Positions 1-64,000 of a stretch of DNA of 64,000 bases are shown one piece after another. Below the pieces are notes generated by a model that saw only the letters and a list, made by a program, of their open reading frames with translations, searched no databases and had not been told where the DNA came from. Source of the DNA: Geosiphon pyriformis uo1 (taxonomy: Eukaryota; Fungi; Glomeromycota); NCBI GenBank assembly GCA_016748015.1, contig JAAOMT010000094.1, forward strand, positions 398,457 through 462,456, in the 5' to 3' direction. The first letter of the stretch is position 1. Each line of letters opens with the position of its first letter. A program made the position numbers and the translations under genes.

Positions 1-3000
1 ATAAATGTTTGGGATCAAAATATTATGTTCCAAGCAGACTTGTTCATTGGACTCAAAAATTTGTTGTGTGGTTGTTGACTTTGGGCAGGTGTAGATTTCC
101 AGATGTTCTCCAAAGGGTGAGATAATAATCAGTTGTAGAAGTCTGAAAATCTGGTGGGATTTGTTCTGTGTGTTAAGAGCTATATTAACTGGAACTGTGA
201 ATCGTCCAGTTGAACCAAAACCTTGGGTTCCTCTATCACTTTTTCCTAATTGTTCTCTTTGATTGACTAGTTGCAAACCCAAAATATTGATTAAGAGTAA
301 ATAAATAGCTTGGGCAATTTTTTCAGCATGTTCGATCTTGAATGGTTTGTCAGTTTCATTTTGAAGCATCACTGTTATGTCTCCAGTATATCCAGCATTG
401 ATTATTCCTCCTCTGACATTGATTTCTTTGCTTGCCAGAGAGGACTGGAAGGCAATTTGAATCATTGCTCCTGGTGGGATTTCGAGTGCAATTTTGAGGT
501 TGATTTTTGTAAGAGATTTGGGTTTAAGAACAAGAGTATCCTTGCCTGGATATCTTAGGTCATATCCAGCATCAATTTCGTGTGCTTTTTCGGGTTTTAT
601 TCTTTGTCCGTTGTTGTTGAAGTATTTGAGTTGTAAGACAGGCTGATTTTAAATAAGGTAAATGGGTGTTGTTTCAATTTCTTCTGTTTTTTTAGGTTCT
701 CCAAATTCAATTTCATTCTCATTATTTTTGCTGGGCAAGAGGATACTAAGAGCATAGCATTCAGGACATCATTGTTCATTGCAAGGCATAATGCATTCTT
801 TACATAGCCTAATGTTCATTTGCTTTAATTGTTGAATTTGAGCTTCTTGGGTCGGGTAGTTGTGACTTGCAATTTGGTGGTAGACTTCTACTTCATCTTC
901 GTAATCGAATCCAGCTAATTCCATAGTGTATTCAATGTATTCTGCTTCCTTCATTTGACAAACATCTTTTTTGGTAGCTCCATTAATTAATGCCATTGCT
1001 AAGTTGAAAATCATCTTGGCATTATGAGAGTAGTGATAAAGTTTGTTGAGAGCACTATTGTATGCTGCATTAAAGGGTGTTCCTCTTTTTACTTTTTTTG
1101 AAATTAATAAAGCATATTGGCAGGTCTGATCGCAGACACCTCCTCTCATTGCTACATCAATCCAATTGCATTCTTCTGGTAGCATATCTCCACAAGTCAA
1201 ACAAGAGGTGTTGTCCCATTTTCCACTCCTTTTTATTAGATGGCCCCATCACTCTTTGTGGCAAGCCTTGCAGTAATAACAAATATGATTTTCATATTCT
1301 TCTTTAGGTGAAATGCAGGCTCCCATTGACGATAGTTTCTTGTGGCAGTCCTTACATTTAAGGGGAATATAGGGGCATTGTTTTCTTGGTTCAGGTTTTG
1401 AGTAAGGTATATTCCATCCAGAGGTTTTAGGTTTAGTGTGTGGGGTAAAATTTTCTTGTTCTGTTTCATCAGTCCAGTTGGACATTAATCCAAGAGCCAT
1501 GAATGTTTCGAGTATTGGTTTTTCTTCTTCTGGTTCAAATTCAAAAGCTGGGGCTTTTTCAGAGCGTTTGTTGAATGTACCACAAATGGTAGGTACCCGG
1601 GCGTGTTGTCCTTGGTAGGAGATTGTTAACTCTTGTGTTTCCCAATTCAGATTAGCATTGGCTTTTTGAAGCCAATCATTTCCGACGAAAGCTTGGTATT
1701 GGAGTGCGTTTATTACAAGAACTTTGACTGGAATGGTGATTCTATCAAGAGTGAATGGAAAATTGTCAATTTCTCTTACTGGGGTCTTTTTCATGCCATC
1801 GGCAGTAATGATTACTGTTTGAGCTGGTCGGTCAACATTTCTTTTTAACTGTTGCATTAACTGGTAGGTAATAATGCTTCCAGGGGATCCACTGTTTAGG
1901 ATCAAGCGAATTGGCTTTCCTTCTACTTCAGCTTCTGTGTACATTACAGTAATGGCTTTTTGCTCATTAGCCGCTGTATTGCTAAGCAAGAATGGTGATT
2001 CATTTGCTTCAAATTCAAAAGGAAAGATATTAGAGAGATTGGCATTTTCAGCAATTCGGGCTGGTGGAATAGTGGTGTGGTTATGAGAAGGGTTTCATTA
2101 TTGTTGTGCTGCAGCTTTACCTTCCGAGAGTGCAGTATGGTGAAAATCCTGTTCTTCTAGCATTTTTAAATAACTGGGTTGAGTATGGTAATGGTTGGGT
2201 CTTGGTTGAGTGGTATTTCGGGGAACCAATTGGTTGTTCAAACTGATTCTACTGTTGTTTACTTGGTATTGGTTTTGTGGTGTGAATTGATTTTGTGTAA
2301 TCAGTCTTCGAGCAGGTACTTGATAATGTTGTGTGGGTGGTTGTTGGTATTGCTGTTGGATTGGTTGTAGGGCAGGCTGATAATAGTTATTTTGGTATTG
2401 GGGTCTTGGTAGATAGTAAGCTGGTGGTGATGGTTAATAATAAGATTGCTGTGGTGGAGAATAATGTTGATTACCCCTATTTTGTTGGTCTCGTTGCAGC
2501 TTTCTGCAATCTCTTTTCCAGTGGTCAGAGATTCCACAGTAATGGCAATTCTGGGGCTGGTTATTGGAAAATGGTGCAAAGTTATTTTGATTTTGTCTTT
2601 GAAGTGATTGATATCTTTGGGATTGTTGTTGTTGTTAGTTGGTAAAATAGTTTTCGACCTTCTTTGTAAGTTGGTCAATTTTTTCCTCAGCTGCTGAGCT
2701 GGTTTTTCTAATTGTCAAATTTACAAGTTTTGTATGATTGGCTTCTTCCATGGCCATTTCGTATCTTTTCGCATGCTGTATGGCAGAGTTTAAATCTTCT
2801 GGCGTGTGTGGACGAACCTTTTTAATTAGTTTATCTTTTAGACCAGCAATAAATTGATCCAAGATTTGAGCATCGGAATAATAATTATTTGTCTTGAGTT
2901 GGCGAATCTATCTGAGAAGTTTGTTGAATTTCCCAATATAAGTCATAACGAATTCGGAGGGTTCTTGTTTGATATTTCGAAAACGATTGCCAAGAGTAAT

Positions 3001-4010
3001 GGAGGTATTATTGTTGGTAAACTGTTCAAGGAAGGCTGTTTTGAAAGTGTTTCAATCATTGAATGGGGCAGCCAGGTTTTCAAACCATTCTCCTGCTGTT
3101 CCTTTGAGAAAGTATGGAATTGTTCTTAACATTCTGGTGGCATTCCATCTATTTGCATCTCCGGTTTTAGTAACTTGGTCGAGCCATTCTTGAGGACTGG
3201 TCTCAATATCTTCTCCATTGAATTTAGGAATTTTTGCAATGTATGTTGTCATTTCGTCTTCTTCATTTTCACTGTCTATTGATTCTTCTTCAGTTATTTC
3301 AGAGTTGTTTTCTTTGTTTGCTGCTGTCTCAGAGTGTTCACTTTGATTTTCAGCTAGAAAATCAAGAAAATTGGAACTAGTTTGAAGGGGTTCTTGTTGT
3401 CTGGTAGGACTTCTGAGTGATGTAAAATCTTCTGGTCTTGCAAATCGATTCAAGGGTGAATTAGGTATTTGTGCTTGTGCAAGTGAAGCTGGAAAAGGTG
3501 TGATAGTAAGTGGAAATTTTGAACTGGTTCCTTGTTCAGGTGTTTGTAAATGTTTGGCAGTTGTTTTCGGTAGTGTTGAAGTATTTGGGGTGGTTCTTGA
3601 ATATTGTTTTAATTTGTTTTTGCCTTTGTTGCTTGTTTCTGTTTCCGATTCAAAGTCAATAGTGTATTGAGACTGCACTGGATATGTTTTTTCACAGTAT
3701 TTGATAATGTTAAAATTAAGTTCATGAAAGTAAGTGGCAAGTGTTTCACTATTAAGGTCTTCAGTTCCCAACTGTAAATAGTGTGCTAAATTATTGTAAA
3801 GGTTGCTTCTAATTTCTGAGATATTGTAATTTCCAAAAAAATAATTGTTGATGTGGTTTTTAATGTATTGATATACTGATTTCTTGACAACTTCAATTCC
3901 GTCTGGAATGTTGAATCTTTGCTTGCAGTGGGTGTAAATTGATTGGTAATACTCTAGAGTTGTTGTGTCTGGTGTGGTCGCTACTTTGAAGTTGTTTTTG
4001 CTGTGTTGTT
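1..4010 (-). pseudogene. gag-protease-Cys-rich-dUTPase polyprotein relic of element A
   Basis: ORF fragments 3052-3771 (MTTYIAKIPKFNGE...QEWL), 2635-2862, 1249-1989 and 769-1200 match element C. Stops are mostly of TGG/CGA/CAA transition type. Confidence 0.9.
205..610 (-). pseudogene. dUTPase domain of element A
   Basis: All five trimeric dUTPase motifs in order: DAGYDL, QSSLA (RSSL in B1), GGIINAGYTG, KIAQAI, RGTQGFGSTG. Confidence 0.92.
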
Positions 4011-4011
4011 T

Positions 4012-4029
4012 CCGTGGGAGAGCACCAAA
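4012..4029 (-). promoter_or_regulatory. Primer binding site of element A
   Basis: Reverse strand reads LTR-CA, TT, then TGGTGCTCTCCCACGG. Same core at 14756-14773, 15815-15832, 31857-31872 and 45873-45890. Confidence 0.85.
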
Positions 4030-5015
4030 TGTTACCGGAGGTTTTTGGTCTCTTTTCTGTAATGTTGTTGATACTTATTTGCTGTGAATTTACGTTTTCT
4101 GGATGTGGTTGAACCTCCAATAACTGAATTTTTTTTAACTTCAAATTATTTTCTATAATTTGAACTTGCTGGGCTTATGAGTGGAATGGCCAATTCCGTG
4201 TCAGTTGCTTTATGTAGTTACATTGTAGTAAATGTCAACTCTTTCCCAGAAATTGCTCGTCTAGAAGCTCACTAAAAATATGTAGTTACTTTGCTGTGAA
4301 AGTCAACTCTTCTACAGGAATCTTGTCTGTAGGCTACCCTAATGATTGTAATAAGAAAAATAAAAGAAAATAAAAGAAATGTAAAAGAAATAGAATTTTG
4401 TCAAGGGAAATGTTTTCTATCCAGGCCTGGAGTTACTAACAGTTTACTGAAATTGGTAGCTAATCAATTTCGAAATGTTAGTTGGTTTTTGGGGATTTTC
4501 CAAGGGCAATAATTAAAAAATTTGGTTTTTTAAATTATTTGGTATTTATTTCTTTTTGTGTGTGTAGAAATGGTTCTAAGTAATAAATCTAAAGTAAGAT
4601 ACATTTTTTCGAAGAGAAAAGCTCTTCTTTTATACAACTTGTCATAACACTATTCTATGAACTTGAACTTTGCTATTTTCTACAATTTCGCTGAACTAAA
4701 GATACATTTTGGTGAACTACAAGTTATTTCTGTAAACTATTAGATATTTCGGTGAACTATCAATTATTTCGGCAAATTTCTATAAATTTTGGTGAACTTT
4801 TGAATGTTACATAGTTCGGGGTATTGCATGATTGATCATCGCAATTAGGTTACATTTGTGTTGTGTACAATTTGGGTTATTAATTAAATAATAATTTCAG
4901 ACATTCTTTGCTAATGTAATAAGTGATAATTTGAAACAATAATATATGCTAATTAATGATAGAAATTATGAGATAATTTCATGCTAAATGATATCTCTAA
5001 TTTCATCTGGTAACA
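4030..5015 (-). repeat. 5' LTR of element A (986 bp)
   Basis: TG...CA termini with TGTTACC/GGTAACA inverted ends; reverse-complement homologue of 30877-31856. Confidence 0.95.
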
Positions 5016-5529
5016 TCAGCCATATAGAGCATTGCTTAAAAATTCATAGCACATTGCTCGAGAATGTGAGCAATCTCGTAGAACCCAAATCATGTATATA
5101 TAGCAGTAGTATCAAAAGCTAGAAAAAGAAACTTCTAGAGTCAGTAGGACTTTCAGAGTCAATTAAACTTGCAGATCATAATTATTAAATACTCCTCTTT
5201 TTAAGGATAGTTGCTATTACTTGAAATGAAATTATATCAATAAAATATCTCTTCAATTCTTCAAATCCATGTTATTATCCACTACTTAACCTGCTGGCAC
5301 AATAGCTCTTAATTATGGCTATTGACAAGACACTTATTTCTTATTTTATTATATTTTATTTTATTTTTCTTTATTTTATTTTCTTTTGTTGTTTACTAAT
5401 TGATTAAGAATTAAGCACTGAGTTATTAACATCAAGAATAGCCTGGTAAAAAACCCAGAAATAAGAGTAAAATTATATATATATTAATGGATAGCTTACC
5501 AGAAGGGCATGACTGTCAGAATAAACCAG

Positions 5530-6391
5530 TATTACAAGTGATTATTTGGGGTCTCAAATCAAATAACAAACTCGTAAGTTGGTGTTCAATTGATATAATG
5601 ACGTTGGTTTCTGAAGGTATTATAGATCTGAAGGTTTTGGTTGAGTTCTTTGTATAATAGACAAAAATTCAATGATTGTTTTCAGTAATCTCCTGGAATT
5701 GCAATTCCATCAAATTTTTTTCTTAGTGTGGTGGCCAGTAATCCTCCTGGTAAGCTATCCTCAATTCTATGAGTGTTTTACTCTTGTTTCACAGGTCTTT
5801 TACTAGTCCCTATGACATCTATAACTCAGCACTTTTAATCCTTAATTAGTTTTAGTAATAACAACAAAATCAAAGAAAAAAAAATAAAAATAAAAATAAA
5901 AAAAATGAAAAGAAATAAGTCAATACAATTGCAAGTTAGTATCCTGTTAATAACTATGATTAAGAGCTATTGTTCCAGTGTGGTTAAGTATAAATTACTA
6001 TCAACATGAACTGTTAATAGTAGAGAGTGGATTGAGATAACAAATAGTTATTTATTAAATGATTGTGATTTTTGGAAAGTTGCTTAGATTGAATCTAAAC
6101 TGGGAAGTTTGTTTTTTTCTACTTCTAATACTACTGCTATATATACATAATTGAGATTCATCAATTCCTCAATTCTTCACACCAGGAATTCTGGAATTTC
6201 TGGAATCCTGCAATTTTTTTTGAAAGAAATCCTGGAATTCTGGAATCCTGTGATTTCTTATACGAGAATCTTGAAATTCCTGGAATTCTGCAATTTTTCT
6301 TGAGAAGAATCCTGGAATTTCACATTTATTATGTTTATTTCTGATTGGCTAATTTATATGTTAATATACTTTCTATATTTTATAAGTAACA
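5530..6391 (-). repeat. 3' LTR of B1
   Basis: Colinear with 14774-15625; adjacent to the PPT; GGAATTC/TTCTGGAA repeat array at about 6183-6320. Confidence 0.95.
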
Positions 6392-6411
6392 TTATTCCCT
6401 TCTTTTTAATA

Positions 6412-7045
6412 TTAAGCTTTATTAAGATCTCTCAAATCTCTTAACTTTAGTTCTCTGTCTATAAGTATTTCTTGGACCTCTTTTTTGAGAATTACTTGAA
6501 TTATCTTGTTTTGTAATTCTTTAAATTGGGTGTTGGTTATTTTTCCCATTTGGTTAACTATAATAGAGTCCAGTTCTGAATTAAGTAGGATTTCTGGTCT
6601 GTCTTGAAATTCCATATGTAGCCAATAGATGGCTCTTGCTTGTGTAGTTAAATTGTTTTTTCCCACAAATTGTTCCAGTTGTTGTAATATTGTTGTGTCA
6701 AATAATCGTTTTGTTTTATCTGTGTATAAGTTCTGAATGTTCAAGTGTCATCCCAAGTGAGAATAACAAAAGTTTCTTGAAAATTCATGTATCCATTATT
6801 TCCAAGTTTTTTTGGTCAATTCTTAATAGATGGTGACACTTATTGGTTCTTCTATTGCTAATTTTATTTTCCAAACTATTTTGTTGATAGTGTTTTTTGT
6901 TTTTTTTTGACTTTTGTATTTGGGTTTTTTTCTGGTATCTCAGTATCAAATGGTTTGTTAATTGATAGTGATTTCTATATTTTGTTGTTGAATCAGTTGG
7001 AAGAGTTGTTGTGCTAATAAGTGGATGTTATCAGTAATTTTCATT
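6412..7045 (-). pseudogene. ORF3 (post-integrase accessory gene of unknown function) of B1
   Basis: ORF 6412-6744 ends just before the PPT. RAIYWLHMEF...MGKITNTQF aligns without gaps to element C ORF3. Confidence 0.75.
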
Positions 7046-7104
7046 TTTTTGAAGTCTTTTGTTGCATCTATTATGTCTATATATACTCTTTTTCTTGTTC
7101 AATT

Positions 7105-8481
7105 TTATGTGTTTGGTTCAATAATTATGATTGGTTTCAGATCTTGTGGAATCTTATCTGGTTGGACTAGTATTCTTTGTACTCCTAATTGTGGAATATT
7201 ACTGGTAGATGGTAACTCTGTATGGTGATATGATTTCAGTCGATCATTATGTGCTGCTTTGGCTAAAATTTTGTTGTTCTATCTTAATTTATAAGCTCCA
7301 TTTCCCAGAATTTTTTCTATGTGAAATGGTTTGTCTCATTTGGAGTCAAATTTTCCACTCCATTGTTTTTCTGCTTTGGTACAATGTAAAAGTACTTTGT
7401 CTCCAATCCTGAATTCAACTGGTTTATCTGGTAATTGGTTATTATGTCTTTCTTTCTGTTTTTTTTATGACTGTTGTATGTTATCAGCTGCTCTTTGTCA
7501 TTTGTTTTCTAGAGTTTCCATTAGATTATATGTTCTTCTCAACAAAGTTTCTTGGAAATTTTTTTCTGTTATTGGTTCAGTTGGATATGTGTTGATCTTT
7601 ATTTCAACTGGTAATATTGCTGTTTTACTGTATACCAATTCAAATAGTATTGCTTGTGTGATATCTTGTTTCATTGTCTGATACGTAAATAGCACTAATG
7701 GTATAAACAAATCCTATTCTTCTTGATTTTCTTGGCTGATTTTGGCAATTGCTTTACACAGTGTTCTATTGAATCTTTCAACTAATCCATTGGTTTGTGA
7801 ATAATATGATAATGATAATGGTCTTTTTATTCTAAATCTTTAACTTAATTCTGCCAATGTTCTATTCACAAAGTGAGTTTCTTGATCTGATAATAATTTT
7901 TTTAGACATCTGTGTCAACAAATCAAATCTTGATGAATGAATTCAGCAACGGATTTTGCATCCACTCTTTGAATGGCTTTTGCTTCTGGCCATTTGGTAA
8001 GATAATCCATGGCTACTGCAATATATTTGTTGTCTCTGCTGATAATTGTCAATGATCCAACTAAGTCAATTCTAATACAATTAAATAGTTGTCCTATTTT
8101 GATTGGTCTTAATGGTTCACTTGGTTTTGTTCCTTCTTTTTTTTAATAAGCATTACAATTTTGAACATATTGAATAATATCTGGATATATTGATGGCCAA
8201 TAGTATTTTTTTCTAGTTCTTTTCATAGTTGCTTTTTTATAAAAATGTCCTGCTGTTGGATCAGAGTGCATGTTGAACAATATTGTCTCTTTTTCTGGTT
8301 CTGTAACCACTCTGGTTGGTTGATTTGAATTTTTTTTGTTCTTCCAATACAGTATATTTTGGTGAATAATAAAATATTTTAATTGTTGTTTGATGCTGTT
8401 TTGTTCATTTTGAGATAATTTCTCCTTGAACTGTTGGGTATTTATATAGTGTTGGAGTTGTTGGTATTTTTGTGTGTTCAT
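7105..8481 (-). pseudogene. Integrase relic of B1
   Basis: MNTQKY start, HHCC region (HSDPTAGHF...YYWP...CNA), SDQETHF, NGLVERFNRTL and a GPF-like motif; no chromodomain. Confidence 0.93.
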
Positions 8482-8544
8482 CTTTTGTTATATTTTTGTG
8501 TTCAATTGTTTGGATTTTGTTATATTTTTGGATTGAAATGTTCT

Positions 8545-11500
8545 TTAGATTTGTTTTATCTGTAATAAACCATCAGCATTTCTATTTTCTTTTCCCTTTT
8601 TATAATGTACTGTATATTTGAATGGTAATAGTTCTATTTTCCATTGAGTGTGATGATCATCTTCAAATTTTTGCTTTTGGATTGAAGTCAATCCTTTATG
8701 ATCTGTGTAGATGTCGAATTTTTGGCTCAAGTATTCTTTCCATTTTATGACTGCTCAGTATATTGCTAAGTGTTCCAATGCTGGTGTTCCATAGTTCTTT
8801 TCTGCTGGACTCAAAATTTGACTGGCATATGCTACTGAATGCTCTCTTCCATCTGGTCCTCTCTGTGATAGTACTGCTTTCAATGCTTGACTTGATGCAT
8901 CAGTAGTAATGATGAATGACTTGTTGTAGTCTGGATAGATCAATACTAGAGCTTGGATAAGCTTTCTTCTTAGTGTGTCAAAAACTTTTTGCTGAAGTTC
9001 TGTCCATTCATATTTCACATTCTTGTTTTGGAGTTGATGTAATGACTAAGCCAGTTTAGAAAAATCCTTGATAAAGTGGCAATAGTATCCAGCAAATCCC
9101 AAAAATGCTCTTAGTTCTGTGAGATTATTTGGTACTAAAAAGTTCTTGACAGCTTCAATCTTGTTTGGATCCATTTTGATGCCATTTTTGCTTATGACAT
9201 GTTCCAAAAATTTTAATTCTGTTTTGCTGAAGAAGCATTTGTTTGCATTCAACTTCAATTCTGTTCTTTTGAGTCTTTCAAACACTTGCTGTAGATGATG
9301 GAGATGATTATCAAATGTTTTTGAGAATATGTTGGTGTTATCTAAGTATACAACTACTGATTTCCACAATAGTTCTGTGTAAACAATTTCTATTAGCCTT
9401 TAGAATGTGGCTGGTGCATTTATTAATCCAAATAGCATGACTTTGAATTCAAAATTTCTCTCTCTTGTTGTAAATGCAGTCTTTTTTTTGTCAGCTGGAT
9501 CTATGGCTACTTGTCAATAGCCACTATCTGAATTTAGTATTAAGAACCATTTGTTTCTCCCAAAAGCATCGAATAATTTTTGAATCTGTGGAGTTGGATA
9601 ACTGTCTTCATGAGTAACACTGTTGAGTTTTCTATAATTTACACAAAAGCAGATCTTCCCATTTTTTTTCCAGACTAGTACCACTGGTAATGACTATGGA
9701 CTCATTGATGGCTGAATTAGCCTATTGTTTAACATCCGATTTATTTCTTGACAGATGATTTCATGGCTAGCTGGTGGTATCTGATATGTTCTTTGTTTAA
9801 TTGGCATTGCATCTCCAGTCTTGATCTGATGCTGGATGATGTTAGTTTAGCCAAATTTATTTTTACTAGCAAAGATGTCATTAAAATTTCTGAGTAATAT
9901 CTTTAGTTGTATCTGTTGGAGTGGGTCTAGATTCTCTATGTTCATCTGTTCCAATTGTTCCAATTGGAGCAGATAACATTTGTTTTGTCCGTAAATGGTT
10001 TGTGATATGATGTCCACATATTCACAAAGCTGTGAAAAATCTAGAATGTAGTTTGGTGGTTGATCTTCAACTCCAGTGGTTAAATATCTAATAATGGTTT
10101 CCTTTGGTATTTCGATGACTTTTCCAGTTGTGTTGTAGATGGAAATTTTGATGTTCTTGGGGCTTTTGGCTAATATGTAGAGATTAGTGAGTCCAATTTC
10201 TCCTGATTCACAGATAGTAGTTTCTGTTTTAAACAACTGAGCTTGATCTTTTACTTCTCTTTTTATGGCTAATATATACTGGTCATATGGTGGAATAGAA
10301 ATTGATTGACAGATTGAGATAATTTCTTCTTTGTCAACAATTTCCTCCTCTGCCATATTGACTGGTATATCTATTCTACCCATTGATCTGAATCTTTGTA
10401 TCTCTCTTGCTGTCATACCTAATTTTTCCTTTTTTCCTATTGAAATTAACTAAACTATTTTCACCAGAGATAAAAATATTGCCTGTGCTATCTTTTCATT
10501 TAGCTCTATAATATAGGCCTTTTTTGAATCATTTTGTAGCATGGTGATGATATTTTCTACATATCCCACATCAATTATTTCTCCTCTGATGTTGATTTTC
10601 TTTTTCACTAAACTACTCCTAGATGCTAATTGAATTATAGTTGTTGCTAAAATTTCCAGAGCTATTTTGAGATTAATACATGTGCATAAATTTGGTTCTA
10701 ATTTGATGGCTTCTTTTTCAGGATATTTTAGATCAAATCCGGCATCAGTATTATGCATGCATTCTGGCATAATATCTTCATTATTATTGCTGAATTATTT
10801 TAGTTCTTGCTCCTTGGTAAGATCAGGAAGTGCAATATATTGTTTGGAGTTTGAATCTGAGTTTGAATTGTCACTATTTTGATTGTTATTTTGAACAGAA
10901 CTGGAACCATTATTTTTGTCATCATTATTGTCGGAGTTTGAATCAGAATTGAAAGTTGATTCTGATTTCAATGCACAGCTGCTGATTGGTTTTTCTTCTT
11001 CTGAAATTGTGTAAATCATGCATGATAGTGGATTGTAAATAAGATCACACTCATTACAATACTGGAAGTCACATGAGATCAAACAGTGGTCACATAATCA
11101 AATGTTTATTTTTTCCAGCCATTGCTTTTGTTCTTCTCGAGTAGGTGCCAACCATTGATAGTGCTCATGAAATTCTTCCAGATCATTCTCAATGTTGCCG
11201 AATACATCAAACGTTAGGATGTATTCAGGTTCAGGTAGGGATAGGAAGTTGTTTTTGATTTCTAGTAGTTTACTGATGGTCACACCTTCTGCTTTCACAT
11301 TCACTATTCTCCAGAATTCATGTTTGTTATGGGAATATCCTTCTAATTATTACAGCACTCATTTCCAGGCATCATTGATTGGTGTTCCTTTGCATATTCA
11401 GTCATTAATTAGAATTGTATACTGACAGGTTTTATTGCATGTTTCTCTTTACCCAGGAATGTTGTTCCATATTCTTTCGTCCAGGAAAGTTTCTTTACAA

Positions 11501-14500
11501 GCTAAACATGGTGTATTATCCCATTTCCCCACTTGTTTTGGCCTTTTAAAATGTTCAACAAGACATGCATAGTAATAAAACTTAGTTGTCATCTGGTATT
11601 CCTCATTATTACCACAGCATGCGCCCATTGACGACAATTTTTTGCCACAATTAATGCATATAAGCTTTGGTTGGCAATAAGTAGATCATTGTAATATAGT
11701 GTGAGTGTTAGTGTTATAAGTGGCGGTGCTTATGGGTGTTGTTTCCTTTTCTTTTTTCTTTCTCTTTCTCTTATTGGTCTTTTTCCACTCCCAACTTGGT
11801 GGCTCGTCTTGATTATTGTCAGTTTCCCAGGCTTGGTTGGTGTTTCAGGTAAGTTTTTTTTTTTTTCCCATTGTCATTCTATGAGAGTATTGATGATAAT
11901 TCATTATGGTTTTTGTTGGCCCATGAGACTTAATATGCTTCTCACATTGGTTTTTCCTTGTCCTCCTCGAACTTGATTAGTAGTTGCTGGGTTTGAAGTA
12001 ACCACAGATTGCTGGTACTTGTGTGTATTGGTCATTTTGGCTGAGTTGCAATTCCTGAGTGGTTCAATCAAGTATGGCATTGGCTTTAGATAGCCAATCA
12101 TTGCCCATCAATGCTTGGCTTTTATTACTAAGACTTTGATAGAAGTAATAATGTCATTAACTTCAAAAGAAAAGTCATCAATTTTGCCAATTGGAGTTTT
12201 GGTGGCTCCATTAGCCATAATGATTCTAGCACTGGCAGTTTGATCAACTCGGTGACCTAATTGATCTATAAGTTGTCATGTGATGATGCTGTCTGCTAAA
12301 CTGTTATCTAGAATTAGTTTAATGAACTGACCATTGACTGTGGCATTAGTGTACATGGCAGTAATTGGTTTTTTTTTAAGAGTGGCTCCACTAAATAATG
12401 GTGTCACTAATGTTTCCTCGAGTTCGAATGGAAATATTACCACTAGTGATTTGTTGTTAGTAATGGTAGCTGGAGATATGTTGCTGATGATTGATTGTTT
12501 TTAATTGGTTTCTGGGTTGTTGGGTGAGACGTCTTCTGAGGTAACCAGAAGACTTAAATATTGTTGAACATTTGGATTTTGGGTATACCTGGTGCCCAAA
12601 TTCTATTGTCGAGATCCTGATGGTTGCATTGATGAACTGGAGATTGGTTAATGGATTACTATCGTCAATTTCTAGCTTTGTTGTGTCAGTCTCGGCCTTT
12701 GGGTTCCATTTTGAGATAAGTTTTGTGGCAGTGCCTGTATTTGTTGGAGTTGATAGATTACTTAAGGCTGCAGTTGATAAATGGGTTGGAACTGCGAGTG
12801 ATAAATGATGGGTGTTGTTGGCTAATAGATTGGTGGTTGATAAATTTGCTGCTGCATTATAGATATGTAATTTGGTTAATATGATGTTGGATTGGGTTAG
12901 TAACTCTGAGTTTGAAACCAGCAATTGGGATTTCAATATTAATTTCCTAATTGTTGGTTTTCTATCCTTAATCTGCAGTCAATCCTCAAATGTCTTTGTT
13001 TACCACAGTAGTGGCAAACACACATTTTCTGTTGCCATTGTTGATTGGTGGTGGATGATGGATGTGACTGATTCTGGAAATGATTTGTGTTTTTTTGATT
13101 GTTGCATCATTGTGGTAGCTGATAAATTGTGTAATTGTCAGCTAAGTATTCTTCTAATTTCTGATTGATTGAATTACTGAATTGTTTCAATTTGGAATCC
13201 AATTCAGATGATCCGTTTATTACTAGATTAATGGCTTGAGCATGATTAGCTTTTAGTTCAGCTGCTTCAAAATCTCTGGCATTGGTAACTGCAGCTTGAA
13301 GGTCTGCTAGATGTATTGGGTGTACTTGCTGAAGAATGCTACTGCACAGGCCCTTAATGAATTGATTTAAAATTTGTGGCACTGTAAAATAATCAGCCTG
13401 GATTGTCTGAATTTGGTGCAGATTCTTATGGAAGTGTCTTAGGTAAGTAGTGACTGCTTCATTTTCTCCTTGTTTAATGGTGGTAAAGGTATTGCCAACT
13501 AGTTGATGCTATTATTATTGCTGAAGTATTGTAAGAATGCAAGCTTAAATGCATTGAAATCCTGTGGCTTATTGGCTAAGTTTTGATACCATAAGTCAGC
13601 AGTATCTTGGAGAAAATAAGGGATAGCTTGCATGGCTCTGGTGTCATCCCATCCATTAACTGCGATGGCTTTTTCCACGTTATTCAGCCATACTTGGGTG
13701 TTGTTCTCTTCACCTGTGAATTTCTTGAGTTTAGTTATTGGAGCATAAGCCATCTGATTTAAGTTTAGTTGCTGTGGTGCTTGAAGTGGTAATTGAACTT
13801 GGAGTTGCAATGGTGGCTGTTGTCGTTGAACAACTGACAGTGAGTTGATGGCAATTACTGGAGATAAGTATTGTTGATTATTAATGTTGGGGTTTTGATT
13901 GTTTTAATTTTGCTGTATTTGAAAATTCAAAGTTCTAATTTCCAGATTTTCCAAAATCAGGTTTTGTTGAGTTTGAATGTTCGGGGTTTTGATTTCTGGG
14001 TTTTCAACAATTGGGTTTTGGTAAGTAAATTCTTGATCCTCACTCTCTTTTTCTTTTGATTCCGTTACTTCCTACAGACCCACAGTTCTGAAATTTGGTT
14101 GAAGTGGCAGTGATCAAAATCTTAATGGCATTGATGATCACAATTTAAATCTTTCAAAATATTTGCTATATGGTCCTAATAACTCTGCTCTTCTTTGTTT
14201 ACTTTGAAATGAGAATTGTCCAAAAGTTGATGTTATGTTTGATGTAGATGTGTCTATTGATAAAATGTTGATGGCGCTTCTGGGTGTATAGTAGTATGAT
14301 GGATTTGTTGGTAATTCTACTCTTGTTTTCTTCCAAATGGGTGGTTGTATTCTTTGAGGTGTTACTACTGGTGTTTGTAGTTTTCCTTTGCCTTTGTTTG
14401 CATAGATGATTGGATATCTCTGTTGAGTGTGAATTTCAATTTCCTTATTAATTTCAGTAAGGATTGTAGTGAAATTATAATTTGCTAATAAGCTAGTATT

Positions 14501-14740
14501 CTGGATTAATTTGTTGTAGAAGTTTTCTCTGGCTGAGTTGGTTTCTACTGGTACTTCTAGCAAATATGAGATTCTCTTGTTAACGTAGAAATTGAAAGCT
14601 AATTCTGTTGATAAGTGATTGTTGGTTAACCCCAGATGTTGACAGTAGTATTGAAATAAGAATTTTGCAAATCCTAAATGGTTTGTTTCTGTTTCTTCAA
14701 ATTCTGCTACTGTTTGGATGAGTGTTGTTGGTGCTGGTTT
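8545..14740 (-). pseudogene. gag-PR-Cys-rich-dUTPase-RT-RNaseH relic of B1
   Basis: MAYAPITKL..FTGE capsid start, CHYCGKQRHLRIDC, LILDNS protease, DAGFDL/ASRSSL/IIDVGY/KIAQ dUTPase, VYLDN (from YLDD), TDAS, TDHK. Confidence 0.93.
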
Positions 14741-14773
14741 TCTGTAGAATTATAGCTCATAGAGAGCACCAAA

Positions 14774-15625
14774 TGTTACAGATGATTATTTGGGGTTTCA
14801 AATCAAATAACAAACTCATAACTTGGTGCTTAATTGATATAATGATATTGGTTTCTGAAGATATTATGGATCTAAAAGTTTTGGTTGAGTCTTTTGTATA
14901 ATAGACAGAGATTCAATGGTTGTTTTCAGTAGTCTCCCAGAATCACAATTCCATCAAATTTTTTTCTTAGCATGGTGGCTGATAATCCTCCTGATAAGCT
15001 ATTCTCAATTCTATAAGTGTTTTACTCTTGTTTTACAGGTCTTTTACCAGTTTCTATGACGTCTGTAACTCAGTGTTTTTAATCCTTAATCAGTTTTAGT
15101 AACAACAACAAAATCAAAAAAAAGAAATAAAGAAAGAAAAAAAAAGAAATAAGTTAATGTAATTGCAAGTTAGTATTCTATCAATAGCCATAATCAAGAG
15201 CTATTGTTCCAGTGTGGTCAAGTATGGATTACTATCAACATGAACTGTTAATAGTAGAGAGTGGATTGAGATAACAAATAGTTATTTATTAGATGATTGT
15301 AATTTTTAAAAGGTTGCTTAGATTGAATCTAAACTGGGAGGTTTGTTTTTTTCTACTTCTAATGCTACTGCTATATATACATAATCAAGATTCCTTAATT
15401 TCTCAATTTTTCATACCAGGAATTCTGGAATTTCTGGAATTCTGCAATTCTTTTTAAAAGGAATCCTGGAATTCTGGAATTCTGTGATTTCTTGTACAAG
15501 AATTCTGAAATTTCTGGAATCTTGCAATTCCTCTTAAGAGAAATTCTGGAATTCTACATTTACTATGTCTACTTCTGATTGGCTAATATATATGCTAATA
15601 TACTTCCTATATTTTATAAGTAATA
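14774..15625 (-). repeat. 5' LTR of B1
   Basis: TGTTACA start next to the PBS; ends GTAATA (from GTAACA); colinear with 5530-6391. Confidence 0.95.
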
Positions 15626-15929
15626 CCAGTAATCATGCTGAAGACAGAAATTGGGAAAACAACTTACCAACAATAATGACATTATTATTGAATCTCTGTT
15701 CATTATACAAAAGACTTAACAAAATCTTCAGATTATTATCAATGCAAATAGCTTTTGAGCACCAAGTTATGAGTTTGTTATTTGATTTGAGACCCCAAAT
15801 AATCACTTGTAACATTTGGTGCTCCCTGTAAGGTATAATCCAACAGAGAACTAGCACCAGCAACAACCATACAGAAAAGTGGCAGATCAAGAGAAAACAA
15901 AAAAAATCATTTAAGATTTGCAAAATTCT

Positions 15930-16370
15930 TATTTTACTATTACCTTTGATAAAACTTGTTAAATTAAAAAAAAACTTCAATTATTCAAAACTCAAGCATT
16001 AAAATCTTAAATATTCGAAACTTACCATTAATAAATTTATTAAAAACTCATTAAATTAAAACTTCAATTATTCAAAACCCAATTATTAAAATCTCGAACA
16101 TTTAAAACTTATCATTAATAAATTCATTAAAAAACTCATTAAATTAAAACTCCAATTATTCAAGACCCAATCATTAAAACCCTGAACATTTGAAAATTAC
16201 TGTTGATAAATTCATTAAAACTCATTAAAACTCCAATTATTCAAAACCCGATCATTAAAACCCTAAACATTTGAAACTTATCTTTGATAAACTCGTTAAA
16301 ACTCGTTAAAACTCTGATTATTCAAGACCTAATTGTTCAAAAAACCCAAACATTCAAAACCCAATAATTC
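15930..16370 (+). repeat. Tandem repeat (about 80-88 bp unit, about 4.5 copies) inside element D
   Basis: Unit starts AACTCCAATTATTCAAAACCC at about 15973, 16059, 16148, 16229 and 16309. Confidence 0.85.
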
Positions 16371-17028
16371 TAACCCCACTATCACACAAAGAAACTTACT
16401 ATTGATAAAACTTGTTAAACTTCTAGCAATTCAAACTCTGGGAATTATTCAAAAACCCAAACATTCAAAGTCCAATAAATTCCAAACACCACTATCATAC
16501 CAATAAAATTTAATTTCCACAGTACCAATAAATTAGCAAAACTCATTTAATGGTTCTAAGTCAGAATATTGAGATGTAGTCACAATCTACTCCCATGTGT
16601 TATATATTCAAAGAAGAGCCAATTAGTAAAAACAAATAGAAATCGGAATTGGAACTTAATCTCAATTCAAACTCTGCTGATAACAACAACAATTCAAACT
16701 CCACTAATGACAATGACAATTTAAACTCTGCCAACAACAATTCAAACTCCGCTTCAAACACTAAATGATATATCATGCTTCTAGATCTTACAATGGAGCA
16801 GGAATTAACTAAATTCAGTAATAATAATGAGAGCATTATGTTTAAACATACACATAATACAGATGTAAGATTTAAACATGGATATTCTGGACAGACCACT
16901 ATAGTTAAAAACTCCAGTCACATATAAAATTAGATTTACAAATAGCAATAAAAATTACAGCAACAACATTAATACAAAAGAGAGATTTAGAAGATTTTGC
17001 AGGGACTTAATAATAAAAAAGGGAATAA

Positions 17029-17879
17029 TGTTACTCATAGAAAACTAAATACAAAAAAATAGTAAAAAAAACAAAAAGAGAAATTAAACCAATAGGAGAA
17101 TAGTAGTTAACACATGGGCACATTACTCAGCAATGTGGAGCAATATCAAAAATCATGGCATATTGTTCAGCCATATAAAACATTGCTTAAAAATTCATAG
17201 CATATTGTTCAAGAATGTAAGCAATCTCATAGAATCCAAATCATGTATATATAGCAGTAGTATCAGAAACTAGAAAAGATAACTTCTAGAATCAATAGAA
17301 CTCTTAGAGTCAATTAGATTTGCAGATCATAATTATTAAATACTCCTCCTTTTAAGGATAGTTGCTATCATCTGAAATGAAATTATATCAATAAAATATC
17401 TCTTCAATTCTTCAAATTTATGTTATTATCCACTACTTAATCTGCTGGCACAATAGCTCTTGATTATGGCTATTGACAGAATACTTATTTCTTATTTTAT
17501 TTTATTTTATTTTATTTTTCTTTATTTTATTTTATTTTGTTGTTTACTAATTGATTAAGGATTAAGCACTAAGTTATTGATGTTAAAAATAGCTTGGTAA
17601 AAGACCCAGAAATAAGAGTAAAATTATATATATATTAATAGATAGCTTATCAGAAAGGCATGACTGCCAGAATAAACCAGCCACACTGAAGACAGAAATT
17701 GGGAAAACAACTTACTAACAACAATGACATTACTATTGAATCTCTGTTCATTATACAAAAAACTCAACAAAAACCTTCAGATCACAAAACCTTCAGATTA
17801 TTATCAATGCAAATAGCTTTTGAGCACCAAGTTACGAGTTTGTTATTTGATTTGAGATTCCAAATAATCACTTGTAACA
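17029..17879 (+). repeat. 3' LTR of element D
   Basis: TGTTACT...TGTAACA, preceded by the PPT; matches 5016-5529 plus 15626-15814. Confidence 0.93.
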
Positions 17880-18655
17880 ATGTAATTACATTGTAGTAAA
17901 TGTCAATTCTTTCTCAAAAATTGCTTGTCTGAAAGCTTACTAAAAATGTGTGGTTATTTTGCTGTAAAAGTCAACTCTTCTACAAAAATCTTGTCTGTAG
18001 ACTACCTTAATAATTATAATAAAAAAAGTAAAAGAAAATAAAAAAAAAGTAAAAAAAATAAAATGTTGTCAAAAAAATTGTTTTCTATTTAAGCCTGGAA
18101 TTACTAACAGATTATTGAAATTGGTAGCTAATCAATTTCAAAATGTTAGTTGAAGTTTTGTGAATTTTGAGTATAATAATTAAGAATTTAGTTTTTGAAT
18201 ATTTAATTTTTATTTGATTTTGTGAAGATGTATAAGAGATAATTTGTTGTAATTAAGATATTTAAAGTAAGATATATTTTCTTGAAGAGAGAAGCTTTTT
18301 TTATACAACTTGCTATAGTACTAGTCTTTAAATTTGTACTTTTTTCTTTATTATAATTTTAGCAAACTAAAAATATATTTTGGTAAACTACAAGTTATTT
18401 CTACAAACTATTAATTATTTTGGCCAATTTCTGTTAATTTCGACAAATTTTTGAATATTAAATAGTTTAGGGTATTATGTAATTTGATTATTTTAATTTC
18501 TATAATACAAATTAGATTATTAATTGAATGATAATATTTAATAATTTGATTAAATAATAAGTGATAATTGAAATAATAATAATATATACTAATTAATAAT
18601 AAGAATTATAAGAATAACTTTATGCTAATTAATAGCTAAAATTCTACTGGTAATA
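17880..18655 (-). repeat. A/C-family LTR remainder (host of element D)
   Basis: Colinear with about 4212-5015; ends CTGGTAATA. Confidence 0.9.
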
Positions 18656-18823
18656 TTGGCATAGAATTGGCTATTTCACTTATAAATTCAGCAGTTCAAA
18701 TTATAAAAAATAATTTGAAGATAAATTCAGTTATTAGAAGTTTAACAATTTCTAAAAAACATGAATTTACAGCAAACAAATATTAACAATATTCAAAAAA
18801 AAAACCAAAAATCTCTAATAATA
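18656..18823 (+). repeat. A/C-family LTR, terminal 168 bp in the opposite orientation
   Basis: Colinear with about 31688-31856. Its junction with the LINE is the same as the junction at 56028/56029. Confidence 0.88.
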
Positions 18824-20832
18824 CCAATACTTCAAAAGCAACTATTTTAGACTTCAGACTTCCAATTTTGGTAGTTAAAATCTTAAAACTGCTTAAATTA
18901 AAAACCAATATTTTATGTGTTATCAATAGAAAAGAATAAAGAGAAATCTGGAAGTTATTCAAAATTATATCTGTTTTCACATAAAAAAACAATAATGATA
19001 GAATTTTTAAAACCAGATTTAAAACCAATCTTGAATTTAAAATTAAAAAATTTATTAAAATAAGAAAAAAAGAAACTAATACAAGAAACACCAAATCTAT
19101 TTTATCTAATTTGTGTATAATTGTTAACACCTGATCTGCCAACAGTTCCAAAGAGCATTTTAAAGAAACCAGCTAATTATTAAAAGAGAATATGTCTTGA
19201 AAAATAGGGGAAACACTACCAAAATTGGATTCATCAGATAAAAAAAATTTCAAAAGAAAGCCAGAATAAATACCAGTTAAATCAACTATTGAAAAAACTA
19301 TTTGCATTTAAGATTTACTATCAAAAACAACAGAACAAACAATAAAAGCATTTTTTTTTGTATATAAGTAGATTAATTGAAACTAATCTTCATTTAAAAT
19401 AACTTTCTTATAAGTCTTTTTTGAAATAAAAACAAATAATTCCAAAAAGTCACATTTAAAAAAAAAATTTCTATGATATTCATATTTCTTACAATAAATT
19501 ACATTTAATCTTTTCAAAAAAATTTAATACTACCAAATATTAGTTTTGTATAAAAGACAGATTCTAATTTTTTATCATATTTAAAATCAACTACAGTACA
19601 ACAAACTCTGTTACCAGTGTTAAATAACCAATTAATAACACAAGTTTTCTCACTGATTCTATCCAATAAAGCACTAAGATTATAAACAGTTATTTTCATA
19701 AGAAGAGTAAATAAAAGTGCTCTAAATTAATTCTTAAACATTTAAGTATCTTGATCTTTTATGGCTTTTGCCACATCCATTGAATTTTTTCTAATTAAAA
19801 ATAACTAATTTGAAGCCAACAAATCTGTCTAACTTAATTCAGTAAATTTAACCATAGTTTTTTGTTATAGTCTAATTAGTTACATTTAGATTAATTTAAT
19901 TTGGCCAATTTTGAAAATTATGATAATAATTATTTCTTTTGATGTGTTTATAAAATTTATTTTGATCATTACAGTCTAATCTGAATATACTTTTTGTTTT
20001 TTAAAATTGGTATTTACAATAATGCTCTTTTTTTTGGCCAATAAAGTGGTCTTTTTTATGCTTTTTTCTAATATAAATATTAATTTAATGATTTTTTGAA
20101 ATTTTGAAAAAATAGTGGCTTTCCTAAAACCATTAACTGTTAAAAACAATTTTTTAATAAACTGTGTTTTTATTGTTGTTAATTTGCCATTTATTGTTAA
20201 AAAATTAATGTTTAAAGTAAAAAATTTTTTAACAAACACTTTAACTTAAGTCTTTACTATCTTGGAATTAATTCATCTTTTGTTGAAAAAGATATTAAGA
20301 AAAGAAAAAAAAGGTCTCATATTTTTATCTATTGCAAAATCAATTATACCAATAGAAAAACTACCAACCAAGTCAGTATTAATCTTTTTAGCTTTGAAAG
20401 TTGTTACAGCTAAATCAAAAAAAAAACCACTACCAGAATTTAATATAGTATTACCGATTTTACTATTACTAGATTCACTTTCTATATCTGAGTATATATT
20501 ACTATCAAGACTAAATTTGACCAAAAATTATTTTTTTTTATTATTAAAATGCTTAATATTATTTACAAAAACTCTTTTTTTAAGAGAAAATATCTCTAAC
20601 AAAATTATGAAAAGCTTTTTCAGATACTTTTTTCTTAAACATACTATTACTTAAAATAGCTTTTAGATTTATCACAAAAAAATTATTATTTTGAGAAATA
20701 TTAAAAATAATATAACTAAAAAGATAAAAACAAAAAACTTCTTTTTCAAAAAATGTTTTTTGGGAAATTTTGAATATAGAAAAGAAAAAAATATATAATT
20801 TAAATATTATTTTTTAGTTATATATATAATAA
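18824..20832 (-). mobile_element. Non-LTR retrotransposon (LINE) 5' end/ORF1 relic
   Basis: Inverted paralogue of 53584-56028, which continues into endonuclease and RT relics; ORF fragments 19976-20239 and 19514-19699. Confidence 0.75.
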
Positions 20833-21346
20833 TGTTATAAATTGGAGTAATAAGCTAATAGATAGCAAAAAAAAACAGGATTGTATTATAATAAAAAAAA
20901 TTAAAAAAAATTCAGCTACAAGAAATGAATTGAATGAGTATGAATTCAATGTGTAAGATCAGTCTTATAAAATATTTTAATCATTATTCTTTTTAAAAAA
21001 TAACAAAAAAATCTGAAAGTAAAGAGATAGTTTGTACTGTCAACAAATAATAATACACTAATACAATTTTATGTCTTATATTAATATTTTTAAAATTTGA
21101 TATCAAATATTAAATGTGTTTTTTAATTATATTTTATTCAATAATCTTCAAATACTACAATTACATGAATCAAAAAAAAGTAAAAAAATGTCAACAAGTA
21201 ATCTTTTATTTCAAGATATTCAGATACTTAAAAGTAGTTAATAGTCAAGTTATTGATTACTATTTAAAAATAGAATGACTAATTATATAATATTAGTGAC
21301 TAATATATATAATATTTAATAAAAACTATAGATTTTAACCATAATA
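20833..21346 (-). repeat. 3' LTR of element E
   Basis: TGTTATAA...CCATAATA; homologous to solo LTR 53891-54531. Confidence 0.88.
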
Positions 21347-24300
21347 TTATTCTTTTCAAAAAGATTAAGTTCTGGCAAAATCAAACTATTTATAAGATAA
21401 TTTAATTGAAAAATTTTATCTAATTCAAAATTAATTAGTTTTTTGAAGTCTTTTGTGAATAAAGTATATAATATCTGAGATAAAATAAGTTTTGTACTTA
21501 AGAGACCAAATCTTTGTATAAAAGTTTTGGCTCTTTTGGCAATAAATAAAACTTTTAGAACATTTAACTATATAATGTTTAGAATTTCCACTTGTTATTT
21601 TTGAAGTTGTTTTCTTCATAAGCTTTATGTCTTCTATAATTTTACCAAATTGATTATAGAGCTTTAGTTGTCTTCTATATAACAGATTTTTGTCTATAAG
21701 CAAGATTTCTTTAATTGTTTTTTTAAGTGTATTAAAAAATGATAGTATGCTTGTTATTATGCTTTCAAATATATAATTATTTATTTTGCTACCAATTTTT
21801 TCTTTTTTGGTTATGGTTTTTTTGGTTTAATAATAGTATGTGTTCTACTGTTATCAATTATGATAATCTGTTTTCCAATAGTTAAAGTAACATTTGAATA
21901 ATTTTTAATTAAATACTTATGAAAAATATAGAAAGCATTTTGAATGTTTTAATTCAAGAAATAATTGTTCATATTAATTAAAAATATTTCTGTTTTAAAA
22001 ATAGTGCATTTATTTATATTTGATTTTTGCTAATTATTTGAGTTATATTACTACAACAGATAACCAATTAGGTTATTTGTAATATTTTTTGAGTTGTATG
22101 CCATGAACAAAATAATTATTAAATATTGTTCTATATTGATCTTGTAAGATATAAGAACTATTGTTCAAACTTTATTGACTATAAAAGATTCTTTCTACTG
22201 GCTAAAAAATTTATTATCATAAATATTGTCTCTGTTTAAGCAATATTTTAAAACTAAGTTATTAATATTTAAGAAAAGTGTTTTATAAGTTTTTTTTTTC
22301 TTAAGTTTTTCTTAAAACTGTTTTATTTTTTCAAAAACAATTATTTGTATTTTTATCAATAAGTTAAAAATGATATCAAGTCTTCTTTGTAAAATGTCTT
22401 TATAACTTTCTATTGTAATTTCTTTAAAGAGTATTGTTTTAATGTTTGTTTCTATTGGTAAAATTGTTATTCATCTATAGAACAGATAAAAAAATTTATA
22501 ATTTATCATGTCATAATTTACAGTTCTATAAGCAAACAAAGCTAAAAACAGTACTTTGTCTTATAAATTTGTTTTTTTACTGGTTTTGGCTAAGATTTTA
22601 TATAATGTTTTATTAAAACATTCTACTAAGTTATTTGTTTAAAGATAATAAAAAAAAAGTTTATAATATATTCCTATTTTTTTACAAAGTTCTTTAACTA
22701 ATTTATTAAAAAAAGCTTTTTTCTATTAGATAAAAGTTTTTTGAGACAACTATAATAACAAAATAATATTTTTATAAATGAAATTAGTTATTGAGACTAC
22801 TGTTTAGTCTAAAGTAACTCTTGTTTTTACTTACTTTGTAAAATAGTTAGTAGCTGTAATTATATATTTGTTGTTATCAAAAGTTATTGTTAAAAGTCTA
22901 ACAATATCTATACTAATTTTGTTAAATAGTTAATTAATAGAAATTGAATAGATATTTTTTTTTAATTAGACTTTTCTTTTTTTTGACAAATATTACAGAT
23001 TTTAATATAATTAGCAATGTTTTTTTCGAAAGTAGGCCAATAATAATGAGCTAGTGTTTTTTAAATTGTTTTAGTCTTTCTAAAGTGTTTAGTTAATAGA
23101 TTAATATACATGTTGTAAATTACAATTTCTTTTTTTTCAAATTTAATAACTTTTTAAAAGCAATCAGAATCTTTTTTATTTCTTTTGTATAATTGGTTCT
23201 GGCAGATTAAATAAAAATTTAATTGTTTTTGCAAATATTCTCTTTGTTGTCAAATATAGTTTGATAAGTATTGTCTTTTACCCAAAAATTTTATTAAGAC
23301 AGAATAGTTATTCAAGTCTATTATTATGTTTGTTTAAGAAAAATTTACTAATAATTAAATTAGTTTGGTTTAAAAAGGTTGTATTGTTATTAAATAGTAA
23401 GTCTAGAAAAAGCATTGGCATTTTAATGATAAATTCTTTTATAATATTGTATATTATAGTTAAATTTATTTAAGTAGAATATCTAATAAATTATTTTTTT
23501 ATGTTCCAGTTTTTTTTGTTGTACAATTAAACCAAAGCTTAATGATTTGTTATCACTAAAAACTTTATATCAAGGAAATACTTACTTTAGTAACTAATAA
23601 ATCATATTACTGCTAAGCATTTTTGTTTTATAACTAAATAATTCTATTTTGCTAAGAAAAAAAATTTGCTAATATAAGCTATAATATGTTTTTTATTATC
23701 TTTATTTTTCTGAGATAGGACAGCCAAGTTTAAAGCCAGATAAATTGGAAAATAAAAAGTTAATTTAGATTAGATTGCTTAAAAATAAGTTCTGTGATTA
23801 ATTTTTCTTTTAAAGTTTCAAAAACTTTTTGCTGATATATGTTTCAATAATAATTAATAGTTTTCTTAAATAGCTAATTGAAAAGAAAAACAATTTTAAA
23901 GAAATTTTTAACAAACTTTTGATAATAAAAAACCAAACCAATAAAAAAACATAGATTATAGATATTTATTGGTTGTTTAATGTTTTAAACTTTTTTAATC
24001 TTGGCTAAATCAAAGAAAATTCTATCTTTTATAATAAAATAACTAAAAAACTAAATAGATTGACATCTAAAAAAAAATTTGATTAGATTGATTTTAAGAC
24101 CAGTATTTCTAAAGAAATCAAAAAATTTTTGCAAATATTTAAGATGTTTATTTTAGATTTTTGAATATACTATTATATTGTTCAAGTAAATTAAAACAAA
24201 GTTTTTTTTTATTGATTTAAATACTTTGTTTATTAAGTATTAAAAATAAAAAGAGCATTAATAAGATCAAAAAACATAACTGTAAATTTATAGATGCTAT

Positions 24301-26170
24301 ACTTGGTGATAAAAACAGTTTTTTTTCGACTTTTTAGATCTATTTTTACTTATCAAAATTGAGCAGTTAGATTAATAATTGAGAAGAAAACAATACCATT
24401 AAATTGGTCTAGCATTGTATTAATCTTAAAGAGTAGATACATATCTTTTTTAATAATGATATTTAATTAGCAGTAGTTAACACAAAAATGTAAAATTTCA
24501 TCTTTTTTGAATATTACTACAATTAAAAATACCTATTTATTTTTGGTTTTTTGTATGAATTTAAAGTTTTTTATTCAGTTTATTTTTTTTTGATAAATTT
24601 ATTATTGTTGTAATTGAATTGATAAAACTTTAAGTGGATGAAACAAGTTTTTTTGGTGGTAATAATATGTTGTATTACATAAGCATATTCAAGAATATCA
24701 CTTTTTTTAAGATAACTAGACTGATTCTAGCCAGCAGATTTTTAATGTCAATCTTTTTTTTTAAAAAAGAGTTTTTTTTGTTTTATTGTTAATGATTATA
24801 TCTCTGGTAATTTATTTTCAAAAAACTTTTGCATTTTTTTTATCTTTTCTGTTAATATTAAGCTAATAAGTTTCCAATTTTTTTAATAAATTAGACAGAA
24901 CATGTATTTATCATTAGAAAAATACAATGATTTATTATATTAATACTAAGCACAAAAATTATTTTATCAATAACTGTATTTGGCTTTCTTGCCAGATTTT
25001 CTGTTAGATTTTTTTGAATATATTATAATAAGGCCAACAGATTAGCTTGTCATTTACAATAATTTTTTTTATTAACTTTAATATTGTTTAGTAATTTGTT
25101 ATTGTTGGTAAAAGTAGTATAAGCAAGTTTAACAGTTTTTTCTTGTTCTTTTTTTTCATTATTTTTATTATTATTTGATTTATTTGATTGTTTTTCTTTT
25201 TGATTCTATTTGGATATTGTGGAAGTTGTCTAATAATAATACTTAACTATAATGAGTTTCTTACCATATCTAATAATTAATTTATATAGTTTATAATTAA
25301 GTAATGTTTTTGCTTTTTTGAGCCATTTATTGTCTACAATAATAATGTATTCCTTGGCTTGAAAAACTTTCATATTAGTTTCAATGCTAATATCATTAAT
25401 GTAAACAGAAACAGCTTTGGCTATGTTCAAATTTTTTTTCTTATTATTATATATATTAGTTATTAATTAAGTAAAAAATTTATTAATTTTTCTGCCAATG
25501 GTTTCTAAAAAGTGTTTGGCAATAATGCTGATGAATAATCCACTGTTCAGAATTAAGTCAATAAAATAACCAGCCATTTAAGCTTTACAAATTAAAAGAG
25601 TAATATTACTATTGTTAATAAATCCAGCTTAACAAAAGTACTTATTGGTCTTTAATGTTTTTTTTTTTGAAATTAAAGATTTGTAAAGATTTTTTCTGAA
25701 CTATAGATGAGTTATTAACTGGCCAAAAATAATATAAGCTAAAATTTTTATAAGATCTTTAATTACAAAATAAGACCCAGATTTTTGTATTATTTCTGGA
25801 GACTTTAACTTTGAAAAATTCTTAAAAACTTTAGATTTTGGTGGCTTATTGTTATTAATAGTAGAAGTTAAAACTTTATTTAAGTCTAAAGTAAAATTAA
25901 TCTTAGCTTTTTTCTTTTTTCTTGTGGATTCAGAGAGGTTAATGGCTAATTCATTTATATTATAGTCATTATTAATTAGATTAAAAATGTAAAAAGAGTT
26001 TTTTTTTGGTTGACTTGTATTCTTATTTTTTGAAAATATATTTACTAGTTTAAAAACTAATAAATAGTGGCTTCAACTAAGGAATTTTTTCCAAAGAAAT
26101 TAATATTGATATGATTAGGTCTTTAATTAGGAGTATTATTATTGTTAAGTTTGTTGTTCTGATTATAATT
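20833..26170 (-). mobile_element. Heavily decayed Ty3/Gypsy element E (third family, no dUTPase seen), 5'-truncated
   Basis: 3' LTR 20833-21346 plus PPT relic. Integrase about 22200-23321, RNaseH/RT about 23390-24700, protease about 25200-25620 (IDLILNSG...EYIIIVDNKWL). Confidence 0.82.
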
Positions 26171-26199
26171 GTTTTAAAAGCTGAAGAAAACAATAAAAA

Positions 26200-26896
26200 A
26201 TTGTTAATAATAATAATTTCTAAAAATTTTATAATTTGAAGATTTTGGTTAAATTTTTTGTATAATAAACAAAAATTTTATTAATAATTTTCTTAAATTT
26301 CTGTTTTCAGTATAGTGGCCAGTTTATTTTGGTAATTATGTCCTTCTGATAAGTTATTTTTAAGTTTTTTACTCTTGTTTTACAGATTTTTTATCAGACT
26401 ATTCTTGACATTAATTATTTAGCACTTAATTTTTTTAATTAATTAATAAACAACAAAAAAAATAAATAAAAAAAAATAAATAAATAAAAAAGAAATAAAA
26501 AATTAATATTTCATTAATAGCTATAATTAAAAGCTATTAGTTTAGTATAGTTAAGTATTATATTCTATTAACATGAATTGTTAATAGTATAGAAGTAATT
26601 AATATTTTTTAATCAAATAATAACAACATAAATTGAATAATAATAAATATGTTTATTAATATGAATATAATTCTACTTTAAGTTATAAAAAACTATCTTT
26701 TAAAGAGAAAAATATTGAATAGTTACTTATTACTAACTATTGTTTTTACTATTATTCTGTTTTTTTTTGCTTTTAATATTTTTGCTATATATATATAATT
26801 TATGTTATACAAGATTTCACATATTTTTACTCTTTTTTTATATTACTTCCTAAAAATGTATTCATTTTTTGAGAATGTGTATATTCTTGAAAATGT
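26200..26896 (-). repeat. Decayed B/D-type LTR fragment, interrupted by B2
   Basis: Colinear with B/D LTRs through the GCTATATATA box (about 26785), then a third type of U3 repeat. Confidence 0.75.
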
Positions 26897-27811
26897 TATT
26901 ACAGATGATTATTTGGGGTCTCAAATCAAATAACAAATCCATAACTTGATGCTTTAGTATCTTAATAATGTTGGTACTCTTAGTATGTTGGTTGTATCTG
27001 AAGGGTTTTTTTTAGCTGATTTGAAGGTGTTGTTGGGGAGTTTTTTGTATAATAAACAGAGACTCAATAGTGGTTTCAGTAGCCTTCTGGAATCACAATT
27101 CTGTCAAATTTTTTTCTCAGTATGATGGCCAGTAATCCTTCTGATAAGCTATCCTCAAATCTATGAGTGTTATACCCTTGTTTCATGAATCTTTTACCAA
27201 TCCCTATGATGTTTGTTCTTTAGCACTTAATTTTCAATCAATTTAGTATACAACAATGAAATCAAATAAAAAAATAAAAAAAGAAAATAAAAAGAAATGA
27301 AGAGAATTAAGTCAATGCAATTGCAAGTTAGTATTCCATCAATAGCTGTAATCAAGAGCTATTGTTCCAGTGTGGTTAAGTATCATTTATTATCAACATG
27401 AAGTGTTAATAGTGGAGAGTGGAATTAAGATAACAAATAGTTATTTATTAATATTTGTGATGGAGAAAGTTGCTTAAATTAAATCTAAATGGAGAAATCT
27501 GTCTTTTTTACTTCTATCTCTATCACTATATATACATATTTAATGTTCTACAAGATCACTCACATTGCCAAGTGATGTGCTATGATTTTTGAACAATGCT
27601 CATATTGCTGAGCAATGTGCTCTAATTTTCTAATATTGCTCCATATTGCTGAGTAATGTGCTGTAATTTCTAACATTGCTCCATATTGCTGAATAATATG
27701 CTGTAATTTTTAACATTGTTCCATATTGCTGAGCAATGTGCTCACATGCTAACTACTATTCTCTTATTGGTCTACTATTTTTCTATATCTGTTTTCTTTT
27801 TATGAGTAATA
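26897..27811 (-). repeat. 3' LTR of B2 (D-type U3)
   Basis: TATTACA...GAGTAATA followed by a PPT relic. Confidence 0.92.
27590..27745. repeat. 40-bp tandem repeat with palindromic core (C)ATATTGCTGAGCAATGTG in the LTR U3
   Basis: Units at about 27600, 27641, 27681 and 27721; no unique spacers. Confidence 0.9.
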
Positions 27812-27829
27812 TTATCTTTTCTTTTTAAT

Positions 27830-28430
27830 ATTAAGTTCTATCAAAATTTTCATTTTGAATTAGTTCTAATACTTTTTTTTTAAGTATTGTTTGTTTGACT
27901 CTGTTTCTTATGTCTTCTACTTGTGTATTGTTCATTTTTTCTTATTGGTTAATAGTTATGGTTTTCATGTCAGAGTATAACAGTATTTCTAAATAGTTCC
28001 AAAATATGTTGTGCAGTTGGTAAATAGTTCTAACATGTAGTGTTGAATTCATTTTCTTTCCAATAAATTCTTTAATTTGTTGTATTATGTCTTGGTTAAA
28101 TATTCTCTTGGATTTGTCAATATACAACTTCTAAATATTCAACTTTTGACCTAACTAATAGTAGCAGTATGATATTGGAAGTTGTTTTGTCCATAGCTTC
28201 CAATTTTTTTTTGTAAGCTCTTTTGTTAATGTTATGATAAATATTTTCCCAAAAGTGTTTTTTACTTTTTCTATTAAGTTATCTGACCAGTTTTTATTAT
28301 TCTTTAATGACTGTTGATATAGTATATTTTTCATCTTTCTTTTGGTGTTTTGATAATTAATTGTTGTTGACTTAAGGCCTGAAATAATTGTTGAGCTATG
28401 GTGTGAATATGATCTGGTATTTTCATTTTT
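27830..28430 (-). pseudogene. ORF3 relic of B2
   Basis: YCYY*LGQKLNI*KLYIDKSKRIF...RTIYQLHNIF...EILLYSDMKTITINQ, homologous to B1 ORF3. Confidence 0.75.
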
Positions 28431-28482
28431 CTTTGTTGCTTTTGTTATGTGTATTGTGTCTTTATATATTCTTTTTTATTTT

Positions 28483-29866
28483 TTAATTTGATGTGTTTGG
28501 TGCAATAATTATGATTGGTTTCAGATTTCATGGAATCTCATTTGGTTGGACTAATATTTATTGTACTCCCAGTTGTGAAATGTTATTGGTAGATGATGAT
28601 ACTATCTGATAATATAATTTCAGTCAATCATCATGTGCTGCTTTGGCTAAGATTTTATTGTCTCATCTTAATTTATAAGCTCTATTTTCTAGAATTTTTT
28701 CTATGTGAAATGGTCTGTCCCATTTGGGGTTGAATTTTCTACTCCATTGTTTTTCCACTTTGGTACATTATAAGAGTACTTTGTCTCCAATCTTGAATTC
28801 AACTGGTTTATCTGGTAGTTGGTTATTGTGTCATTCTTTTTGCTTTTCTTGTGACTTTTGAATGTTATCAACTGCTTTTTGTCATCTGTTTTCTAGTGTT
28901 TCTATTAAGTCATATGTTCTTTTTAACAATGTTTCTTGAAAATTATCTTCTATTATTGGTTCAGTTGGATATGTATTGATCTCTATCTCAACTGGTAAAG
29001 TTGCTGTTCTATCATATACCAATTCAAATAGTGTTGCTTGTATAGTATCTTGCTTTATTGTTTAATAAACAAATAATACTAATAGTATAAACAAATCTCA
29101 TTCTTCTTGATTTTTTTGGCTGATTTTGGCAATTGCTTCACACAATGTTCTATTAAATCTTTCAACTAATTTATTTGTTTGTGGATGGTATGGTGATAAT
29201 AATGGTCTTTTGATTCCAAACCTTTGACTTAATTTTGCTAATGTTCTATTTACAAAGTAAGTTCCTTGATCTAATAGTAATTCTTTTGGATATTTGTGTC
29301 GACAAATTAGATCTTGGTAAACAAATTTGGCAATGGATTCTGTATCTGCTCTTTGAATTACTTTTGCTTCTGGCTATTTAGTAAGATAATCCATGACTAC
29401 TGCAATATATCTGCTGTTTCTGCTGGTAATTGTTAATGGTCTAACTAAGTCAATTCTAATTTGATCAAATAGTTGTTCCACTTTGATTGGTCTCAATGGT
29501 TTACTTGGTCTTGTTTCTCCTCTTCTCTGACAAGCATTACAATTTTGAACATATTAGATAATATCTAGATACATTGATGACCAATAGTATCTTTTTTTAA
29601 TTTTTTTCATGGTTGCTTCTTTATGAAAATATTCTGCTGTTAGATCTGAATGTATGTTGAACAATATTGTTTTTTTTTTCTGATTCTGTAATTACTTTGG
29701 TTGGTTGTTCTGGGTTTTTTCTATTCCTTCAATAAAGTATATTTTGATAAGTAATGAAATATTTTAATTGTTGTTTTATGTTGTTTTGTTTCTTTTAAGA
29801 TAATTTCTTCTTGAATTGTTGGGTATTTATGTAATATTGAAGTTGTTAGTATTTTTGTGTGTTCAT
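28483..29866 (-). pseudogene. Integrase relic of B2
   Basis: Colinear with 7105-8481; own ATG (MNTQKY). Confidence 0.92.
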
Positions 29867-29926
29867 TTTTTGTTGTATTTTTGGTTTTACATGTTCGAAT
29901 TTTGTTATATTTTTGGGCTAAAATGT

Positions 29927-30876
29927 TTAGATTTGTTTCATTTATGACAAACTGTTGTTATTTTTATTTTTTATTTTTTTTTTATAGTGTATTGTAAAGT
30001 TATATGGTGAAAGTGCTATTTTCTATTTGGCATGCTAATCATCTCTGAATTTTTGCTTCTGGATTGAAGTCAATTCTTTGTAATCAGTATATATTTTAAA
30101 TTTCTGGCTTAAGTATTCCTTCCATTTCATAATTGCCCAATAGATAACTAAGTGTTTTAGTGATAGTGTTCTATAGTTTTTTTGGCTGGTATTAAGCTTT
30201 AGCTTACATATGCTACTGGATGTTCTCTTTCATCTGGTTCTTTCTAAGATAGTACTGCTCTCAATGCTTAACCTAATGCATTGATAGTAATGATGAATAA
30301 TTTGTTGTAATTTGAATAGATCAATACTGGAGCTTGAATGAGCTTTCTTCTCAGTGTGTTAAAAGCTTTTTACTGGATTTTAGCCTATTCATATTTAATA
30401 TTCTTGGTTTGGAAATGGCAGAATGGCTGTGCTAGTTTAGAAAAGTTCTTAATAAAGCATTAGTAATAGTCTGTAAATCCCAAGAATGCTTGTAATTTAG
30501 TCAAGTTGAAAGTTTTTAATTATCTCAATTTTATCTGAATTTGTTTTGATGTTATCTTTGCTTATAACATGTTCCAAAAACTTCAATTCTGTTTTGTTAA
30601 AGAAACATTTGGTGGTATTTAGTTTTAATTTTGCTTTTTTTAGTTTTTTAAACACTTGCTAAAGATGATAAAGATAATTATCAAATGTTTTTGAAAATAT
30701 GTTGATATTATCTAAATACATGACTACTAATTTTCATAGTAGTTTTGTGTAAACAATTTTCATTAGCCATTGAAATGTGGCTGGTATATTGGTCAAGCTG
30801 AATGACATTACTTCAAATTTGAAATTCTTTTCTCTTGTGGTGAATATAGTCTTTTTTTTATTGGCTAGATTCATGA
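29927..30876 (-). pseudogene. RT (3' part) and RNaseH relic of B2
   Basis: Colinear with 8545-9506; YLDN motif; frame resumes at 40757. Confidence 0.9.
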
Positions 30877-31856
30877 TGTTATCAGACAAAATTAGAGATA
30901 TTGTTTAGCATGAAATTATTTTTATAATTCTTATCATTAGTTAGCATATATTATTGTCCCAAATTATTACTTATTATATTAGCAAAATATCCGAAATTAT
31001 CATTTAATTAATAACCCAATTTGTACATAACACAAATGTAACCTAATTGTGATGATCAATCATGCAATACACCAAACTATGTAACATTCAAAAAGTTCGC
31101 TGAAATTTGTAGAAATTTGTAGAAATAATTAATAGTTCACCGAAATATCTAATAGTTCGCAGAAATAACTTGTAGTTTGCTGAAATGCATCTCTAGTTTA
31201 GTGAAATTGTAGAAAATAGCAAAGTTCAAGTTCATAGAATAGTGTTACAACAAGTTGTATAAAAGAAGAGCTTCTCTCTTTGAGAAAATGTATCTTACTT
31301 CAGATTGAACAATTAGAATCATTTTTTATACACAAAAACAAAATAAATATCAAATAATTCAAAAAGCCAAATTCTTAATTATTTCCCTTAAAATTAACCA
31401 ATTCCTACTAACAGTTTGAAATTGACTAGCTACCAATTTCAGTAAACTGTTAAAGCACTTCCAGGTCTGGATCTGAAATGACTTCCATAAAACATTTTTA
31501 CTTTTCTTTTACATTTCTTTTATTTCCCTTATTTTCTTATTATAAATCATTTGAGTAGTCTACAGACAAAAATTTCTGTAAAAAAGTTGACTTTTACAGT
31601 AAAATAACTACACATTTTAGTGAGCTTCCAGATGAGCATTTCCTGGAAAAGAGTTGACATTTATTACAATGTAACTATACAAAGTAACTGGCACAGAATT
31701 GGTCATTCTATTTATAAGCCCAGCAGTTCAAATTATAGGAGATAATTTGAAGATAAATTCAGTTACTGGAGGTTCAACCACATACAGAAAACGTGAATTC
31801 ACAGCAAAACAGGCATCAACAACATTAAGAAAAGAGACCAAAAACTTCCAGTAACA
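30877..31856 (+). repeat. 5' LTR of C
   Basis: TGTTATCAG...CAGTAACA; colinear with 39777-40756. Confidence 0.97.
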
Positions 31857-31859
31857 TTT

Positions 31860-34800
31860 GGTGCTCTTTCACAAAAATAACACAGTGACAACAACTTCAA
31901 AAGTGGCGATTCAAATAGATTCAAGAACTCTAGAGTATTATCAGTCAATCTACACCCACTGCAAGCAGAGATTTAATATCCCAGATGGAATTGAAACATT
32001 CAAGAAAACACTTTACCAGTACATTAAAAATTGCATCAACAATTATCTTCTTAGAGACTACAACATTTCAGAAGTTAGACACAACTTATATGAAAGCTTA
32101 GTACATCACTCTTATCTAAACATGCAGGATTTTAACAGTCAAACACTTGAAACATACTTTCAAGAACTCAACTTCAATATTATTCAGTATTGTAAAGAGA
32201 ATTACCCAGTAGAACAGAAATTTTTTTTTAGTTTTGAATCGGAAACCAAAAAAAAAAAAGAAAAAGGAAACAAAAACTCAGAACTACTCCCAATACACCT
32301 AAAACTACTGCCAAACATTTACAAACTTCAGAACAAGAAACCAGCTTTAAATTACCACTCTTAATTACACCATTTCCAGCTTCACTTGCTCAACTACAAA
32401 CACCAAGCTTACTACTTATTCGGTTTTCAAAAATAGAAGATTTTCAGTCACCCAAAAGCCCTATTCAACAACCGAAACCAATATTAACCAACACAAACCT
32501 TATTGACTACTTAACAGAAAATCAAAGTGAAGAGACCAAATCAGAACAAGAAACAGAAGACTCAGAAAACGAAGAAGAAATGGCCTCCACATATATTGCA
32601 AAGATCTCTGAGTTCACAGGAGAAGACAGTGAAACCAGTCCTCAAGAATGGCTTGACAAAGTCTCAAAAGCAGAAGATGCAAACGGTTGGAATGCTGCCA
32701 GAATGTTAAAAGCAATCCCATATTTCTTATAAGGAATGGCTGGTAAATAGTTTGAAAACTTGGAAGCCCCATTAGAAGACTGAGAAGTATTCAAAACTGC
32801 TTTCCTAGAACAGTTCACTGACAATAACACTTCCATTACCCTTTGAAATTGGTTCCAAAATATCAAGCAAGAACCAAGTGAATCAGTTATAACCTATCTT
32901 GGGAGATTCAACAAACTGCTTAGAAGAATTTGCCAATTGGAAACAAATGAATACTACTCCAATGCACAAATTTTGGATCAATTTATTGCTGGACTAAAAG
33001 ACAAACTTATCAAAAAAGTTCACTCACATGCACCAAAAGATTTAGCCACTGCTATTCAACAGACGAAAAACTATAAAATGGCCATGAAAAAAGCCAACCG
33101 TACCAAACTTGTTAACTTGGCTATTGAAAAAACCAGCTCAACAGCTAAAGAAAAGATTGACCAATTAACCAAGAAAGTTGAAAACTATTTCACCAATCAA
33201 CAGCAACAACAGCAGCCACAGCAATCACAACAACCACAAAAATACCAACCCCTACAAAGACAAAATCAAAATAACTTTGCACCACTTTTTAATAACCAGT
33301 CTCAGAATTGCCATTACTGTAAAATCTCTGGCCACTGGAAAAAAGATTGCAGAAAGCTACAATAAAACCAACAAAATAGGAGTAATCAACATTACCCTCC
33401 ACCACAGTAATCTTATTATCAACTACCATCACCAGCTTACTATCTACCAAAACCCCAATACCAAAGTAACTATTATCAGCCCGCCCCACAGCCAATCCAA
33501 CAGCAATACCAACAACCACCCACACAATATTATCAAGTTCCTACTCGAAGATTGATTCTGCAAAATCAGTTCACACCACAAAACCAATACCAAGTAAACA
33601 ACTATAGAATTAATTCAAACAACCAATTGGTTTCCTGAAATTCAGCTTAACCAAGACCCAACCATTATCATACTCAACCTAGTTATCTTATGATGCCAGA
33701 AAAACAAGATTTTTGCCATACTGCACTTTCAGAAGGTAGAGCTGCAGCACAACAACAAAACCTTTCCTATATTCCTACCACAATTCCACCAGCCAGAATT
33801 GCTGAAAACACCAACCTTTCAGATATATTCCCTTTCGAATTTGAAGCAAATGAATCACCATTTTTGCTTAGCAATGCAGCAGCTAATGAGCAAAAACCCA
33901 TCACTGCAATATACACAGAAGCTGAAGTAGAAGGAAAGCCAATTCACTTGATCCTAGATAATGGATCTGCTAGAAGCATCATTATCTATCAATTAATGCA
34001 ACAGCTAAAGAGAAACATTAACTGACCAGCTCAGACAATCATTGTCACTGTTGATGGCATGAAAAAAACTCCAGTAAGAGAAATTGACAATTTCCCATTC
34101 ACAATTGATGAAATCACCATTTCAGTCAAAGTTCTGGTTATGGATGCTCCTCAATACCAAGCTCTTGTCGGAAATGATTGGCTCCAAAAAGCCAATACTA
34201 ATCTGAATTGGGAGACACAAGAGTTAACAATTTCCTACCAAGAACAACACACCTGGGTACCTGCCACTTGTGATATATTCAACAAATGCTCCAAAAATGC
34301 CCCGGCTTTTGAATTTGAACTAGAAGAAGAAAAATCTATCATTGAAACATTTATGGCACTTGGATCAATCTCCAATTGGGCTGATAAAACTGAACAACAG
34401 TATTTTTCAACAAACGATTCTCTTGAAACAAAAAAATCAGTGACACCCAGATAGAATGTCCCTTATTCAAAACCAGAACCACAAAAACAACACCCTTACA
34501 TTCCACTCAAATACAAAGATTGCCACAAAAAACTCTCATCAATGGGAGCTTGTATTTCACCTGAGGAAAAATACAAAAACCATACCTGTTACTATTGCAA
34601 ATCCTGCCACTGAAAACAATGGGGACACTTAGTCAAAAGAAGTAAAAAATGGGACAGAATGCCCTGTTTAACTTGTGGAGAACGATTACCTGATAAATGC
34701 GACTGGATTGATGTTACATTCAAAGAAGGAGTCTGTAATTAAACATGTCAATATGCTCTTTTAATCTCAGAAAAAGTAACAAGAGGAACCTCTTTCAATG

Positions 34801-37502
34801 CTGCTTACAACAGTGCCCTCAACAAACTGTACTATTACCCTCATGATGCTGAAATGATTTTCGATTTAGCAATGGCTTTAATCAATAGAGCCACTCAAAA
34901 AAATGTTCGTTAAATGAAAGAATCAGAATACATTGCATACATCTTTAAAATTGCTGGATACAACTATGAAGATTAAGTAGAAGTATATTACCAAATTGCC
35001 AGTCACACTTACCTGACCAAAGAAGCTCAAGCTTAATAGCTAAAGCAAATGAACATTAAATTGTGTGAAAAATACATAATACCTTGCAATGAGCAATGGT
35101 GCCCTGAATGCTATGCTCTTAGCATTTCCCTGCCTAGTGAAAACAATAAAAACAAAATTAAATTTGAAGAACCTGAAACAACAAAAGAAATTGAAGCAAC
35201 ACTCATCTATCTCATTGAAAATCAGCTTGCCTTACAACTCAAATACTTCAACAACAGACAAGGAATAAAACTCGAAAAAACACATGAAATTGATGCTGGA
35301 TATGACCTAAGATATTCAGACAAAGATACTCTTGTTCTCAAACCAAAATCTCTCACAAAAATCAACTTCAAAATTGCCCTCAAAATTCCACCAGGAGCAA
35401 TAGTTCAAATTGCCTCCCAGTTCTCTCTGGCAAGCAAAAGAATCAATATCAGAGGAGAAATAATCAATGCTGAATATACTGGTGACATAACAGTAATACT
35501 TCAAAATAAAACTGATAAACCTTTCAAAATTGAACATGCTGAAAAAATTGCTCAAGCTATCTATTTACTCTTAATCAACATTTCAGGTTTACAGTTAGTC
35601 AATTAAAAAAAACAATTGGGAAAAAGCAAAAGAGGAACACAAGGTTTTGGTTCAACTGGATGATTCACCATTTCAGTAAACATAGCTCTCAATAAACAGA
35701 AAAAATCTTACCAGCTTCTACAATTTCCACAACTAATTACTATTTTACTCTTTGGAGAACATCACAAAGTTTACACATGTAAAAACCCTACAACTGTTCA
35801 ACAAATCTTTGAATCCAATGAACAAATTTGCTTAGAACACAATATTTCAATCCCAAACATCTATGTTCTAAGAGGAGCAAAGAAAGTCCGAGTTACTTTT
35901 TACAATCCCAACCATCAACTTGTTATTTTATTGAACAAGTTAGAAATAGGAGTTATTTACAGCAACATCTTTCAGCAGGAACAACCCCAAACAGTTTTAA
36001 ATTTCTCAGAAATCATCGAACACTCTTTACCAAAAATCAGCCCCAGACCAAGCTTCGAAAACTACCATGTTGTTATGAAAAAACTATCTCAAATCAACAT
36101 GGAACAACTAGAACCACACCAGCAAAAACAGCTTAAAGAGCTAATAGCAGAATTTGCCAATATCTTTGCTAAAAACAACAATGATCTAGGAAGAACTGAT
36201 TTGGTACAACACCAAATTTATACTGGAAATGCCAAACCAAGACAACAACAAGCCTACTGAGTCGCTCTAAAAAGTCACCAATTTATCTGAGATAAAGTAC
36301 AACAGATGCTTAACAATGGACTTATTCAGCCATTAATGAGTCTATGGGCTTCACCTGTGGTTCTAATTAAAAAGAAAAATGGAAAGATATGATTTTGTGT
36401 TGATTATTGACAACTCAATAGCGTCACTATTAGAGATGCCTACTCTCTTCCCACAATTGATAACATGCTAGATGCTCTTGGGAAGTCCAAATACTTTTTG
36501 ACATTAAATTTAGAAAGTGAATACTGACAAGTTGCCATGGATCCCAAAGATTGCCCCAAAACAGCATTCACCACTCAAGGAGGAAATTACAAGTTCAACA
36601 TAATGCCTTTCGGATTATGCAATACACAAGCAACATTCCAAAGACTCATAGATGTTGTATATGCTGGACTTCTTTGGAAATCAGTAGTTGTCTACCTTAA
36701 CAACACTAATGTTTATTCACCCTCTTTTGAACTCTATCTAATTTACCTGCAAGAAGTTTTTCAACAATTATGTAAAGCAGGATTAAAATTAAACATCGAG
36801 AAATGCCATTTTGGGAAAACAAGTTTGGCTTTTCTTGGTTACATTGTTAGTGAAGAAGGAGTTAAACCAGATCCAGGAAAAATCAGTGCTGTTAAAAATT
36901 TCAAAACTTCTTGAAATACCACAGAACTAAGAAGATTCATTGGATTAGCATCTTATAATTGGAAGTTTATTAAAAGATTCTTGGAAATTGCAAAATCTCT
37001 CAACCAGTTCACCACCAAAAACGTTGAATACAAATGGACTACCAAACACCAAAAAGCTTTTGAAATTCTCAAGAAAAAGCTAACAACAGCTCCAATTCTC
37101 GCCTACTCAGACTTTAGTAGCCAATTCCGATTAGCAACAGATGCTTCATACACTGCCTTCAGTGCTATCTTGTCACAATTAGATGACAATAAAAATGAGC
37201 AAGTAATTGCTTATGCCAGCAGAACATTAAAACCAGCTGAAAAAAATTATCCTGCCACTGAATTAGAAACAGCAGCTGTAATTTGGGCCCTACATTATTT
37301 CAATCTTTATCTCCAGCCAAAGAAATTCGATATTATCACTGATAATATTGGACTCAAATGGCTTCAGAACAAAAACACTCAGCTGAATGCCAAACAAATC
37401 TGATGGACAGGATTTTTAGCCAACTACCAATACATTGTACACCACAAACCAGAAAAACTTCACACCAATGTTGATTGTCTCTCAAGAATGAGACAAAATT
37501 AG
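31860..37502 (+). pseudogene. gag-PR-Cys-rich-dUTPase-RT-RNaseH relic of C
   Basis: CHYCKISGHWKKDC, LILDNGS, DAGYDL...RGTQGFGSTG (about 35240-35660), KTAF...MPFGL, VYLNN (from YLDD), TDAS, ELE, TDN, DCLSR. Confidence 0.95.
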
Positions 37503-37550
37503 AACACAAAACAAACACCTATTTGAATTAACAGCAATAAAACAACAACA

Positions 37551-38936
37551 ATAAACTCCAAAAACTACAACAATCTTAAACAATATTTGAAGACATTAAC
37601 AATCTTAACAGATTGATCTTCAGATAAAAACCATCAATTACAACAACAAGCCAGACAATATTTCCTACACAACAACATTATTTATTATCAAAATTTCAAA
37701 AACCCAGACAAACCATTCAGATTAATACAAGAACACAAAAAAGAGATTATATTATACAACATGCACTCAGATCCTTCATCAACACATTTCGGAAAAGACA
37801 GCACCACTCAAAGAACACTAGAATACTATTTTTGGCCCTGAATAAGAAGAGACATATATCAATATGTTGAATCTTGTGATAGTTGTCAAAGAAAAGGAGG
37901 AACACATTCTACTGAACCTTTAAATCCAATCAAAGTTGGACAACTTTTTGACCAAGTTAGTATCAATTTAGTTAGACTACTACTTATCACCATGCATAGA
38001 AACTGATACATAGCAGTAGTAATAGATTATCTTACCAAATGGCTCAAAGCCAGAGCTATTCAATGAGCAAATACAAAATCAGTAGCAAATTTTATCTATG
38101 AAGACATTATTTGTAAACATGGATGCCCAATTAAACTTTTATTCGATCAGGGAACACATTTTGTGAATAACCTGACACAAGAAATTTGTAAACAATTTAA
38201 TATCAAAAGACCTTTATCTTTGCCCTACCATTCACAGACAAATAAATTAGTGGAACGTTTCAACAGAACATTGTGTGAATCACTAGCCAAAGTCTCAACA
38301 AATTTTGAGCAGAAATGGGATATCTTTATTCCATCAGTGTTACTAGTATATAGAACACTAAAACAAAATACAATGAAACACATATCATTTGACCTTACTT
38401 ATGAAAAAACAGCAAAACTACCAATTGAATTCACAGTGGAAACATATCCAGTACAACCAATCACAGAAAAAAACTTACAAAAAACACTTCAGTGAAGAGC
38501 TTATACTCTTTTCAGTACTTTAGAAAGAAAAAAACATATAGCAGCCACCCACATTGAAAATTCACAAGCCTAACAAAAAGAGGGACATGACAACAAACTG
38601 CCACCAGTTATCAATGAATTTAAAATTGGAAACAAAGTTCTCTTACACAGAATTAAAGCTAAAAAACAATAAAGTGAAAAATTTGAAAATAAATGGGATG
38701 GATCATTCTTTATCTATGAAGTTCTAGGCAACGAATCATACAAGCTAAGACTTGATGACAAAATCCTAGCAAAAGTTACACATAGAGATCATTTGAAACA
38801 CTATAATTCCAGAAACAATCCTGAACCATTAATTCCACAAGTTGGTACACATTCTCCATTAATCAATCCCGAAGATATTCCCTGAAATTTAGAACCAATA
38901 GTTGTTATTAAACAACCTCCTAACTCAAACACTTAA
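37551..38936 (+). pseudogene. Integrase relic of C
   Basis: HSDPSSTHFG...YFWP...CDSCQ, DQGTHF, LVERFNRTL, KWDGSF; start codon apparently mutated ATG>ATA. Confidence 0.93.
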
Positions 38937-39088
38937 TTTAAATTTACTATAGTTATTTCCTTATAAATTAAAAATTGATTTTACAAAAACAAAACAAAAA
39001 CAAAACACATTGAAAGACAAAAATAACATAAACTCATATACCAAAAATAATTTCTATCTATTTTTTTTCTCTCACTCAAGTTTTTATA

Positions 39089-39760
39089 ATGACTATCTCT
39101 CGAAATATTCAACAAATATCTCAAAAATTAATGCTAGCTTTAAAAACAATACCTGAATTATTTATTACTATTACAGAAAAACATATTAATTATACCCAAA
39201 CAGAAATAGTTGCCAATTTAGCCCCAAATTCACGAAATTATTACCCCTACAAAAAGAACACAAGAAGTTATTCTGGAATTCATCTACCAGAACTTTTGAA
39301 GCTTGCTTTAAGAGAAAATTTAATGTTCACTCCTATTAGTATTTTACCAAATGCTACTATTCAACAAAAACTTCAACTGTGTCTTAATGAAAAAAACCAT
39401 GACTATACTCCAATATATAGATATTTTTACATTGGAAAAACACTTCACAAATGAAAATGGGAGCTTACAGCAGCAAACCTCACAAAAAAAGCTATTCAGA
39501 AACAACTCCACAATAAATTCAAGACAACAGCTGGATCTATAAACAGTCGCTATAAACTAAGAGCTGCTCTTAGACTTTATAACCTATTTCACATCTGTAA
39601 AAACGTTCTACAAAACCCAATTTTACAACCCTTGAAGATTCAATATATTGGAAAACTCACAGAACTGAAATTTCAACAATTTTCAGACTAAATTTTTTCA
39701 GTAATTTTGGATTACTATCTGAAATGTGCAGACAGTACTTGGACTTCGATGGAGCTTAGT
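39089..39760 (+). pseudogene. ORF3 of C (about 220 codons, unknown function)
   Basis: ATG at 39089. The frame continues past a TGA at 39452 to RAALRLYNLF...IGKLTELKF and ends near the PPT. Confidence 0.8.
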
Positions 39761-39776
39761 CTTAAGGAGGAGATTA

Positions 39777-40756
39777 TATTACCAGACAAAATTAGAGATA
39801 TTGTTTAGCATAAAATTACTCTTATAATTCTTATCATTAGTTAGCATATATTATTGTCCCAAATTATTACTTATTACATTAGCAAAATATCCGAAATTAT
39901 TATTTAATTAATAATCCAATTTGTACATAACACAAATATAACCTAATTGTAATGATTAATCATGCAATACACTGAACTATGTAACATTCAAAAAGTTTGC
40001 CAAAATTTGTAGAAATTTGCCGAAATAATTGATAATTCACCAAAATATCTAATAGTTCACAGAAATAACTTGTAGTTTGCTGAAATGTATCTCTAGTTCA
40101 GCAAAATTGTAGAAAATAGCAAAGTTCAAGTTCATAGAATAGTGTTATGACAAGTTGTATAAAAGAAAAGCTTCTTTCTTTGAGAAAATGTATCTTACTT
40201 CAGATTGAACAATTAGAATTATCTTTTACACACAAAAACAAAATAAATATTAAATAATTTGAAAAGCCAAATTCTTAATTATTTCCCTTAAAATTAACCA
40301 ATTCCTACTAACAGTTTGAAATTGACTAGCTACCAATTTCAGTAAACTGTTAAAGCACTTCCAGGCCTGGATCTGAAATGACTTCCATAAAACATTTTTA
40401 CTTTTCTTTTACATTTCTTTTATTTTTCTTCTTTTCTTATTATAAATCATTTGGGTAGCCTACAGACGAGAATTTCTGTAAAAAAGTTGACTTTTACAGT
40501 AAAATAACTACACATTTTAGTGAGCTTCCAGACGAGCATTTTCTGGAAAAAATTTGACGTTTACAACAATGTAACTATACAAAGTAACTGGCACAGAATT
40601 GGTCATTCCACTTATAAGCCCAGCAGTTCAAATTATAAGAGATAATTTGAAGATAAATTCAGTTACTGGAAGTTCAACTATATACAGAAAACGTGAATTC
40701 ACAGCAAAACAGACATCAACAACATTAAGAAAAGAAACCAAAAATCTCCGATAACA
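39777..40756 (+). repeat. 3' LTR of C
   Basis: TATTACCAG...GATAACA after the PPT. Confidence 0.97.
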
Positions 40757-43700
40757 ATGGCTACTTGCCAATAATCACTGTTTAAATCCAGTGTTGAGAA
40801 CCATTTCTTTCTTTTAAAAGCATCAAATAATTCTTGAATCTGTAAAGTTGAGTAACTATTTTTATGAATTATACTGTTAAGCTTTCTGTAATCCACACAA
40901 AAGCAAATTTTTTCATTTTTTTTATAGACTAGCACCACTGGTAATAACCATAGATTCATTGATAGCTGAATTAGCTTGTTGTTTAACATCCAATTGATTT
41001 CTTGTTAGATGATTTCATGGTTTGCTAATGGTACTCTGTATGTTTATTGTTTGATTGGCATTGTATCTTCTGTCTTAATCTGATGTTGAATAATATTTAT
41101 TTTGCCAAATTTATTTTTATTCACAAAAATATCAGTGAAGTTGTTAAGTAGTATTTTGAATTGCATATATTGAAATAAGTCTAGATTTTTTAAATTTATC
41201 TATTCCAATTGTTTTGGTTGGAGTAGATAACATTTATTTTGTCTGTAAATAGTTTGTAATATGATATCCACATATTTACAAAGCTGTAAAAAGTCTGAAA
41301 TGTAAATTGGTAATTGATCCTCAACTTTAGTGATCAAATATCCGATAATAGTTCCTTCTGGAATTTCAATGACATCTCCAATTGTATTGTATATTGGGAT
41401 TTTGATGTGGTTATATTTCTTGGCTAGTATGTAAAAATTGGTAAATCTAATCTTTCTTAATTCACAAATTGTAGCTTCTGCTTCAAACATTTAGGCTTGA
41501 TCTTTTACTTTCCTTTCTATGATTAACATATATTAATTATATAGTAAAATAGAAATTGATTAATGGGTGAAGATAATTTTTCCCTTGTCAATAACTTTTT
41601 TTTTTGACATATTGACTGGTATATTTATTTTATTTGTGGATCCAAATCCACTTATTTTTTTTGTTGTAATTCCTAATTCTTCTCTTTTTCTCACTAATAC
41701 TAACTGAGTTATTTTAACCAAAGGCAGGAATATTGTCTGTGCTATTTTTTTATTTGGCTCTATTATATAGGCTTTTTCTGAGTTATTTTGTAGCATGGCA
41801 ATAATATTTCCTACATATTCTGCATCAATTATTTTTTCTCATATATTGATTCCTTTTTTTGCTAAACTATTTTTAGATGTTAGTTAAATCATGATGGTTG
41901 TTGAAATTTCCAGTGCTATTTTAAGATCAATACAGATGCATAAATGTGGTTCCAATTTAATAGCTTTTTTTCCTGAGTATCTTAGATCAAACTCTGTATT
42001 AGTATTATATACATATTCTGACATAATACTTTTGTTATTATTGCTGAACCATCTTAGTTTTTGCTCTTTAGATAAATCTGGAAGCACAATATATTGTTTG
42101 GGATTTAAATTAGAGTTTGAATCATTATTGTTGTTATTGCCATTTTAAATAAAGCTGGAATTATTGTTATTGTCATCATTATTATCAGAGTTTGAATCAA
42201 AATTGAATTTTGATTCTGATTTTGATGCACAGCTGCTGATTGGTTTTTCTTTCTCTGGAATTGTGTAAATTATTTGTGGTAGTTAATTATAAATGAAATT
42301 ACAATAATTACAGTATTCGAAGTTACTAGGAATGAGACAATATTTGTATAGCCTGACATTTAACTGTTCTAAATGCTGCTCTTGTTTTTCTTTGGTGGGT
42401 GTTAATTCTTGGTAGTGCTTGTGAAATTGTTCTGAGTTCATAAGATCAAGAACAATGTTTAGATTTAGGCTTCAATTGAATTCTATAGATTCTGGTGAGT
42501 TGTTTTTAATCACTTTTATTTCTTCTAATAACACTTTTTTTATTTTAATGAATACTATTTGCTAAATTTTGTCATTGTCATATGGACAACTATCCAGATG
42601 TTTTATGGCTTTTCTCTAGACGGCTTTTATAGGTGTTCTCTTTCTAAACCAATTGCTAATTAAGATTATGTATTGGCATGATTTGTTGCATGTTTTTCTT
42701 TGCTCAGGAATGTCATTTGACATTCTTTTATCTAATAGAGTTTTTTTACAAGCCAAGCAGAGTTTATTATTCTATTTTCCTTGTTATTTTGGTTTTCCAA
42801 AGCATTCAAGAATGCATGGGCAGCAATAGAACTTAGTTGTCATTGGCCATTTTTTATTGTTGCTACAATATATGCTCATTGTTGACAATTTCTTGCCACA
42901 ATTAATACATATTAGCTTGGATTAATGATAATTTATTTGGTGTGTGGTAGAGTGCAGTATATAAATAGAGGTGATAACTGGTGTTGATTTTTTCTTTCTT
43001 TCTTTCCCTTTTTTTTTTCCTCCAAAGTCAAAATTGGTGGTAGCTTGTTATGGTCTTTTTCAGTCTATGAGACTTGAAATGCTTCCTAAATAGGTTTTTT
43101 TTTCTTTTTTGAACTCAATTAGTTGTTTTAATGTGGTGAGTGCTGAGCTTAAAATGACCACAAATGGCTGATATTCACATGTGTTGACCATTCTGGCTGA
43201 GTTGTAATTTCTGAGTGGTTTAGTTAAGTATTGCATTTGCTTTTATTAGCCAGTCATTACCAATAAGAGCTTGGTATTGGGTGGCTTCTATGATTAAGAC
43301 TTTGATGAGTATAATAATGCCATTGACTTTAAAAAAAAAGGTGTTAATTTTGCCAATAAGAATTTTGGTCACTCCATTGGCTGTAATAATTTTAACACTG
43401 GCAGCTTAATCAACTTGGCAACTTAATTGGTCTATGAGTTGTCATGTAATGATGCTGTCTGCTAACCCACTATCAAGAATAAGCTTAATAGATTGGCCAT
43501 CAACTTTGAAATTGGTGTATATTGCTGTAATGAGTTTTTTTTCAAAAGCAGCTCCACTAAATAAGAGTGTTACAGATGGTTTTTCAAGTTCAAAAGGGAA
43601 AATTATTGCTAGTAATTTGTCATCAGTAATGGTGGTTGGAGGTATTTTGTTGTTAATTATTTGTTTTGGAGTTGGTTTTAAGTTGTTGGATAAGGCATCT

Positions 43701-45860
43701 TCTGGGGTAATCAGAAGACTTAAATAGTTTTGAAAATTCAGGTTTTGAATGTATTTGGTTCCCAAACTTTGTTGTCATGATCCTGATTGTTGGTTGGAAG
43801 AGCTGAAAATTGGTTGATACATAACTATTACCAATTTTCAGTTTTGTTAAATGTGAGTAATTCTTGGTCTTTGGTTTAGAGCTGAGTTTGATAGTGGTGT
43901 TTGAATTGATAGCATTTGATAAATTATTTGTGACTGTGGTGGTTGATAAATTATGAGTACTGGTGTTTGATAAATTGGTAGTTGATAAATTGGCTGTGTC
44001 ACTTGTGCATAATGTGGTTGAAGTTGGTATTGTTTGGGTGATTGATTACTAACATAATTCTGAGTTTGAAATTAGCAATCAGAATTTTGATATTAATTTT
44101 CTAATCATTATTTACTCAACTATTTGCAACATTTAAATTGCAAGTGTTTTTGTTTACCACAATAGTGGCAAATATGCATTTCCTGCTGTTACTGTTGATT
44201 GGTCAAGGATGATAAACATGATTGATTTTGGAAATAATTATGGTTTTCTTGATTATTTTGCCATTGTGGAGGTTGATAAATTGTCTGTTTGTTAGCTAAG
44301 TATTCTTCAAGTTTTTGGTTAATTGAATCACTGAATTGTTTTAGTTTGAAATCTAAGTCAGATAATCTATTTATTACTAGATTTATGGCTTGAGTGTGGT
44401 TGGGTTCTAACTTTGCTAATTCAAAATCTTTGGTATGTGTAACTGTATCTTGGAGTGTATTTGAGTGCATTGAATGTATTTTTTGTAGCAAGTTGCTGTA
44501 CAATCTGTGAATAAACTGATTCAGAATTTAGGGCATAATAAAATAGTCAGCTTCAATTGTTTGTATTTGGTGCAGATTTTTGTGGAAGCATTCCAAATAA
44601 GTAGTGACTGCTTCAGTGTCATCTTGTTTGATTGTGGTGAAACTATTAGCTAAGCAGTTAATACTATTATTATTACTAAAATATTGTAAAAACACAATTT
44701 TAAATATATTAAAGTTTTGTAATTTGTTGACAAGATTCTAATATCATAAATTGGCAGTATTTTGGAGAAAATATGGGATCACTTGAAATACTCTGATATT
44801 GTCCCAGTTATTTGCCATAATTGCTTTGGTAATGTTATTTAATTAGGCTTGGACATTATTTTTTTTGCCAGTGAATTTTTCAAGTTTTGCAATTAGAGTA
44901 TAAGTCATTAATCTAAGTAATAGTAGTTGTAGTAGTAATTGTTGAAGTGGTTATTGCTGAGATAATACTTGCAGCTGTTGAATTGGTTCAGCAATTGGTT
45001 CAATTGGTGGCTAGTTGATCACAATTACTAAAGATAAGTGTTACTGGTTAATAATGTTGGGGTTTGGATTGTTCTAATGTTTCTGAGTTCGAATATTCAG
45101 AGTTTTAACTTTTGGGTTTTCTATGATCAGGTTTTAGTAATTGAATTTTTGATTGTCATTTTCTTTTTTTTCTGATTTTGTTAGTTCTCAAGAAGTAGTG
45201 GTTCCAAAATTTGGTTGAGGTAGCAGTAATCAAAATTCTAATGGTGTTGGCAATTGCAATTTAAACCCTTCAAAATAATTGTCATAGGTTTCCAATAAGT
45301 CAGTCTTTGATTGTTTATTTTGAAATGGTATTTATGCTAATAGATGTTTTTGTATTTGCTGTGGACATGCCTGCTAATGTTATGTTAATGATACATCCAG
45401 ACATGTGATAATATAATGAGTATAGTGAAGATTTAATTTTTTGTTTCTTCTATATTGGTAATTGTATTCTTTTTGGGATTACTGTTAGTATTTGTAACTT
45501 TCTTTTACCTTTATCTGCATAGGTAATAGGAAATTGTTGTTGGATATATTTTTCAATTTTTTTATTGATTTCCCTGATGATTGGTGCAAAACTGTGATTT
45601 TGTGATAAGCTAATGTATTAATTTAATTCTGTATAAAAATTTTTCTTTGTTGATTTAATGTTAACTGGTCTTTCTAAAAAATCTGTGATTTTTTTATTGA
45701 CATAAAAATTAAAAACTGATTCTACTAAATAATAATTGTTGGTTAAGCCCAATTGTTGACAGTAATGTTGAAATAAAGATTTAGTAAATCCTAAATAGTT
45801 TGTCCTTATGATTTCTGATTCTGTCACTTTTGACTGGTTGTTTGTTAGTGCTAGTTTTCT
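40757..45860 (-). pseudogene. gag-PR-Cys-rich-dUTPase-RT (5' part) relic of B2
   Basis: Colinear with 9500-14740: LILDSG, EFDLRY...KIAQ...GFGST, FCVDYRKLN. Confidence 0.9.
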
Positions 45861-45890
45861 GTAAGATTATACTTTACAGAGAGCACCAAA

Positions 45891-46736
45891 TGTTACAGGT
45901 GATTTTTTGGGGTCTCAAAACAAATAACAAACCTGTAACTTAGTATTTAATAGCTAATATAGTTGGTAATATCTGAAAGTTTTGTAATCTGAAGGTTTTG
46001 GTTTAAGTTCTTTGTATAATAAACAGAAATTCAACAGTTGTTTTAGTAATCTTTTACAATTCTATTAAATTTCTTTTTCAGTATAGTGGCTGCTAATTTA
46101 GCAGAGATGTTCTTCTGGTAAGCTATCTTTACTCTATGTGATTTTTACTCTTAGTTTTTAGGTCTTTTACCAGACTAATCTTAATGTTAATTTAATTAAC
46201 ACTTGATTCTTAGTTAATTAGTAAACACCAGAAAACAACAGAAATAAAAAAATAAAATAAAAAAATAAAAAAAATAAAAAAATTAATCCAAGATAATAAA
46301 AGTTAATATTCTGTTAATAGTCATGATCAAAAGCTATTGTTCCAATGTGGTTAAGTATTCATTACTATTAAAATAAAGTATTGATAATAAGAAATAAGTT
46401 AAGATAGCAAATAATTATTTATTAATATTTGTGGTTTTAGAAGATTGTTTAGATAAAATCTAAACTAAGAGGTCTCTCTTTTCTGCTTTTAATGCTACTG
46501 CTATATATACATAATTAAGATTTCTCAATTCTTTAATTTTTCACATCAAAAATCCTAAAATTTTTGGAATCCTACAATTTTTTTGAGAAGAATTCTGGAA
46601 TTTTGGAATTCTTTGCACAAGAATCCTGTAATTTCTGGAATTCTGCAATTTCTCTGAAAAGAATCTTGGAATTCCATATTTTCTATATCTACTTCTGATT
46701 GGTTAATATATATATTACTATGACTTCTATATCCTA
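45891..46736 (-). repeat. 5' LTR of B2 (B1-type U3); terminal bases displaced to 52398-52408
   Basis: TGTTACAGG start next to the PBS. The missing end (TA)TGAGTAATA is found after the Tc1/mariner element. Confidence 0.88.
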
Positions 46737-46920
46737 TAATACAAATCATTCATAATTATCAAAAATATAGATCAGTTTAAAATTTTAAATAATAATTTTC
46801 ATGTGTTTTTATTTATATAATTATATTTTATTGGTTAATATACATGTGTTTTTAATATATTATTTATAATAAAAAATAAAATTTTATTAAATTTTATATA
46901 ATATAAAACCAAATACAGTA

Positions 46921-49027
46921 TTACAAAGTTTGAATATTATTTAATTTGTCTAATTCTTCAAGAATATTATCTGGAATTTTTCTATGAGATTTATACTTTT
47001 TTATAGCATATTTTACTAATTTTCTACTAAAACTTTTTCTATAAAGATTTATATAATACCAACATTTTCTTGAAAATTGTTTAATAGTTATTAAAGATAC
47101 TAATTTAAGACTTTCAGGCACTGTTTTTTGTAATTTTCTCCATGAATAATTGCATTTATTACATAATAAAATTTAATTCGCAATGAAATTTTAGAAAAAA
47201 AATGCACTTATGTTTCATACTTTCAATTAATTCTTCAATTGCATTTTTTTGAACAAAAAAATCAGATTCCAAAAATATTATTTAATGTGCACAATAAAAA
47301 ACTTTTGAAGAATCTTTGATTTTTTTTTTGCATTTTTGACATTCTAATACTAATTTTTTTGATGGTCATTTTCTTTGTTCTATTAATACTTGTTTAATTC
47401 CTTTAGACAATCTTTAAAGTTTTTCATCTGAATATATTTCTGGGAAGATCATTGATTGTAATTGATTATTTAATCCAAAAAAAGTATTTTGCATCAATGA
47501 TTGCTTTTCATCTGAACTTAAATTCATCTTGCTTGTAATTAAAACATCTTTACTAAATGCTACATGATTAGAGCTATTATTGAAGACAAATACAGCTGTA
47601 CAATCTGAATATAATTTCTCAAAAATTGAAATTGCTTTATATTTAATTTGTTTAAGAAGATGATCTGCTGTTCAATAACTATCTTGATTTATACCAGATT
47701 GCAAATAACATTGTGCCTTTTCTAGTATATTAAAATAGTTTTCTATATTATTTTGTTATAAACATAAATGTCTATCAATTTCAATTAGAAATTTACTGAC
47801 TATAATTAATCTTCCATTTTTTTTTTCTTAGTAGCAAATTTCTATTTTTAGCTTATATGCCATACTTGCCATTATTTAAATAAAAAATGTATTCATTATG
47901 AACTACAAAAACTCTTTTTTTTTCTCCATTAAGTAAGTTAGAATGTATTCAATCTATAAATTCACTTTCATACTTTGACATATATTTTTTATGCTTATAT
48001 ATTTTTTCTAAAAATTTTTTTCGAGATTGCAAGACATTATTTTTTTCATGTCTATTATAATATAGGCCTTAATGATATTGTTAGAATGAATAACCAAGAA
48101 TTTTGAGCCATCTTATTGCAGTTATAAGACTAATAGTTTTTTCTTTTATTATTCCAATATTAGAGAACAATTCATGCTCAATGAATTTTTTAAATATGGC
48201 TGAAATGGCATTAAAGTTTTGGTTTCTAATTCAAATATGACATTTTTCCACAATATCTTCATCATTAATTATTTTAATTATTTTTTGGTGTTTTTCATTT
48301 TTTAATGTTGGAAGCTTATCATTAAGCAACCAATACTTTGCAAGATATCAAATTCTTTATGCTTTTTATACACTATTATCAATAAAAATCTTCTGGGCAA
48401 TTTTTAAACTGGCATTAATTTTTTTATGTCTATTATTATCATTTAACAAGATAAAATATTCAAAAATAGCTCTTTTTTGATTATATTTGAAGACAGTTAA
48501 CTGAACATATTGTTTTTCTAAATGTTTTTTTAACTTTTGCCCTTTTTTTATTTGATTAATATACAAATCAATCTCACTTTTTGAATTGCTTGAAGATTTA
48601 TTAGATTTGGACCATTGTAAGTCTGTAGTTTGAGCATTACTAATATTAAAGAAAGTGGTAATTTTTTTAGTTCCAGCTGCTGCTTTGGTAAATAAACCAT
48701 TTGGTTCATATTTACTATAATAGGTTGACTTTGGTATTTTTTGTTATATAAAGGCCTCATTTCTTAGATAATTGTCATTTTTTTATATTAAACTAAGTTT
48801 TTTTAATTTGTATTTATTCTAATTATGACTTCTATATCTTCTGTATTATTTCATCTACTGTCATTATTGTCATCTCACTTTCTATTATTAATATCCAATC
48901 TGTTAAATTCATTTACTTTAATATTATAATCATTTATTGAAGTGGTATGTTGTGTTTTTTTATATGATCATTTTATATTTCTAACTTAATCTTTAGCTTT
49001 TCTTTTTTCTTTAGAATAAAGTGGCAT
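46921..49027 (-). pseudogene. DDE transposase relic (Tc1/mariner superfamily, fungal type)
   Basis: Motifs TAIRWLKILG, GLYYNRHE (GxYxDGHE), VVHNE..F..NN (HDE), VFVFNNSSNH (FDN), KGIKQVL.E, KFHCELNFI and KKYKSHR; catalytic Asp residues changed to Asn by G>A. Confidence 0.85.
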
Positions 49028-49213
49028 TTTTTTATATGATGTAATGTTAATTTAGTGTGTAATTAGTGCTTAGACAAAATTAAAGGATTTGAACCATGTA
49101 ATGTTATACAACAAAATTGTATCACAATAGAAATAGCATTTTTAACTCAGATATATATCTATTTTTTAAATTTTTTTGGTTCCAATTTAAACTTTAATTT
49201 CTGTTTTGTAGTT

Positions 49214-49854
49214 TTGGATAAAAAGCAATCAAAAAAAGCTTTTTCAGCATTCATCAAACAAAATTTTTTATTAGAATTGGGAAGATTATTTGAGCCAAAA
49301 ATTCAGGTGATATCAATAAAAATAATTACCACAAAAATCTCTTCGACTTATAACAAAAAATTTGAACAAAAAAGTCTAACATTGACAATTAAACAACTAA
49401 CTCAAAAGAAACCCAATTTTCAAATTGAAGCCAATTCCTTAGAGCTAATGAAAGATTTATTGCAAATAATTGTTGATCAAAAAAATAATAGTTAAGAATA
49501 TTTGAAATAGATTTCAATTTTAATATTACAGTTTAGTTGTAATCTTTTATTTTTATATTTAGTAGTTGACAATATGCTGAATTATTTATAGATTTACTGT
49601 CCAAAAAAGAATATTCAGAATATTATGATGTAATTGAAGAGCCAAGATTTTTAAACATAATTAAAGTTGGTACTATGCACTTCTTTTCTATTGATCACTT
49701 AATACTTGACATATGTTTTCTACATCACATCAATAGAAAATTCGAAAAGAATATCATCTATTTATGAATTTAATTAGAACTTGTAATTGATTTCGAAAAT
49801 GCTATGTATTTTAATGATGATTCATGCATTTTTAAAGATGCCAAATTTTTACAA
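49214..49854 (+). pseudogene. Intron-containing bromodomain gene relic (RSC/polybromo/Snf2-like bromodomain)
   Basis: Three exons: ...LMKDLLQIIVDQKNN (to about 49490); QYAELFIDLLSKKEYSEYYDVIEEPRFLNIIK (49563-49665); KIRKEY.SIYEFN..L.LI(F)ENAMYFNDDSCIFKDAKFLQ (49737-49854). Separated by GT..AG introns; two frameshifts in the last exon. Confidence 0.8.
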
Positions 49855-50124
49855 GTAAGAAGTTTATTAGGTCTTTACAAAAAAATCTGAGTTTTATTTA
49901 CTTGAATTAATACATTTCATATATTTTTTGCATTAAAACAAACTCATTAGAAAATATACAACACTAACAAAAAAGAGCTATTCAAGATTATAGGCTTTAA
50001 GACAACTTTAATTCTTCCAATTAAGGTAAAGCCAAAGATCTTTCAATTTCAATCTGATTTCTCTAAATTAACACCAACTAATATAAATTTCTTAATTACT
50101 GTGATAAGCTATTATATATCACAT

Positions 50125-51050
50125 TGTTACAAATGATTATTTGGGGTCTCAGGTCAAATAACAAACCTGTAACTTGGTGCTCAAAGTGATTGGTGATGAT
50201 GGTAATCTGAAGGTATTTTATCTGAAGGTTTTCCAATTGAATTCTTTGTATAATGGACAGAGATTCAGTGATAACAGTTTATTAGTAGTTTCCCAAAACC
50301 ATAGTTTGTCGATTGCTTTCTCAGCTTGATGGTTGATAATTCTCCTGGTACAATATCCTCCATAAGTGTATACCAGTGCTGTTTCCTGATGTCAGTTCCT
50401 CCATAAGTCTTTCAAGAGTAAGTATTGTTTAAGCAAGTTTATTTCTCTATAAGTCCTCCAAGAGTAAGTATTTTTAAGTAAGTTTTATTTCTCCATAAGT
50501 CTTCCAAGAGTAAATTCTTTAATCAAGTTAACAGACAACAAAGAAAATATAGAAAGATAAAAAAGAAAATAAGAAATAAGCCAAGTCAATTTGCAAGTTA
50601 GTATTCCATCAATAGCCGTGATCAAGAACTATTGTTTTAGTATAGTTAAGTATCAATTACTATTAACACTTCATGTTAATAGTGAAGAATGAATTTGATG
50701 TAGTGAATAATTATTTATTTGAGAATTGTGGTAACTAAGCTAAGAATTCTTGGTGTTGATTCTGTCTTTTCTGTTTCTAATACTACTGCTATATATACAT
50801 ATTTGAGATTCCTCAATTTTTCAATTCCTTGTGACAAAAATCCTGGAATTCCTGGAATCTTGTGATTCCTGATGAGAGAAATCTTGGAATTCTGGAATTC
50901 TGCAATTCCCTGTCGGAGAATTCTGAAATTCCTGGAATCCTGCAATTCTTCTAAGAGGAATCTTGGAATTCCACATTTACTATATCTACATTTGATTGGC
51001 TAATATCTACTGACTAATAATACTATATTTCCTATATTTTATGAGTAACA
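50125..51050 (-). repeat. Solo LTR (B-type U3) inside the Tc1/mariner element
   Basis: TGTTACA...GTAACA with a perfect ACAT TSD. Confidence 0.95.
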
Positions 51051-51564
51051 ACATTCTAATAAGTTGTTAAAATATTCAACAATCAAAATTCCTTTTACAG
51101 CCTAGAAAACCAATTCTAAAACTAGATTATAATTTGGTTAAATACACAATAAGTATTTTAGTCATTATATTTCTCTTTGGTATAATTTATTATTTAAATA
51201 TTAAATTTAACCAGAAACTTTTAAAATACAATATTATAGTCATTGAAAGATTATTTGTAAATTCAATATAAATATCTACATTATAATAAAAATAATACTG
51301 GTCAAAATTTTCAAAGTTGCTTACTGTTTCTTATCTTTTATAGATTGTAAAAACAATTTACAGGTTTTTTTTTTCAGATTTGATCAAGTTAATTTTTAAT
51401 CATAAATATTACTCTTATGTTTTATATTTTTAAGCTTTTAATTATTTCTCTTATTAGATAGAACACAATTTATTCTTAAAATTTTACAAAAAAGAAGTGT
51501 TCAAAACATCAGTTATTGAAAAACATATATTATATATATAATACTACAAAAAAAATAAGCTATT

Positions 51565-52025
51565 TATAATTTACTGCAGAATCTATTTATTAAAAAATTA
51601 ATTGCATTAATTTTTTTCATAAATTTTGAGCCATGCTCTTGTTTCAAAGTATAGGAGTTGAGACAAGTAATTAATCTTTTATAATGTTTCTTAATACCAA
51701 ATATTTTGCCCATAGTATTACTCTTGAGCCAACAGTCAATCATGTCACAGTTATTCTAATTTTTGCCTTAAATCTGCTGCTCTCAGCACCAAAGCTGGTT
51801 GTTCTCAATGTTTATTAAGAGAGATACAAAATCACAAATAGAGTGCAAATGACATTTCCAAATTCTCTGACAATCACTCATAGTACTTTTATGATTTTTT
51901 TGATGCTTGGTATGAACAATATTGATATTTGGATTTCTGTTCTAATAATAACAACCGAATATGGTAGTGGTATAAATAGAATATTCATAATTAATGATGT
52001 CGTGTCATTAGCAGAAGACATACAG
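51565..52025 (-). pseudogene. Possible third gene relic of the Tc1/mariner element, unknown function
   Basis: About 140 codons (YEYSIYTTTIFGCYY*NRNP...CQRIWKCHLHSICDF...DCWLKSN) with four stops, all explicable as transitions; locally less AT-rich. Confidence 0.4.
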
Positions 52026-52408
52026 ACTAAAAGATACTATATTTTTATAAAAAAGTGATTATTTAAAGATTAGATTAATATTAATTAAAAGTCTTTCTGA
52101 AAACAATAATACTTTGGTGATTTATCATGTGGTAATGTGACTTTAATAATTGCTGATTGGCTAAAATCTGATTGATCAGCATCCAAAAATTAAAAATTAA
52201 TAATAAAAGTGGCTAATTTTAAACTTTAATAACTTTATAAAATATAATATAATTCAAAAAATTAAACTATAAATGTGAAAGAAAATAACTTAATTTATCA
52301 TATTTATGGTTTAGTTTTTTATTATTATTAAAATTAGAAGACTAAATACAATTTAAAATTATATAGATTGTTTGATGACTATAAATAGTTTGCACCATAT
52401 GAGTAATA

Positions 52409-53245
52409 ACATAATAACTTAGAATAACATAATACAAAACTTGATAACATGTTATAGCATAAAATAACTAGTTGAAATATAGGATAACTAGTAATAATGT
52501 AGAAAAACAAAACAATAACAGAAATAGTAAAACAATAGCTAACAAGAATGAAACAATTAAAAAACAATCCTGTAGAACCAAAAAAATATATAAAAATGAG
52601 TAGTTATAAAAGTTAAAAAAAGACAGCCAGATAAGAATTAATTTTTTTTTTCTTATAATTATTACATCTTATAAAAAATAAAAGATTTATTTGAAACTTG
52701 AAATCATTGATACATAGTTATCAACTATCTTGTGTTCTTCTTGAACTAATTATTGTTTTATATTTTTATTCTGAAACAAATACTCTTAGCATAAATGCCT
52801 TGAACCACTAATGATTTGAACTAATTGCTCTTGATCATGGCAATTAACAATACTAATTTTTCTTTAAATTTTATTTTATTTTTTATTTTTTTTCTCTTTT
52901 TCATTTTTTTATTCTTTTGTAGAACAACAATATAAGAAAATTGATTGTCTGAGAATAAACTTTGTGATAGTCTGGTAAAAGAGAAAAGCTTTTCTTAGGT
53001 TTAGATATTAACATTATTTTGTTAGCTTATTAGAAAGGTAAAAAGACACTGCCAGATTCTAGTAACTGCACTCAATTAGCTTGAAGAAAAAAGTTCACAT
53101 TAACAAATTGCAATACTATACAAACAATAACTTTGTGCTTTATAACCAAAGAACTTTACAGGTAAATTTACCTTCAATAAAAGATCTTTAGAGACTAATA
53201 AATCAGACATATTACTACTATACTCTGCTAAGTTTACCTATAACA
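52409..53245 (+). repeat. LTR fragment of a distantly B/D-related family (F)
   Basis: Shares blocks GCTCTTGATCATGGC, CTGGTAAAAGA and TAGCTTATTAGAAAGG with D LTRs; ends TATAACA exactly where E-LTR homology starts. Confidence 0.6.
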
Positions 53246-53583
53246 TTATGTATTTGTAGTATTTAAAAATTATTGAATAAAACATGACTGAAAAGCACAT
53301 TTAATATTTAATATTAAATTCTAAAAGTGTCAATATAAGACATAGAATTATATTAGTGTATTATTATTATTTGTTGACAGTACAGACTATTTCTTTATTT
53401 TCAAATTTTTTTGTTATTCTTTAAAAAAATAATAACTGAGATATTTTATAAGACTGATCTTGTATATTAAATCCATACTTATTCAATTTTTTCTTTATAA
53501 TTAAATTTTTTTTAATTTTTTTTATTATCATACAATTCTGTTCTTCTTTGCTATTTGTTATTTTATTACTCTAACTTATAACA
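53246..53583 (+). repeat. E-family LTR fragment
   Basis: Reverse complement of about 20833-21168, including the same LTR/LINE junction. Confidence 0.85.
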
Positions 53584-53890
53584 TTATTATATATATAATT
53601 AAAAAATAATATTTAAATTGTATACTTTTTTTTTTCTACATCCAAAATTTCCTAAAAAGCATTTTTTGAAAAAGAAGTTTTTTGTTTTTATCTTTTTAGT
53701 TATATTATTTTCAATATTTTTCAAAATAATAATTTTTTTGTGATGAATCTGGAAGCTGCTTTAAGTAACAATATGTTTAAGAAAAAGGTGTCCAAAAAAG
53801 CTTTTTATAATCCTATTAGAAACACTTTTTTCTTAAAAAAAAGGGTTTTTGTGAGTAATATTAAGCACTTTGATGATGAAAAAAAAATAT

Positions 53891-54531
53891 TGTTATGGGT
53901 TGAAGTAACAAGCTAATGGATAGCAATGGAGAACAGGATTGTAGGATGATGGAAATAATTAAAGGGGATTCAACTTTAAAGAACGAATTGAATGAGTATG
54001 GATTCAATGTGTGAGATCAGTCTCATAAAATATCTCAGTCACTATTCTTTTCAAAGGTAACTAGGGAATCTGAAGGTAGAGGGATAGTCCGTATTATCAA
54101 CAAATAATCACACTTGGTATAATTTTATGTCTTATGTCAGCACTCTTAGAATTCAATATCAAGTATCAGATGTGCTTTTCAGTCATGTTTTATTCAATAA
54201 TCTTCAAATGATTCAATTATATATGTTAGAAAAAGGCCAACAAATAATCTTTTATCTTTTAAGATGTTCAGATACTTGAAGATAAGAAAAGGAAATTTAG
54301 CAATAAGAGAAAGATTGAGGTGAAAGTTTGTTGTTTTATTTATTCTTGATTATTCAGATGTTTGTTATTACATGCTTTTCTACAGCTAAGAGATTCATCA
54401 CTTATATAGCTATCAAAAGTGGTCAATGATCAGGTCAATGATCACTTTCTAAAAATAGTGTGGCTAATCATATGATATCAGTGACTAATACATATGATAA
54501 TTAATAAGAAGTATAGGTCTCAACCATAACA
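53891..54531 (-). repeat. Solo LTR, E family (641 bp)
   Basis: TGTTATGG...CCATAACA with ATAT TSD; absent from the paralogous site at about 20530. Confidence 0.95.
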
Positions 54532-56028
54532 ATATCTTTGATCAAATTTCGTCTTGGTAGTCAGATATAAAGAGTAAATCTAGTGATGATAAAGTCGATA
54601 ATACTATATTAGATTCTGGTAATGGTTTTTTTTTGGCTTAATTATAACAAATTCCAAAGATAAAAAGATTAATACTGACTTAATTAGTAGTTTTTCTATT
54701 GATATAATTGATTTTGAAATAGATAAAAATGTGAAACCTCTTTTTTTTTCTCTTAATATCTCTTTTAACAAAAAATAAATTAACTTTAAGATAGTAAAGA
54801 CTCAAGTTAAAGTGTCTGTTAAAAAATTCTTTACTTTAAATATTAATTTCTCAACAGTAAATGGCAAATTAGCAACAATAAAAACACAGTTTATTAGAAA
54901 ATTGTTTTTAATAGTCAATGGTTTTAGAAAAGCCACTACTTTCTCAAAAGTTGAAAAAATCATTAAATCAACATTTACATTAAAAAAAAAACATAGAAAA
55001 GATTACTTTATTGGCCAAAGAAAAAGACATTATTGTAAATACCAATTTCAAGAGACAAAAAGTGCACTTAAATTGGGCTGTAATGATCAAAAAAATTTTC
55101 ATAAACACACAAAAAAATTAATTATCATTATAATATTCAAATTTGGCCAAATTAAATTAATTTGAGTATAACTAATTGGACTATAACAGAAAACTATGAT
55201 TAAATTTACTGAATTAAGTCAAACAAATTTGTTGGCTTCAAATTGATCATTCTTAATTGGAAAAAATTCAGTTCATATGGCAAAAACCATAAGAGATTGA
55301 GATACTTAGATGTTTAAAAATTAATTTAGGGCACTTTTATTTACTCTTTTTATAGAAATAACTGTTTATAATCTTGATGCTCTATTGGATAAAGTCAGTA
55401 AAAAAACTTATATTATCAATTGGTCATTTAATATTGGTAACAAAGTTTGTTGTACTGTAGTTGATTTTGAGTCTAATAAAAAACTAAAATTTGTTTTTCA
55501 TACAGAATTGATATTTGGTGGTATCAACTTTTTTGGACAAGATTGAATTTATTGTGAGAAATATAAGCATCTTAAGAATTTATTTCTTGAATGTGACTTT
55601 TTGAAATTATCTGCTTTTATTTCAAAAAAGACTTATAAAAAAATTATTTCAGATAAGAATTAGTTTTAATTGATTCATCTATATACAAAGAAAAATGCTT
55701 CTATTGTTTGTTATTGGCAGATTAGATGTTAATAATTATACACAAATTAAATAAAATAGATTTGGTGTTTCTTGTACTTGTTCTTTCCTCTCTTATTTTG
55801 ATTAACTCTTTAATTTTAAGTTCAAGTTTGGCCTCAAATCTGGTTTTAAAAATTCTATTATTATTGTCTTTTTATGTGGGAACAAATATGGTTTTGAATA
55901 ATTTTTAGGCTTTTTTTTTTTTTCTATTGGTAACATCTAAAGTATTGGTTTTAATTTACACAATTCTAAAATTTTGATTACCAAGATTGGAAGTCTGAAG
56001 TCTAAAATGATTGTTCTTGAAATCTTGG

Positions 56029-56975
56029 TATTATTAAAGGTTTTTGATCTTTTTTTTTGAATGTTGTTAATATTTGTTTGCTGTAAATTCATGTTTTTTA
56101 GAAGTTATTAAATCTCTGATAACTGAATTTATCTTTAAATTATTTTCTATAATTTAAATTGCTGGACTTATAAGTAGAATAACCAATTCTATACCAGTTA
56201 TTTGTATAATTACTTTGTAGTAAACATCAACTCTTTCTCAAGAATTGCTTATCTGAAAATTTATTAAAATATGTAGTTACTTTGCTATAAAAGTCAATTT
56301 TTTTACAGAAATCTCATTTGTAAGTTACTCTAATAATTATAACAAAAAAAAAGAAATATAAAAGAAATAAAATTTTGTTAAGAAAATTGTTTTCTATTTA
56401 GGCTTAAAGTTACTAACAAATTACTAAAATTGGTAACTAGTTAATTTCAAAACATAGTTGGATTTCAGAAAATGTTAAGTGTAATTATTTTACAAATTGG
56501 TTTTCAAAGTATTTTTTTATTTTGAATTATACTAATAAAAATAAATTTAAAAGTAAGATATCTTTAATAAAATACATTTTCTCAAAAAAAAAAGCTTTTT
56601 TTTATACAACTTGTTGTAATACTAGTTTATAAACTTGAATTTTTTTTTGCTATAATTTTAATAAACTTAAGATATATTTCAATAAACTATAAGTTATTTT
56701 AATAAATTATTAATTATTTTAGTGTACTATTCATTATTTTGGTAAATTTGTACATATTTCAACAAATTCTCAAATATTACATAGTTTGGAGTATTGTGTA
56801 ATTTGATTATCTTAATTTCTATTGTATAAATTGAATTATTAATTAAATAGTAATTTTTAATAATTTTAATTAAATAATAAGTAATAATTTAAATAATCAT
56901 AGTATATGCTAATTAATAATAAGAATTATAAGAGTAATTTTATGCTAATTAATGACTAAAATTTTATTGGTAACA
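56029..56975 (-). repeat. Solo LTR, A/C family
   Basis: Colinear with 4030-5015; TTGG TSD. Confidence 0.93.
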
Positions 56976-58592
56976 TTGGTCAGTTCAATTTTAAATAGAT
57001 TAGATTAATTGTGTACTAATTTAGACTTTTAAGTATTATTTTTACATCAATAACCAGCTTTATTTGAAAGTTTGCAATCTGTAATATTAGGGAAATAAAC
57101 AATTTAGCTAAACAAAAAAATATTATTAAGTGACACAAAGATTTAGACAATTTAGTTTCTATTATTACCAAAACAAAACTAAAAAGCAAACCAGACTTTG
57201 GATTAAAAATAAGTTTCTGGGTTTAAAAGTTTTTGTTTTTGAATTAGATATTAGTTATTTGGATTTAAAAGTGGCAATAATAATAAATAATAATCTTGTT
57301 TAATATATGTGCAAAATCTCTAAAGTCTTTGGTTATTTTATTTTTATCTATCTTTTTTTTACCAACAAGATTTCAATAACAATTTTGGGTTTATATGCCA
57401 GTACTTCAATTAGTATAAAATTTAACCAGACATGTAAAATAAATGTGTGTATTGCCAAAGCAGTTAATTTAAGTTTCTATATAGTTCTAAATAATGATTT
57501 CAATAAGAATAAGATGAAATACAATACAAATTTCAGAAAATGTCTGAATTTGGGTCTATATAACTCTTTTTTGTGCAGTTTTTTCTCTAAACTTTTAATG
57601 TAGAGTAATTTAAAAGGAGTAAAAAAAACTATTGATTTTATTTTAATTAGTAAATATTTATTAATGGCTGTATTAAATTAAAGTTTCAATAATGTATCTA
57701 AATTTTTTAATACTAATTATATGGCTGTCTTTGTTTTTGTTAACATAAGTGGTCTTTTAAATAAATACTTAAATACAACTTGAAAGTAAGCAAATAAAAA
57801 CTGCTGGAAATTCAAGTTCAATAATTTAGATATTGCCAAGTAGAACCACTTTAAAGAATATTTTTCTGCCAAAATGTCAAAGTTGTTAAATAAGTTTATG
57901 AATGCAAAAAAACTTAATAATTTAGATTTTTGTGAAAAATATTGAAAATAGTAATGACTAACTTAGCAGATTTGATCTTTTCTAAATACTGATTTAATGT
58001 ATTTGATTGTTTAAAAAATAAACAAACTTTTAGATTTACAAACTTAAAGCATTGATTGCCAAGATGATCAAGGTTTTAAACTTAAACAACAATTTAGAAT
58101 TTACTTATTTTGTTAAAATTTGGTCAAATATTAATAATGTACAAGCTTTTAAAATTTATGTTTTAATTAATAAAAGTGCTAACTTTATGGAAATTTTCAA
58201 ATACTTGTTAACAATCAAAAAATCTTATTATAAGTCTCAGTACAGTAAAGCAGAATTGGTTAAGGATATATCTATTAAAAAAGCAATTAAAAAGCATATA
58301 GAAAACTTTAATTTAGATAAAAAAATATGATAAAAAGTGTTTTGAAAAAATTTTTTTATAAAATGATATTAGACTATTTAGTTATAAGAGAAGATCTAAT
58401 TTTAGAACCAGAAGATATGAAGCTTAAGGTAAATAAAATCATAATTAATTGAACAAAAAAATGAAAAATACATAAGATAATACTAAAATTGTGGTCTTAT
58501 TAATATATATCTTTAAACTATATAAAAAATGACTTTTTTTCTGATGTAATAAATGAAATCAGCATAGAGAATTTAGCTTTAGTAGTTAAAAA

Positions 58593-61487
58593 TAAGGTTT
58601 TAATGTTCAGTTTAGTTTGGTTCAAGTTCAATCAAATTATTAAATCAAACCAAACTTAAACAGAAAATTTGGCAAAACTTTAAACTTAAACTTGAACCAA
58701 ACTTAAAATTACTAAACTTGAACCAAATCTGAACACATACAACAAGTCTGGTTCAAGTTTAGTTCAAAGTTCATAAACATGTTTAGGTTTAACTATTAAA
58801 AACATTATATTATATTATATTATTATTTAATTTTTTTTTCAATAATTTCTGCATCTATGATTAAAAACACTGTGCTGCTCTTATGGTTTTAAGCATTAAG
58901 TGAGATCTTATATTTGTAATCATATTTTTACCTGCAGAAAAGACATTTTTAGAAGCAACAGATAATTTTTAAATTGTTAAATAATTATAAACCATATATA
59001 AAAGACAAAAAAATTGTGTTTAATATATTTAAATATTAAATTATTAATAAAATGTTAATTTAAATAAATATTTTTTGTAATATATCTTTTATTATGCCAT
59101 TATATCTATTTTTCTTTTAATCACTTTTTCAGAAATATAACAATCAATTTTGTCAAGTTTTTTTTTCTTATTATTATTAAAGTCTGCCTTTAATATATAT
59201 TATATAATTGATATTATAGTATTATTAAAATTGGTATTTAACAAAAAACTGTTATTTGATGTTAATATAATGTTTAATATATATATTCTAAAAATTTATT
59301 TATTATATGAAAGTTGGAAAAAATAACTTACAATTTTTTTGTTTAATTAATATTGTCATTTAAAAATTCTCTCTTTGTAAAATAATAAAATTTTTTTCTT
59401 AGATTCAATACAGTACAGAATATTACAGTTGTATTTGTTTTAGAGTAATATTCAACCAACTTTTTTCTTCTTGTCCTAGTTATTATAATAAGTAATAAAT
59501 CTAATATTAAATGTATTAAATAAATAACTAAATAAATACAATTGAAATTATAATGCTTTACTAAATTTATTATAATCAACCATGTTTTTAATGTAATTAA
59601 GAATAATATTAAAAAGAAAAATAATTAAAAAAGCAGTATTATTTGCACTGGTTAGTATTTTGATTGTAATATTTTTAAATAGTTTAAAAAATTTAGCAAT
59701 TTTATTAAATATAGCTTATTAATTATATAAAATAGCATATTAATAAAGATCAATATAAGTATTAGTAAAGATGTTTAATGCTTATAAATTTACAGTTAAA
59801 ATTTTGTATTCAAAATATATGGAATCAAAAATAAACAACTTGCCAATTTAAGAGATAACCTATTTTTAATCATGTCATAAGTAAAATTCTACTTGTAATT
59901 TTTCTGGACATTTTGCTTTTTCTTATAATATTTTTCTATTGTAATATATATTGTCTAGTGAAAAGTCTTTAAATAGTACTATAAGAGTTTAGTAGTGCCT
60001 ATAGTTCCACAAAAAAATGGTTTATGTTGTTACTGGAGGTTTTTGGTCTTTTTTTTGAATGTTGTTAATGTCTGTTTATTGTAAATTTGCATTTTTTGAA
60101 AGTAGTTGAACCTTTAATAACTGAATTTATCTTCAAATTATCTTCTATAATTTAAACTGCTGGGCTTATAAGTAGAATATCCAATTTCATGCCAGTTACT
60201 TATGTAGTTATGTTGTAGTAAACATCAACTTTTTCTCAGGAATTGCTCATTTGAAAGCTTATTAAAATATGTAGTTATTTTGCTATGAAAGCTAACTCTT
60301 TTACAAAAATCTTGTCTGTAAACTACTCTAATGATTATGATAAGAAAAAAAAAGAAAAATAAAAAAAATAGAATTTTGTCAAGGGAAACATTTTCTATCC
60401 AAATTTGAGATTACTAACAAATTACTGAAATTGGTAGCTAATCAATTTCAAAATATTAGTTGTGTTGAGAGAATTTCAAGTGTAATACTCAAAGAATTTG
60501 GTTTTCAAATTTTTTAATTTTTATTTGAGATATGTAAAAAAGTGATTTGTTCTAATTAAGATATCTAAGATAAGATACTATGATAAGATATAAGAAGATA
60601 ATTTTCTTGAAAAAAGAAGCTCTTTTTTTATACAACTTGTTGTAATACTAGTCTTTAAACTTGCACTTTTCTTTTTGCTCTAATTTTGGTGAACTAAAGA
60701 TATATTTCAGCAAACTACAAGTTATTTTACTGAACTATTGATTATTTCGGTCAATTTTTATCAATTTCGGCGAATTTTAACTATGTTACATAGTTCAGGG
60801 TATTGTGTAATTTAATCATCTTAATTTCTATGGTACAAATCAAGTTATTAATTAAATAATAATATTTGATAATTTGATTAAATAATAAGTGATAATAAAA
60901 ATGATAATAATATATACTAATTAAAAGAAATTATGAGAGTAATTTTATGTTAATTAATAGCTAAAATTTTACTGATAACAATATATATATTTTGAAACTA
61001 TATATTTAGCTATTTTTTTTTTATTTACTCAAACTTATCAAAATAGTTCTATATTTTACTCTAAAAACTATATTTATTAAATATATTAATATTTAAACTA
61101 TTTGGGTTATTAAATTCTATTATTTTGAATTTTAAATCTTCAGTAACATTGGATAATGCTGACAATAAATTTATTTTGGTAAGTTGAAAAATGGAGTTGT
61201 TATATATGCATAGTTTTATATATCTCTTTAATTATAGTAATTAAACAAAATAATAATTAATAAACAAGTAGTATAAGTTATATTTTTTTTTAATTTCATC
61301 AAACTTAAACAAGTTTGTGAACTTTAAACTAGACTTGAATTGAACTCAAACTTGTCAAAAAAATTTAATGCTAAACTCAAACTGAATTTACTTTGAAAAA
61401 TTGGTTTAATTTAAATTTGGTTTATAATTTAAATTGAATTTAAACAACATTCAAAGTTCAGTTCAGTTTGGTTCAATTGGAACTTTA
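58593..61487 (-). mobile_element. hAT DNA transposon relic (internally deleted)
   Basis: 8-bp TSD GTTAAAAA/GTTAAGAA; TIRs TAAGGTTTTAAT and ATTGGAACTTTA; subterminal (G/A)AAC(C/T) repeat arrays; dimerisation-domain relic SVASKNVFSAG...TIRAAQC at about 58860-58965; LVEYYSKT...TVLNLR (ILDPR). Confidence 0.88.
60028..60980 (-). repeat. Solo LTR, A/C family, inside the hAT element
   Basis: TGTTACTGG...GATAACA; TSD ATGT/ATAT. Confidence 0.93.
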
Positions 61488-64000
61488 GTTAAGAATTTGC
61501 TTATTAATAAAGCTGTCAATCTTTTAGGAATATTGAATAAATTTTAGAAATATTGTGATAATTTAATATTAGGATGTCTTTTAAATCTGTTGAACTTTTG
61601 TTTAATTTATAGTAATATTCTAGTTTTTTGAAAAAATGTCTGGATTTTTATAATTTCTAAGCCATATAAGTGAAATAGAATTCTTATAAACACATGATCT
61701 ATTGTATTAATCAAAATAGCAAAAAAAATTTTGTCTAAAATTTTATCAAATTGTATTTTATTAATTTATAGTAAATTTAACATTCTCTGAGATGACAATT
61801 TTTTAGTTTTAAAGAGTATTATAACTCAATTTTTTATTTTTGCCATTAGTTTATTAATAAAAAATGCTTTAGAAAAAAATCATAAGTTTTGGTTTAAAAA
61901 CTTCTATAATTTTAGAAGCAAGTGGTTTTTAAGATTTTACAAATTGGAAATTTTGGTTTTAAAGTTGGTTAAAACTCTTTTTTTTAAAAATACTATTAAG
62001 TTTGATTACTTTGGAAAAATTTGGTTTAGATTAAATACTGTTAATTTTCTTAAGCTGTCATCTTTGGTCAAAAGTAGAGTGAAAAGTAAAGAGATATTTT
62101 TTTATTATTAAAAGTCAAGAAAACATATTACACATCCAAATATTAAGAATTTGAAGCTATAAAAACAACTATAATTCGGGACACAATTGATAAGAAAATA
62201 AAAAATTTTTGTATAAACAAAGATTGTATAATTAGAAATATTTTAAAGAAACTTTTTTCAAAAATAGTTTTGATTTATTTAGTAGTAGATAAAAATTTGA
62301 TTTTAGAACTTGAGATGGTAAAAACCAAAGTAGATGAGATTATAAAAAACTGGATTAAAAAGAGACTAGTGTTTAAAATAATACCAAATCTTTGGTTTTG
62401 GCAATATATGCTTTTGGATTATATTAAAAATGAAATATTTTTTAATATTATAATATGAATCAATTCAGATAAGTTGTTTCTAATTATAAAAAATTTACCT
62501 AATAACAAAACTACTGACCTATCAGGTATTTCAAAAAAACTGTGAAAACAATATGGTTTTAAAGTTATGGCATGTCTTTTAGTTCTGTTAAATTGTTGTT
62601 TAGATATTGGCACAGTTTTTACTTTATAGAAAAATGCTTAAATTTCTATAATTTCAAAGCTTTATAATTGGAATGGAGTATTAATCAACACTAGACCAAT
62701 AGCACTAATTAAAATGGCCAGTATTACTCATAAAAGAAAATATATAAAAAAAAATAGTAGAAAAAACAGATAGACCAATAGAAAAGTAGTAGTTAGTATA
62801 TGAGCACATTGTTTAACCATGTGGAACAATATCAAAAATTATGGCATATTGCTTAGCAATATAGAACAATATTAGAAAATTAGGACATATTGCTTAGCAA
62901 TGTGAGCATTGCTCAAGAAATCATAGCACATTGCTTGAATATGTAAGTAATTTCATAGAACCAAAATTATGTATATATAGCAAAAGCATTAGAAGCAAAA
63001 AAGACAGACTTCTTAGTTTAGATCTAATCTAAGCAATCTTCCAATTCACAAATTATCAATAAATAAATATTTACCATCTCAATTCATTTTTCTACTATCA
63101 ACACTTTATGTTGATAGTAATTAATACTTAACCCCACTGAAACAATAGCTCTTAATCATGACTATTGATAAGATACTAATATTCATCTTGCCTTGGCTTA
63201 TTTTTTTATTTTTTTTGTTATTTTTTTTTTTTCTTTGTTTATTTTGTTGTTTACTAATTAATTAAGGATTAAAGTACTGAGTTATTGATATTAAAAATAG
63301 CCTGGTAAAAGATTCAGAAATAAAAATAAAATTATATATATTAATAAATAGCTTACTAGAAGAGCACAAATGTTAGAATAAATCTAGCCACCAAGCTGAG
63401 AAAGAAATTGGATGAAATTACAATTCCAAGAAGCTACCATAATTACCATTCAATTTCTGTCTATTATACAAAAAACTCCACACCAAACTTTCAGATATTA
63501 TAGAACAAAGTAACTATTGAGCACCAAGTTATAGGTTTGTTATTTAATCCAACACCCAAATAATCACCTGTAACACCAAGAAAATTTTGTCAAAAATACT
63601 TTTAGATTAGATCTTTTTTGTATGCAATATATCTGACATTCTTTATAAAAATAATTTCTTAGTATTAAAAGATATGTCAATTTGGTCTTCAGTATTTATA
63701 ATTGATTCAATTATAAAGAATGCTTTAGAAAAGAATAAAAAGTTGTGATTGATTTTGTAAAACATATATAAAGCATATAATTTGGTCAGTTAACATTATT
63801 TAAAGAACAGCCTAAGATGCATTAAAATATGTAAACAATTTATCAGTTTTTTTGGCAGTATATATTAGAACAGAATTAATAAAGTTATAACTGATTTTGG
63901 TCTGTTGAATGGCTATTATATACATAATAGATTGGACCAAAATAAGATTTTTTTACCTTTTTTTTGGAAAATTTTTTATGACCCTTTTTTGTATGAAGTT
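61488..64000 (+). mobile_element. LINE reverse transcriptase relics (two overlapping fragments, junction at about 61895)
   Basis: NLPNNKT..LSGI, KLYNWNGVLINTRPIALI, RKILSKIL and NIYKAYNLV (DMxKAYDSV); the same segment occurs twice (58300-61890 and 62200-63750). Confidence 0.8.
62722..63575 (+). repeat. Solo LTR, D-type U3
   Basis: TATTACTCA...TGTAACA; TSD CCAG/CCAA; the LINE frame resumes after it. Confidence 0.93.

Follow-up and report, generated by a model that had tools for sequence, protein, structure and literature searches.

The locus analyzed here raises the question of whether, in the fungus Geosiphon pyriformis (Glomeromycota), a cut-and-paste transposon carries, beside its transposase, a second gene that works as a chromatin reader. 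The first-pass annotation of the window, which is the whole stretch of 64,000 nucleotides under analysis, had described a Tc1/mariner-type unit with a spliced bromodomain gene of this kind. Our analysis suggests that the locus probably represents one degenerate member of a family of autonomous Tc1/mariner-like elements, whose founder bore a non-functional fragment of an RSC gene and then underwent a young burst and hypermutation.

As shown in Table 1, the unit at 46737–52397 is bounded by TIRs of approximately 27 bp, which are conserved across copies, and by a TA duplication, and its host site is an LTR. The right TIR is intact, whereas G>A and C>T changes have eroded the left one. Identical ends are present in four further full copies (TA, TGGTGCAAAC ... 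GTTTGCACCA, TA), the canonical unit with its TA duplications measures 4.84 kb, and copy L023 has an empty-site-like flank, ATTGA-TA-TTGATC. When the flanks of the window copy were joined, an alignment at 737–1249 to another LTR of the same family was obtained with the junction at 1236 lying inside it, which indicates that the element inserted into an LTR, as had been claimed. The further claim that everything inside moved as one piece holds for the TIR-bounded unit, but not for the solo LTR at 50126–51050, which was inserted later and is no part of the element proper.

Table 1. Features of the Geosiphon element and its target site, in window coordinates.
Feature	Position	Strand	Remarks
Left TA target-site duplication	46735-46736	.	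Right copy 52398-52399; TA at both ends, also in four other full copies
Left TIR, transition-decayed	46737-46763	+	TAATACAAATCATTCATAATTATCAAA vs family form TGGTGCAAACCATTTATARTCATCAAA
Transposase relic, main frame	46921-48818	-	Many stops in window copy; fungal DDE_3 family by hhalign
Divergent control region	48819-49126	.	Contains the minus-strand ATG of the first-pass annotation (49025-49027)
Cargo exon A, lysine-rich linker and first bromodomain helix	49127-49492	+	Donor site placed as in host gene
Cargo exon B, first bromodomain half (AELFIDLLSKKEYSEYYDVIEEP)	49563-49665	+	PF00439; 71% aa identity to host bromodomain 2
Cargo exon C, second bromodomain half	49737-49855	+	Across three reading frames; host-gene alignment
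Cargo exon D, post-bromodomain linker	49951-50082	+	Founder frame open; host-gene alignment
Nested solo LTR (TG..CA)	50126-51050	.	5-bp duplication ACATT; later insertion, other copies without it
Cargo exons E-H, first half of BAH domain	51101-51532	+	BAH profile positions 2-58 of 121 in P0072
Cargo last exon, RSC4 Ig-like domain relic	51630-52058	+	Founder 142 open codons; stop position that of host gene
Remnant of donor-gene 3' untranslated region, then the element's own right subterminal sequence	52059-52370	+	Host homology about 30 nt beyond stop
Right TIR, intact	52371-52397	-	0 mismatches at 52371-52396 to TIR consensus of the first-pass annotation; shuffles expect 0 matches

The DDE transposase relic reported on the minus strand was recovered, as pieces of it match the profile of a fungal transposase family (hhalign E-values of 1e-19 and 7e-20); searched alone, these pieces gave no Pfam match. 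DDE_3 (PF13358), which is assigned to IS630-Tc1-mariner in fungi (PMC5751038), was matched by 12 of 22 transposase relatives with a best E-value of 2.4e-11. When the transitions of the C>T decay were reverted to reconstruct the founder, a single open transposase frame of 646 codons was obtained, where the motifs VVHDE, DNSSNH and HCELN, starting at 308, 417 and 549, give the residues D311, D417 and E551. The previously noted ATG at 49025–49027 starts a 104-codon frame that overlaps this main frame.

The element resembles Tc1/mariner transposons in its TA duplication, its short TIRs and its one DDE transposase. It differs from them in its length, where 4.8 kb against 1.3–2.4 kb is explained by the cargo, and in the last two catalytic residues, which are approximately 134 positions apart with a cysteine-rich insert instead of the 34–37 of the classical DD34E, DD34D and DD37E types. 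This wide-spaced triad marks an atypical lineage common to relatives in Mucoromycota and Glomeromycota. The search for a paired-like helix-turn-helix gave one weak match to HTH_28 among the 22 relatives (E = 0.0053), and the sole match of the transposase to a solved structure, the catalytic domain of Sleeping Beauty, was weak (E = 0.27). Judged by its sequence, the transposase is Tc1/mariner-like and of the Pfam DDE_3 type.

Head-to-head with the transposase lies an intron-containing cargo of approximately 2 kb, which is collinear exon by exon (nine exons with the same splice positions) with the 3' part of the host gene KAG9290591 (C728). The product of this gene has 1278 aa with two bromodomains, ankyrin repeats, a BAH domain and an RSC4 Ig-like domain, and the cargo contains the domains of its 3' part, namely the second bromodomain, BAH and the RSC4 Ig-like domain. 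The report of a spliced bromodomain segment divergent from the transposase was accurate, and the segment is homologous to host bromodomain 2. It is larger than the extent given for the gene, 49214–49854, and continues to 52058 with the BAH and Ig-like exons. In the suggested search against PF00439, the window copy reaches 18.6 bits with its exon B (E = 0.0019), slightly below the curated cut-off of 21.7 bits; five other copies reach 23–24.3 bits, above the cut-off, with profile positions 10–43 of 84 only.

In the founder, the cargo carries lesions and the transposase frame does not. The motif ENAMYFNDD with the acetyl-lysine-binding Asn is present, as had been pointed out, but it lies in another frame than the domain's first half. 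All 18 copies that align over exon C have lost one base near 49754 and another near 49790, so that no single frame takes in both the first half and the Asn-bearing half, and canonical splicing into exon C leads to a stop after 17 codons. A whole four-helix bromodomain including the conserved Asn was not found in one frame, and neither the founder nor any copy is predicted to be capable of giving an intact bromodomain. A deletion of approximately 1 kb, which leaves host positions 4359–5408 absent, cuts the BAH domain short; exon H loses its homology to the host gene at 51532, two codons ahead of a stop. Exon F of the window copy has a private loss of approximately 38 bp. Reversion of the C>T changes reopens the transposase frame but leaves the cargo broken, and the accessory frame, unlike that of the transposase, is not intact in the founder. 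The frameshifts, the truncated BAH domain and the open transposase frame speak against the proposal of a working chromatin reader that targets open chromatin or resists silencing, and it is not upheld.

In the Geosiphon genome, 47 matches to the left part, 41 to the bromodomain part and 78 to the right part of the element were found; the family size is a lower bound, with at least 40 scored matches per segment. The bromodomain segment is present in all of the 35 copies with uninterrupted sequence past the transposase, a number which leaves out four copies that end earlier (L058 at 1072, L004 at 3028, L017 at 3155 and L039 at window position 49713). Retention of the gene is thus family-wide and not a one-off event. 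Relative to the founder, the copies show transversions of 0.2–1.1% and C>T or G>A changes at 18–44% of C/G sites, which suggests that the burst was very recent and that heavy C-to-T hypermutation then inactivated the copies. The family thereby records cleanly a hypermutation process that produces transitions only. In the Geosiphon genome, an older generation of copies was looked for in vain.

The probable course of events starts with a founder that took up exons and introns together, as approximately 2 kb of genomic DNA, from the 3' part of an RSC-type subunit gene. The captured piece sits in the interval that separates the transposase promoter region from the right end, and it would be copied each time the transposase cut at both TIRs and pasted the unit at a TA. 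In the founder the transposase frame was open and the cargo already disabled by the two frameshifts and by the halving of BAH through the deletion; the cargo therefore probably hitch-hiked without a role in transposition, and it was presumably functionless at the time of the burst. Heavy C-to-T hypermutation inactivated the copies after this very recent burst.

Parts of the cargo can still be read. Approximately 450 homologous codons are stop-free in the founder, the splice sites are canonical, and exon A is preceded in the founder by an in-frame ATG, which has decayed to ATA in the window copy. In the public annotation, a spliced path of 290 open codons (P0072) is entered at the second half of exon C and leads through to the end of the cargo, and there is a 118-aa model, P0077, also made from cargo exons. 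Given the open path of P0072, the cargo might still yield a useful truncated Ig-like product, of 290 or 118 aa, that acts on RSC without the bromodomain. This reading draws on the existence of these gene models, on the last exon, which is open in the founder up to the stop position of the host, and on a deletion variant that retains stop-free 77-codon frames in many copies. However, P0072 lacks a start codon and passes through exon H outside the homologous frame, open frames are expected regardless after so young a burst, and the last exon has not been spared by decay, its identity to the host falling from 64% to 35% with stops. A useful truncated product is thus considered highly improbable.

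The divergence between the cargo and the host gene bears on the origin of the fragment. The pS value is 0.77, which is saturated, pN is 0.21, the introns are unalignable, and per-exon dN/dS is approximately 0.1 where computable. The identities in the Ig-like domain are 64.8% between cargo and host, 61.3% between cargo and Ambispora, and 58.8% between host and Ambispora, an unresolved trichotomy. The saturation of synonymous sites and a distance to the host about that of the Ambispora orthologue indicate that the cargo is no fresh copy of the resident gene, and a recent capture of that gene was rejected on these grounds together with the pN value. The protein branch of the cargo is 0.23 against 0.27 for the host in the Ig-like domain and 0.43 against 0.21, about twice as long, in the bromodomain–BAH part. 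The cargo exons are far better conserved than the cargo introns, which, together with the short protein branch, points to purifying selection on the cargo through nearly all of its separate history. This pattern fits a foreign donor and a long-lived, recently broken transposon gene equally well. Passive capture, which had been named as the alternative to a gene of the transposon, received a mixed answer: the cargo nests in the host RSC clade, as such a capture would have it, but the copies keep the gene and its evolution was non-neutral for most of the separate history. This leaves two options: a diverged donor from which the fragment was captured, or a gene of the transposon that was once functional.

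Under the first option, it is quite possible, and here tentatively favoured, that the capture took place in a different lineage of Archaeosporales and that the element then reached Geosiphon horizontally. No cargo-like protein outside Geosiphon was found in 1.84 billion representatives or in 90% clusters, where few Archaeosporales genomes are annotated; neither a donor species nor a relative of the element that lacks the cargo came up in the searches. The same divergence pattern would arise without horizontal transfer if the donor was an old RSC paralogue of the Geosiphon lineage, since lost, and the element was resident throughout. Against this, the assembly contains no second non-transposon Ig-like exon: besides C728, all checkable matches lie inside element copies, and the remainder have the same lengths and identities. 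Moreover, the orthologues of the RSC gene that were found in other fungi have the same ankyrin–bromodomain–BAH–Ig parts (BAH undetected in Calcarisporiella), and each species yielded one. A lost paralogue is thus regarded as improbable.

The second option is a formerly functional two-gene transposon, whose own bromodomain–BAH–Ig protein was under purifying selection since about the Geosiphon–Ambispora split and was lost shortly before the last burst; its role may have been, for example, docking on RSC or acetylated nucleosomes. Synonymous saturation beside the low pN and dN/dS values fits this history, as do a cargo branch that equals the host branch in shortness for the Ig-like domain and no more than doubles it for the bromodomain–BAH part, and the stop-free founder codons with their ATG and canonical splice sites; horizontal transfer is unnecessary. 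However, this history would demand of a transposon gene the slow evolution of an essential host gene across a family-level divergence, neither older copies nor a second cargo-bearing lineage were seen in the Geosiphon genome, and the protein searches found no cargo-like protein outside Geosiphon. The gene was also dispensable, since the founder, in which it was already broken, went through 40 or more transpositions. We therefore consider a two-gene history unlikely. The more specific form, where the module was a long-selected second gene tethering the element to RSC or acetylated nucleosomes and lost only in the burst founder, is doubtful; if true, it would be the first known cut-and-paste transposon with its own chromatin-reader subunit.

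Some DNA transposons, such as PIF/Harbinger with ORF2, CACTA with ORF2 and KDZ with TET/JBP, contain several genes, among them a functional accessory gene. Diverse fungal DNA transposon groups, KDZ and others, are reported to encode TET/JBP dioxygenases (PMC12730594); there the second gene acts on chromatin or epigenetic marks, which is the type of system that the first-pass annotation envisaged, but the second gene of Geosiphon was broken in the founder and is seen in one family of one species. The Geosiphon element is a form of transduplication. As in the Pack-TYPE elements Pack-MULE, Pack-CACTA and rice Pack-Mariner (PMC8903248) and in Turmoil-1 of C. elegans (PMC2572040), a TIR transposon multiplies an intron-bearing, truncated and rearranged host-gene fragment between its ends. 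Pack-TYPE elements are, however, non-autonomous by definition, whereas the Geosiphon founder kept an intact transposase; the cargo is not a high-identity copy of a resident gene, and the host is a glomeromycotan fungus. In Pyrenophora, a hAT element amplifies a histone H3-like gene (PMC3538342, PMC6710886). There, too, copies of a host gene related to chromatin are multiplied by a cut-and-paste element of a fungus and subsequently suffer C-to-T mutation, but a whole small gene is carried, whereas the DDE_3/Tc1-mariner-like element of Geosiphon carries a 3' fragment with broken domains. In full-text searches of the literature, no autonomous Tc1/mariner-type element with gene cargo was found, only the non-autonomous rice Pack-Mariner (PMC8903248), and no transposon-borne bromodomain was found.

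In this glomeromycotan fungus, an intron-bearing piece of a chromatin-remodeller gene, approximately 2 kb long, has been amplified 40-fold or more, which makes a clear and well-bounded case. The cargo has diverged like the gene of another fungal family and the burst is very young, which indicates either horizontal transfer or a long-kept transposon gene. The main interest is evolutionary: a loaded transposon that moved horizontally between ancient symbiotic fungi, or a transposon gene that was kept for a long time.

The window is AT-rich and CpG-poor (27% G+C), and the features of the transposon copy in it are listed in the table below. The right terminal repeat is identical to the inverted-repeat consensus proposed in the first-pass annotation, with 0 such matches expected by chance, and the left repeat of the window copy departs from the family form solely by G>A and C>T changes. 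When the flanks are joined without the unit, they align straight over the join with a further member of the interrupted LTR's family, which confirms the earlier reading that the unit was inserted into an LTR; the insertion point lies about 13 bp from the LTR end. The solo LTR nested in the unit and the interrupted LTR are members of one family (70-80% identity), and thus the order of events at this spot was insertion of an LTR, insertion of the transposon and insertion of a second LTR.

Positions of the transposon unit and its nested LTR in the window, and element loci carrying the deletion variant
Feature	Window position or locus	Characteristics
Transposon unit	46737-52397	inverted repeats at the ends, TA on both sides
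Nested solo LTR (TG..CA)	50126-51050	5-bp duplication ACATT; later insertion; absent from all other copies
Deletion variant	L006, L007, L009, L011, L013, L015, L031-L034, L036, L038, L055	without consensus 3718-4255

The 128-Mb Geosiphon pyriformis assembly was searched with three parts of the element, which gave 47 matches for the transposase half (141 first-look candidates), 41 for the bromodomain segment (90 candidates) and 78 for the right part (118 candidates), at 81-90% identity to the window copy. In other copies the three parts are contiguous, and the canonical unit measures 4.84 kb; in all, the family numbers about 100 copies. Among the 39 other copies examined, the transposase runs on into the bromodomain segment in all 35 with uninterrupted sequence, so that the second gene, hereafter the cargo, is indeed kept by the family as had been supposed; the other four break off early (L058 at consensus 1072, L004 at 3028, L017 at 3155 and L039 at window 49713). 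The deletion variant is common in the family. Through the deletion, the frame of exon D is fused with the latter half of the last exon; the public annotation lists the variant as a protein of 118 aa (P0077), and a stop-free frame of 77 codons is kept in many copies. The copy on contig C54 is the least decayed, and those on C683 and C686 are likewise little decayed. Transposase pieces are best preserved in the copy on contig C689, where they are 94% and 88% identical as DNA and 81% as protein; at G000:C689:580053-580274 (minus strand), the last exon of the cargo is reported within an 884-aa open frame on the cargo strand, having one TGA.

The mutation load was determined for 17 well-aligned copies against a consensus that takes C and G wherever the copies are polymorphic for C/T and G/A. 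A plain majority consensus was rejected in favor of this transition-reverted one, as stops remain in it, with parallel C>T changes in most copies. Relative to the reverted consensus, transversions affect 0.2-1.1% of sites per copy and T>C or A>G changes 0.1-0.7%, whereas 18-44% of the C/G sites were turned into T/A, the load being unequal among copies; C>T or G>A changes make up 83% of all differences. All dinucleotide contexts are mutated, with CpG hit hardest, at 0.53 per site per copy compared with 0.26-0.33 elsewhere. The small number of transversions and the predominance of C>T and G>A indicate that the burst is recent and that the reverted consensus is near the founder, the ancestor of the burst. 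When scored for the window copy and loci L021-L038, the hypermutation was nearly exclusively C>T and G>A and resembled RIP. RIP signatures were undetected in the arbuscular mycorrhizal fungus Gigaspora margarita and in Mucoromycotina (PMC8647823).

On the minus strand of the reverted consensus, the transposase is a single open frame of 646 codons, which the plain majority consensus breaks into six fragments. The catalytic residues in this frame are D311, D417 and E551, and a KKYKSHR tail comes after them; the ATG taken in the first-pass annotation as the transposase start (49025-49027) opens a separate frame of 104 codons that overlaps the start of the main one. The transposase pieces of the window gave only sub-threshold noise in the Pfam search. 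With an intact relative at locus L053 of the same genome as the query, 70 proteins were matched, from Rhizophagus, Paraglomus, Cetraspora, Gigaspora, Absidia, Phycomyces and Circinella; 12 of 22 relatives found in this way match Pfam DDE_3 (best E 2.4e-11), a domain assigned to Tc1/Mariner in fungi (PMC5751038). The window's own transposase pieces join this DDE_3-matching family with E values of 1e-19 and 7e-20, and the sole solved structure matched, weakly, was the catalytic domain of Sleeping Beauty (E 0.27). Together with the TA duplication, these relationships place the element in the IS630-Tc1-mariner group, where its lineage stands out by the unusual distance, a long one, from D to E. 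L053 itself (G000:C416:35500-40000) belongs to another family with the same transposase type, which in a stretch of 65 residues shares 38% identity with the window family; its positions 1794-2789 hold an intact 331-aa C-terminal frame, which may belong to a still-active element.

The bromodomain recognized by eye in the first-pass annotation was partly borne out by the profile search: exon B of the window copy matches with an E value of 0.0019, just below the cut-off, and five other copies exceed the cut-off with 23-24.3 bits, restricted to profile positions 10-43, while exon C of the window gave no Pfam match. Among the 12 host bromodomain loci fetched for comparison, one clear relative of the cargo was found, on contig C728. 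It encodes a protein of 1278 aa (KAG9290591.1) with two bromodomains, ankyrin repeats, a BAH domain and an RSC4 Ig-like domain. Ankyrin repeats, bromodomain, BAH and Ig-like tail are likewise present in proteins of Actinomortierella and Paraglomus; in the Calcarisporiella protein, BAH was looked for and not detected.

Consensus positions 2763-3962 and 4054-4486 are collinear with the C728 gene, from the end of exon A through exons B-H, and again in the last exon, with splice donors and acceptors at identical positions in both. In window numbering, the first three predicted splice junctions are 49492/49563, 49665/49737 and 49855/49951. The cargo exons are 50-77% identical to those of the host gene, no recognizable alignment was obtained between the introns separating them and the host introns, and the homology extends about 30 nt beyond the common stop codon. 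It begins at bromodomain 2, extends through the start of BAH and is taken up again in the last exon, and host positions 4359-5408 are missing from the cargo. The cargo probably starts in the intron preceding the exon of bromodomain 2, where similarity is undetectable, because an acceptor-like tract is found there and the exon lengths are similar. This collinearity argues that the second gene of the element was derived by capture of part of a host RSC-type gene. Three annotated Geosiphon models (P0093, P0094 and P0095), one with succinate-dehydrogenase-type Fe-S domains and one with methyltransferase domains, contain stretches 80-100% identical to the cargo, which are either transposon exons merged into neighboring gene models or exonized.

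In the reverted consensus, exons A, B, D, E, F and H and the last exon are open, so that about 450 homologous codons are stop-free, and exon A is preceded by an in-frame ATG. Four copies, like the public model P0072, have an open exon G; a supposed third frameshift there was discarded as a poly-T length slip in the consensus. In exon C, which carries the latter half of the bromodomain, the homology with the host protein is spread over three frames, and two one-base losses are common to all 18 copies aligned there. Splicing at the conserved sites leaves 17 codons before a stop, and use of the sole alternative sites brings one at the end of the exon. When a rescue by alternative splice sites was sought by eye in the aligned sequence, every path led to a stop or to loss of the Asn-bearing half. 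The acetyl-lysine-binding Asn lies in the motif ENAMYFNDD, and no frame links this motif to the first half of the bromodomain. In exon H, the homology ends in the middle of the BAH domain, with a stop two codons on; the annotated 290-aa model P0072 passes this point only because it reads the exon out of frame, and it has no start codon. With the frameshifts in exon C and the stop in exon H, the founder, which transposed at least 40 times, could make neither a bromodomain nor a BAH domain. The chromatin-reader gene proposed earlier is thus not upheld, as the bromodomain of the founder is unreadable in one frame.

Exons were searched singly, and pieces in the homologous frame were strung together, with X at breaks, for trees. 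The cargo and the resident gene differ at a proportion of 0.77 of synonymous sites, a saturated value, and of 0.21 of non-synonymous sites, and dN/dS per exon is about 0.1 where computable. In the tree of the Ig-like domain with the first fungal set, the cargo groups with the Geosiphon host gene as its sister (98/93 support). When the orthologue of Ambispora leptoticha is added, the three form a trichotomy, and the test of a cargo-host sister relationship gives a p-AU of 0.12. The Ig-like identities are 64.8% (cargo-host), 61.3% (cargo-Ambispora) and 58.8% (host-Ambispora), with branches of 0.23 for the cargo, 0.27 for the host and 0.43 for Ambispora; in the bromodomain-BAH part, the cargo branch (0.43) is about twice that of the host (0.21).

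The cargo was under purifying selection for nearly all of its separate history and unselected only briefly, since a neutrally decaying fragment would be unrecognizable after so old a split. This long selection fits a transposon gene that was kept for a long time and broken only recently, and it likewise fits derivation from a lost paralogue of the host gene. Over these two histories we favor a third, in which the cargo would have been captured in another Archaeosporales lineage and the element would then have arrived in Geosiphon horizontally, because the burst happened very recently, the genome matches to the element parts and the last exon included no older generation of copies, and no cargo-like protein outside Geosiphon was found in the protein databases searched. 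The long-kept, recently broken transposon gene is a less likely but plausible alternative.

No report of a transposon-borne bromodomain was found in the literature searched. In fungi, some DNA transposons do carry a second gene of epigenetic type, TET/JBP (PMC12730594). The capture of a gene or gene fragment by a TIR element is a feature shared with Pack-TYPE elements, including Pack-Mariner in rice (PMC8903248), with Turmoil-1 in C. elegans (PMC2572040) and with the hAT elements of Pyrenophora that carry histone H3-like genes (PMC3538342, PMC6710886). The Geosiphon element differs from these known capture systems in that it is autonomous and of the Tc1/mariner type, and its cargo has a source other than the resident gene copy.
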